64,000 bases of DNA from a virus: the IMG/VR virus record IMGVR_UViG_3300032087_006376, positions 32,001 to 96,000 of that record. The stretch is one strand, 5' to 3'. Shown piece after piece: positions 1 through 64,000 of this stretch (within the stretch, counting starts at the first letter, position 1; each line of letters starts with the position of its first letter). The notes below the pieces were generated by a model, which worked only from the letters and a program-made list of their open reading frames with translations, searched no databases and was not told where the DNA came from. The position numbers and the translations under genes were made by a program.

Positions 1-11
1 AAGATGTTAAA

Positions 12-539
12 ATGGAGTTCGTATTCCTTAAAGCAATGCAGAGCTCACAGTCTTCTTCAGGAAAGTGGCAGATAGTTGGTTCATCTGATTCTGTGTTAAC
101 AATGAGATCGAAAACCGAAGATGAACTTAAAGGTTTTGAATATGAATTAACTGACTTTCAGTCTTATGCTGAAAATTTTACTCAGGAAACAGCCACCTCT
201 AGTTTAGCTTCTGAACAAGGTATGCCAAAAGATGGAAGTTTTAGTGGTCGCCTTTTGTGCGGGTTTGCCAAAAAACCAAATGAACTTAAAAAAGATGGTT
301 CACCAAAGTGGTATTGTTCTTATAAATTTCCATTTGATTATTACTCAGTTATTGACGAAAAAAATCAAACTAAAAGATCTTTCTTTACGGAAAAAGAAGC
401 TATTGAATATAAACAAAAAAAAGACAAGATATTAAAACTTCAGTACACTGGATGCCCCTCATTTAACAAGCCAGCCACACCTCCTCCATTCGAATGGTCT
501 TCCGAAATAGACGATGAATTTGACCTTGACAAATTTTGA
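12..539 (+). CDS. C-terminal part of a probable PD-(D/E)XK (RecB/Cas4-like) nuclease; frame is open to the left edge
   Basis: No stop upstream of the listed ATG. Three spaced C-terminal Cys (LCG, WYC, GCP) resemble AddB/Cas4-like Fe-S clusters. It sits next to replication genes. Confidence 0.35.
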   Translation: MEFVFLKAMQSSQSSSGKWQIVGSSDSVLTMRSKTEDELKGFEYELTDFQSYAENFTQETATSSLASEQGMPKDGSFSGRLLCGFAKKPNELKKDGSPKWYCSYKFPFDYYSVIDEKNQTKRSFFTEKEAIEYKQKKDKILKLQYTGCPSFNKPATPPPFEWSSEIDDEFDLDKF

Positions 540-560
540 TATTGATGTAATGTATTTAAC

Positions 561-1316
561 ATGCTAGCTTTGTTTAAAAGCCATTACTCTATAGGAAAAT
601 CAATTTTAACTCTTAATGATCCGTCTAAAGTAAAAGATGGCGGATCTGATAGTGTTTTTCAAATAGCTTTAGAAAATAATTTATCAGAGGTAATTTTGGT
701 AGAAGATTCTTTGATAGGTTTTTCTGAAGCTTATAAAAGATGCATAGAACATAACATAAAATTAGTTTTCGGCCTTAGACTTTCTATGCGAAACTCTAAA
801 GAAGAAGCTGATGCCGAAAGCGAACATAAAATAATCATTTTTTCAAAAAACAACCAAGGGTGCAAACTCTTAAATCTAATTTATTCTAAAGCTTTCACAG
901 AATTTGACGGCTACTTAACTTATGAAACTCTTGAAAAGATTTGGGATGATGCTCACTTAAAATTAGCAGTTCCGTTTTACGATTCATTTTTGTACACTAA
1001 TTTGTTAAAGTATGGCACTAACTCAATACCTAACTTTAATAAAATAAAACCTACTTTTTTTATTGAGTCTAACGGTTTAGCTTTTGACTCATTACTTAAA
1101 GATGAAGTTGTAGAATACGCCACCAAAAATAATTATTCTACAGAAAAAGTAAAATCAATTTATTATAAAAATAAAAAAGACGCCGAAGCGCTAATGACTT
1201 ATAAAATAATATGCAACAGATCATTTGGTAAAGCTAGAAGCTTATCAAGACCAGAGCTTGCGCATTTTTGCAGCAATGAATTTAGCTTCGAATCATGGAA
1301 AGAACAAAATGCTTAA
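561..1316 (+). CDS. Stand-alone PHP domain of DNA polymerase III alpha
   Basis: FKSHYSIGKSIL, VILVEDS..GF.EAY and VFGLRL match the DnaE N-terminal PHP pattern. The downstream DnaE lacks this domain. Confidence 0.75.
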   Translation: MLALFKSHYSIGKSILTLNDPSKVKDGGSDSVFQIALENNLSEVILVEDSLIGFSEAYKRCIEHNIKLVFGLRLSMRNSKEEADAESEHKIIIFSKNNQGCKLLNLIYSKAFTEFDGYLTYETLEKIWDDAHLKLAVPFYDSFLYTNLLKYGTNSIPNFNKIKPTFFIESNGLAFDSLLKDEVVEYATKNNYSTEKVKSIYYKNKKDAEALMTYKIICNRSFGKARSLSRPELAHFCSNEFSFESWKEQNA

Positions 1317-1941
1317 AGACGATAAAAAACAGAAATATATATGTTTCGATTTTGAAACTTGTAATTTAAACTTGCTTAGCCCAGACAATAAACCTTGGCA
1401 ATTAAGCTATATAATCGCACAAGGGTACAAGATCGTAAAAGAAAAAGATTGCTATATAAAATGGCCTGACTTAAAACTTTCAGAAGAAGCTAGAAAAATT
1501 ACTAGATTTGATGATAAAAAATACAATAGACTAGCTCAAGACCCTAAGAAAGTTTTAGAAGAATTTGAATCTTATTTATACGACAAAGATTACATTATAG
1601 TCGGCCAAAACCTTTTAGGTTTTGATGTTTACATCCACAACATATATAGAAAACTGTTAGGATTAGATTCAGATTTTTCTTATATAAATAGAATTTACGA
1701 TACTAACTGTGTAGCTAAAGCTATTAAAAAAGGAATGAAAACTCCCAGCAGTTTAGATAAGTTTATTCAATGGCAGTATAGGCTCAACGATTTCAGAGAA
1801 AGAAACTTAAGAACCAGCATAAAAGCTCAACTTAAGCAGTATAAAATAGATTTCGATGAAAACAAATTGCATGACTCCTTGTATGATGTTCAAATGAATT
1901 TGAAAATATTTCGCAAACAATTAATACAGATAGATTTATGA
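1309..1941 (+). CDS. DEDDh 3'-5' exonuclease (DnaQ/epsilon-like proofreader)
   Basis: ExoI FDFETC, ExoII GQNLLGFD, ExoIII HDSLYDV. ATG at 1309 overlaps the PHP stop and is preferred over 1225. Confidence 0.85.
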   Translation: MLKDDKKQKYICFDFETCNLNLLSPDNKPWQLSYIIAQGYKIVKEKDCYIKWPDLKLSEEARKITRFDDKKYNRLAQDPKKVLEEFESYLYDKDYIIVGQNLLGFDVYIHNIYRKLLGLDSDFSYINRIYDTNCVAKAIKKGMKTPSSLDKFIQWQYRLNDFRERNLRTSIKAQLKQYKIDFDENKLHDSLYDVQMNLKIFRKQLIQIDL

Positions 1942-4502
1942 GTTTTTTAGATGATATAAAGCAATACGATAACGCAATGATGCCCGGAGTAAGATTGCCG
2001 AGCATCAAAATAGAAAACAAGTATTACAAAAAGCTCAATCTCGATAGTAATGTCGATAATTTTAATTTTTTAAAAGCTTTATGTTATTCTAAAATCACAA
2101 CTGCACAGTTTCAATCTGAAGAATATCAAAGCCGCCTCTCAATGGAGCTTGATATTTTTAAAGAGCTTGAGTTTGTTGATTATGTTTTACTTAATTGGGA
2201 CATTCTTAATTTTTGTCACGAAAATAAAATTCCAACTGGTCCGGGTAGAGGGAGTGCCGCAGGATCATTGGTTTTATTTCTAATTGGAGTCACTAAGGTT
2301 GACCCCATTAAGTACGGATTATTTTTCGAAAGATTTGTTTCTAGATCTAGAGCTAAAAAAATCATAAAAGATGGCATTACCTATCTAGAAGGATCCCTTC
2401 TCCCTGACGTTGACAATGATATTAGTTACGACAGAAGATCTGAGGTCATCGAGTATATCGAAAAAAAGCATTACGGAAAAACCGCTAAAATTTTAACGCT
2501 TAATACTCTTTCTAGTAAATTATGCATAAAAGAATGTGGAAAAATAGTAGGCGAATATTCTGAGTCTGAAGTTAATGAAGTAAGTGACTGTATTCCGAAA
2601 ATCTTTGGAAAAGTTATGCCTCTGGTTGACTCGTACAAAGAAAATGAAAAATTTAAAGAGTGGGTTGATTTAAATAAGAAAACTTTTGCTATAGCCAGAA
2701 AAATAGAAAGCTTAAACAAAAATACTGGAGTTCATCCGTCAGGTATTGCAATTTCATATTATGACATTCAAGAAATTTGTCCTTTACAAAAAACTAGTGA
2801 GGGAGATTTTGTCACTGGATATGATATGAATTACGTATCTGAGTTGATGGTTAAATTTGATGTTTTAGGCTTAAGAACTTTAACTGTAGTAGATAGAGTC
2901 TGTAAATCTCTAGGCATTGAGATGACCTCTATTGATGTGTCTGATAAAAATATTTACAAAAACTTCAAAGACCTAAAAACTCCTCAAGGTTTGTTTCAAA
3001 TTGAAGCTGACACTAATTACAGAGTTTGCAAAAAAGTAAGACCAAGAAATCTTGAAGAACTCAGTGCCGTAGTAGCTTTAGCTAGACCCGGAGCTTTAGA
3101 TTTTACAGATGAATATGCTTTATACACAAGCAGCGGTCAATTTGGGCTAGTTCATGATTTTTTTGAAGAGGAACTTTCTTACACTGCTGGAATTCCGCTA
3201 TATCAAGAGCAATTGATGAAGATGGCTGTAAAAATTGGATTTACTTTAGATGAAGCCGAGCAGCTTAGAAGAATAGTGGGTAAGAAAAAAGTTGATCAAA
3301 TGCCAGCTTGGAAGGAGAAAATTTCTAAAAAAATCTCAGAAAATAATTTGGATCCTAAAATAGGTGAAGTTTTATGGAAAGTTGCAGAAGATTCAGCTAA
3401 TTACAGCTTTAATAAATCTCATAGTATATCTTATGCCACACTTTCTGCTTGGACGGCGTATTTAAAGTTTAATTACCCTCAAGATTTTTATTTAGCATTA
3501 TTAGAATTATCAAAATACGAACCAGATTCTCATGCCGAAATAAGCAAGATATCTCAAGAGTTAGTTCATTTTGACATGCAATTGCTTTCTCCAGATTTGT
3601 CCAAATCATCTTTAGACTTTTCAAAAGAAGGAAACAACATAAGATTCGGTTTAAACGCCATTAAAGGCGTCTCAGAGAAAAGCTTACAGGCTTTAGAGAG
3701 CTTCAGAGGCTCCAACAAAGCTAATAAGTTTGAAACGTTTCTAGCAGCAAAAGAGGCTAAAATCAATATCGGGCTTTTATCTGCTTTAATTCAAGCTGGA
3801 ACTTTAGAATCTCCCGAAAATCGTTCTAGATCTGGACTGGTTATGGAAGCGCAAGTTTTCAATATATTAACAGATAAAGAAAAAGCTTACGCTTTGAGTG
3901 TTGCGGAAAAATATAACTTTGATATTTTACAAATCGTTTTTCAAGCGGCGTTCGACCCAGATAAACCTGACGCTAAAAGAAGTGACGGTAAACCGTTCAT
4001 GACTGAAAAAAGAAAAACCACTTTCAAGAAAAAATACAATGAGTATAAAAAAATCTATTCCCAAAATAAAGGTAATGAAGATTTTGCTAATTGGTATTTT
4101 GAAAATAAACTACTTGGCTACAACCCCTCAGTTAAATTAAAATCAGTATTTAAAGAAAGCCAGAGTAACTTTACAGATTGCTTACAATTAGACTCAGTAT
4201 TTAACGGAGACTCTGTTAAAATAGTAGCCATAGTAGAAGATGTTTATAAAAGTAAATCAAGAAAATCTAATTCTACTTTTTATAAATTCCAAGTTAGCGA
4301 TGAATCAGGGCGCACGAACGCTTTGTTCATGGATAGCCCTAAAGTTAAGAGGTTAACTAACTACATAGAAAAAGGTAATAAGATTCCAGAAAAAGAAGAC
4401 ATTATAGTCTTTACAGGCAAAAAAGGAGATGATATAGTTTGGGTAGATAACATAAATATTTTAGAAAATAAAATATACATGAAGTTATCAGATGTGGAAT
4501 GA
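1938..4502 (+). CDS. dnaE: DNA polymerase III alpha catalytic subunit lacking the PHP domain
   Basis: GPGRGSAAGSLV, LFFERF, LPDVDND, KNTGVHPSG, KFDVLGL, YSFNKSHS and a C-terminal OB fold. Confidence 0.95.
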   Translation: MSFLDDIKQYDNAMMPGVRLPSIKIENKYYKKLNLDSNVDNFNFLKALCYSKITTAQFQSEEYQSRLSMELDIFKELEFVDYVLLNWDILNFCHENKIPTGPGRGSAAGSLVLFLIGVTKVDPIKYGLFFERFVSRSRAKKIIKDGITYLEGSLLPDVDNDISYDRRSEVIEYIEKKHYGKTAKILTLNTLSSKLCIKECGKIVGEYSESEVNEVSDCIPKIFGKVMPLVDSYKENEKFKEWVDLNKKTFAIARKIESLNKNTGVHPSGIAISYYDIQEICPLQKTSEGDFVTGYDMNYVSELMVKFDVLGLRTLTVVDRVCKSLGIEMTSIDVSDKNIYKNFKDLKTPQGLFQIEADTNYRVCKKVRPRNLEELSAVVALARPGALDFTDEYALYTSSGQFGLVHDFFEEELSYTAGIPLYQEQLMKMAVKIGFTLDEAEQLRRIVGKKKVDQMPAWKEKISKKISENNLDPKIGEVLWKVAEDSANYSFNKSHSISYATLSAWTAYLKFNYPQDFYLALLELSKYEPDSHAEISKISQELVHFDMQLLSPDLSKSSLDFSKEGNNIRFGLNAIKGVSEKSLQALESFRGSNKANKFETFLAAKEAKINIGLLSALIQAGTLESPENRSRSGLVMEAQVFNILTDKEKAYALSVAEKYNFDILQIVFQAAFDPDKPDAKRSDGKPFMTEKRKTTFKKKYNEYKKIYSQNKGNEDFANWYFENKLLGYNPSVKLKSVFKESQSNFTDCLQLDSVFNGDSVKIVAIVEDVYKSKSRKSNSTFYKFQVSDESGRTNALFMDSPKVKRLTNYIEKGNKIPEKEDIIVFTGKKGDDIVWVDNINILENKIYMKLSDVE

Positions 4503-6916
4503 AAAATTATAATTTAACTCCTAGAGCTCAAAAATTAATTAAAGAAGCTCATAAAATAGCTACAGATCTTGAGTATTATCAATTAAATAATGTTCACTTG
4601 CTGTTAGCTTTTTTAAAAATTCCAAACAATCAAATTTTAGACGCTTTTGACCAATTCGAAGTGAGCTATGATCTCGTTGAGAAGGCTTGTCTTTTTACTT
4701 TAAATAAACCCAAGCTTAGAAATAGCCAATCAGCTTCTAGATCCAAGCTGTCTTCCATCACTAGAAAAGTTTTTTCTTCTGCTAAACAATTATCAAACAA
4801 GTATGATCATAAATATATAGGATTAGAGCATATATTTTTGTCGCTGTTTGGTGAAACAGACATCTTTTTAAGAGATGTAATAGCTAACTTGCAAATTAAT
4901 TACGACGCTATATTTGATTATGTCGAAAGAAAGCTAGAAGAAAGTGATTTATTGCCTTCTTCAATTTACGAAGAAGAAGCTGATGAAGAGCAGGATCAAA
5001 AAAAATCTCAATTTAATCCCAAGAATTATAAGTTTTTAAATGAATATGCTACTAATTTAAATTCTCAAGTCATACAAGGAAAAATAACCTCTCTCCATAT
5101 TAACAAAAGTCTAATAAAAAAGATTTCTGAAGTTCTTTGTAGAAAAAATAAAAATAACCCATTAGTTGTTGGAGAAGCTGGCGTAGGAAAAACTGCATTA
5201 GTAGAATCTTTAGCGCAAGCAATTGTAGATGGAGAATGTTCTGATTTCTTAGTAATGAAACATATTTACAATTTAGACGTTCCGATGATTATCGCCGGTT
5301 GTAAATATAGAGGAGAGTTTGAAGAAAAGATTAAAAATATTTTAAAAGAAATTGTAAACGATCCATTCATCGTGTTGTTTATTGATGAAATTCATACGAT
5401 AATCGGAGCAGGTAACCCGGAAAACGGCATGGATGTCGCAAACATTCTTAAACCTTATTTAGCTAGAGGCGAAATTAGCTGCATAGGGGCGACAACTTTC
5501 GACGAATATAAACGCACTATTGAGGGAGACCCAGCTTTATCTAGAAGGTTTCAAATGATAAAGATGGAAGAACCTACGAAAAAAGAAGTTTTTCAGTTAA
5601 TTAAAAATATTAAAAATTCTTATGAAGATTTTCATTTAATGAATTTCTCAGATGAAACAATAAAATTCACAATCGACGTAGCTGATAAATATCTAGAAGG
5701 CAGATTCCCAGATAAAGCCTTAGATATCATAGATCAAGTTGGAGCTAAAACAAAACTTAAAAATTTTACAAAAACTCCAGAAATGATTTCTATTGAAGAA
5801 AAAATAAAAGATCTTTCATCAAAGCAAGATAAGCTAGCTAAAAACACATTCCTTAAAAGAATGAATTCTTTGATAAAAAAATATCAAACTATAACTGAAA
5901 AACTTTTTAACAAATGGAAAGATTCTAGATACAGAATTAAACAGGCAGATATCTTAGAAGTTGTATCAGATAAAACTAACATTCCAATTTCAGACTTAAA
6001 AAAACAAGACTCTAAAAAAATAAAAGACCTTAGAGATTCATTGAAGACTGAAGTTTTAGGTCAAACAGATCAAATAGATCAAATATACAAATGTTTACTA
6101 AGGGCAAAAGCTGGCTTTAGGAACGATAAAAAACCAGTATCATCATTACTTTTAGCTGGTCCGACAGGTGTCGGCAAAACCATGACTGCAAAAATTATTG
6201 CCAACAGCTTATTCCCGAATAAAAACAACTTTATATTTTTAGATTTAACAGAATACACAGACCAAACAGCCGTCAATAAATTAATTGGATCTAGCCCGGG
6301 TTATATCGGCTACGGCAAAGGAGGCATACTAACTGAAAAAGTTTCTAGAAACCCATACTCTTTAATTCTTTTCGACGAAATCCAAAAAGCTCACAAAGAT
6401 GTATTATATTTACTGCTTCAAATACTTGAAGAGGGAAAGATATCAGATTCTTTAGGTAAAGAAGTTGATTTTTCCAATTCCATAGTAGTGATGACAACAA
6501 ACATAGGATCAGATATAGCTAATTCCTCTGTTATTGGTTTCAACAAAGAAAACTCTAATATATCTAACGATATCGTAAACTCTGTCAAAAAACATTTTCC
6601 AGCAGATCTATTAAACAGAATAGACGAAGTAATACCCTTTAGCCCCCTAAAAGAAGATCATATTAAGAGTATTATAATCAAGAACTTAGATAAATTTAAA
6701 ACTGAAATGAAAAACAAAAATCTTTCTTTAAATTACTCTAGTAAAATTCTTGATTATGTTTATAAAAAAATACAATTCAATAATTTTGGAGCTAGGCAAG
6801 TTTTAAAAACAGTGCAGAGAGAAATTCAAACTTTAGTTGCTGAAAAAATACTAGATAATCCAAAAACTTCTGAATTAAAAATGTGTGTCAAAAACAATAA
6901 AATATGTGTAATATAA
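4499..6916 (+). CDS. clpC: ClpA/ClpC-type AAA+ chaperone
   Basis: Clp N repeats; NBD1 GEAGVGKT, LFIDEIH and RFPDKALD; NBD2 GPTGVGKT, LIGSSPGYIGY and LFDEIQKAH; FGARQV. Confidence 0.9.
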   Translation: MKNYNLTPRAQKLIKEAHKIATDLEYYQLNNVHLLLAFLKIPNNQILDAFDQFEVSYDLVEKACLFTLNKPKLRNSQSASRSKLSSITRKVFSSAKQLSNKYDHKYIGLEHIFLSLFGETDIFLRDVIANLQINYDAIFDYVERKLEESDLLPSSIYEEEADEEQDQKKSQFNPKNYKFLNEYATNLNSQVIQGKITSLHINKSLIKKISEVLCRKNKNNPLVVGEAGVGKTALVESLAQAIVDGECSDFLVMKHIYNLDVPMIIAGCKYRGEFEEKIKNILKEIVNDPFIVLFIDEIHTIIGAGNPENGMDVANILKPYLARGEISCIGATTFDEYKRTIEGDPALSRRFQMIKMEEPTKKEVFQLIKNIKNSYEDFHLMNFSDETIKFTIDVADKYLEGRFPDKALDIIDQVGAKTKLKNFTKTPEMISIEEKIKDLSSKQDKLAKNTFLKRMNSLIKKYQTITEKLFNKWKDSRYRIKQADILEVVSDKTNIPISDLKKQDSKKIKDLRDSLKTEVLGQTDQIDQIYKCLLRAKAGFRNDKKPVSSLLLAGPTGVGKTMTAKIIANSLFPNKNNFIFLDLTEYTDQTAVNKLIGSSPGYIGYGKGGILTEKVSRNPYSLILFDEIQKAHKDVLYLLLQILEEGKISDSLGKEVDFSNSIVVMTTNIGSDIANSSVIGFNKENSNISNDIVNSVKKHFPADLLNRIDEVIPFSPLKEDHIKSIIIKNLDKFKTEMKNKNLSLNYSSKILDYVYKKIQFNNFGARQVLKTVQREIQTLVAEKILDNPKTSELKMCVKNNKICVI

Positions 6917-6920
6917 GTAT

Positions 6921-7124
6921 ATGCCTTTACCTAAACCAAGGAAAAGAGAATCTCGACAAGAATTCGTCAGCAGATGTATGAGTGACGATATGATGACTAG
7001 TGAGTACAAAGAGCAAAAACAGCGTGTTGCAGTTTGTTTAACTCAGTTTCAAAATATTCAAAAATCCAAAGGTGAAGCTAGCTGGGATGATGTCCGTAAA
7101 GGAAATATATTAGGATTATTATAA
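6921..7124 (+). CDS. Small phage protein (PxP..ES..EFVSRC..QR.AVC motif)
   Basis: Clean ORF after a GTGTAA motif. The motif is one I recognise from large-phage head-associated proteins. Confidence 0.5.
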   Translation: MPLPKPRKRESRQEFVSRCMSDDMMTSEYKEQKQRVAVCLTQFQNIQKSKGEASWDDVRKGNILGLL

Positions 7125-7125
7125 T

Positions 7126-7965
7126 ATGCAAACCCCACCTAACATTCACGATGCATTCGCAATTTCCCCCAGTAGAACTCATACAGTTAATTTTAATTAC
7201 GTATGGGATGAAGTTAATGATTATTGGACCCCTGAAAGAACCAGCGCTATTTCAAGAGACGCAATTTTAGGAAAAGCTGACGATTTTATTCACAAATTTG
7301 GAAGTAATCCTAACGTTTCCAACTCTATCAGTAAGATTGCTCCAGAAACTGTTTGGGACGGTTCTACAGAGTATGTTTTTCCTCCTGATTCAGGAACAGG
7401 TATACAAATTAAATCTTCACAAACAAATGATAATCAAGAATTTGTTGTTCAAGGACTTGATGAAAATTTTCTAGAACAAAATTGGACAGGTAATTTAAAT
7501 GGTCAAACAGAAGTTAATATAGGTGGAACTTGGTCAAGGGTTTTTAGAGCATTTAATAACGATACTACATATATATCTGGCGATATAAATATTCATGCTA
7601 GCGGAGATGATTCAACAAGCTACGCTCAAGTTTTAGCAGGTAATGAACAAACAATGATGGCAATTTATACAGTTCCTGCTAATTTTACTGGATATTTGAC
7701 CGAATACCACATGAGCGCCAGCAACCCCGGAAGTTCTGCCTCGATAGATTATACAGTTCAAATCAAAACAAGAGAATACGGAAAAGTCTTTCGTGTCCAA
7801 GAGGTTACTTCCGTAGGCACTACTCATAATGTTAGCCAAATACTTCCTTTTCCTAACTTTTTAAGCCCTAAAACTGATATTATCATATGCGCAGTTGATT
7901 CAAACGGAGGAGGAGGCACACTTAACGCTGACTTTGATATAGCATTGGTTTCAAACGAAAACTAA
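7126..7965 (+). CDS. Hypothetical, probable virion/beta-sandwich protein
   Basis: 279-aa ORF rich in G/S/T/N, with a KFGSNP..ETVW motif seen in phage structural-type proteins. Confidence 0.45.
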   Translation: MQTPPNIHDAFAISPSRTHTVNFNYVWDEVNDYWTPERTSAISRDAILGKADDFIHKFGSNPNVSNSISKIAPETVWDGSTEYVFPPDSGTGIQIKSSQTNDNQEFVVQGLDENFLEQNWTGNLNGQTEVNIGGTWSRVFRAFNNDTTYISGDINIHASGDDSTSYAQVLAGNEQTMMAIYTVPANFTGYLTEYHMSASNPGSSASIDYTVQIKTREYGKVFRVQEVTSVGTTHNVSQILPFPNFLSPKTDIIICAVDSNGGGGTLNADFDIALVSNEN

Positions 7966-8044
7966 CCGTAATCTTTAGAAAAAAATACTTGAAATTTTAT
8001 TTTATTGATTCATAATAGTTATATTACTTAATTAATATAACGAC

Positions 8045-8149
8045 ATGTCACAAGAAGAAAATACAGATACAGTGGGATCTCTCAAGATTCGTGTTGCAAA
8101 TATGCTCCTTAATACCGTTGCTCTCAGCGAGAGTTTAAATTTAATATAA
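8045..8149 (+). CDS. Small upstream ORF (34 aa) before the tubulin gene
   Basis: ATG TCA CAA...ATA TAA ends 3 nt before the tubulin ATG and follows a TTGAAA..CATAAT-like promoter. Confidence 0.3.
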   Translation: MSQEENTDTVGSLKIRVANMLLNTVALSESLNLI

Positions 8150-8152
8150 ATT

Positions 8153-9310
8153 ATGAGTGATTTTAATCCAATCTATGATGTCGGTGCAGATAATGAGCCT
8201 GATGCAGGTAACAATGACACTTTTGACTTTGCAATGCCTGACATTCCAGAGCCAACTCAAGAAGAAAAAGTCGAACTAAAAGATAAAGATGCAGTAGGTT
8301 TTAAGTTTGGCTTTATTGGCGCTGGCCAAGGCGGGGGTAAATTAGCCGAAACTTTTTCTAAAATAGGCTACGCAAGAGTTGGAGTAATTAACACAGCTGA
8401 CCAAGATCTGGCCACGTTGAATGTTAAAAACAAATTAAAATTTGGAGAACAACAAGGAGCTGGCAAAAATAGAGGTATTGCCAAGCAAGCTTTTGCTGAA
8501 AATAAAGAAGATGTTGTTGACTTCATTAAAGATTCTATCGGTACAGATATTGATAGAATTTTTGTAACAATTGGAGCTGGAGGTGGTACTGGTGCTGGCG
8601 TTTCCTCTGAGTTAGTTAAAACTGTTCATGAATATCAACAAACAGTAAAAGCTTCATCTCCATATGTAGGTTTAATTTTAGCTTTACCCAAACTATCTGA
8701 GGGCAAAAAAGTTAGCTTAAATGCTTATGAAACTTTAAAAGAAGCGTGTGACTTGGTAGATAAAAAAATAGTTTCACCTTTAATTATTTTAGACAACGAA
8801 AAAATTAATACTCTTTACCCTAAATTATCGATAAATAAGTTCTGGCAAGTAGCAAATGCCAACATTTGTTCGCTGTTTCATTTATTCAATAATATTATTA
8901 CAAAAAATAGTCAGTATAGCACTTTTGACACTAATGATTTCAGAACCGTTTTAGATTCTGGCATTATGGTTTTTGGAGCGACAAATATTAACGACACAGG
9001 TAGTGAATCCGCAATTTCTAAAGCTGTTAGAGATAACCTTAAAAGAAACGTTTTATGCGGAGAATTAGACCTATCTACAGGCGTTGTAGCGGCATCTGTT
9101 GCTATAGGTGACGAAGAAACTCTTGATAACATTCCACAGGAATATATAGATGGAGCTTTTAATCAACTAAATAGAACTTTAAAAACGAATAGCACAGTAC
9201 ATCAAGGTATTTATAAAGGAGCTAAAAAAGGCTTGTCTTTATTTACGGCAATTGGAGGCATATCTACTCCAGAAGATAAGCTGGAATCACTTCTTAAATC
9301 GTCTCAATAA
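8153..9310 (+). CDS. Tubulin/FtsZ-family GTPase (PhuZ/TubZ-like)
   Basis: FIGAGQGGGKLA, INTA and the signature GAGGGTGAG; LDNEK; FDTND T7-like loop; acidic N-terminal extension. Confidence 0.9.
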   Translation: MSDFNPIYDVGADNEPDAGNNDTFDFAMPDIPEPTQEEKVELKDKDAVGFKFGFIGAGQGGGKLAETFSKIGYARVGVINTADQDLATLNVKNKLKFGEQQGAGKNRGIAKQAFAENKEDVVDFIKDSIGTDIDRIFVTIGAGGGTGAGVSSELVKTVHEYQQTVKASSPYVGLILALPKLSEGKKVSLNAYETLKEACDLVDKKIVSPLIILDNEKINTLYPKLSINKFWQVANANICSLFHLFNNIITKNSQYSTFDTNDFRTVLDSGIMVFGATNINDTGSESAISKAVRDNLKRNVLCGELDLSTGVVAASVAIGDEETLDNIPQEYIDGAFNQLNRTLKTNSTVHQGIYKGAKKGLSLFTAIGGISTPEDKLESLLKSSQ

Positions 9311-9325
9311 GTGTAAAACATAAAA

Positions 9326-9547
9326 ATGAAAGATTTAATATTACCATTTTGTACTTTTAACACAGGAACGACCATTAGTTGTCCATCTAATAAAAATATT
9401 TACGTTATTGCTGCTAACGCTGGATTTACAGCTGAAAGTGAATCGTTAACGATTTCCGCTCCCATTAGTTTTTCAGTGCCTTTAAAAATAAGCACTGACA
9501 TAACAGGGGCTACAGAAAAAACGATATTTTATTACATAGCAGATTAA
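9326..9547 (+). CDS. Hypothetical protein
   Basis: ORF between a GTGTAA motif and a terminator. Confidence 0.55.
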   Translation: MKDLILPFCTFNTGTTISCPSNKNIYVIAANAGFTAESESLTISAPISFSVPLKISTDITGATEKTIFYYIAD

Positions 9548-9550
9548 CTC

Positions 9551-9579
9551 AAAGAGCCTCAAAAGAGGCTCTTTTTTTT
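9551..9579 (+). terminator. Rho-independent terminator
   Basis: AAAGAGCCTC-AAAA-GAGGCTCTTT followed by a T-run. Confidence 0.85.
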
Positions 9580-9616
9580 GTGGAAATATTGCATTTTATT
9601 TTTATAATCATGCAAT

Positions 9617-10198
9617 ATGAGTTTACAATTATACAAGCCAAACCCTAAAAATACTGGCTGCGCCATGAGTTTCCAAATCTCTCAAAAGCCAGATCAAGAG
9701 CCACAGTTTTTTGCTAATTGCATTTTACAACATTCGTGGAATAACCAAAACAAAACGGGATCTTTTTCCGAAAGTAGAAACGACCCCTCCAAGACTATCG
9801 CTTTAAAATTTAATGAATTTGAGTTGGGCGAAATTATTAGCAGCTTTAATAATAAAACCGCTTATTCAACCTTTCATAGCAATGAGTCTACCAAGACTCA
9901 AATCAGGCTAACTCCTTACGAAAAAACTAGAGGAAGCGGAGATTTCGCAGTTCAAGTCACAGCTTTTGGGTTCACTATCGTCAGAAATGGTTCTGATACT
10001 TTTAAAGTCCCAGTAGATCCGGGCGAAGGAGTTAGATTAGTTTCTTTTATTAATCATTATTTTAATGTTTTAGACACCTTTAGAGACCAAAAAGCTAAAG
10101 AGAATCAAAAACAATATCAATCTAATAAGCAAAAATTCACTCCTAAGAAAAAAGAAGCGCCGAAACAACCTATCGCCGCCGAAGAAGATGAATTTTAA
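9617..10198 (+). CDS. Hypothetical protein, possible Whirly/PC4-like ssDNA-binding protein
   Basis: Beta-rich core with LKFNEFELGEII, a basic linker and an acidic tail (AAEEDEF) typical of SSBs. Confidence 0.35.
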   Translation: MSLQLYKPNPKNTGCAMSFQISQKPDQEPQFFANCILQHSWNNQNKTGSFSESRNDPSKTIALKFNEFELGEIISSFNNKTAYSTFHSNESTKTQIRLTPYEKTRGSGDFAVQVTAFGFTIVRNGSDTFKVPVDPGEGVRLVSFINHYFNVLDTFRDQKAKENQKQYQSNKQKFTPKKKEAPKQPIAAEEDEF

Positions 10199-10204
10199 TT
10201 AATT

Positions 10205-10276
10205 TTGTTCTGCAAGAATATTTCAAAGGATCAATACGCTAGACGTATTTCACTCTCTCAATATTAAGCAGCGCAA
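10205..10276 (+). ncRNA. Solo dual-loop stem-loop unit (TIGR-like family); variable segments AAGGA / CTCTC
   Basis: AATATT-TCA-aagga-TC-AATACG-ctaga-CGTATT-TCA-ctctc-TC-AATATT, the same architecture as the 35.3-35.8 kb array. Confidence 0.8.
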
Positions 10277-10285
10277 TTATTTTTC

Positions 10286-12181
10286 ATGAGAAAGAAAAAA
10301 ATATTAATCCATAGTAATTTTTGCAAAATGTTTACTGGTTTTGGTAAACACAAAAAAAACCTATTAAAGTATTTATATAAAACAGGTAAATATGAGTTAA
10401 TTGAACTTAGCAACGGATCTCCTTGGAGTTCCCCTAAAGTTAAATCTACACCATGGGAATCTTATGGCTCTTTGCCAGATGATCTAGAAACTCAAAAAGA
10501 AATTGCTTCTGATGAATCAAGAAAACATGGTGCTTCTTATGGTTCAGAAATGATTGATAAAGCTATATATGAACTCAAACCTGACGTGTATTTAGGGATA
10601 GAAGATATCTGGGCTTTTAGAGGTTTTTTCGATAAGCCATGGTGGAACAAAGTTCACTGCATTATTCACACCACATTAGACAGTTTGCCAATTTTACCAG
10701 ACGCCGTAGAAGCTGCAGACAAAATCAAAAATTATTACGTTTGGGCTTCTTTTGCTGAAAAAGCTTTAAATAAGATCGGACACAACCATGTAAAAACTAT
10801 AAGAGGTAGCATTGAAACTCAAAATTTCTTTAGATTCGACAATCAAGATAGAAACAAGTTGAGAAATTTTTTCGGTACCCAAGACAATTTCATCATAGGG
10901 TTTGTGTTTAGAAATCAATTGAGAAAATCTGTTCCAAATCTTTTAGATGGATTTAAAATCTTCACACAAAATAACCCGGACGCTAAAGCCAAACTTCTAC
11001 TCCACACTCATTGGTCTGAGGGGTGGGATATTTTAAAACTTTTAAAAGAAAAGAATATAGAAAGAACTGACATTTTAACAACATATTTTTGCTCCAGCTG
11101 CAATAGGTATGATATTAAATCATTTGAAGGCCAAAAAATTAAATGTAAATTTTGCCATCAAAATAATTCAAGCGAAACAACTAATGTGAAAAACGGAGTA
11201 GATGAAAGACAGTTGAATGAAATTTATAATTTGATGGATGTTTATTGCCATCCCTTTACTTCCGGTGGTCAAGAACTACCGATTCAAGAAGCTAAATTAA
11301 CAGAACTAGTAACTTTAGTAACTAATTATAGCTGCGGAGAAGATTGTTGTACAGATGAAAGCGGAGGCTTACCTTTGGACTGGACTGAATACAGAGAGCC
11401 CGGAACTCAATTTATAAAAGCTACCACATCCCCTATAAGTATTAGCAGCCAAATTGAAAAAGTCTACAAAATGCCCGAAGAAGAAAAACGTAGCAAAGAA
11501 AAAAAATCCAGACAATTTGTTTTAGAAAATTACAGCATAGAAAAAATAGGTAAACAATTTGAAGATTTAATAGACTCGTTTTCAGATGTAGAGTTTGATT
11601 ACAAAAAAGAACAAGAAATAAGAAATATCCATTTTGAACCAGACAATTCACTTCCAGATAAAGAATGGGTTGAGTCTTTATATGAAAATATATTAGGTAA
11701 AAGCGATCCACAAGGAACTAAACACTGGATCCACAGGTTAAAAACTGATTTATCAAGATCTAAAGTTATTGATTATTTTACTAAGGTGGCGCTAAAAGAA
11801 AAATACTTAAATGATTTTGAAGAATTTTTACAAGAAATGGAGAATACTCCAGAAGAAAAAAGAATAGCTTACATAGAACCATTAGGAAGCGAAGAAGTTA
11901 TCATAGCAACTTCAGTGATTTCTTCAATAAAAAAACTTTACCCTGAACATTCTATTTATTTTTTCACCAAAACAGAAAACATGGGGCTGGTTGACGCTCA
12001 TCCAGACATTAAAAGAACTTTAAATTACATACCCAAAATAAACGACCCGTTATTCTTGGAGGGTAAAGGCGACAAAAAAGGGTGTTTCGATGTAGTGTAT
12101 GCTCCTCATTTGTCAATTAAAAATAATTATACCAGAAATAACAAAGATAAACTAGATTATACAACTTATGAATCTGAGTGA
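10286..12181 (+). CDS. GT-B (family 4-like) glycosyltransferase with C-terminal extra domains
   Basis: IGFVFRNQLRKSVPNL, LNEIYNLMDVYCHP, GQELPIQEA; Zn-ribbon insert; GT9-like C-terminal start (G.EEVIIATSVISSIKKLYP). Confidence 0.8.
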   Translation: MRKKKILIHSNFCKMFTGFGKHKKNLLKYLYKTGKYELIELSNGSPWSSPKVKSTPWESYGSLPDDLETQKEIASDESRKHGASYGSEMIDKAIYELKPDVYLGIEDIWAFRGFFDKPWWNKVHCIIHTTLDSLPILPDAVEAADKIKNYYVWASFAEKALNKIGHNHVKTIRGSIETQNFFRFDNQDRNKLRNFFGTQDNFIIGFVFRNQLRKSVPNLLDGFKIFTQNNPDAKAKLLLHTHWSEGWDILKLLKEKNIERTDILTTYFCSSCNRYDIKSFEGQKIKCKFCHQNNSSETTNVKNGVDERQLNEIYNLMDVYCHPFTSGGQELPIQEAKLTELVTLVTNYSCGEDCCTDESGGLPLDWTEYREPGTQFIKATTSPISISSQIEKVYKMPEEEKRSKEKKSRQFVLENYSIEKIGKQFEDLIDSFSDVEFDYKKEQEIRNIHFEPDNSLPDKEWVESLYENILGKSDPQGTKHWIHRLKTDLSRSKVIDYFTKVALKEKYLNDFEEFLQEMENTPEEKRIAYIEPLGSEEVIIATSVISSIKKLYPEHSIYFFTKTENMGLVDAHPDIKRTLNYIPKINDPLFLEGKGDKKGCFDVVYAPHLSIKNNYTRNNKDKLDYTTYESE

Positions 12182-13364
12182 AAAAATAGCTTTAGATTGC
12201 GGCGTTAAATTAAACAAACCTTTCGTAGATAAATTTTTCTATCCTGTTATTGATGAAAAATATATAGTGATTGATTCTCGAAGCACTTTTAAAGAAGGTG
12301 TGTATGACTATTACAAAGATGTCGTACAGCTAGTAGAACCTTATTTAAGTGAGAACAACATAGAAATATATCAATTTGCAGACGACTCTTCTATTAGAAT
12401 AAAGTCTAAAAAATGCTTTATTAAAATCAATAAAAAACAAGAAAACTACATCATAGATAAATCACAGTTAGTTGTATCTAATGAAAACTACACTTTGTAC
12501 ACAGCTTCGGCTCTAAACAAAAAATCAATTGGTCTTTATTCTGTATTCAACCCAAGCAGCAGAGCTCCTATTTGGAATAAAAACAATCAAGTAGTTTTAG
12601 AGTCTGATAGATTTGGCAACAAACCATCTTATAATACTTTATCAGAAAATCCTAAAGCTGTTAATCTAATTGATCCATATGAAGTAGCTAAAAATATTTT
12701 AGATAGCTTGAAAATTAAAAATGATTTAGATAAATATGATTTAGTTTTTCTAGGCAGAGATTATAACCAAAAAATCGTTGAAATAATTCCAGATTTTATG
12801 TCTGATGAAAATTTTCTAAAAAATCAGTCTATAAATTTAAGATTGGATTATGTAGATGATTTGGACGCTAAAGTTTTACTTTACTGGTTAAAAAACAGAA
12901 AAGTAAATATAATAACTAACAAAGATTTAAATATCGATCTACTGAAATCTTATAGAGAAAATATTGTGGCTGTCACGGCAATGGCCTCAGATAACATCAC
13001 AACTAATTTTATTAAACTTTGTAAATCTGTAGGAGTGAAAATAAATCTTTATTGCGACGACAAAGAAAAGTTTAAAGAATATAAATTTAAATTTCTAGAC
13101 TGGGAAGTTGAACAAGATTTTTCAGACGAAGAAATAATTCCTACTTTAGAAAAATTTTCAGAATCCTCAAAATACCATAGCTCTAAAATTATTTTATCTA
13201 AAGGCAAAAGATATACATGTAAAGCTGCTTTTCTGGCTGGAAAAACTCTTGACATGAACGGAAATGATGTTATATTGGATAAAGAATTCGAAAAAGAAAT
13301 TGAATTTTTCAAAATATTCAATGTAAACAATCATGCAAAAAATAAAACTTCAGTCAAGAAATGA
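12168..13364 (+). CDS. Hypothetical, GT9-like glycosyltransferase-related protein
   Basis: Coupled to the GT4 gene. IDKSQLVVSNE...ASALNKKSIGLY resembles the GT9 C-terminal half. Confidence 0.45.
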   Translation: MNLSEKIALDCGVKLNKPFVDKFFYPVIDEKYIVIDSRSTFKEGVYDYYKDVVQLVEPYLSENNIEIYQFADDSSIRIKSKKCFIKINKKQENYIIDKSQLVVSNENYTLYTASALNKKSIGLYSVFNPSSRAPIWNKNNQVVLESDRFGNKPSYNTLSENPKAVNLIDPYEVAKNILDSLKIKNDLDKYDLVFLGRDYNQKIVEIIPDFMSDENFLKNQSINLRLDYVDDLDAKVLLYWLKNRKVNIITNKDLNIDLLKSYRENIVAVTAMASDNITTNFIKLCKSVGVKINLYCDDKEKFKEYKFKFLDWEVEQDFSDEEIIPTLEKFSESSKYHSSKIILSKGKRYTCKAAFLAGKTLDMNGNDVILDKEFEKEIEFFKIFNVNNHAKNKTSVKK

Positions 13365-14073
13365 GTTTGGTCTGCTTGAAAATGTAAACTACGAGCAGAA
13401 CGATGATGGGTCCGTCAACTGGAGAGCTATGGTAGCTCTTGAACATTTGTACCCAAATAAAGGATGGTTTCAGAAATTCAACAAGCCATTTCCTAAATCT
13501 GCTGAAGGTTTAGATGACAACCAATTACTAATTAAGCTTTCAGGAATCAAAGAGCTCGCTAAACTGAGAGGATTCACTGAAGTTAAATATGAAGTAATTA
13601 AATGTGAGCTTAACCACGTTGCTGTCAAATGCGGAATTACATGGATAGGTAATTATGAGTCAGAAGGAAAACCTGTATATTTTGAAGATATTGCTAACGC
13701 AACAGCACATAATACAAATGATTTCGCATTGAAATTTTTAGAAACTATAGCTGCAAATAGAGCTTTCGTAAGATGCGTTAGAAACTTTCTTAATGTCCAT
13801 ATTGTTGGGTGGGATGAAATTGATTCTTCCTCAAAAGATAGCTCAGAATTAATTGAAGAAATTACTGAAGCTACCTTACCTTCCGCTCAGAAAACACTTG
13901 AAAAAGCTGCAAGAAAAAAAGGGTATGATACATTTGATGAATTTAAAAGCTTCTTGAGAGATATGTGGAAATCAGAAAAATATCAAAATGAAGATGTCAA
14001 AACTTGGGGTGGTTACTTTGACATCCCCGCTTCAGACTCAAGAAAACTGATGGTACTTTTAAAGAAAAGCTAA
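13333..14073 (+). CDS. Probable Rad52/Sak-like single-strand annealing protein
   Basis: LIKLSGIKELAKLRGF, VAVKCGITW and ETIAANRAFVRCVRNFL fit the A.T.A..RA pattern of the Rad52-like fold. Confidence 0.4.
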   Translation: MQKIKLQSRNEFGLLENVNYEQNDDGSVNWRAMVALEHLYPNKGWFQKFNKPFPKSAEGLDDNQLLIKLSGIKELAKLRGFTEVKYEVIKCELNHVAVKCGITWIGNYESEGKPVYFEDIANATAHNTNDFALKFLETIAANRAFVRCVRNFLNVHIVGWDEIDSSSKDSSELIEEITEATLPSAQKTLEKAARKKGYDTFDEFKSFLRDMWKSEKYQNEDVKTWGGYFDIPASDSRKLMVLLKKS

Positions 14074-14074
14074 T

Positions 14075-14503
14075 ATGAAAATCGAGATTAAAAAACTTTC
14101 TGAAAACGCCACACTTCCTACTCAAGGCTCTGAATACGCTGCTGGTTATGATTTATACGCAGCTGAACAAGGCGTTGTTCCCTCTGAATGCAGACTTTTG
14201 ATTAAGACTAACATTTCTGTTTCTATTCCTGATGGTTATTATGGAAGAATCGCTCCTCGTTCTGGTCTCGCATATAAGAGTGGTATTGACGTGATGGCCG
14301 GTGTAATTGATGCAGATTATCGTGGAGATATTGGAGTTATTTTATATAATACAGATGTAAAAGATTTCGAATTCCAAAAAGGAGATAGAATCGCTCAGTT
14401 AATTATCGAAAAATGTCATAAGGTTGAATGGCAAGAAGTTTCTGAGCTTGAAGATTCAGTTAGGTCAGATGGAGGATTCGGATCAACAGGAGTTAGTAAA
14501 TGA
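14075..14503 (+). CDS. dut: Trimeric dUTPase
   Basis: AAGYDL, RIAPRSGLA, GVIDADYRG, RIAQL, RSDGGFGSTG. Confidence 0.97.
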   Translation: MKIEIKKLSENATLPTQGSEYAAGYDLYAAEQGVVPSECRLLIKTNISVSIPDGYYGRIAPRSGLAYKSGIDVMAGVIDADYRGDIGVILYNTDVKDFEFQKGDRIAQLIIEKCHKVEWQEVSELEDSVRSDGGFGSTGVSK

Positions 14504-14763
14504 TGAAAGAACAACATCTTAGGAAAATTATCGACAAACAGTTTAAAATTGCTAAAGTTGATTTGAAGTTCGAGGATGTGTGCGAAAACAAAATACCAAA
14601 CTGGTATAAGAAATACACATGCACTGAAGAAGAAAATAAAAAGTGGGTCACTTGGATGAAGAAGTACATCAAAGATAATTTAAAAATGACTAATGATAGA
14701 GCCCACATTCAAGCTGCTTGGATCAATATGAATTATGGTCTAAAAGTTAAGAAACAGAAATGA
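14500..14763 (+). CDS. Hypothetical protein
   Basis: ORF overlapping its neighbours at both ends. Confidence 0.55.
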   Translation: MMKEQHLRKIIDKQFKIAKVDLKFEDVCENKIPNWYKKYTCTEEENKKWVTWMKKYIKDNLKMTNDRAHIQAAWINMNYGLKVKKQK

Positions 14764-15095
14764 AAATATCTTCTCCTTGCACTGGTTTTTGCAAATTCGA
14801 AAATGATGTTTGCACAGTGTGTTGGAGAACAAAAGAACATCTTTTAAATTGGCCCCGATATACAGAAGAGGAAAGACTTGAAATAATGAGCGACTTACAA
14901 GCAAATAAGGCCAAATATTTTGAAGAAGTTTTGTCATTTCTTGATCAATATAAAAATGCTCGTCGTCAACTATTTGAGGAAATGTGTAATAAATTAAATG
15001 TGTCTTATGAACATAAATACGCATTTTTTAATTACTGCCTGAACGGTCACGCAATTGACGAGTGGCCAGACATTCTCAACAAATATTTAAAATGA
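14760..15095 (+). CDS. DUF1289-like Cys-rich protein
   Basis: SPCTGFC..ENDVCTVCWRT..H..NW pattern. Confidence 0.65.
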   Translation: MKISSPCTGFCKFENDVCTVCWRTKEHLLNWPRYTEEERLEIMSDLQANKAKYFEEVLSFLDQYKNARRQLFEEMCNKLNVSYEHKYAFFNYCLNGHAIDEWPDILNKYLK

Positions 15096-15322
15096 GCGCA
15101 GGTAAAGGAGACAAACCTCGTAATTGTTTTAGCTCTTCGTTTAAAAATAACTACGATGAAATTAACTGGGGAGAACAGCAGAATAAAAATTCAAACAGCA
15201 GTATTGAATTTAAAAAAGATAAAAACTTTAAAATTCTAGAAAATAAAACTTGCCCTCAGTGCAATAATGCAGTAAGGTTTAACTTCAAAGCTTGCGGAAG
15301 TTGCGGATATGTCTTTAGATAA
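15092..15322 (+). CDS. Small protein with C-terminal Zn ribbon
   Basis: MSAGKGDKPR start; CPQC...CGSC. Confidence 0.5.
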   Translation: MSAGKGDKPRNCFSSSFKNNYDEINWGEQQNKNSNSSIEFKKDKNFKILENKTCPQCNNAVRFNFKACGSCGYVFR

Positions 15323-15518
15323 AATACTTGAAAAATATAAGAAAAAATCGGAGCAAAATTTGAATAAGTTATTAACAGAATACTGGACTTGTCAATATTG
15401 CGGTGAAGATACTTCCAAAGAACTAAAAAGTGAATTGTCTGGACCAGACCATTGGGATTGTATTTTGAACGCAATTATTGTAGATGATAAAAAAATAGAT
15501 AATGAACAACAAAGTTGA
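15309..15518 (+). CDS. Small Zn-finger-like hypothetical protein
   Basis: WTCQYCGE..HWDC; overlaps its neighbours. Confidence 0.45.
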   Translation: MSLDKILEKYKKKSEQNLNKLLTEYWTCQYCGEDTSKELKSELSGPDHWDCILNAIIVDDKKIDNEQQS

Positions 15519-16122
15519 ATTAATTGGTTACTACGGAGATGATCTTGTTCATGCTTGCTCAGCTTGGACATCAACAAGCAGGGATTTAAATGAAGATAAA
15601 ATTAAAAGAGTGGGCAAGCTCCTTGATATGCTTGCTAGCAACGGTCATCATACTCCTTTTGAAAAGTCTTCTCTTCATTTTCTTGTGGATACTGACATTG
15701 CTAGTCACATCCACTTGCTTAAGCATCGCATTGGTGTCTCTATTAATGGAGAAAGCGCAAGGTATAAAGAAATCAAGGAAGACAAATATATTATCCCCGA
15801 AGATTGGCCCACAAAGTGGCAAGAAAAATTGCGAGACTATTCAAATAAAGGAAATGAATTATATCACGAAGTCATCAAAGATCTTGAAGAATCACTTGGA
15901 AGAAAACGAGTAAAAGAGTCAGCTAGATTTTTTAAAACATACAACTCACAAATTTGTGCGGATGTTATGTTTAACTGGAGATCTTTTTATCATTTCTTAA
16001 ATTTAAGAAACAAACCTGATGCCCAGAAAGAAATTAGAGATATAGCTTTTGAAATGCTTGAGCTTGTTAAAAATATTGAAGGTAACCCTTTTGAACACAC
16101 AATAAAAGCTTTTAAACTTTAA
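15502..16122 (+). CDS. thyX: FAD-dependent thymidylate synthase
   Basis: GHHTPFEK, HLLKHRIGVSINGESARY (RHR...S.RY variant), NWRSFYHFLNLR, AQKEIR. Confidence 0.95.
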   Translation: MNNKVELIGYYGDDLVHACSAWTSTSRDLNEDKIKRVGKLLDMLASNGHHTPFEKSSLHFLVDTDIASHIHLLKHRIGVSINGESARYKEIKEDKYIIPEDWPTKWQEKLRDYSNKGNELYHEVIKDLEESLGRKRVKESARFFKTYNSQICADVMFNWRSFYHFLNLRNKPDAQKEIRDIAFEMLELVKNIEGNPFEHTIKAFKL

Positions 16123-16148
16123 CCCCACTCAGGTAACCCAAGCAGCAT

Positions 16149-16186
16149 GAAGCCACCCTCTTTTTAAGGGGGTGGCTTTCTTTTTT
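16149..16186 (+). terminator. Rho-independent terminator
   Basis: AAGCCACCCTC / GGGGGTGGCTT hairpin plus T-run. Confidence 0.8.
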
Positions 16187-16211
16187 GTGTTTATAAGTGT
16201 AAATAATATTG

Positions 16212-16643
16212 ATGGTACCTCCAGAATTAATTTCTATGGCCTTTGGAAGCCTTTCTGGCTTCATATTTAAGTTTATGGCTCAAAGAGCTAAAGAGAAAGC
16301 TGAGATGCTTAAAATGGCTCTTAAAACACAACAAGCGAATGAGGACGCTCATAACGCTGCTGTTCAACGCGTATCAGTCGATGGCGGTAAGTGGGTTAGG
16401 CGACTGATAGTCGTTTCAACTTTATTCGGGGTAATTATTGCTCCATTTTTTCTCGCATTATTAAATGAACCATTATACGTACAAATAGCAGAAACAAAAA
16501 GATCATATTTGTTTGGCTTATTTGGTGGCGGAACTGATAATTATTTTGTAAGAGTTGATGGATATTTAATGATTCCAGAGGTCAGGCAAACTTTAACGGC
16601 TATAGTAGGCTTTTATTTCGGTAGTTCAGTAGTAAAATCATGA
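16212..16643 (+). CDS. Membrane protein, possible 3-TM holin-like
   Basis: Hydrophobic helices; WVR.LIV and LTAIVGFYFGSS resemble GTA-type holins. ATG at 16212 is 9 nt after GTGTAA. Confidence 0.5.
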   Translation: MVPPELISMAFGSLSGFIFKFMAQRAKEKAEMLKMALKTQQANEDAHNAAVQRVSVDGGKWVRRLIVVSTLFGVIIAPFFLALLNEPLYVQIAETKRSYLFGLFGGGTDNYFVRVDGYLMIPEVRQTLTAIVGFYFGSSVVKS

Positions 16644-16900
16644 TCAAGTATATTTTTTTAACGTTAACGCTAATTTTTATTTGTTCTTGTTCTACAGTCA
16701 GAGGCTTTAAAAAAAATGATGAACGAGTATTAATTCCCAAAAGAGCTGAAGCTCAAAATAGGTTTATAAGATCTGCTGATGAAAAACCTAATCCAGAAAA
16801 GCAAGTCTTATCACCACAAGCATTCACAAAGTGGACTTTATTTTCTAGCGCAGGTAGTTTTATGATATTTCAATTCTTAAGGTGGAAACATATAGTATAA
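16640..16900 (+). CDS. Small putative lipoprotein
   Basis: Signal peptide with LIFICSC lipobox-like Cys and a C-terminal hydrophobic stretch; follows the holin-like gene. Confidence 0.4.
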   Translation: MIKYIFLTLTLIFICSCSTVRGFKKNDERVLIPKRAEAQNRFIRSADEKPNPEKQVLSPQAFTKWTLFSSAGSFMIFQFLRWKHIV

Positions 16901-16901
16901 A

Positions 16902-18086
16902 ATGGATATATTAAGAATAACTGGAGCAAAAAGTCTTTGGCACTATTTTAAATTCACATTTTCAGCTTGTTACCGCAAACAACTGCAGGTTGAAAAAGCC
17001 AAACAACAGCAGACATTAAACGAATTAATATTAAAAGATAAACTTCTTGAAGAAACAAGTCTTATTAGTAAAGCTGATGCTAAAGGTAGAATTACTTATG
17101 CAAATGATAAGTTTTTAAAAGTTACTGGGTACACTTTAGAAGAATGTATTGGCCAAGACCACAATATTGTTAACTCAGGTCATCACCCAAAAGAAGTATG
17201 GGTAGACATGTACAAAACTGTTGTTAAAGAAAAAAAGATTTGGCATCATCCATGTGTTGTTAATAAATCTAAAGATGGCAAACTTTATTATGTTAAATCG
17301 TGGATTCAAGGTGAATTTGATTTATCAGGTAAATTAAAAGGTTTTATAAGTATTAGGCACGACATCACAAGTTTAATAAATCAACAAAAAGAAATTTCTG
17401 AAAAAAATACTTACTTAGAACATGCCGCCAAAATTCTTCGCCACGACATGCATAGCGGTATAAACACTTACATTCCAAGAGGTGTTTCTTCTTTAAAAAG
17501 AAGGTTAACTGACGAAGCTATCAAAGAGCTTAAATTAGAAGCGCCATTAAAACTAATACAAGAAGGACTAACTCACACTCAAAAAGTCTATAAAGGCGTT
17601 TATGAATTTAGTAATTTAGTTAGACAAGATAATGAACTAAACAAAGAAAAAGTAGATTTAAAGGCTATACTTTTAGATTATTTATCTAGCACGTCTTATG
17701 CTGATCAAGTTTTGATTAACGACCTACCCACAATGCCAGTGAATGAAGCTTTATTTTGTACTGCAATAGATAATTTAATTCGAAATGGCTTAAAATACAA
17801 CGATTCTGACACTAAGAAAGTAGAAATATTCTATAGTAAAAGTACTCACGATCTTTTCATAGAAGACAACGGTAGAGGTTTAACTCAGAAAGATTTAGAA
17901 TTCTTAATGAAACCTTATACCAGAAAAGCTGATCAAAAAGAATCCGGTTCTGGTTTAGGATTAAATATATGTATAGCTATCTTAGAACAACACAATTTTA
18001 AAGTTTCATGCGAAAAGCTTCCGGCACCTTATACAGGCACAAGATTTAAAATAGATCTAGGAAAAATTTCAGAATATAAAATTTAA
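16902..18086 (+). CDS. PAS-domain sensor histidine kinase
   Basis: PAS (ISKADAKGRITYANDKF, NSGHHP, FISIRHDIT), H-box ILRHDM, N-box DNLIRNGLKY, G1 IEDNGRG, G2 GSGLGLNIC. Confidence 0.93.
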   Translation: MDILRITGAKSLWHYFKFTFSACYRKQLQVEKAKQQQTLNELILKDKLLEETSLISKADAKGRITYANDKFLKVTGYTLEECIGQDHNIVNSGHHPKEVWVDMYKTVVKEKKIWHHPCVVNKSKDGKLYYVKSWIQGEFDLSGKLKGFISIRHDITSLINQQKEISEKNTYLEHAAKILRHDMHSGINTYIPRGVSSLKRRLTDEAIKELKLEAPLKLIQEGLTHTQKVYKGVYEFSNLVRQDNELNKEKVDLKAILLDYLSSTSYADQVLINDLPTMPVNEALFCTAIDNLIRNGLKYNDSDTKKVEIFYSKSTHDLFIEDNGRGLTQKDLEFLMKPYTRKADQKESGSGLGLNICIAILEQHNFKVSCEKLPAPYTGTRFKIDLGKISEYKI

Positions 18087-18111
18087 AGTGTAATAAATAA
18101 AAAGGTTTAAG

Positions 18112-18543
18112 ATGATAGATTCGATTTTATTAGTAGATGACGAAAATTTATTTCATTTGGTTTTTGAAGACGCTTGCAGTCTCTTAGATATAACTTTGAA
18201 TTTAAAAGCTTTAAGTAGCGCAGATCATGCTGAAGATTATTTTGCTAATCTTGTTAAAGAAAATAAAATTAAACCGGATTGTATATTTGTTGACTTAAAC
18301 ATTATTGGGTCTAGTTTTGACGGCATAGAACTAGTAAGAAGAATTAACTTCGAACACGGGGATGGGGTCGTAATTGGCATTATATCTAGCTCTGATGACG
18401 AGCAAGAACAAGCCAAAGCCTTAAAAGCTGGTGCTCAATTCTGGATTATCAAATCAGATGAAATCGAACCTCGACTAGAAGATTTCACTAAAGATTTCGA
18501 TGGGTATAAATCGAGAACAGCTCCTTTTAAGGTTTATAAATGA
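18112..18543 (+). CDS. Single-domain response regulator (receiver)
   Basis: ILLVDDE, phospho-acceptor IFVDLN, SSS, AGAQFWIIK. Confidence 0.92.
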   Translation: MIDSILLVDDENLFHLVFEDACSLLDITLNLKALSSADHAEDYFANLVKENKIKPDCIFVDLNIIGSSFDGIELVRRINFEHGDGVVIGIISSSDDEQEQAKALKAGAQFWIIKSDEIEPRLEDFTKDFDGYKSRTAPFKVYK

Positions 18544-19118
18544 TACGTTTTAGTGATGACTTAAAAAAAGAATTAATACAATTAGCCGCCGAAAAAGAAA
18601 TTTTTCTGGAGGGTAATATCACTAAAATTATCGATACAGACGGTCACGCAGAGTTTCACTCCTACATTCAGTCAGCAATAAATAGAGACAGAGAAAACAG
18701 AAAAAAACGTCTCGAAATTACAAAAACCATTCAAGAGCAAAATAAAGCTCTAATGGAATGGAAATCCCACAACGAAGAATTGAATAAAGAACTTCAATTA
18801 GCTTTAGCAGAGTCTGAAAAAGCTAAACAACTTGCAGAAAATGATTTAGACGTATTGCAAAAAAAAACGCAAAACGAATTAGTTGGTTCGATTGTGAAAG
18901 TTGCACTATGGATTATATGCGGGGTTGGGACAATAACTTCAATTCTTTTCGCTCTTACTTTATTCACGGGTTTAGAAAACAAAACCGTGGAATCTTCTTG
19001 GAGCAACATGTTCAGCATTCTCTTAACTAATAGCTTCAGCATAGTTGGCACTATTATGGGCGTTAAATATGCCGGTAACAAAGGCAGCGGTAAATGTCAA
19101 TATTGCAAAAAAAATTAA
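18540..19118 (+). CDS. Coiled-coil protein with two C-terminal TM helices
   Basis: Heptad-rich middle region and two hydrophobic segments; translationally coupled to the receiver gene. Confidence 0.65.
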   Translation: MIRFSDDLKKELIQLAAEKEIFLEGNITKIIDTDGHAEFHSYIQSAINRDRENRKKRLEITKTIQEQNKALMEWKSHNEELNKELQLALAESEKAKQLAENDLDVLQKKTQNELVGSIVKVALWIICGVGTITSILFALTLFTGLENKTVESSWSNMFSILLTNSFSIVGTIMGVKYAGNKGSGKCQYCKKN

Positions 19119-19158
19119 ATAAAACCGGCAAAATCGCTACCGGCGTGTAAAGTTAGGC

Positions 19159-20760
19159 ATGGGGGAACTGCATACCATAGCCAGTAATGGTAATTTAAAT
19201 GTTATAAAGAAAGCGCTTTCTAAAGATAAAGACGCTTTTCTTGCTATTGATGAAGAAATGGGCTGGTCACCGCTTCACTACGCAGCAAATAAAAGCAAAA
19301 CTAAAATTGTAGAAGCTATTTTAGAAGCCGGAGTAGACCCAAATATTCCAAGTGTTCCTCCTCCAAAATACAAACAAAATTCTTGGAATTTAGCTATGGA
19401 GTTAGACGAAGGCAACGTCGATCCCGTTGTTTATCCTCTTGATGTTGCAGACGGACCTTCTCGAACCACTGTATTTAAAACTTTGCTGATGTATGGAGCA
19501 ACTTTTTTTGGTGATGAAATTACTTTGCATCAAGCTGTACAGTTAGATGATATGGATGAAGTTCAGGGGCTACTAGAAGATGAAAGCTTAAGGATTAACG
19601 CTAGAGATAACAGAGGCTGGATGGCAATTCATTATGCTGTAGACCTTGGAAATATGGAGATGCTTAAGGTTTTAATAGCTCATAAAGCTAATGTCAACGG
19701 CTCTACCTACGCAAAAGACGCTACAATGCATTTCAATGCTTGGGAGATAGCTAACCTTAAAAATGACGAGGTAATGCTTAAGTATTTAGAATCCAAAGGG
19801 GCTAAGCGTCACCCCGGCATACAGCAAAATCAAAGAGCTTCATTAAAAAGTCAAACTAAATTATATAACACTTCAAAATCTGACTTAAATATGTCAGCAG
19901 TTAGAGAAAAGCTCAGAGAAAGAGAAGCTTCTTTCAAAAAAGCCCCTAAAGCTCCCGAAGGGTTTCTTGGTAAACTGTTTGAAAATAAACATGATAAAGA
20001 AAAAAGATTAGCTTTAGAAGCTCTTGCTGAAAAAGAAAGATTAAAAGCGGAACAAGAAAAAAAAGAAAAACAAGAAGAACAAGAAAGAAAAAGAAAAGAA
20101 CAGCAAGTTATAAAGTGGGCCGGAGGCGTAGATCCTTTTAAATTAAAAGGTCAGTCAATAACTTATGATCAACAATGTGAGGCACACACTTATTTTATGG
20201 ATATAGTTGGCTATTCTAAAAAAAGTACAACAGAACAAAAACAAGTTTCAGACGAGTTAGTTCGCATTGTTAAAGGAACTGAAAGTTTTCAAAAAGCAGA
20301 TAAAAAAGGTAAATTAATTATTTTACCTACTGGAGACGGCATGGCTTTAGTTTTCTTTGATTCTATTCATACTGCATTTAAATGCGCTATAGATGTAGGC
20401 ATGAGGACTTACAAACACGCTCAGATAGGTTTACGTCACGGCGTTTATACTGGGCCTGTAGTACCCGTTAAAGATATCAATGATAATCCAAATGTGTCTG
20501 GTACAGGAATAAATATGGCTCAACGTTGTATGGACGCAGGAGATAATGATCATATTTTAATATCAGATCATGTTTGTCAGTATGTAAAAGAAACTTCTGT
20601 AGCGGGAATAAAATTTGAGGATTGGGGGCCGGTAGTCGTTAAGCATGGCGCTACAGTACATATGTGGACAGTGTTTGGTCCTAATTTTGGCAGACAAGAG
20701 TTTCCACACTGGAGAGGTGTTAAAAGATTAGAGTATAAAGAAGAGGAAGAAGATCAGTAA
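19159..20760 (+). CDS. Ankyrin-repeat / coiled-coil / class III nucleotidyl cyclase fusion
   Basis: Ankyrin GWSPLHYAA, TLHQAV and GWMAIHYAV; cyclase FMDIVGYS, PTGDGMALVF and GTGINMAQRCMD. Confidence 0.88.
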   Translation: MGELHTIASNGNLNVIKKALSKDKDAFLAIDEEMGWSPLHYAANKSKTKIVEAILEAGVDPNIPSVPPPKYKQNSWNLAMELDEGNVDPVVYPLDVADGPSRTTVFKTLLMYGATFFGDEITLHQAVQLDDMDEVQGLLEDESLRINARDNRGWMAIHYAVDLGNMEMLKVLIAHKANVNGSTYAKDATMHFNAWEIANLKNDEVMLKYLESKGAKRHPGIQQNQRASLKSQTKLYNTSKSDLNMSAVREKLREREASFKKAPKAPEGFLGKLFENKHDKEKRLALEALAEKERLKAEQEKKEKQEEQERKRKEQQVIKWAGGVDPFKLKGQSITYDQQCEAHTYFMDIVGYSKKSTTEQKQVSDELVRIVKGTESFQKADKKGKLIILPTGDGMALVFFDSIHTAFKCAIDVGMRTYKHAQIGLRHGVYTGPVVPVKDINDNPNVSGTGINMAQRCMDAGDNDHILISDHVCQYVKETSVAGIKFEDWGPVVVKHGATVHMWTVFGPNFGRQEFPHWRGVKRLEYKEEEEDQ

Positions 20761-21653
20761 AATAAAATTAAGTGCTCATCTTCTAAAGTTTTTTCAAATT
20801 CTTTTATTTGTATTTTAATATTTACCGCACTGCAATCATTTAATCCACTATAGATATTTATATTTTCTTCATCAACGACAACGTTCATTGGAAATATAAC
20901 TTCATATTGAAAAAATAGATTATTAAAACTCCCAACTCTTCTCCATTCCCATAGTGCCGTTAACAAATCAGGATCACTATATTCTCTACTTGATTCAAAA
21001 AATGGATTTACATAATACCCTATAGGGTTATTTTCTGCATCTAACCTAAGTAAACCTATGTAATATTTCATATGAAGAAAACCAAGAACTACATTGCTAT
21101 GAAACAAGGCATATTTTTTATTATTAACGGTAAAAATATTAGTGCTTAACTTTGGTTTCCCATACTGTTTTCTCCAATATTTAAAGTTTAGTTGTTTTTC
21201 TATCACCACATTCTCTTTTTCATCTATTATTGTATATGGATCTATGTGATAAATGATTTGATTCCAGTTCACGCATTGCCAATTTTTTTCAAAATGAGAT
21301 TTTTGAGTCTGGAAATGAATTATTTTCTCAGAGGTTTTATTATACTTTTTGAATTCTATGTTTTTGATTTTAGAAAAATCACTTTTATACCTTTTGCACG
21401 ATGCAAAACTAATATTTTCACTATCGATAACCCTTGCATCTTCGCACGATATTAAATATTCATCAGACAATTTATGTTTTAGTAGAATATTTTCATTGCC
21501 ATCGATGATATCACTAATAAGAACAGAATTTTCGTATTTAAATTCTCTTCTAAAAATAATAAAATCACCCAAACAAGATGGATTGAAATAATTAAATTCG
21601 CCATCAAACGTTTTTAGAATGTCAACCTCTACATTTTTTAAGTCAAAAATCAT
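20754..21653 (-). CDS. Beta-propeller glycoside hydrolase/phosphorylase-like protein (GH130-like)
   Basis: YFNPS, FEKNW, ALFHS and EVIFPMNVVV...IYSGLNDC match the five-bladed propeller end motif. Confidence 0.5.
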   Translation of the reverse strand: MIFDLKNVEVDILKTFDGEFNYFNPSCLGDFIIFRREFKYENSVLISDIIDGNENILLKHKLSDEYLISCEDARVIDSENISFASCKRYKSDFSKIKNIEFKKYNKTSEKIIHFQTQKSHFEKNWQCVNWNQIIYHIDPYTIIDEKENVVIEKQLNFKYWRKQYGKPKLSTNIFTVNNKKYALFHSNVVLGFLHMKYYIGLLRLDAENNPIGYYVNPFFESSREYSDPDLLTALWEWRRVGSFNNLFFQYEVIFPMNVVVDEENINIYSGLNDCSAVNIKIQIKEFEKTLEDEHLILFY

Positions 21654-21718
21654 AATATAAAAAAACGGTCACCGTTTTACGATGACCGCTGTAAGACTTT
21701 ATTATTACTTCTTTCTAA

Positions 21719-22426
21719 TTAGAAATTCCAGCGTAATCCAGCGGTGGTAACAATGTCTCCGCCAAATTCTTCTGTAGCAAAGTTATAGTTAGCGACATCA
21801 AAGCTGTTGTCAAACCAACCGACTTGGCCAAAAAGTTCCAATTTTTCCCATAAAGTTCTGGAAACGTCAACTTTTGCATTAACTGTATCATAATCAGTTA
21901 GTTGTCCGTATTCAACAGATGGGGTAAGAGTGAAAAAACCGTCGATATCGAAAGACTTCTTCAAGCCAACAATATAACCTCTTTGCGCGAAACCTTGATC
22001 AGATACATTTAAATCATGAGTTCCGATAACGTAAGGGGTGATATACTTGTTATTTAAAGAAAGCGTAATTCTTCCTTCTGTAGAATTAGCTCCCAAGGCA
22101 ACCTGATGCTGAAACACTTGAGCATCTCCCCTTAAAGAAAAACCATCAAAAAGATCAATAGCCTTTCCAATTCCTACATTGCCATGTAATTCGCCAAGTC
22201 CTTCTCCAGCATTTAGCGTAACAGCTCCAACATAAGTGTCGATGCCGTAATACTGAGTTCCAACGTCAACTCCGACAAAGCTCTGAGATCCAGTCTTTGC
22301 CAAACCATTAACGATATAGTTAGATGTGTACCCAGCATTTACGCTTGCCTTAAGCTTAGATTCACCTTCAGCCATAATATTAGCTGAAACAACAATACTT
22401 AGTAATGATAGAATAAACTTATTCAT
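21719..22426 (-). CDS. Outer-membrane beta-barrel protein
   Basis: N-terminal signal peptide, alternating amphipathic strands and a C-terminal aromatic BamA signal (GLRWNF). Confidence 0.75.
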   Translation of the reverse strand: MNKFILSLLSIVVSANIMAEGESKLKASVNAGYTSNYIVNGLAKTGSQSFVGVDVGTQYYGIDTYVGAVTLNAGEGLGELHGNVGIGKAIDLFDGFSLRGDAQVFQHQVALGANSTEGRITLSLNNKYITPYVIGTHDLNVSDQGFAQRGYIVGLKKSFDIDGFFTLTPSVEYGQLTDYDTVNAKVDVSRTLWEKLELFGQVGWFDNSFDVANYNFATEEFGGDIVTTAGLRWNF

Positions 22427-22509
22427 ATGTTCTGTATTTTACACTAAATCTAAAATGATTCAACTTTTTTCTTGCAAGCTAAGTAAAACCAATGTAAATT
22501 AATAAGGAA

Positions 22510-23106
22510 ATGCATAAAAATGCAGATAAAATAACAACTTTATTATTAGACGCGGCGTTTCTCCCCCACTGTTTTATCACAGGTAAAACAGCTTTTTTGC
22601 ATCTTTTGAAGGATTCTGTGCGTTGTTTTGACGCAAAAGACAATTTAATTGATAATAATTACGAATGGTTTAAGAATGAAGGTATAAATTTCTACAAAGA
22701 TCAGCCATTTTTAAGGTCAAAAGAGAGAATTTGGTTCATCCCAACCATAGCAGTATTAAAAAAGAGAACATTCTTTAATTTAAAAATAAATAAACCCAGA
22801 ACTATCAGCTTAAAAAGATTAGCTTTATTATTTAATAATACTTGTCAGATTTGTTTCGAAAAATATGATAGAAATGAATTAACTATAGAACATATTTACC
22901 CCAAATCTAAAGGCGGAATTAGAGAAATAGACAATGTTACGTTATCATGTAAATATTGCAATCAAAAAAAGAAAGATATTTACCCGTTTATGAGCGTAAA
23001 AAACACAGAGATCAAAACAGCCCCGCTTCCGTTACCAGTCTTACCAGATAAAACAGTAAAAATCAGAAAAGAGTGGAATAAATTTTTTATATACAAAAGG
23101 CTATGA
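22510..23106 (+). CDS. HNH endonuclease (McrA-like)
   Basis: CQIC, LTIEHIYPKSKGG, NVTLSCKYCNQKK. Confidence 0.9.
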   Translation: MHKNADKITTLLLDAAFLPHCFITGKTAFLHLLKDSVRCFDAKDNLIDNNYEWFKNEGINFYKDQPFLRSKERIWFIPTIAVLKKRTFFNLKINKPRTISLKRLALLFNNTCQICFEKYDRNELTIEHIYPKSKGGIREIDNVTLSCKYCNQKKKDIYPFMSVKNTEIKTAPLPLPVLPDKTVKIRKEWNKFFIYKRL

Positions 23107-24182
23107 ACGATACGATAATAACTATAGACGCCTTCGCAAACGGCGAGTATAAAAATTCTATGCTTAGAGACTGCATAAAGCAGTTCAAAAAATTTAATCT
23201 TCCTATATTTTTAATTTCTAACTCAGGTATAGATTCAGAAACTCAAGAGTTATTAGATTATTATTTTTTCGATAAAAACGATTTAAAATACACGATAGAC
23301 ATACCCCATCAAGAAATTTTTTGGTGGACAGAAAATAGTGATTTTATGTTCGAAAAAAAAGAACACTTCACTCAACCACATGGATTATCGGTATTAAAAA
23401 ATTTAAATACAACTGTTAGTTTTGTCAAACAACTTGGTTTTAAAAATTTTATTCATTTCGAATGGGATTTTTTTCCTTCAGATGAAATGATAGAAATACT
23501 AAAAAATAAAGTTGAGTCTACTATATCATCTAATAAAAAAGCTTTTTTTTATAAATCTGAAGAATATAGAGACGGCACTTCTGATGATTTAATGTTTTAC
23601 TTTTGGTTTTCTGAAATAGATTTTTGGGAAAAACATTTTGTCAATGTGGAGTCTGAAGAAAAACTGCTGCATTGGTTAAAAGAAAAACATGATATACCTA
23701 ATGCCACTCAAGCGGAAAAAGTTCTATACGCTTCATTCAAAAACGTTTTAGATGAATGCAAAATAACTGAGTTTAAAGAGTTTGAAGAAAATGTTAGAGA
23801 CACATATAGTCGCTCTAATATTATACAAAACGATTTAAATTTCGCCACATTATCTAAAGAGGGAGGCATAGCTTGTCTGGCTCCGGTATACAGGAGCGAT
23901 GAGTTAGACAAAAATACAATTTCTATTTTTTCTTGGAACCGTGGATTTCAAATCATAAATAACATTAAATACAAAATAAAATTCAAAGATAAAGAGATTG
24001 AAATAAATCATTCTGATGTTCCAATAAACTGTTATAAATATGATATAATAGATTTTACAGAAAATGATTTTCCCGTACAAGTTGAAATAGATGATATTTT
24101 TAAATTTTCCTACGAAAAATATTCAGATTTTGACGGCAATCTTTTATTTAAAGATGGAACTAAAAATTACCACACAAACTAA
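23103..24182 (+). CDS. Hypothetical, possibly glycosyltransferase-related
   Basis: 359-aa ORF with a GT-A-like N-terminus (FLISNS, LDYYFFD, FIHFEWD). Confidence 0.4.
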   Translation: MNDTIITIDAFANGEYKNSMLRDCIKQFKKFNLPIFLISNSGIDSETQELLDYYFFDKNDLKYTIDIPHQEIFWWTENSDFMFEKKEHFTQPHGLSVLKNLNTTVSFVKQLGFKNFIHFEWDFFPSDEMIEILKNKVESTISSNKKAFFYKSEEYRDGTSDDLMFYFWFSEIDFWEKHFVNVESEEKLLHWLKEKHDIPNATQAEKVLYASFKNVLDECKITEFKEFEENVRDTYSRSNIIQNDLNFATLSKEGGIACLAPVYRSDELDKNTISIFSWNRGFQIINNIKYKIKFKDKEIEINHSDVPINCYKYDIIDFTENDFPVQVEIDDIFKFSYEKYSDFDGNLLFKDGTKNYHTN

Positions 24183-24187
24183 AATTT

Positions 24188-24385
24188 ATGAACATATCCG
24201 AATTCGAAAGAACTAAACCTAGAGAAACTTATAAATCTATTACAGATTCAATTAAAAAATATAAAAAAATAATTGAGAGCAAACACCCGCCGATGGACGA
24301 TGAAGATGCCGTAGCAATTAGTTTGTGCGAAGAATTTATAGAAGATCTAGTGAAAATAAAAAACAATTTAATCGAAGGAAAATAA
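24188..24385 (+). CDS. Hypothetical protein
   Basis: Short ORF in an operon context. Confidence 0.5.
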   Translation: MNISEFERTKPRETYKSITDSIKKYKKIIESKHPPMDDEDAVAISLCEEFIEDLVKIKNNLIEGK

Positions 24386-25038
24386 TGGGCCAATTAAACG
24401 CAAATACACCATACATACAATGTTATATTAGAAATAAATACATCTTTGGACCGGAAGATGAAGGTTTAACCGAAGGTTATATATTTGGCTGTAAGTCGAT
24501 GATAAATCGACCAATGCATTTTCACTTTCAATGTGAGTTCGGTGCTATTTTCTGGATGATGCCAATTTCTGCTTTTTGCGATGGAAAAGATTATGACAAA
24601 CTTTCTGATGACGAACAAACAAGGCTATCATTGCTTCAGACTTGGGATTGTCAGTCAAATAATATTGCAGTAACCACGTTTGGTTTTCTTCAAAATAAAA
24701 AAGTAGATGTATTATGCCGGGACCACAAATGGAGAAGTGGTAAATATTTATTTACCATAGATGATTACGAAGGTGATTTAAATGAATTAAATATTGGTTA
24801 TTCAAATGATCAGGACAGTAAATGTTATCATTTTCTTCAGATGGATGATGGTAATTTTATGATACCTCCAAACAATCTCCTGAGATGGCACAACCCTGAT
24901 TTTATTGTCCCCTATCCTAAAGATAACATTCCTAAAATAAAACTCTTGACAGACCAGATGAGTTCAGAGTATATTGACAGAACGTACGGCAATAAACCGT
25001 ATTTCTTTTACAACGACAATTCTGAAGAAAAAACTTGA
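24385..25038 (+). CDS. Conserved phage hypothetical protein
   Basis: HFHFQCEFGAIFWMMPISAF and PNN..RW motifs familiar from aquatic phages. ATG at 24385 overlaps the upstream stop. Confidence 0.55.
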   Translation: MGQLNANTPYIQCYIRNKYIFGPEDEGLTEGYIFGCKSMINRPMHFHFQCEFGAIFWMMPISAFCDGKDYDKLSDDEQTRLSLLQTWDCQSNNIAVTTFGFLQNKKVDVLCRDHKWRSGKYLFTIDDYEGDLNELNIGYSNDQDSKCYHFLQMDDGNFMIPPNNLLRWHNPDFIVPYPKDNIPKIKLLTDQMSSEYIDRTYGNKPYFFYNDNSEEKT

Positions 25039-25125
25039 CAAAAACATATGAGCTCATTATTGTGTATTGTGTTATTCATTATCGCTTCACTGTTTGTTGC
25101 GAATAAATGGGAGAACTATTAAATT

Positions 25126-25434
25126 ATGTCTACTAATAATCAATCAGATTGGAAAGAGCGAGAAGTTGGAGCTCTTTGGAAAAAAGTTAGCAGCGGAAAC
25201 AAAGCTAATTATTGCACTGGCTACATTGTTTCTGACGAACTTGGAAGCAAAGTCAAGCAACGTGTAATTATGTTCGCTAATAAAAATAAGTCAAACGAGA
25301 AATCGCCTGATTTTATTATTTATACTTCTAATGAAGTTTCGAATGAAGCTAGCCCATCTTTTCAAAAAGATGTACCTAAATCAGCTTCTACCGAAAAGCA
25401 ACACATGGAAGAAGATAGTATTCCTTCTTTGTGA
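25126..25434 (+). CDS. DUF736-like putative ssDNA-binding protein
   Basis: VGALWKK.S, MFANKNK.NEKSPDF and an acidic low-complexity tail. Confidence 0.5.
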   Translation: MSTNNQSDWKEREVGALWKKVSSGNKANYCTGYIVSDELGSKVKQRVIMFANKNKSNEKSPDFIIYTSNEVSNEASPSFQKDVPKSASTEKQHMEEDSIPSL

Positions 25435-25451
25435 CATTAGAAAAACCCAAG

Positions 25452-25481
25452 AAAAGCCCCTACAATACGTAGGGGCTTTTT
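25452..25481 (+). terminator. Rho-independent terminator
   Basis: AAAAGCCCCTAC / GTAGGGGCTTTT. Confidence 0.85.
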
Positions 25482-25934
25482 ATGTTTTCCGTAGAAAATT
25501 TCAAACCAGTTAAAGACTTAAGCACTTTTGAATCGATGTATTTGAAAGCGCTTGATAAAATCAAAAAAGAATCAGAGCAAAAACGCCAACTGTTTGATTC
25601 CTACAAAAAAAGTTGTGTTTTTAACAAAAGCATTTTTATTTATAAAAAAAATAATGAAACGGTTGGGTTTTGCATGTACGAAAAAACAGAAGACGAATTT
25701 TTCTTGATTTTCGATTACGCAGAAAAAGGAGCAGGAAGAAAATGCAGAACTGAGTTAGTTAATGTGTTAAAAAAAATAACACCTGAATTTAAATTCTTTG
25801 TGAGTAAATCTAATTTTTTATCTAAAAATTCTGTGAAAAAAGTTTACAAAAAACATTTTAACAGTCTCTTTTTAAGGGAGGAAAATGATAACTCAGTCAA
25901 CGGGTATATCATTTACACTGCTATTTTTACTTGA
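25482..25934 (+). CDS. Hypothetical, weak GNAT-like protein
   Basis: FIYKKNNETVGF and KGAGRK resemble degenerate GNAT motifs. Confidence 0.3.
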   Translation: MFSVENFKPVKDLSTFESMYLKALDKIKKESEQKRQLFDSYKKSCVFNKSIFIYKKNNETVGFCMYEKTEDEFFLIFDYAEKGAGRKCRTELVNVLKKITPEFKFFVSKSNFLSKNSVKKVYKKHFNSLFLREENDNSVNGYIIYTAIFT

Positions 25935-25966
25935 CTTAATCTGAATTAATGTTACTTTGATCGTTA

Positions 25967-26917
25967 ATGAAATTAGGATTAGTTTGTATATCAGAATTGC
26001 TGCGAGATAAATCTCCAGAGCTCAAGTTTCAAACAATGACTCGGGCTCAGTTTAACAAGAAAGACAGAGAAGAATCTATTCAAATACTTTCTGGTCGCGT
26101 AGCTCATAACCTCAGAGTTACAATAGAGACTATTAAACACTGCAAAGAAGTTGGCATTAAACACTACAGGCTTTCTTGCAAGTTATTTCCTCTGATCACA
26201 GATCCCACACTTAATTTACAGGTTGAACATTTTCCTAATTACGACGACATTCTAAATTTGTTGAGAGAAATAGGTCGAATTGCCCAGCAACTTCAAATTA
26301 GTTTGTCAATCCATCCTGATCAATTTGTTGTGCTTGGCTCTAACTCAGATGATGTTTGCGCCAAATCAATCGTAGAGTTAAATTTTCATGCATGGGTACT
26401 AGACATGTGCGGTATGCCTAGAGATTACACATGCCCAATTAATATTCATCCTAGTCTTTCTAAATTTGATTCTGTTGAAGGCTTCATGAACAAGCTCATG
26501 AATAATTTTTTCCAGTGCGATCCCGGCGTTAGAGCTAGGCTTGTATTTGAAAACGAAGATAAAGGTTTTTGGAATTGCGCCAACCTTTACGAATATTTTC
26601 ATAATTATACTAAACATACGTTTGGTTTTGCGTTTCCTTTAACTTTTGATAACCTTCATGACGAAGCTAATCCCAGCCTTGATGAAAATGGTAGTAAAAT
26701 TGATATTATTACTTGGGTTATGAAATTTTATCATACTTGGGGTGTCGAGCCAACATTTCATTGGTCAGAAGCTGCAGAGGGAACGGTTCGTAATCATGCT
26801 CGCAATCTAACTAAAGCTCCTGAAGATTTCGGTTTTGATATCACTTGGGAAGTAGAAGTCAAAGGAAAAGACAAAGGATTTCAACATTTGCTTAATAAAA
26901 GTTTGAAATTCAATTGA
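25967..26917 (+). CDS. uvsE: UV-damage endonuclease (UvdE/UvsE)
   Basis: KLGLVC, HYRLSCKLFP, SIHPDQFVVL, LVFENEDK, TFDNLHD. Confidence 0.92.
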   Translation: MKLGLVCISELLRDKSPELKFQTMTRAQFNKKDREESIQILSGRVAHNLRVTIETIKHCKEVGIKHYRLSCKLFPLITDPTLNLQVEHFPNYDDILNLLREIGRIAQQLQISLSIHPDQFVVLGSNSDDVCAKSIVELNFHAWVLDMCGMPRDYTCPINIHPSLSKFDSVEGFMNKLMNNFFQCDPGVRARLVFENEDKGFWNCANLYEYFHNYTKHTFGFAFPLTFDNLHDEANPSLDENGSKIDIITWVMKFYHTWGVEPTFHWSEAAEGTVRNHARNLTKAPEDFGFDITWEVEVKGKDKGFQHLLNKSLKFN

Positions 26918-27097
26918 TGTAATATATTATATTTAGATGAAAAAATGCGAGTTAATTATAACAGACGAAGAGTTTGAAACGTTAAAGCAAATCTTTTCTT
27001 ATGAACCAGATTTTGAGCCAAGATGTAAAGAAGACAGGTTAATTGTAAACCTAATGAAAGACATCTTAGAAACATCTGAAGAATATGTTGACAAAGA

Positions 27098-27370
27098 ATG
27101 AAAGCTTCGTTATATTTAGAAGGAACCAATAAAGGTGCAGAATTTTTTCAAGATTACGAAGGTCAAGAAATCTTGATACAAAGCATATATAAAAACATAC
27201 AAGTCAATTCTCCGCCTTTAGCTGAAATAAGAACTGCAGACGAAAAAATACATACAGTACAGCTAATAGACACAAGATTTATAGATAGTTTTATTTTTCT
27301 TCATTGCTATGTTACAGATAAAGATGGTAACGGAGGAAAAGCCTTATTAAGATTGAAACCAATTAATTAA
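27098..27370 (+). CDS. Hypothetical protein
   Basis: ORF in a + strand operon. Confidence 0.5.
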   Translation: MKASLYLEGTNKGAEFFQDYEGQEILIQSIYKNIQVNSPPLAEIRTADEKIHTVQLIDTRFIDSFIFLHCYVTDKDGNGGKALLRLKPIN

Positions 27371-27378
27371 TTAATGAT

Positions 27379-27651
27379 ATGTCTCATTTAAACACTCAAG
27401 TGGTAAGAACTAACACATCCGCTGCATTGCTATCCGCTATCGGCAGCGCGAAACCTGAAGAAATTGACACTTTGTGGGCAATTCTTAAATACAAGGAAAT
27501 TGGCATTTACCGAAAAGTTAAGTGCATGGCCTCCGTTCTAGGACTTAGTTTTGAAAAAGTTGTAACAGAGCTTCCTAAAGATGATAGTGGCAGAATCCTT
27601 GATTATAAGACTCGCCATCTAATTCACGACACTCTTATTGAAAACTCTTAA
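27379..27651 (+). CDS. Hypothetical protein
   Basis: ORF in a + strand operon. Confidence 0.5.
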   Translation: MSHLNTQVVRTNTSAALLSAIGSAKPEEIDTLWAILKYKEIGIYRKVKCMASVLGLSFEKVVTELPKDDSGRILDYKTRHLIHDTLIENS

Positions 27652-27835
27652 TATGAACGTTAAATATATTGTAAAAGATCGCAGAGGACATTATCAGTCA
27701 GCTTACAATTTAAAGTTAGGCAAACAAAAAGCTTATGATTGGGCTGTTCAGTGCGCTAAATCTGTTAATGGAGTTGTTTATCTTGTTAATGAAGATGAAA
27801 AAACTGAAGAAGAAGTGTTTCGCGTAGCATCTTAA
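27638..27835 (+). CDS. Hypothetical protein
   Basis: ORF in a + strand operon; the start may be slightly downstream. Confidence 0.45.
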   Translation: MKTLNMNVKYIVKDRRGHYQSAYNLKLGKQKAYDWAVQCAKSVNGVVYLVNEDEKTEEEVFRVAS

Positions 27836-27839
27836 TTTA

Positions 27840-27937
27840 ATCGCTATAGTAAAGTATAAGTAATATATAATTCACAAGGTTAATACACTAGATGTATTTC
27901 AGAACCTCATTATAGTTATTTATTTTATTATAGCGAT
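27840..27937 (+). ncRNA. Solo dual-loop stem-loop unit; variable segments CAAGG / GAACC
   Basis: TATAAT-TCA-caagg-TT-AATACA-ctaga-TGTATT-TCA-gaacc-TC-ATTATA, enclosed by an ATCGCTATA/TATAGCGAT stem. Confidence 0.8.
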
Positions 27938-27946
27938 ATTTTTTTC

Positions 27947-28648
27947 ATGAAGTTGTTTGTTCCGCTAATATGTTATAATAGGACATGTCATACAGATTAT
28001 ATGTGGTCTGTATTTCGATTCGTTCATTATTGTGCGCAACAAAAACTAGACGCTACTTTTTATCCTATTTTTTGGGATAGCTTGATAAGCAGAGCAAGAA
28101 ACGCTGCAGCAGCTGAATTTTTAAGCAGCGATGCCACGCACTTATTATTTATTGATGCAGATATTTCTTTTGATCCAGAAGATGTACTCAAACTGATTCA
28201 AAGCAATAAAGACGTTATATGCTCACCTTACCCTAAAAAATACATCAAAGATAATCCTAACGACGGGCGTCCGTTTGAGCCTGTCGATTTTGCTGTATCT
28301 GGTTCCATGAGGAAAGTCTCTGAAAAAGAATATGAGATACAGAGTGTTGCAACAGGATTTCTTTTAATAAAAAGAAACGTATTTGAAAATCTCATTGACA
28401 AGTATCCTGAAATAGAATATGTTAATGATATTGATGGATATGGTCCGGGTAAAGTAATGCATGATTTTTTCAGGGTGCATATAAATCCTAACACTAAAAT
28501 TTATGAAAGTGAAGATTGGGGTTTTTGCACTTTATGGAGAAACATGGGCGGAAAAGTCTATGCAAGAAATGATATAAGTCTGGGTCATTGGGGCTGGAAA
28601 GAATATAAAGGTAATTTTAATAATTGGATTAAAACATTAGAAAAATAA
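27947..28648 (+). CDS. GT-A (family 2-like) glycosyltransferase
   Basis: SLISRARN, THLLFIDADISF, VATGFLLIKR, SEDWGFC, LGHWG. Confidence 0.8.
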   Translation: MKLFVPLICYNRTCHTDYMWSVFRFVHYCAQQKLDATFYPIFWDSLISRARNAAAAEFLSSDATHLLFIDADISFDPEDVLKLIQSNKDVICSPYPKKYIKDNPNDGRPFEPVDFAVSGSMRKVSEKEYEIQSVATGFLLIKRNVFENLIDKYPEIEYVNDIDGYGPGKVMHDFFRVHINPNTKIYESEDWGFCTLWRNMGGKVYARNDISLGHWGWKEYKGNFNNWIKTLEK

Positions 28649-28651
28649 ATT

Positions 28652-36669: not shown

Positions 36670-36783
36670 ACTAAATAATTTGCGCACCATCGAGTGATGA
36701 ATGCGTAAACCCTGATAATAATATATAAACATATAGAATAGAATAGAATAGAAATATAAGCGTTACCTAATAAAATGTGTGTG

Positions 36784-36812
36784 AGAGGGACATGTGTGTG
36801 TCCCTCTTTTTT
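36784..36812 (+). terminator. Rho-independent terminator
   Basis: AGAGGGACA / TGTCCCTCT plus T-run. Confidence 0.8.
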
Positions 36813-36848
36813 ATTTCGTAATTTTTATTGCCGTGTGTAATATTGATT

Positions 36849-36998
36849 ATGAAAATAAGTGTAAATCCTGAAAAGGCATTTATTATGTTTGTCTTGAGTT
36901 TGGGGATGGGAGTTATACTAGAATTAGGAGTTTTACCTGTATTTGGAATAACGGCGATATGGATATGGGTTTTAGCTTTGCAAGAGAAAAAAGATTGA
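36849..36998 (+). CDS. Small membrane protein (49 aa, not in track)
   Basis: Hydrophobic ORF 8 nt after GTGTAA. Confidence 0.45.
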   Translation: MKISVNPEKAFIMFVLSLGMGVILELGVLPVFGITAIWIWVLALQEKKD

Positions 36999-37026
36999 CT
37001 AATTTATAACAATAGGGTATAGTTAT

Positions 37027-37248
37027 ATGATGACTAGGGGTCAATATCAAGACTGTGCGCAAAAAATAAATTTTATAATAGATTCGTTAGACATATTAAA
37101 AGGTGATATAGAATCTTTTGGCGGGTTTCAAACTGAAACAGTGGAAGAAGATTTTTGGGATAATATAGAACATGCGGTTGTAAGCTTACAAGACTGCATG
37201 GAAAATCTCGAAGCTGACGAAGCTGTTTGTATTTTAAAAAAATCATAA
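37027..37248 (+). CDS. Hypothetical protein
   Basis: Acidic helical ORF. Confidence 0.5.
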   Translation: MMTRGQYQDCAQKINFIIDSLDILKGDIESFGGFQTETVEEDFWDNIEHAVVSLQDCMENLEADEAVCILKKS

Positions 37249-38603
37249 TGAATGTTTTTAAATTTATATTAGATTTTATCATGAAACTTTTCGCAACTAA
37301 AACAGAAGAAATATCGGTAGACGCTTCAGAAATACAAGAACAATTAAATAATCTTTCCAAAAGAATAGATTCTTTAAAACAACCCCAAAGCACAAGCACT
37401 TCAAGTTCAGATCTTTCTGCAATGGGAGATATGATAGATACTCTTCATGACAAAATAAAAGAAGTAGAACAGCAGTGTAAAAATGATTCATCAATTAAAA
37501 ATATACAAGAAGAGATAAATAATTTAAAACATCAAATTACAACAGTTCAATCTTCTAATAATATATCTACCCCCTCAACTTCTGCAACCCCTAAATTTGA
37601 ATTTATATTAGAAAAAGATAGCGAAGGATTTTCAGACGCTTCTTGGAACGATATAATTAAAAAAGGCCAAGAAATTCAATACGAGTATTGGAAAAAAGCC
37701 GAAGAAACTTGGAATAAAAAAGTTAAAATGTATGAAGGCTGGCATGGATCTGCGATGTCTCCCGTAATAAAAATTATTTGTGAAGAGCCAGAATATTTAT
37801 TTAAAAATACAGTTAGGCTACCGGGGAGATTTTGCTTATCGTCAAATAGTAGATGGTCTTCTGTTTTAAGATTTTATACATTTGGAGATAAAGTGCTAAA
37901 AGATGATACTGGTTACGGTTACAAATGGGACTCTCCAGTATGTATTTATGTAGAAGGTAAAACCCATACCAAAATGCCTGACGGTGGAACAATGATTATG
38001 AAACCGTTTGAGCAAACAATCGAAGAAGTAATTATTTGCCCCATGATGAAAGGAATTCCTATTTATTTATCTGAAGATCAAGATAGACTATCCATTCGTA
38101 ATTGTAAAATACTTTCTCATGGTGGTGCTCAAGTTGGTATAAGGCATGGTCCCCAATTAGCTGAAAATAATTACCCGTGGGAAGGTGTTACTCAAAGCAA
38201 AAAAGGAGATTCTAATGTTTGGATAACTGATCCTAGATTTGTTGACTTACAAATGGAAGGTCCACACAATAATAAAAGACCTCAAGCTGCTATGTTTATG
38301 TCCGGCGCTAATATTATTGTTCAAAATCTAAATCTTTACGGTTGGATGCAGGGACCATATTTTCATGGAGGTATTAATAGAATTATAAATGGTCTCACAC
38401 AACATTGGGGCAATACAAGCGATGGCAGAATGTATTGCGCTAGAGATGAAGTTGTTTCTTATACTGTATCATATACTGATGACACAAAAGATACAGACTC
38501 TTTTAGTTGTATAGCTGGCAACTTTAAACAATGGTACCTTAAAAAACATAGCAGAGCCCCAGAAAAAGGAGGTTGGCATAAATATAACGAACCAATCTTA
38601 TGA
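37248..38603 (+). CDS. Coiled-coil plus beta-helix-like protein
   Basis: N-terminal coiled coil with S/T linkers; C-terminal repeated short strands (LSIRNCKI, IIVQNLNLYG). Confidence 0.45.
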   Translation: MNVFKFILDFIMKLFATKTEEISVDASEIQEQLNNLSKRIDSLKQPQSTSTSSSDLSAMGDMIDTLHDKIKEVEQQCKNDSSIKNIQEEINNLKHQITTVQSSNNISTPSTSATPKFEFILEKDSEGFSDASWNDIIKKGQEIQYEYWKKAEETWNKKVKMYEGWHGSAMSPVIKIICEEPEYLFKNTVRLPGRFCLSSNSRWSSVLRFYTFGDKVLKDDTGYGYKWDSPVCIYVEGKTHTKMPDGGTMIMKPFEQTIEEVIICPMMKGIPIYLSEDQDRLSIRNCKILSHGGAQVGIRHGPQLAENNYPWEGVTQSKKGDSNVWITDPRFVDLQMEGPHNNKRPQAAMFMSGANIIVQNLNLYGWMQGPYFHGGINRIINGLTQHWGNTSDGRMYCARDEVVSYTVSYTDDTKDTDSFSCIAGNFKQWYLKKHSRAPEKGGWHKYNEPIL

Positions 38604-38765
38604 CAGAATGCGATATATGCAAGCAATCTTTCGAGGAAGTTGATCTAATATTATATCAACGAAAATACGAAAAAACAAATAAAACACTTTTTATATGCAA
38701 AAAATGCATTAATGATATTAAAGTAGATATAGATTCTATATTAGATGATATTTAAAGTCACAATT

Positions 38766-39071
38766 ATGATAATAGATATTAAATCACAAGAAGAGTTTAA
38801 TCAAGTAATTGAAGATAACGAAAAAGTTTTAGTAGATTTTTGGGCGCAATGGTGTGGACCATGTAAAATGGTTGCGCCAGCATTAGATCAATTAAATAAA
38901 GAATTAGATAACGTAATAATAGCTAAAGTTGATATAGATAATGTAACAGATGTACCAGAAAAGTATGGAGTTAGATCTATCCCAACATTATTAAAATTCG
39001 AAAATGGATCAGCCGAAGAAACAAGAGTAGGCTTTCAGACAGTAAAACAATTAAAAGATTGGATGCAATAA
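38766..39071 (+). CDS. trxA: Thioredoxin
   Basis: LVDFWAQWCGPCKMV, YGVRSIPTL. Confidence 0.96.
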   Translation: MIIDIKSQEEFNQVIEDNEKVLVDFWAQWCGPCKMVAPALDQLNKELDNVIIAKVDIDNVTDVPEKYGVRSIPTLLKFENGSAEETRVGFQTVKQLKDWMQ

Positions 39072-39074
39072 TTT

Positions 39075-39311
39075 ATGGAAGGAACATTAGGAGAAATTAT
39101 ATTATTCGCAGGTAATTACGCGCCAAAAAATTGGCATTTTTGTGATGGACAATTAATGAGGGTTCCTAAGAATCCAGCATTGTTTTCGATTTTAGGATGC
39201 CAGTATGGAGGAGATGGTGAGTTTAGTTATGCTTTACCTAAAATAGACCCTCCTGCTCCTAATTTACATTACATTATTTGCATAGATGGTAATTATCCAC
39301 AAAGGAATTAA
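39075..39311 (+). CDS. Stand-alone phage tail-collar domain protein
   Basis: LGEIILFAGNYAP..W.FCDGQL...N.ALFSILG..YGGDG...ALP. Confidence 0.85.
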   Translation: MEGTLGEIILFAGNYAPKNWHFCDGQLMRVPKNPALFSILGCQYGGDGEFSYALPKIDPPAPNLHYIICIDGNYPQRN

Positions 39312-39363
39312 AAGTCACTTAATTGTAACGTGACAATATACCTAATCGCTGTAAGATTACAGT

Positions 39364-39930
39364 GTGGATTATTTACAATTCTGCTTTGATTGGTGGGCAA
39401 AAGGAGGCTTAGTTAACTTTGTTATACTAGGCAGCTCCTTTTTTGTTGGTCTTTTTTATCTAAGTAATAAATTTAGTAAAGGTTTTGTTAATATTATGAT
39501 CGGTGTCGTCCCTCTTTTGGGGCTTCTTGGCACAGTTGTCGGCATGATTCAAACCTTTAATGCTCTTCAAAACACAGGAACAGACGTTCAATCATTAGCT
39601 GGAGGTATATCAAAAGCTATGATCACTACTTCTTCTGGGCTCTGTGTTGCTATTTTTGGCACAATATTCCTTCCTCTTAAAAAACCTGAAAAGTTAGACG
39701 ACTATGAATCCCTTGATGATTTAACTGTCGAACAATTAGAAGAAATAGTTTCCCAACAAACAGTTCTGCAAAAAATAGTTAGCAATATACCACAAATAAC
39801 TATTAAATCAAAATGGATTAAAAAATACTTGAGACTTAAAAAGTCTTTCAATAAAGCTTATAAAAACGTTTGGACTAAAGTTCAGCCTGAATGCAAGCAA
39901 GAACGCCCTTCTTTTATTTCTTATTTTTAA
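39364..39930 (+). CDS. MotA/TolQ/ExbB proton-channel protein
   Basis: PLLGLLGTVVGMIQTF and LAGGISKAMITTSSGL; GTG start. Confidence 0.85.
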   Translation: MDYLQFCFDWWAKGGLVNFVILGSSFFVGLFYLSNKFSKGFVNIMIGVVPLLGLLGTVVGMIQTFNALQNTGTDVQSLAGGISKAMITTSSGLCVAIFGTIFLPLKKPEKLDDYESLDDLTVEQLEEIVSQQTVLQKIVSNIPQITIKSKWIKKYLRLKKSFNKAYKNVWTKVQPECKQERPSFISYF

Positions 39931-39939
39931 TTTTTTATT

Positions 39940-41487
39940 ATGTTAAAGCATATTATATTAACACTACTAACCGGAATAGCATTAAATGCTCAAATTATTG
40001 TAACTGATAATGATATCACCACAAATACTACGTGGACATCAAACAATGAATATATTCTTGATGGATTGGTATTCGTTGAATCTGGAGAAACATTAACAAT
40101 TGAACCGGGAACTGTAATCAAAGGTAAACCGGGGCAAGGAGCTCAAGCATCAGCTTTGGTTGTTGCAAGAGGCGCAAAAATATATGCAGAAGGAACAAAA
40201 GAAGCTCCGATTATTTTTACTGCTGAAATAGATGATGTGTATAACACAGAGGACTTGGGTTCTAACGATAGAGGGTTGTGGGGTGGTGTTATTGTATTAG
40301 GCAATGCAGTCCTTAATAGCCCTGCTGATAGCGGTACACCTATTACAGATAATATTGAAGGTATTGATATTAATGAGACTAGAGGTCGCTTTGGAGGTGA
40401 TGACGATAATGATAATAGCGGAGTTCTCAAATACATTTCTATTCGACATGGGGGTACGTTGATCGGAGCTGATAACGAGATTAACGGATTAACTCTTGGA
40501 GCTGTTGGTCGTGGCACCACCATTGAGTTTATTGATATCTTTGCAAATCTTGATGACGGTATTGAATTTTTTGGTGGTACAGCTGAAGTAAAATATTTAT
40601 CAGTAGCTTATTGTGGCGATGATAGTTTTGATTACGATCAAGGATGGCGTGGTAAAGGTCAATATTGGTTTACTATTCAAGATGGTGACTCTGGTGATGG
40701 TGGTGAGCATGATGGTGATATTGACGATAATACAAGGCTTCCTATTGCTAAACCAATTATCTCTAATGCTACATTTATTGGCGGTGGTGTTGATTCTGGT
40801 AATGGCAAAAGAGCTTTTAATATTAGAGACAATGCAGGAGCGGTTTATTACAATAGTATCTTTACTGATTTTAACGGGAGAGCTATTGACGTGCAGGATG
40901 ATAGTTTGACACGTATGAATAATGGTGATATTGATTTTCAGAATAATATCTGGTGGCTGTTCGGAGCTGGAGACACTCCTGAGACAATCGCTAATGAGAA
41001 TGCTACACCATTGTTTACTGATCTATCTCTTAACAATCGCATTATTGATCCTAAGTTAGGTCCAATCAGCAGAGATTATGATGCAGTATTAGATCCACGC
41101 CCTCAAGCTGATAGTCCTTTGTATGATGGAGCTATTGCTTTAGCTGACCCATTCTTTGAGAATAACAAATACTCTGGAGCATTTGATAAATGGAATTGGA
41201 TGCATGGATGGACTGGCATTTCTGTTAGTGGATATTTAGTATTAGATGAAGGTCAACAAACAATTATAATTCCAAATCCTATTCCTACAATTAAAATCCA
41301 TTCAATTAATTTTGAAATTGAATTTGATGCAATCGAAGGAGTCGCTTACCAGCTTCAAACTTCAAGTGATTTTGTTAATTGGATCGACGTTGAGGACCCA
41401 GTTGGAGGTATTTTTGTTAATGGCAAGATAAAACTAATTACAGAGTCATCTAATTCTAAAAAATATTATCGCGTCATAGTAAAATAA
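39940..41487 (+). CDS. Secreted beta-helix protein with C-terminal sorting-like domain
   Basis: Signal peptide, TLTIEPGTVIKG, WGGVIVLG, SGVLKYISIRHGG, DDGIEFFGG; C-terminal YQLQTSSDFVNW...YYRV. Confidence 0.7.
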   Translation: MLKHIILTLLTGIALNAQIIVTDNDITTNTTWTSNNEYILDGLVFVESGETLTIEPGTVIKGKPGQGAQASALVVARGAKIYAEGTKEAPIIFTAEIDDVYNTEDLGSNDRGLWGGVIVLGNAVLNSPADSGTPITDNIEGIDINETRGRFGGDDDNDNSGVLKYISIRHGGTLIGADNEINGLTLGAVGRGTTIEFIDIFANLDDGIEFFGGTAEVKYLSVAYCGDDSFDYDQGWRGKGQYWFTIQDGDSGDGGEHDGDIDDNTRLPIAKPIISNATFIGGGVDSGNGKRAFNIRDNAGAVYYNSIFTDFNGRAIDVQDDSLTRMNNGDIDFQNNIWWLFGAGDTPETIANENATPLFTDLSLNNRIIDPKLGPISRDYDAVLDPRPQADSPLYDGAIALADPFFENNKYSGAFDKWNWMHGWTGISVSGYLVLDEGQQTIIIPNPIPTIKIHSINFEIEFDAIEGVAYQLQTSSDFVNWIDVEDPVGGIFVNGKIKLITESSNSKKYYRVIVK

Positions 41488-41518
41488 TTAGATTTTTACT
41501 TAAAAAGTAACATAATAA

Positions 41519-42253
41519 TTGATGTTACTTAATGACGCTTATATATTTGATGTAGACGGCACTTTAACAGCTCCTCGTCTTCCTATGGACGAGGAGTTTT
41601 CTATTTTCTTCAAGAAGTTTTGCGATAATAATGTTGTTTATTTAGCTACAGGAAGCGATAAATTTAAAGTAGAAGAACAAGTACCCAAAGATATTTTAAA
41701 AGCTTGTATGGGCGTATTTACTTGCATGGGTAACGAATTATGGATGGATGATCACATGATTTATTCCAGAGAGTTTACATTACCGTCTGATGCTATCGCT
41801 TATTTATATGACGTTTTAGACGACACAAAATATCCCGCTCATAAATCAGGCTCTAAAAACTTTGAATACAGAGCTGGTATGTTAAATTTCAGCACTGTAG
41901 GTAGAGATATCACGCAAGAACAAAGAGAAGAATACTACGAATGGGATAAAATTCAAGGTGAAAGAAAAGAAATTTGCGACAACTTTAATAGATTATTTAA
42001 TAAACATAATTTTTATGCATGTGTTGGAGGCAAAATATCTATAGACATACAAAAACAAGGCGAAGATAAAAGTCAAATATATCATTACTTAAGTGATCAT
42101 GATAGAAAAATCTTTTTTGGCGATAAATGCGAACCCGGAGGCAATGATTACGCTTTAGCTAGTTTATGCGAAGTTAAATTCAACGTAAAAAATTGGCAAG
42201 ACACAAAACAAATACTAACAAATTTAATTATAACAAATGGAAGAAATAATTAA
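41519..42253 (+). CDS. HAD-IIB phosphomannomutase (eukaryotic-type PMM)
   Basis: FDVDGTLT.PR, EYRAGMLNFS.VGR, GGKISIDI, FFGDK..PGGNDY. Confidence 0.88.
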   Translation: MMLLNDAYIFDVDGTLTAPRLPMDEEFSIFFKKFCDNNVVYLATGSDKFKVEEQVPKDILKACMGVFTCMGNELWMDDHMIYSREFTLPSDAIAYLYDVLDDTKYPAHKSGSKNFEYRAGMLNFSTVGRDITQEQREEYYEWDKIQGERKEICDNFNRLFNKHNFYACVGGKISIDIQKQGEDKSQIYHYLSDHDRKIFFGDKCEPGGNDYALASLCEVKFNVKNWQDTKQILTNLIITNGRNN

Positions 42254-42557
42254 TTATCTAATACCGGCAGTTTGTATAGCATATGTAACATATATATGGA
42301 CAGACACAAATGCTTTTTATGATTATTTTTCTTTTTCTAAAATATTTAGAAAGATTCCAATCATAAAAGAATACGAAAAATCTGAATACCAAATGGAGTT
42401 TCCGATGTTTTTAAAACAAAAACAAAGTTTTTTTTCTAAATTAATAACTTGCCATATTTGTTTGACTTTTTGGATGTCTGTGTTATGTTTTATTCCGTTG
42501 GAGCTAAATCTATTTGTTTTAGCTTATTTAAGTTTAATATTTTATAATTTCTTATGA
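42237..42557 (+). CDS. Small membrane protein
   Basis: TM segments; LITCHICLTFW motif. Confidence 0.5.
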   Translation: MEEIINYLIPAVCIAYVTYIWTDTNAFYDYFSFSKIFRKIPIIKEYEKSEYQMEFPMFLKQKQSFFSKLITCHICLTFWMSVLCFIPLELNLFVLAYLSLIFYNFL

Positions 42558-42787
42558 AAATAAGAATGACTTATAAAGAGTTATTTAAAATAGTTTCAGC
42601 TCATAGATCTGAATTCATGGGAATAAGCGATGAGTTAGATCATTTTTTAAAAAATTTATCAGCTGGTTGTGGCGGATGTTTTTACCGAAGAGTAAATCAT
42701 GTATTCGGACCTATGATTTCAAAAAATAAAGAAGAAGTTGAAAATAGATGCCTAAAAATTCTAAAAAAAGAAGTAGAACTTATTTAA
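42554..42787 (+). CDS. Hypothetical protein
   Basis: GCGGC motif; coupled to neighbours. Confidence 0.45.
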   Translation: MKIRMTYKELFKIVSAHRSEFMGISDELDHFLKNLSAGCGGCFYRRVNHVFGPMISKNKEEVENRCLKILKKEVELI

Positions 42788-42788
42788 A

Positions 42789-43037
42789 ATGAAAAAAGCT
42801 AGAGTATTTACAGTTGTCAAAGGTCAGACTTACGACCCTCAAGGCACAGTTATTAATTCTGCTGCTAAACAATTAGGAATCAAGCACATAAAAGATGTTA
42901 AAGCTGGTAGACATTTTCTGTTATTGTTTGAAGAAGACACTCCTGATGAGGACGTAAAAGCAAGCACTGAAGAGGCTGCGCTTCGACTACTTCACAACGA
43001 TATCATTGAAGATTACGATATAACTTACGAATTATAA
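42789..43037 (+). CDS. purS: Phosphoribosylformylglycinamidine synthase subunit PurS
   Basis: DPQGTVI, V.AGRHF, LLHNDIIEDY. Confidence 0.85.
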   Translation: MKKARVFTVVKGQTYDPQGTVINSAAKQLGIKHIKDVKAGRHFLLLFEEDTPDEDVKASTEEAALRLLHNDIIEDYDITYEL

Positions 43038-43038
43038 T

Positions 43039-43275
43039 ATGAAAGAACATATATTAAATGCATTAGAAGCTCATTTTGAAGCAAAAGTGTTGAAAAATCA
43101 AGCACTACTTCAAAATTACCTCAACAACCCCGTTGGAATTGGAGAGCATCCAGACATTATAGATGAATGTATTAAAATCACAGATGAATTGGCTTCAGCT
43201 CAAGACAGTTTAGAAATCATAAAAGGAAAAAAAGTTTATGCCCGACCAAGAAAAATTAGACACAACTTATCTTAA
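43039..43275 (+). CDS. Conserved phage hypothetical protein
   Basis: YLNNPVGIGEHPDI motif. Confidence 0.55.
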   Translation: MKEHILNALEAHFEAKVLKNQALLQNYLNNPVGIGEHPDIIDECIKITDELASAQDSLEIIKGKKVYARPRKIRHNLS

Positions 43276-43669
43276 AATGGCCGAAGCGTGGGCTGAGATG
43301 TCTCACGCTAGAAGAAAAAAAGTGGGTTGCTTAATTGTAAAAGATGGTGCTATTATTTCAGATGGTTACAATGGCACACCATCAGGTTTTGATAATAATT
43401 GTGAATTTGGTTTCACCCAACAAGGTTTAACCACTAAACCAGAAGTTCTTCATGCCGAAAGCAATGCAATCAGCAAATTAGCTAGGTCTACAAATAGTAG
43501 TGACGGAGCTACAGTTTATTTAACCTGTTCTCCTTGTTTTGATTGCGCTAAATTAATTATTCAGTCAGGAATAAAAAGAGTTGTTTACGGCGACAATTAT
43601 CGAGATGGTAGAGGTTTAGAACTTTTAGAAAAAGCTAACATACAAGTGGAGCATGTAAATGACAAGTGA
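43238..43669 (+). CDS. dCMP deaminase
   Basis: KVGCLIVKD, GYNGTPSG, LHAESNAI, SPCFDCAKLI. Confidence 0.93.
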   Translation: MPDQEKLDTTYLKMAEAWAEMSHARRKKVGCLIVKDGAIISDGYNGTPSGFDNNCEFGFTQQGLTTKPEVLHAESNAISKLARSTNSSDGATVYLTCSPCFDCAKLIIQSGIKRVVYGDNYRDGRGLELLEKANIQVEHVNDK

Positions 43670-43922
43670 TAATGTTTTAAATATTTTAAATGATGCGTTA
43701 GAAAAAGATCCTGTTGCGATGATGGCGCTGATTTCTACAACAGTTCCAACTAATTCTAATATTGCTAGCTCTTATGATATTAAAATTCATAAAGGGTATA
43801 TTGAATTTGGACTACTTAGCATCATTAATAAGATAATCGAAAAAGAAAATAAAAAAATAACTTTTGATTATGATGTCAGCATAGAAGGTGAAATGCGTCC
43901 TAAAAAATTCATTTTAAAATGA
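43659..43922 (+). CDS. Hypothetical protein
   Basis: ORF coupled to the deaminase gene. Confidence 0.5.
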   Translation: MTSDNVLNILNDALEKDPVAMMALISTTVPTNSNIASSYDIKIHKGYIEFGLLSIINKIIEKENKKITFDYDVSIEGEMRPKKFILK

Positions 43923-44259
43923 TGGATGAAAGACAAAGGTTTGGGTTTTGGCGCTGGACTGGTGAGATAATTCTTACATGGGAAATCGTACTTGTAGTGT
44001 ATTATACTATTGAATGGACACTTTACAAGTTTTGACTATTATTAAATACGGAGTTCCGCTTTTAGCGGTTTTATTGTTACTGTGTGCAACTAAATTTAAA
44101 TGACAGCAGAATCATTATTCGTTATCGGTGGAATTATCGGCGTTATATTAATATTATTTAAGGCAGCAAATGAGCGATGAAGGTTATTTAATAGGGTTTA
44201 TACTAGCCGCACTGATACCCTTATCTATAGAATTCTTTTCTAAAAAGAAAAAATAAATT

Positions 44260-44748
44260 ATGATTATTACTCTTTTAGACGGCGATACAGCTAATATTAG
44301 TTTTTCCAACAGAGTGCAAGTTAGTGTTCGAGGAGATTCTGATCGCAGCTATAAAGTTATATGGTATAAAAAAACATCAGAAGATTTTGAAATAGTAGGC
44401 CAAATGGATGTCGCAACAGGCACATGGGCTTGTTATGACTTTGAAGATATTGAGCACTGGAAAGTAGAATTTTATGATGAGAATAACTTTGTTGCAGAAT
44501 ATGATAATGATTTGAAAGATAAAGATGTGATTTTAATAGCTGACGTTCCTTTTTCTAAAGCTGGTAAATCTTTAGATTTTGATTTATTAAAAAATTATTG
44601 CAACGAAAAAGTTTTACAATATAATTGTAATTTAAAAGTTTATTTCGAAGGGTCTTCTAGAGTTGATTTCTCTAATCTTAATTTTAAACCTTTAAGATTG
44701 AACGAAGAAATTAAAGAAATGCATTATGGCTTAGAAAAAAGTTTTTAA
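44260..44748 (+). CDS. Hypothetical protein
   Basis: 162-aa ORF abutting the oxygenase gene. Confidence 0.5.
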   Translation: MIITLLDGDTANISFSNRVQVSVRGDSDRSYKVIWYKKTSEDFEIVGQMDVATGTWACYDFEDIEHWKVEFYDENNFVAEYDNDLKDKDVILIADVPFSKAGKSLDFDLLKNYCNEKVLQYNCNLKVYFEGSSRVDFSNLNFKPLRLNEEIKEMHYGLEKSF

Positions 44749-45429
44749 ATGAAAGATTTAATATATACTCGCCGAAATAGTTTGCCTAAAGATTTTTGTG
44801 ATTTTGTTATAAATAAATTTGAAACATCAACAGATAACCAAATGGAAGGATTGTCTGGAGATGCTGTTCAAACTCAAATAAAAAAGTCTACAGATTTAAT
44901 GTTGACCAATTTTTTAGATGATGCAGACTGGTCATATATTTATAATTATTTATCAGAAGAACTTCTGCAAAGCTTAGTTGAATATAATGAAAATGCACCT
45001 TGGATTTGGAGAAGGCAAGGAGGTTTTTCTAGTAAACTTAGTTTAGTTAGGTCTGTTCAAAATAGATTCACTGCTTCCAGTAATGGCAATTACCACATGC
45101 AAATGCAAAGATACATCGGTGATGAAGGTTATTACGCTTGGCACTTTGAAAACTACTTAGAACATGAACGTATGAGAAAAAGACAAATGGCTTTCATGTG
45201 GTATTTAAACGATCTTGAAAGCGGTGGCGAAACTGAATTCAAATTTCAAAAAACAAAAGTTAAACCAGAAGCTGGTAAAAGCGTTTTATTTCCAGCGTTC
45301 TGGACTCACACCCACAGAGGAAATCCTCCTTCTGGAAATCAAAGAAAATACATCATAACTGGATGGATAGAACAAAACACAGAAGAAGAGAACGCGTCTA
45401 ACGAGTTTACAGAAGACTTTTTTGTTTAA
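44749..45429 (+). CDS. 2OG-Fe(II) oxygenase (prolyl-hydroxylase-like)
   Basis: YAWHFE, FMWYLND..SGGETEF, FPAFWTHTHRG, KYIITGW. Confidence 0.88.
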   Translation: MKDLIYTRRNSLPKDFCDFVINKFETSTDNQMEGLSGDAVQTQIKKSTDLMLTNFLDDADWSYIYNYLSEELLQSLVEYNENAPWIWRRQGGFSSKLSLVRSVQNRFTASSNGNYHMQMQRYIGDEGYYAWHFENYLEHERMRKRQMAFMWYLNDLESGGETEFKFQKTKVKPEAGKSVLFPAFWTHTHRGNPPSGNQRKYIITGWIEQNTEEENASNEFTEDFFV

Positions 45430-47060
45430 TGAATGTGTTAGAGCGGAGTTCTCCATTATTAATTCCCACATATAGGTTTAATTGTTTTGATCAGTATTTA
45501 GATTCTTTAAGCAAATCCGACAGGTATGATATTAAAAAATCTCTATCGGATAATTCTTATTTAAAATATGAAGAATCTTTTTATTCATATGAAGATTGCA
45601 AAAAATTCATGGATATTTGGTCGCAATCTAATCAATCTAGCTGGGGCGACTGGTACTCACAAAAAGAATTAGATACTTTACACAGCAAAGGAGTTTTAAA
45701 ATGTTTTGTATGTGAGGATATAGCTTATCATTTTGTTTTAAATTGGGGTAATTATGTTTATTGTAACGCTCCACTATATAACAAAAATTTGTATTTGCAA
45801 AATCAAATCGCAAAATATATGTGGTCTAACTTAATAAAAAACTACATAGAAAATAGCGACGTACATTATATTGATTTAATGGGGCCTGAAAATTTTATTA
45901 CTTACGGACAAGTAATTCAAAATAAAGCTAAAATTAGCGATAAAGGCGACTTTGGTTATAAATGGAGGTTTATACCTAAAGAGATAAAAAATGGAACTGA
46001 TAAAGTATTGTCAGATTTAAAAATAGTATCAGATCAAACTTTTAATTGGAAAGGTATTGAGTTGCCTTCTAAACCAAGCAAACTACTAATTGTGGCTCAT
46101 CCAGATGACGAAGCCATCTTTTTTGGTGGATGGTTATTAAATAATGCAGCGCATACTAAAGTTGTGTGCTTAACTTGTTCTAAAGATCCAGTGAGGTTTA
46201 AAGAATTGCAAGATAGTTTAAAATGTGCTGGAGTAAATTATTTTGAATGTTTAAACCAAGAAGCCACCCAAGATTTTTTTGAAAATAAAGATTATATTTT
46301 AGAAAATTTAACCCGGATAAAAAGCGAAACTGATTGGACGGAAATTATCACTCATAACATATATGGAGAGTACGGTCACTTACAACACATACAAACTCAC
46401 GAACTAGTTAAAACCGTATTTAACAATGATAAAATTTTTGTTTACTACAATTTTAAAGACAAAACAATAAATATTAATAAATACAGTTTACTAGAAAAGC
46501 ATAAAAGTCAACAACAATTTGGAATAAACGAAATAAAAGATAGTGAATGCACCGGTTCTGATTGGTACAAACACACAGTCAATAAAAATATGATAGATCA
46601 TGAATCTATTATCGCACTATCAAAATTTAAAAATACATTAAAGATAAATTTAATTTGGACTCAAAGCGAAAACCATGTTTTATTTGATATTATCAAAGGA
46701 GTCCATCGTCAACTACGCAATAGAGGTCACGAAGTTGTTATCGCTAAATCTTTTCCTTTTAATAAAGCAGATGTCAATATTACATTTTGCAGAGAAGATT
46801 CTTTACAATGCTTAGAAAATAACGCACAATACTTTTTTGTTATAAATGATGAAATGATGGTTGTCAAAAACAATTACAATGAGTATAATAATTTGATAGA
46901 TAAATCTATTCGTAGTTTTGTAAAAACTCGAAAAATCCGAGACGAACTTGGGGATAGATTAAATTTAGTTTGGGTGCCTGTATTAAGAGAGTGGAGCGTG
47001 TTCATCAGAAAGTTTGAGTCGCATATATATATGGGTTTAGTGTCGCAAAATAAAATATGA
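45429..47060 (+). CDS. Fusion of GNAT/FemAB-like domain, PIG-L (LmbE) deacetylase and a C-terminal domain
   Basis: N-terminal FDQYLDSLSKSDRYDIKK...YIDLMG...YKWRF; central LIVAHPDDEAIF, IITHN.YGEYGHLQH. Confidence 0.65.
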   Translation: MNVLERSSPLLIPTYRFNCFDQYLDSLSKSDRYDIKKSLSDNSYLKYEESFYSYEDCKKFMDIWSQSNQSSWGDWYSQKELDTLHSKGVLKCFVCEDIAYHFVLNWGNYVYCNAPLYNKNLYLQNQIAKYMWSNLIKNYIENSDVHYIDLMGPENFITYGQVIQNKAKISDKGDFGYKWRFIPKEIKNGTDKVLSDLKIVSDQTFNWKGIELPSKPSKLLIVAHPDDEAIFFGGWLLNNAAHTKVVCLTCSKDPVRFKELQDSLKCAGVNYFECLNQEATQDFFENKDYILENLTRIKSETDWTEIITHNIYGEYGHLQHIQTHELVKTVFNNDKIFVYYNFKDKTININKYSLLEKHKSQQQFGINEIKDSECTGSDWYKHTVNKNMIDHESIIALSKFKNTLKINLIWTQSENHVLFDIIKGVHRQLRNRGHEVVIAKSFPFNKADVNITFCREDSLQCLENNAQYFFVINDEMMVVKNNYNEYNNLIDKSIRSFVKTRKIRDELGDRLNLVWVPVLREWSVFIRKFESHIYMGLVSQNKI

Positions 47061-47287
47061 AAAAAGCAAAGATAAATTTTTCAGCAGAACTATCAGTATG
47101 TGTTTCACATTTAAATTTTGAATTAAAACGTCCTGATTTAGATTATCCAGATCATATTGGAGGAGACTACTATTTTAGTCTACCGACAAAAGAAAGAAAA
47201 AAATATAGATTGACAAATCCAGCATATTTGTTAAAACATTCAGACTATAACAGAATCACTAATTTAAAACTTGATGAGCAAGTATAA
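47057..47287 (+). CDS. Hypothetical protein
   Basis: ORF coupled to neighbours. Confidence 0.45.
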   Translation: MKKAKINFSAELSVCVSHLNFELKRPDLDYPDHIGGDYYFSLPTKERKKYRLTNPAYLLKHSDYNRITNLKLDEQV

Positions 47288-48188
47288 AGAAGCTGGCGTT
47301 GATGTCGCCAAAACAGATAATTTAGTCAAAGAAATCTCTGGGCTAGTTGACAACATAGGGGGATTCGGAGGTCTATTTGATCTAGGAGATAGCTACCTTG
47401 TTGGTGCTACAGATGGTGTAGGAACTAAGATTCTTTTAGCTCAAGAGTATAATATGCTCGAAGGTATAGGAATTGATTGCGTTGCTATGTGTGTTAATGA
47501 TATTATATGTACCGGCGCTAGACCATTATTCTTTTTAGATTATTTCGCTTCATCTAATGTGGACGAAAAACAATATCTCACAATTATTAATTCAATCAAA
47601 AGAGGATGCGACGAAGCTGGTATTCCACTAATAGGCGGAGAAACAGCTGAGTTGCCCTCCTTGCTTCCAGATAAGCATTTTGATATTGCAGGGTTTTGTA
47701 TTGGAATCGTTAAGAAGAAAGATTTAATCGATGGCAGTAAAATAAAAAAAGGTGATGTTGTTTTAGCTTTTCCAAGTAATGGTTTTCATAGTAATGGTTA
47801 TTCTTTAGTAAGAAAAATCTTCAATAAAGACAAACATGAAAAATATATTGATAAAATACTAAAGCCTACAGAAATTTACGTTAAAGAAATAATTAATTTA
47901 ATTGATAGTGGAGTCAATATCAAAGGTATTGCTCACATAACCGGAGGAGGTTTATCTAATTTAAATAGAATTTTACCGGAAGGCTTATCAGTCAATTGGA
48001 AAGGCGAAATTAATAAACCATTTATACTTGATATGTTTCAAAAAGATGGTAACATAAGTGATGAAGAAATGGCTAGGGTTTTTAACGGTGGCATCGGTAT
48101 GTGTTTGGTGGTGGAGCCGAAAGAAGTAAATAAAGTTTTTTCTGGAAAAATAGCTAGACCCTTGATCGCTGTAGGTAATATAGTATGA
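47271..48188 (+). CDS. purM: Phosphoribosylaminoimidazole (AIR) synthetase
   Basis: YKEAGVD, TDGVGTK, DCVAMCVND, GGETAELP, SNGFHSNGYSL, AHITGGG, FNGGIGM. Confidence 0.96.
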   Translation: MMSKYKEAGVDVAKTDNLVKEISGLVDNIGGFGGLFDLGDSYLVGATDGVGTKILLAQEYNMLEGIGIDCVAMCVNDIICTGARPLFFLDYFASSNVDEKQYLTIINSIKRGCDEAGIPLIGGETAELPSLLPDKHFDIAGFCIGIVKKKDLIDGSKIKKGDVVLAFPSNGFHSNGYSLVRKIFNKDKHEKYIDKILKPTEIYVKEIINLIDSGVNIKGIAHITGGGLSNLNRILPEGLSVNWKGEINKPFILDMFQKDGNISDEEMARVFNGGIGMCLVVEPKEVNKVFSGKIARPLIAVGNIV

Positions 48189-48465
48189 AAGATATAATAA
48201 AACAAGTTTTAGATGAATACAGTGAGAATCATAGGCAAATAAATCTTGACAGCGAAGCTGCAAGGGTTATATTATCAGAACAAATAGCAGAAAGAATAGA
48301 GTTATGGCAAAATCAAAAGGATCTAGCAAACACCAAGAAAAACGCGGATTAAATAAAAAAATCAGCAACATGAAGGGAAGACATTCTAAAAACAATTCTT
48401 CTCGAAATAAGCAGAGTAAAAATTATAAAAAACCTTATAACAGACAAGGTAGATAATTAATTTAT

Positions 48466-48552
48466 GCCAGTGTGGTGAAATTGGCAAACACAACAGACTT
48501 AAAATCTGTCGCCCGTTCGGGCTTGTCGGTTCGAGTCCGACCACTGGTACCA
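48466..48552 (+). tRNA. tRNA-Leu(UAA)
   Basis: GCCAGTG/CACTGGT, ACAGA-cttaaaa-TCTGT, long variable arm, CCA. Confidence 0.95.
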
Positions 48553-48561
48553 CTTCTTTTC

Positions 48562-48654
48562 GCCCCTATAGCTTAATGGTAAAGCGTCCGTCTTATACAC
48601 GGTTGAACTCTAGATGTGAGTATGTTGTAGGTTCGAGTCCTACTAGGGGTACCA
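48562..48654 (+). tRNA. Atypical 93-nt tRNA with UAU anticodon (nominal Ile) and a long variable arm
   Basis: GCCCCTA/TAGGGGT, D arm GCTT/AAGC, CCGT-cttatac-ACGG, 23-nt variable region with ACTC/GAGT stem, GTAGG-ttcgagt-CCTAC, ACCA. Confidence 0.8.
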
Positions 48655-48673
48655 ATTTATAAATATAATTTAT

Positions 48674-49048
48674 ATGAGCGAAGAGTTTAAAAATAAATTA
48701 GAAAAATATCATTATATACGCAAATTAGAAAAAGCAGAGCGTACAATGAAAGATATTGTTGCTAAATGTGACACTGAAATACAAAGGATAAAAAGATACA
48801 AACCTCTTCCTATTACTTCGCGTTATAGAAAAAAACACGATATCGATTATCACCCTCCTACTTGTGGATTTGTTCACCGCTTTTCACTCGATCCAGATTT
48901 CCTTGGCTCTCACGAAGAATGGCATCAAGCTTTCGAAAGATTCGAAAAAAAGAAAGTAAACATATATGGTAAAAAAGTAGATCGTAGCAAGGTTTTCGCA
49001 GATAAACAAGAAATTAAAAATTTTAAATATGGAAAAAAGTCTCGATAG
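48674..49048 (+). CDS. Hypothetical protein, KKVNIYGKKVDR family member 1
   Basis: EEWHQAFERFEKKKVNIYGKKVDRSK. Confidence 0.6.
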   Translation: MSEEFKNKLEKYHYIRKLEKAERTMKDIVAKCDTEIQRIKRYKPLPITSRYRKKHDIDYHPPTCGFVHRFSLDPDFLGSHEEWHQAFERFEKKKVNIYGKKVDRSKVFADKQEIKNFKYGKKSR

Positions 49049-49391
49049 TAAAGAACAATCCGCAATGGGCAGACCTATACTTTATGATATTGAAGGTATA
49101 TTAGGTAGAGCGGATTTTGAAATAGCTAGATTAAAAAAGATTGAACAAGCAAAAGATAAATCTTTATTTAGATACGAAGAATATAATAGTAGAGTAAGAG
49201 AAGAAACCTCTGGATACGAAGATAATTATTGGCTAAGTCCAGAAATAACAGGAACTATGGATGAATGGATAAAAGCTTATAAAAGATTTTGCAATAAAAA
49301 AGTAAACATCTATGGAAAAAAGGTTGACAGAACAAGATTATTAAACGATAAATTCGCAACAAATAAATTTAGTAAAAAATGGCAGGACTAG
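49029..49391 (+). CDS. Hypothetical protein, KKVNIYGKKVDR family member 2
   Basis: DEWIKAYKRFCNKKVNIYGKKVDRTR. Confidence 0.6.
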   Translation: MEKSLDSKEQSAMGRPILYDIEGILGRADFEIARLKKIEQAKDKSLFRYEEYNSRVREETSGYEDNYWLSPEITGTMDEWIKAYKRFCNKKVNIYGKKVDRTRLLNDKFATNKFSKKWQD

Positions 49392-49846
49392 AAAATTTAA
49401 ATAAAACATGGTTCGTGGATATCGACGGCACGTTATTAAACCATAAAACTAACGAAGAGTTAGATGAAATTATACAAAATAATAATATGGAAAGTCATTT
49501 GCACGAAACTCCTATTATTGATGCAATTAGTTTCATTAACAATCTTCCTAAAAAAGATAGAGTTATCTTAACTACTGCTAGAGAAAACCGTCATCTAGCT
49601 CATACAATTAGAGCTTTACATTATTTTAATATCAGATACAATAAAATTGTAGATGAACTTGGTGCTGGCCCTCGTATTGTTGTCAATGACATCAAACCTG
49701 CTGGAACCGCTGGAAACGAAGAAAATTTAGACACTGCTTATGCCATCAATGTAAATAGAGATCAAGGTAACATTAGAGAAAAAAATACTGAGATCGAACA
49801 AAAAATTCGATCCCAGTGTGAAGGTCAAGTAGAAATAATTTTTTAA
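49379..49846 (+). CDS. HAD-superfamily phosphatase (PNK 3'-phosphatase-like)
   Basis: WFVDIDGTL, ILTTAR, RIVVND.KP. Confidence 0.8.
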   Translation: MAGLENLNKTWFVDIDGTLLNHKTNEELDEIIQNNNMESHLHETPIIDAISFINNLPKKDRVILTTARENRHLAHTIRALHYFNIRYNKIVDELGAGPRIVVNDIKPAGTAGNEENLDTAYAINVNRDQGNIREKNTEIEQKIRSQCEGQVEIIF

Positions 49847-50196
49847 GCTGGCGGATTTGGGTTAACTGTCGGATTAAATCCCGTCATAGTTACTGGGTGA
49901 TCAATGCGACCTGAAACTTGGTTTTTTAAATTTGCCCACCAATCATTTGCAGTTGCGTAATCATTACAGTAATTACTAATATTTGAATCTAATGTCGTTT
50001 TATCTATATAAGGCATAAAACCAGTTGTTCCATCAACATAATTAGCAACATTAACTTCGTTTTCGTGGCTATCCACACCACTAAAAGTGCATGTTAAACC
50101 AACAACTAATTTTTCTACGCCCGTTTCAGCAGAATCGCACCAAAAAGGTTCAATTCTTGAAAATTGGTATGTGTATTCTCCAGAAATATGTGACAT
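49843..50196 (-). CDS. Hypothetical, possible tail-associated protein
   Basis: Isolated - strand ORF with its own GTGTAA motif at 50222-50227. Confidence 0.45.
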   Translation of the reverse strand: MSHISGEYTYQFSRIEPFWCDSAETGVEKLVVGLTCTFSGVDSHENEVNVANYVDGTTGFMPYIDKTTLDSNISNYCNDYATANDWWANLKNQVSGRIDHPVTMTGFNPTVNPNPPA

Positions 50197-50283
50197 AATA
50201 TTTAAAAGTACTTTGTTTATATTACACGTATTTTAACATTTTTCTAGACAGAGAACAAAAATTAATGTAATATAATATGAAAA

Positions 50284-50358
50284 GCCAGTTTAGCTCAGTG
50301 GTAGAGCAGCAGTTTTGTAAACTGCTGGTCGTCGGTTCAAGTCCGACAACTGGCTCCA
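50284..50358 (+). tRNA. tRNA-Thr(UGU)
   Basis: GCCAGTT/AACTGGC, GCAGT-tttgtaa-ACTGC, CCA. Confidence 0.95.
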
Positions 50359-50373
50359 AATTTTAAAAAATAA

Positions 50374-50976
50374 ATGAAAAAGTTAATTTTATCACTTTTA
50401 TTGTCGATTAGCTCTTTGAATGCTGATCATTTAAATTATCCTAGAAATATTATGTTCGATGACCCGAATGTAATTGTTTTTGTGAATGGCTTCAGGGTAC
50501 ACAGGATGATCAACCCAGAAAATCTTGATGAGCCAAGTACTCATCGATTAGTCTTGTACTCTCCTGAATATCAGTGGGACGGCTTCAAAGTAAACGATAT
50601 TCCTCGTTTTGTTTCTATACATGTTAAACATTCTAAATCTGACATGCAGCATACAGTTTTTAAAAGATTAATTGAATCTGTTCCTGATTCTCATGGAGGT
50701 TTTTTAAAATTAAACTGTTTACTTGAAACAACAAGAAAAAACCCACATTTAACTAAACTCATTTTTAGATGGACTTTAGAAAACGCTAAACAATTTGGCG
50801 TTGTAGTTGGTCATGAGGTTATGAATGCTAATCCAGAAGAATATATGTCTTATAGACGTATCGTGGACGATGTAGCCCCAGAAATGGCTAATACCTTTGA
50901 ATTAGGTTATGTTTGGCTTAATCCTAGATTGGTTGGCCCCGGCGTACCCCTCATTGAAAGATTCGCTACAGAATAA
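50374..50976 (+). CDS. Secreted hypothetical protein
   Basis: Signal peptide MKKLILSLLLSISSLNA. Confidence 0.55.
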   Translation: MKKLILSLLLSISSLNADHLNYPRNIMFDDPNVIVFVNGFRVHRMINPENLDEPSTHRLVLYSPEYQWDGFKVNDIPRFVSIHVKHSKSDMQHTVFKRLIESVPDSHGGFLKLNCLLETTRKNPHLTKLIFRWTLENAKQFGVVVGHEVMNANPEEYMSYRRIVDDVAPEMANTFELGYVWLNPRLVGPGVPLIERFATE

Positions 50977-50981
50977 AAATT

Positions 50982-51369
50982 ATGAGGCTAGATGTTTTAG
51001 AAGTTATAGAAAATAAAGATGGTACTTTATCATTTGAAGTAGATTATGATAGAGAATTTAAAAAAGAATTTGAGCGTAAATACAAAAAGCGCTTGACAAA
51101 AAAGTCTTTAACAGAGTATATTAATAAAGCTGTTGAAGCAAGTTATAAAGAAAGTAAAGATAATGAAAAATAGTACAGTATTATTATGGTGGTTCCTCTA
51201 TATGGTAGTAGGAACTTTAGCGGCAATGGGCGGCGGATTCGTTTTCGGACTTGTAGCTGGAATGTTATCATTACCTGAACTCCCAATGATGGTAATTTTA
51301 TTCCCAGTTTTATTCTATATCAATTTTATTGTTTATAGATGGTCAGTTAAGAAAATTGTAGAATCATAA
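50982..51369 (+). CDS. Two small ORFs (50982-51173 and the membrane protein ending 51369)
   Basis: Track ORFs; the second is two TM helices. Confidence 0.4.
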
Positions 51370-51535
51370 CATGAATAATTCAGATGTAAAGTATGATATT
51401 TGCGTCTGTTGTGGCACAGAATCGCAAGAACCAGAAGATCAACATGTAGATTATCGAAATTATTATGTTGATGGTACTGGACAACTCTGCGAAAAGTGCT
51501 ATATTGAAGTATATGGCAATTACAGCCACTAATTT

Positions 51536-51609
51536 AAAAGACTAAATATATAATTCACTAACTCAACACACTCGATGTGTTTCACCAGTTTATTATAGTT
51601 TAGTCTTTT
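51536..51609 (+). ncRNA. Solo dual-loop stem-loop unit directly upstream of tRNA(CAU); variable segments CTAAC / CCAGT
   Basis: AAAAGACTAAA..TATAAT-TCA-ctaac-TC-AACACA-ctcga-TGTGTT-TCA-ccagt-TT-ATTATA..TTTAGTCTTTT. Confidence 0.8.
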
Positions 51610-51612
51610 TTA

Positions 51613-51689
51613 GGGCCTTTAGCTCAGTTGGTTAGAGCATCCGACTCATAATCGGCAGGTCGCAGGTTCGAGCCCTGCAAGGCCCACCA
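51613..51689 (+). tRNA. tRNA with CAU anticodon, most likely tRNA-Ile2 (lysidine type)
   Basis: GGGCCTT/AAGGCCC, CCGA-ctcataa-TCGG. The body resembles bacterial Ile2 rather than initiator or elongator Met. Confidence 0.85.
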
Positions 51690-52066
51690 ATTTAACTTGA
51701 AAGATATACAATTTTACTATTTTTGTTGCGCCGTACGTAGAATTGTGGCATATTTACTAATAATTCACTAAAATAAAATATTATGTTTAAAAGAATAGAT
51801 TATTTCTTTATTATTGCAGCTTATCTATCATTCATGATGAGCGTCGCCCTTTGGTTCCTCAAAGATAAATCAGCAGGAATGTATGTTGGTTTATGGGTTC
51901 CTAGTATTTTGACCCTTTGGGTTGGCATCAAGCAAATCGTTTATAACAGAAAGAAATAACATGTTGTTTTCATTGTTTATGTTTGGCGTCGTCATGATGG
52001 GAATCGTCGCTTTAGGCATAATTGAAGCGGGTGGATTTGATGACGATTAATTTGTATGACAATATT

Positions 52067-52450
52067 ATGATTAAAGGTATTATAGTTGATTCAAAAATTA
52101 AAACGATCACGCAAGTCAATATCGAAGAGATTCTGGCAGGTGATTGGGAAAGAAGTTGGAAAGTAACAATTGGCAATATTATAGAATCAAAGAAGATCGC
52201 AAAAGTCATCGTTGATGATCAGAATGCAATCTATTTAGATTCAGCATTACTTTCTGATCCAGACAAACTTATTGAGCGGAGTGCAGAAGTTTGGTCTTGG
52301 TTGGGTCAGGATAGGTCATTTGTTGGCAAAGGGCTTCTTCTAGGGCATTCACAAGATAGTGATGTCCCGACCAGTACTTCCTTCGTTCCTAGTCGAGTAG
52401 GAGAGTATGCTTCTCTAGCAGAAACTGAAATTGTAGAACTAGACTCTTAA
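52067..52450 (+). CDS. Hypothetical protein (DUF3846-like)
   Basis: FVGKGLLLG motif; ATG at 52067 preferred. Confidence 0.4.
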   Translation: MIKGIIVDSKIKTITQVNIEEILAGDWERSWKVTIGNIIESKKIAKVIVDDQNAIYLDSALLSDPDKLIERSAEVWSWLGQDRSFVGKGLLLGHSQDSDVPTSTSFVPSRVGEYASLAETEIVELDS

Positions 52451-52476
52451 TAGCATGTAATTGATACATATTTAAC

Positions 52477-53195
52477 ATGAAAAAGAATATTTACTTAGCC
52501 TTTTTATTCTTAAGTTTATCAACAGCGTGTTCCCAAAAGTTTAATATTCATGATCCGCTGCCAACTTATTGGCAAGTGAAATACAATGAAAAAAACTACA
52601 ACGATGTTAATAAACAATTACAGGATAAACTAAACCAAATAGATGAACAAGTGCAAAAATTAAAACAAAAAGATTGGAGCACTAATGTTCATGGTATTTA
52701 TGCTAACATTCAAACAGTTCGCAATAAAAAAATAGTTCCGATTCAAACTTTCGAAGTAGACGATTTATAATATGGCTCACCTAATTAAATTAACTGATTA
52801 CCAAACTGGAGAAGAAGTTCTTTATAATTTAGATACCGTTGTCTCAATAGAGCGTGTAAAAGATTCTACAGTGATTACAACACGTTGGGGCAGAAATCAA
52901 GTAAAAGAAACGCTTGATTATATTTATAAAGCCTCTGTTTCTAGCAATGTCTAATGTAGATATATTTTCTGACGGCAAAATTCAATTTGATAAACCAAAA
53001 GCCGATCCTAAACCTGATGGGGTTTATATCGGCAAAAAGCATAAATATCTGAGTTACGGTCAAACTGGATACGCTCTTTGGGACGGCAAGTGGCAGCTTC
53101 AGTTTTACCCTGATGGTGAACCACGAAATGTATGCTTCAAAATAGCGAAGAAAGATTTCTGGTGGACGGACAAAAAAGAGTATTGCGACCGGTGA
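52477..53195 (+). CDS. Three small hypothetical ORFs (52477-52770 lipoprotein-like, 52772-52954, 52947-53195)
   Basis: Tightly packed + strand ORFs; LSTAC lipobox in the first. Confidence 0.45.
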
Positions 53196-53221
53196 AGTTT
53201 GTGTTATGTTGATTAACGAGT

Positions 53222-53647
53222 ATGACACAGCTAGACTTGTTTCCAGAACATGTATCTTTGGAGCCTAACTGTGACACCAAAGTCTGCAAGAAGTGCGACG
53301 AGACTTTGCCAATCTCAGCCTACAGCTTTAGTGGGGGAGGCAAATACCGTAGGACAGAGTGCAAAAGATGCAACAATCGTCTCAGCAAAGAAAGGCATGA
53401 GATCAAGCTTGAGTATGGAAATGCTCCAGAAGATCACAAGTGCCCGATTTGCAAAAGAAGCGCAGAAGAGTGTCAAGGTGAAGGCAACAGGAGGAACGGA
53501 GCTTGGGTCGTTGATCACGACCACAAGACAAACCAATTCAGAGATTGGCTTTGCCATTCTTGCAACAGGAACATAGGCTCATTCAAAGATGACCCAGAAT
53601 TGCTGGAGAGAGCTATAGAGTATCTTCGAAAGCATAAGCCAGTTTGA
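53222..53647 (+). CDS. Recombination endonuclease VII-like HNH protein
   Basis: CKKC, CKRC, CPIC, WVVDHDHKT..FRDWLCHSCNRNIG.FKDD..LL.RAIEYL. Confidence 0.88.
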   Translation: MTQLDLFPEHVSLEPNCDTKVCKKCDETLPISAYSFSGGGKYRRTECKRCNNRLSKERHEIKLEYGNAPEDHKCPICKRSAEECQGEGNRRNGAWVVDHDHKTNQFRDWLCHSCNRNIGSFKDDPELLERAIEYLRKHKPV

Positions 53648-53650
53648 CCA

Positions 53651-54075
53651 ATGTGTTTTAATCCATACATAGACGATACAAACTTAATAAAAAATATGAA
53701 ACTAGTAAAACAAGTAAATTTTAAATTAGTAGATAAAGAGGGCAATGAATTTTACGTCAAAACTACGGAAGAAGATAAATTTATTGAATATTGCTTTTGT
53801 ACGGATCCAGATGAGGATCCCGTTTTCGTTTTTACTAAAGAAGATTTGAAACAGCTAGTAGAAAATCTATCATAAAATATATGGACTTGTTAAGCTCTAT
53901 TACTTGCGTAGGCGCAGCTATTATTTTAGGCGTCGCACTTTTAACTGTTCGAGATCAACAGCAAAAAATGTACGAGCTTGAGCAAAGGATTTTTTATATT
54001 GAAGATCTTTTAATTGATCGTTTGTATGGACCTGAATTCTATGAAAATAGACAGGTCAACTTTAATAATTACTAA
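53651..54075 (+). CDS. Two small hypothetical ORFs (ending 53875 and 53881-54075)
   Basis: Track ORFs in the operon. Confidence 0.4.
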
Positions 54076-54076
54076 C

Positions 54077-54742
54077 ATGAAAAAAGATATTTTTTCTGTA
54101 GATTTTTGGGAATTTGATTTGCCTGATCACCCAAAAATACAAAAACATTTATTAGACTATATAGTTTCCGACGAAGGAACAAGACAAAAACTAGAAGAAT
54201 CAACACAAACAAACATTTCTCAAGAAACATATGGTGGACAAGAATATTTAATCGGAGATTTTTTCTTTCAAACAATTAATGATAAAGTATATGAAGTAGA
54301 AACAGCACCACTTAAAAATTTTTTAGTAGAAAGAATTTTAAATCTTTTAAAAAATGTAGAAAAAGAACACGATTGGTGCGAAGGACATTGGGGCGATTTG
54401 CGATATTGGTTGAATATAAATAGGAAAAACGTTTTCAATCCGCCACATTTACATCCAGAGTCTCATTATTCTGGAGTATATTATGTTAAAGTTCCAGAAA
54501 ATTGCCCTGCAATCCATTTTTTAGATCCTAGACCTGCTCATATATATTCTTTACCTGATATAAATATAACTACCGGAAATGCTTTTTCAAACAATAATAA
54601 GTATGACAGCAGTATTTATACTTATCAACCAGTTGAAGGTAAAGTTGTTGTATTTCCATCTTATTTAATGCATTATGTTGATCCTAACCCAGAAGAAAAC
54701 ATTAGAATCTCTTTAGCTTTTAATGTAAAATATATAAACTAA
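54077..54742 (+). CDS. 2OG-Fe(II) oxygenase (TIGR02466-like)
   Basis: WLNIN, FNPPHLHP..HYSGVYYV, FLDPRP, VVFPSYLMHYV, RISLAFN. Confidence 0.88.
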   Translation: MKKDIFSVDFWEFDLPDHPKIQKHLLDYIVSDEGTRQKLEESTQTNISQETYGGQEYLIGDFFFQTINDKVYEVETAPLKNFLVERILNLLKNVEKEHDWCEGHWGDLRYWLNINRKNVFNPPHLHPESHYSGVYYVKVPENCPAIHFLDPRPAHIYSLPDINITTGNAFSNNNKYDSSIYTYQPVEGKVVVFPSYLMHYVDPNPEENIRISLAFNVKYIN

Positions 54743-54762
54743 AGCTATTAAAAAAGATTAAC

Positions 54763-64000: not shown

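Follow-up and report, generated by a model that had tools for sequence, protein, structure and literature searches.

A five-arm phage tRNA(UAU) family whose additional arm displays GAU, and its possible bearing on the reading of AUA

In bacteria, AUA is the sole sense codon that no plain anticodon can read. Textbooks give two ways around this: lysidine (TilS) and, in rare cases, a tRNA with the anticodon UAU together with a co-evolved isoleucyl-tRNA synthetase (IleRS). The closest known tRNAs with this anticodon are the TilS-independent tRNA-Ile2(UAU) of Mycoplasma mobile, reported by Taniguchi et al. (2013; PMC3575796), and a tRNA-Ile(UAU) suppressor of B. subtilis (PMC3919564), both of which combine UAU with U33 and A37, as does the tRNA described here, and read AUA without lysidine. 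Both face the same problem, namely that ordinary bacterial IleRS charges UAU poorly: IleRS reads G34 or lysidine-34, E. coli IleRS charges UAU poorly, and its relative preference for UAU is roughly 100-fold below that of M. mobile IleRS (PMC3575796). In M. mobile the charging was solved by the enzyme, through Arg865 in IleRS (PMC3575796); Arg or Lys at the Trp905 position marks an IleRS adapted to U34. Both tRNAs are ordinary class I molecules without an extra arm, whereas the present tRNA carries an additional hairpin that displays GAU.

A stem-loop between the anticodon arm and the T arm, as found here, is known from class II tRNAs and from the nematode nev-tRNA-Ile(UAU) (PMC3333845), in which UAU and an extra arm are likewise combined, although on a Leu-type body and in nematodes only. 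Mukai et al. (2017, PMC5389517) likewise reported UAU together with a long extra arm, and 'possible five-stem-junction structures', for the (8/4) allo-tRNA(UAU) found in soil metagenomes and in Acidobacteria. In the main text of that report these allo-tRNAs are abundant, Ser identity is assumed, and neither a GAU-displaying loop nor a phage form with a class I body is described. No published description of a five-arm tRNA(UAU) with a GAU arm was found in the full-text literature.

The DNA analysed here (the window) is a stretch of 64,000 nt from an IMG/VR virus record of 127.7 kb, whose G+C content is 33% and whose completeness is estimated at 88%, and the same DNA is present in seawater and marine biofilm metagenomes of several studies. 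The following features were located, with positions numbered from the first base of the window and the basis of each given in parentheses.

48562..48654, + strand: tRNA(UAU) gene, whole, 93 nt, CCA encoded (ARAGORN, Rfam, family model R1, minimum-free-energy fold)
48588..48602, + strand: anticodon arm, 4 standard pairs, loop CUUAUAC with U33, A37 and C38 (sequence, Rfam, ARAGORN, minimum-free-energy fold)
48594..48596, + strand: anticodon UAU, reader of AUA (ARAGORN)
48607..48621, + strand: extra arm, stem ACUC/GAGU (48607-48610/48618-48621), 7-nt loop UAGAUGU (covariation, column counts, natural variants)
48613..48615, + strand: GAU at positions 3-5 of the extra-arm loop, corresponding to the anticodon position (conservation in the family)
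48622..48626, + strand: ordinary 5-nt variable loop AUGUU with the equivalents of G46 and U48 (family spacing, 15:48 pairs)
48466..48552, + strand: tRNA-Leu(UAA), a normal class II tRNA 9 nt upstream of tRNA(UAU) (ARAGORN, Rfam)
51613..51689, + strand: CAU tRNA, probably of the lysidine-dependent tRNA-Ile2 type (87% identity over the full length to a CAU tRNA of an E. coli prophage)
48246..48275, + strand: promoter-like site TTGACA-16/18-TATATT, 11/12, about 190 nt upstream of both tRNAs (consensus scan alone, the number of sites being not above that in shuffles)

The original prediction, made from the sequence alone, had described a 93-nt cloverleaf with the anticodon UAU, and this was confirmed at 48562-48654 (+) by ARAGORN, which called it tRNA-Ile(tat) and placed the anticodon at tRNA position 33. 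The sequence and the ARAGORN drawing also agreed with it on the 23 nt between the anticodon stem and the T stem, on the ACUC/GAGU stem therein, and on the ends of the molecule (G1.U72, A73 and encoded CCA), and the tRNA-Leu(UAA) gene indeed ends at 48552, leaving a gap of 9 nt. G1.U72 and A73 are thus present as described but proved to have no diagnostic value, since many isoacceptors of these phages commonly have G1.U72 and A73 fits Ile and Leu alike. Against Rfam RF00005 the gene scored 62.9 bits (gathering score, 29; E = 2.7e-11), as a member of the tRNA family, and against the covariance model of the present family (R1) it scored 94.2 bits. Its minimum-free-energy fold is the five-arm cloverleaf (-25.5 kcal/mol). 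A U27.U43 mismatch (48587/48603) tops the anticodon arm, and 27:43 is Y.Y in 27 of the 89 distinct family members. The tRNA-Leu(UAA) and tRNA(UAU) genes are probably co-transcribed; a single metatranscriptome contig of low depth (263 nt, depth 2), which may be DNA, covers 48475-48737 unspliced. Among the contigs of the sequencing runs, the only material searched in this respect, no junction skipping either hairpin of tRNA(UAU) was found.

The class II, Leu-like character suggested by the original prediction was not borne out, because the molecule has a class I D arm, a full 5-nt variable loop after the hairpin, and GAU in the hairpin loop. A class II tRNA has a 3-bp D stem, an enlarged D loop, a Leu, Ser or Tyr anticodon, and only 1-2 nt between the long arm and the T stem. 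The neighbouring tRNA-Leu shows this arrangement (3-bp D stem, 11-nt D loop, about 2 nt after the long arm), whereas tRNA(UAU) has a 4-bp D stem, a 7-nt D loop (ARAGORN) and the 5 nt AUGUU before the T stem. The spacer after the extra hairpin is 5-6 nt long in 89/89 family members and forms a complete variable loop N-N-G46-N-Y48, in which 15:48 covaries (A15:U48 in 75 and G15:C48 in 8 of the 89). The tRNA(UAU) has the body of a class I tRNA-Ile, to which a fifth arm is added as a 4-bp hairpin between the anticodon stem and the 5-nt variable loop. Compared with class II tRNAs and nev-tRNA, it differs in its class I D arm, in the position of the extra arm 5' of a complete variable loop, in the conserved GAU sequence of the arm loop, and in the occurrence of AUA at Ile columns of phage proteins; nev-tRNAs have a Leu-type class II body and nematode genomes, in place of the class I body and phage genome found here. 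In contrast to the allo-tRNAs, which have 8/4 or 9/3 acceptor/T arrangements and a tRNA-Sec-like D arm, it has the canonical 7-bp acceptor stem, 5-bp T stem and normal D arm.

The five-arm design is widespread, being present in more than 150 viral contigs, three cultured phages of Lactobacillaceae and some bacterial contigs. Members were defined by a UAU anticodon loop, then a 3-5-bp hairpin with a 7-nt loop Y-A-G-A-U-N-R, then a variable loop of 5-6 nt. The window tRNA belongs to the family by its loop UAGAUGU and its stem ACUC/GAGU with C-G at the second pair; the last base of its arm loop, the equivalent of position 38, is U, shared by only 3/89 members, where the usual family base is A. 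Two exact-pattern scans of viral contigs without constraint on the arm (D arm plus anticodon loop, and anticodon arm plus T loop with a long gap) gave a tRNA(UAU) of 91-96 nt in 21/21 loci. The family pattern, in which AGAT was imposed, matched at least 119 viral contigs, and a loose pattern (TTATA, a gap of 12-42 nt, and a T arm) gave 39 new tRNA(UAU), 23 of them long and 16 short. In species-representative bacterial genomes, 24 more members were present among the first 120 matches listed; the bacterial members lie mostly in tRNA arrays or MAG contigs, with a few in isolate chromosomes. The carrier phages are very diverse (marine, soil and Lactobacillaceae phages), and the cultured ones are the Herelleviridae phages Semele, ENFP1 and Lpa804. 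The members sit in ordinary phage tRNA clusters, where they fill the AUA slot of near-complete tRNA sets, and a separate tRNA-Ile(GAU) is also encoded in 57 of 178 partial loci, often adjacent.

Several variants were observed in the course of these scans. The member in Lactobacillus phage Lpa804 carries no annotation (L476 378-471, corresponding to MG557979.1 about 105720-105813, minus strand; 90.1 bits to R1; arm loop CAGAUUA). A subgroup with a minimal D arm (4-nt loop, 1 nt after the acceptor stem) bears the same GAU arm (L067, L073, L077, L108, L117, L120, L150, L175, L217, L226, L243, L250 and L343), and may in part be the same as the allo-tRNA(UAU) that Mukai et al. described in 2017. 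In the 99-nt form of Hydrocarboniphaga effusa AP103 (L269 831-929), the GAU arm has 7 bp and the anticodon loop is enlarged. In the viral members L439 and L440 (tRNA upstream of the CCAGATTAG match), the anticodon loop is CCUAUAC, with C33. A tmRNA is located at L019 6230-6616, on a viral contig that also bears a family member.

The arm and its GAU are under selection, as judged from covariation and base conservation. In the R1 alignment (97 matches, 89 distinct), which was fitted to the model and so leans towards structure, 98.6% of the cells were paired against 65.7% in shuffles, a large margin, and every tRNA helix covaried. All four arm pairs showed compensatory changes and were 96.6% paired, a value that dropped to 36-52% once the 3' partners were slid by 1-3 columns. 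Seawater variants of the same phage combine 48607 A>G with 48621 U>C, by which the outer arm pair changes from A-U to G-C. Since AGAT is imposed by the family pattern, AGAU was counted on 40 unique long tRNA(UAU) from the scans without loop constraint, and [A/U]GAU was present in 39 of them (AGAU, 37; UGAU, 2; other, 1). The second arm pair, which was not imposed by any pattern, is C-G in 88/89 members.

The extra hairpin occurs only with the UAU anticodon. It was absent from about 2000 unique bystander tRNAs of the same loci, where NAGANNN matches occurred at chance level only; no Leu, Ser or Tyr tRNA in these loci carried such an arm, and none of the 79 long Leu tRNAs had a hairpin like it. 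Conversely, a scan with the arm and the T loop, in which the anticodon was left unconstrained, yielded 82 new unique contexts, with a UAU loop in 77. The other five comprised two with CCUAUAC, one cut by the contig end and two that are not tRNAs, so that UAU was present in 77/77 interpretable new tRNA contexts from this arm-only pattern.

The loop of the extra arm was compared with the anticodon loop of tRNA-Ile(GAU). GAU occupies positions 3-5 of the 7-nt arm loop, which is the anticodon register, and phage tRNA-Ile(GAU) of the same loci has YUGAUAA as its anticodon loop. Common to both are a C29-G41-type pair and the loop pattern Y-N-G-A-U-N-A. The nearly invariant C-G of the arm is the equivalent of 29:41, and C29-G41, which is listed for E. 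coli as a minor determinant for IleRS (PMC9976931), is present in 57% of phage tRNA-Ile(GAU) and in 10% of other tRNAs. With position models of 34 groups from which the triplet was left out, the arm stem scored best with Ile(GAU) (+2.6 bits), followed by short Ile(UAU) (+1.0), and the remaining 32 groups were all negative; the first rank of Ile(GAU) is suggestive, the ranking being noisy in controls. When two family members were compared with GenBank phages by BLAST, no match reached E <= 1e-6. With the looser threshold that was needed, the part of one member from the arm to the 3' end aligned with the part from the anticodon arm to the 3' end of a Felix O1-like 76-nt tRNA-Ile(GAU). In phage wV8 (Felix O1-like; EU877232.1, 27243-27318), whose 76-nt tRNA-Ile shares its D-stem type, G1.U72 and A73 with the window tRNA, these parts agree at 81-83%. 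In the multiple alignment against tRNA-Ile(GAU), a gap of about 20 nt coincides with the UAU hairpin.

From the GAU register, the C-G pair, the stem models and the alignment gap, we infer that what was called a 'variable arm' is the counterpart of the tRNA-Ile(GAU) anticodon arm. On these alignments it is the UAU hairpin, about 20 nt, that has no counterpart in ordinary tRNA-Ile(GAU). When this hairpin was compared with CAU tRNAs, with an origin from the arm of tRNA-Ile2(CAU) in mind, the best BLAST matches were confined to the T arm and acceptor. The likeness of the arm to a true Ile loop is incomplete: the GAU loop has A in place of U33 and U, G or A in place of A37, whereas the UAU loop keeps both U33 and A37.

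The tRNA set and codon usage of the phage are in keeping with a function in translation. ARAGORN found five tRNAs within the window and the whole record encodes six (Arg UCU, Leu UAA, UAU, Thr UGU, CAU and Lys UUU), all of which except CAU read A-ending codons, which the phage uses heavily; AUA makes up 1060 of its 2639 Ile codons (40%). The E. coli prophage tRNA that matches the CAU tRNA at 51613-51689 is annotated as tRNA-Ile by RefSeq, and the phage gene is probably a lysidine-dependent tRNA-Ile2, a second likely reader of AUA in the same phage. Neither TilS nor a class Ia synthetase was found when the phage record was searched for them.

The amino acid expected at AUA was examined in the ClpC-like gene of the phage. 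Ile makes up 60%, Val 19% and Leu 12% of the residues in the homologue columns to which its 33 AUA codons align, while AUU columns are 72% Ile and UUA columns 62% Leu. AUA thus stands at Ile columns, like AUU and unlike UUA, which shows the phage to be written with AUA as Ile and gives no support to the earlier suggestion that AUA is read as Leu by mistranslation or recoding. The E. coli Ile identity set (A73, C4-G69, U12-A23 and C29-G41; PMC9976931) is complete in the window tRNA, and in the family it was found as A73 in 87/87, U12-A23 in 79/89, C4-G69 in 61/89 and C29-G41, counted in the real anticodon arm, in 31/89. Further E. coli determinants are G34 or lysidine-34, A35, U36, t6A37 and A38 (PMC9976931); two of these are missing from the anticodon loop of the window tRNA, which has U34 and C38. 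Its extra arm has G, A and U in register, and after them G where position 37 would fall and U where 38 would. The tRNA(UAU) is likely to be charged with Ile. Among the three options of the original prediction, namely reading of AUA as Leu, reading of AUA without lysidine, and resistance to host anticodon nucleases, the second emerged as the likeliest.

In the explanation favoured here, the product of the gene is probably a working phage tRNA by which AUA is translated as Ile with no need for lysidine. The tRNA would serve an AT-rich marine phage with AUA-heavy Ile codons; its UAU arm would be engaged by the ribosome for decoding, and host isoleucyl-tRNA synthetase may take the GAU arm as an identity handle, for which this arm would probably have to stack in the anticodon position by way of an alternative conformer. 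IleRS as the partner of the GAU arm is proposed tentatively. About as tentative is the complete division between identity and decoding, in which IleRS would read the GAU arm, probably in a conformer that places it in the anticodon position, and the ribosome the UAU arm. A phage cannot change the IleRS of its host, and the GAU arm is a plausible handle for an enzyme that charges UAU poorly; the phage record without TilS and without a class Ia synthetase is in line with this. The arm keeps the equivalents of G34, A35 and U36 and a C29-G41-type pair but lacks U33 and A37, and thus does not offer what ribosomal decoding needs.

Several findings speak against the arm as a handle for IleRS. The mimicry is imperfect, with a conserved A at the U33 site and a variable U, G or A at the site of t6A37, which is a strong determinant for the IleRS of E. 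coli (PMC9976931). Of the 39 phage tRNA(UAU) from the loose pattern, 16 do without the arm, and C29-G41 is found in just 57% of phage tRNA-Ile(GAU) genes. The Ile2-type CAU tRNA in the same phage means that there is no strict need for a lysidine-free reader of AUA. In complexes with class I synthetases, the variable-loop side of the tRNA faces solvent, so that IleRS could reach the arm only after rearrangement.

An alternative is a partner other than IleRS, for which the arm would be selected while the tRNA still inserts Ile at AUA. The candidates are the ribosome (for instance, A-site tuning against U34 reading AUG), an enzyme modifying U34 or A37 that is recruited or repelled, EF-Tu, RNase P, or a tRNA nuclease or toxin of the host, which the arm would evade or decoy. 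Such a partner would account for the motif being AGAU, not the UGAU of the true Ile loop, with an A that is nearly invariant (37/40 where not imposed), and for the 37-equivalent of the arm not being conserved; a fidelity problem also exists, in that UAU reads AUG besides AUA on E. coli ribosomes (PMC3575796). It is nevertheless judged less likely, as it leaves unexplained the exact Ile triplet, the anticodon register, the 7-nt loop and the Ile-type C-G pair, and as the partner would have to be universal in view of the very diverse carriers; an inspection by eye for a complement to AGAU inside tRNA(UAU) found none. A further proposal is that the gene has no use in translation, being a relic or pseudogene, or that its tRNA-like product serves in regulation, in priming or in connection with a toxin. 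That proposal draws on the report that six allo-tRNA(UAU) changed to CUA gave no Ser or Ala suppression and that two were toxic, for which non-translational roles were proposed (Mukai et al., PMC5389517, main text). A failed Ser146 suppression would equally be expected from Ile insertion, however, and the covariation of every tRNA helix far above shuffles, the retention of U33, UAU and A37, the canonical CCA, A73 and T loop, and the filling of the AUA slot in ordinary tRNA clusters, in a phage heavy in AUA, make a role outside translation highly unlikely.

The long arm might also confer class II (Leu or Ser) identity, with AUA read partly or wholly as Leu or Ser, in the manner of the nematode nev-tRNA-Ile(UAU). 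Judged by E. coli Leu identity, A73 and A15:U48 are compatible with bacterial LeuRS. The nev-tRNAs are moreover leucylated in vitro (PMC3333845, PMC4300185). This explanation nonetheless retains only a very slight probability, because AUA lies at Ile columns and is indistinguishable there from AUU and AUC, because the D arm is of class I and a full 5-nt variable loop follows the arm, and because no Leu, Ser or Tyr tRNA of the same loci has the arm, which itself shows GAU. Least probable of all is a two-headed tRNA, in which both hairpins decode as alternative conformers and read AUA, AUC and AUU. The joins on either side are canonical (D arm-N26-UAU arm, and GAU arm-5-nt variable loop-T arm), and UGAU, with a true U33, occurs in 2/40 members. 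U33 and a purine at position 37 have an established role in normal decoding, with which the A33 and non-purine 37 of most arm loops are incompatible, and a separate tRNA-Ile(GAU) is encoded in 57 of the 178 partial loci.

If IleRS does read the GAU arm and the ribosome the UAU arm, phages could decode AUA in any host without TilS or an adapted synthetase, and this would be the first natural tRNA in which the 'anticodon' recognised by the synthetase is physically apart from the decoding one. Five-arm phage tRNAs that show the other Ile anticodon would, as a large unannotated family, amount to a third way of reading AUA, one portable between hosts, and an arm that serves as a synthetase handle would be a natural uncoupling of tRNA identity from the anticodon. 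This would bear on the evolution of identity sets, on why phages carry tRNAs, and on orthogonal tRNAs for reassignment of the AUA sense codon. Annotation pipelines at present call the family genes plain tRNA-Ile or overlook them, as with the unannotated Lpa804 copy.

The surroundings of the gene were also inspected. A 50-aa ORF that is extremely rich in Lys, Arg and Ser (48304-48456) lies between the promoter-like site at 48246-48275 and the two tRNAs, and it may share a transcript with them. With a neighbouring protein of 543 aa as the lone query, no match was obtained in viral contigs; an alignment of its homologues covered 10 loci at 33-52% identity, and a tRNA(UAU) within 10 kb was found in 0/10, which, these being fragments, is no evidence of absence. 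Two records of such loci gave only generic tRNA scores (<=52.6 bits) with model R1. An unusual set of proteins is encoded at 1938-4502, 4499-6916, 8153-9310, 16902-18086, 19159-20760 and 45429-47060, namely DNA polymerase III alpha, a double AAA+ ATPase that is ClpC-like and shares about 60% identity with cellular ClpC, a tubulin/FtsZ-family protein, a PAS-histidine kinase, an ankyrin-repeat protein and a PIG-L/LmbE-domain protein. Closer relatives of the phage exist, with a ClpC-like protein that is 92-96% identical.

Two further observations concern the other tRNAs of the collected loci. A first pair of G1.U72 or A1-U72 is very common among the tRNAs of loci L001-L369 (Glu, 79%; Trp, 65%; Leu CAA, 51%; Val, 48%; Arg ACG, 47%). 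Genes for tRNA-Leu of 77-79 nt, a length that leaves no room for the long variable arm of class II, are present in several phage clusters, including those of Felix O1-like phages (L001 2820-2897, 3508-3584 and 4684-4760; L007 3510-3754; L475 3875-3951 and 4453-4530).
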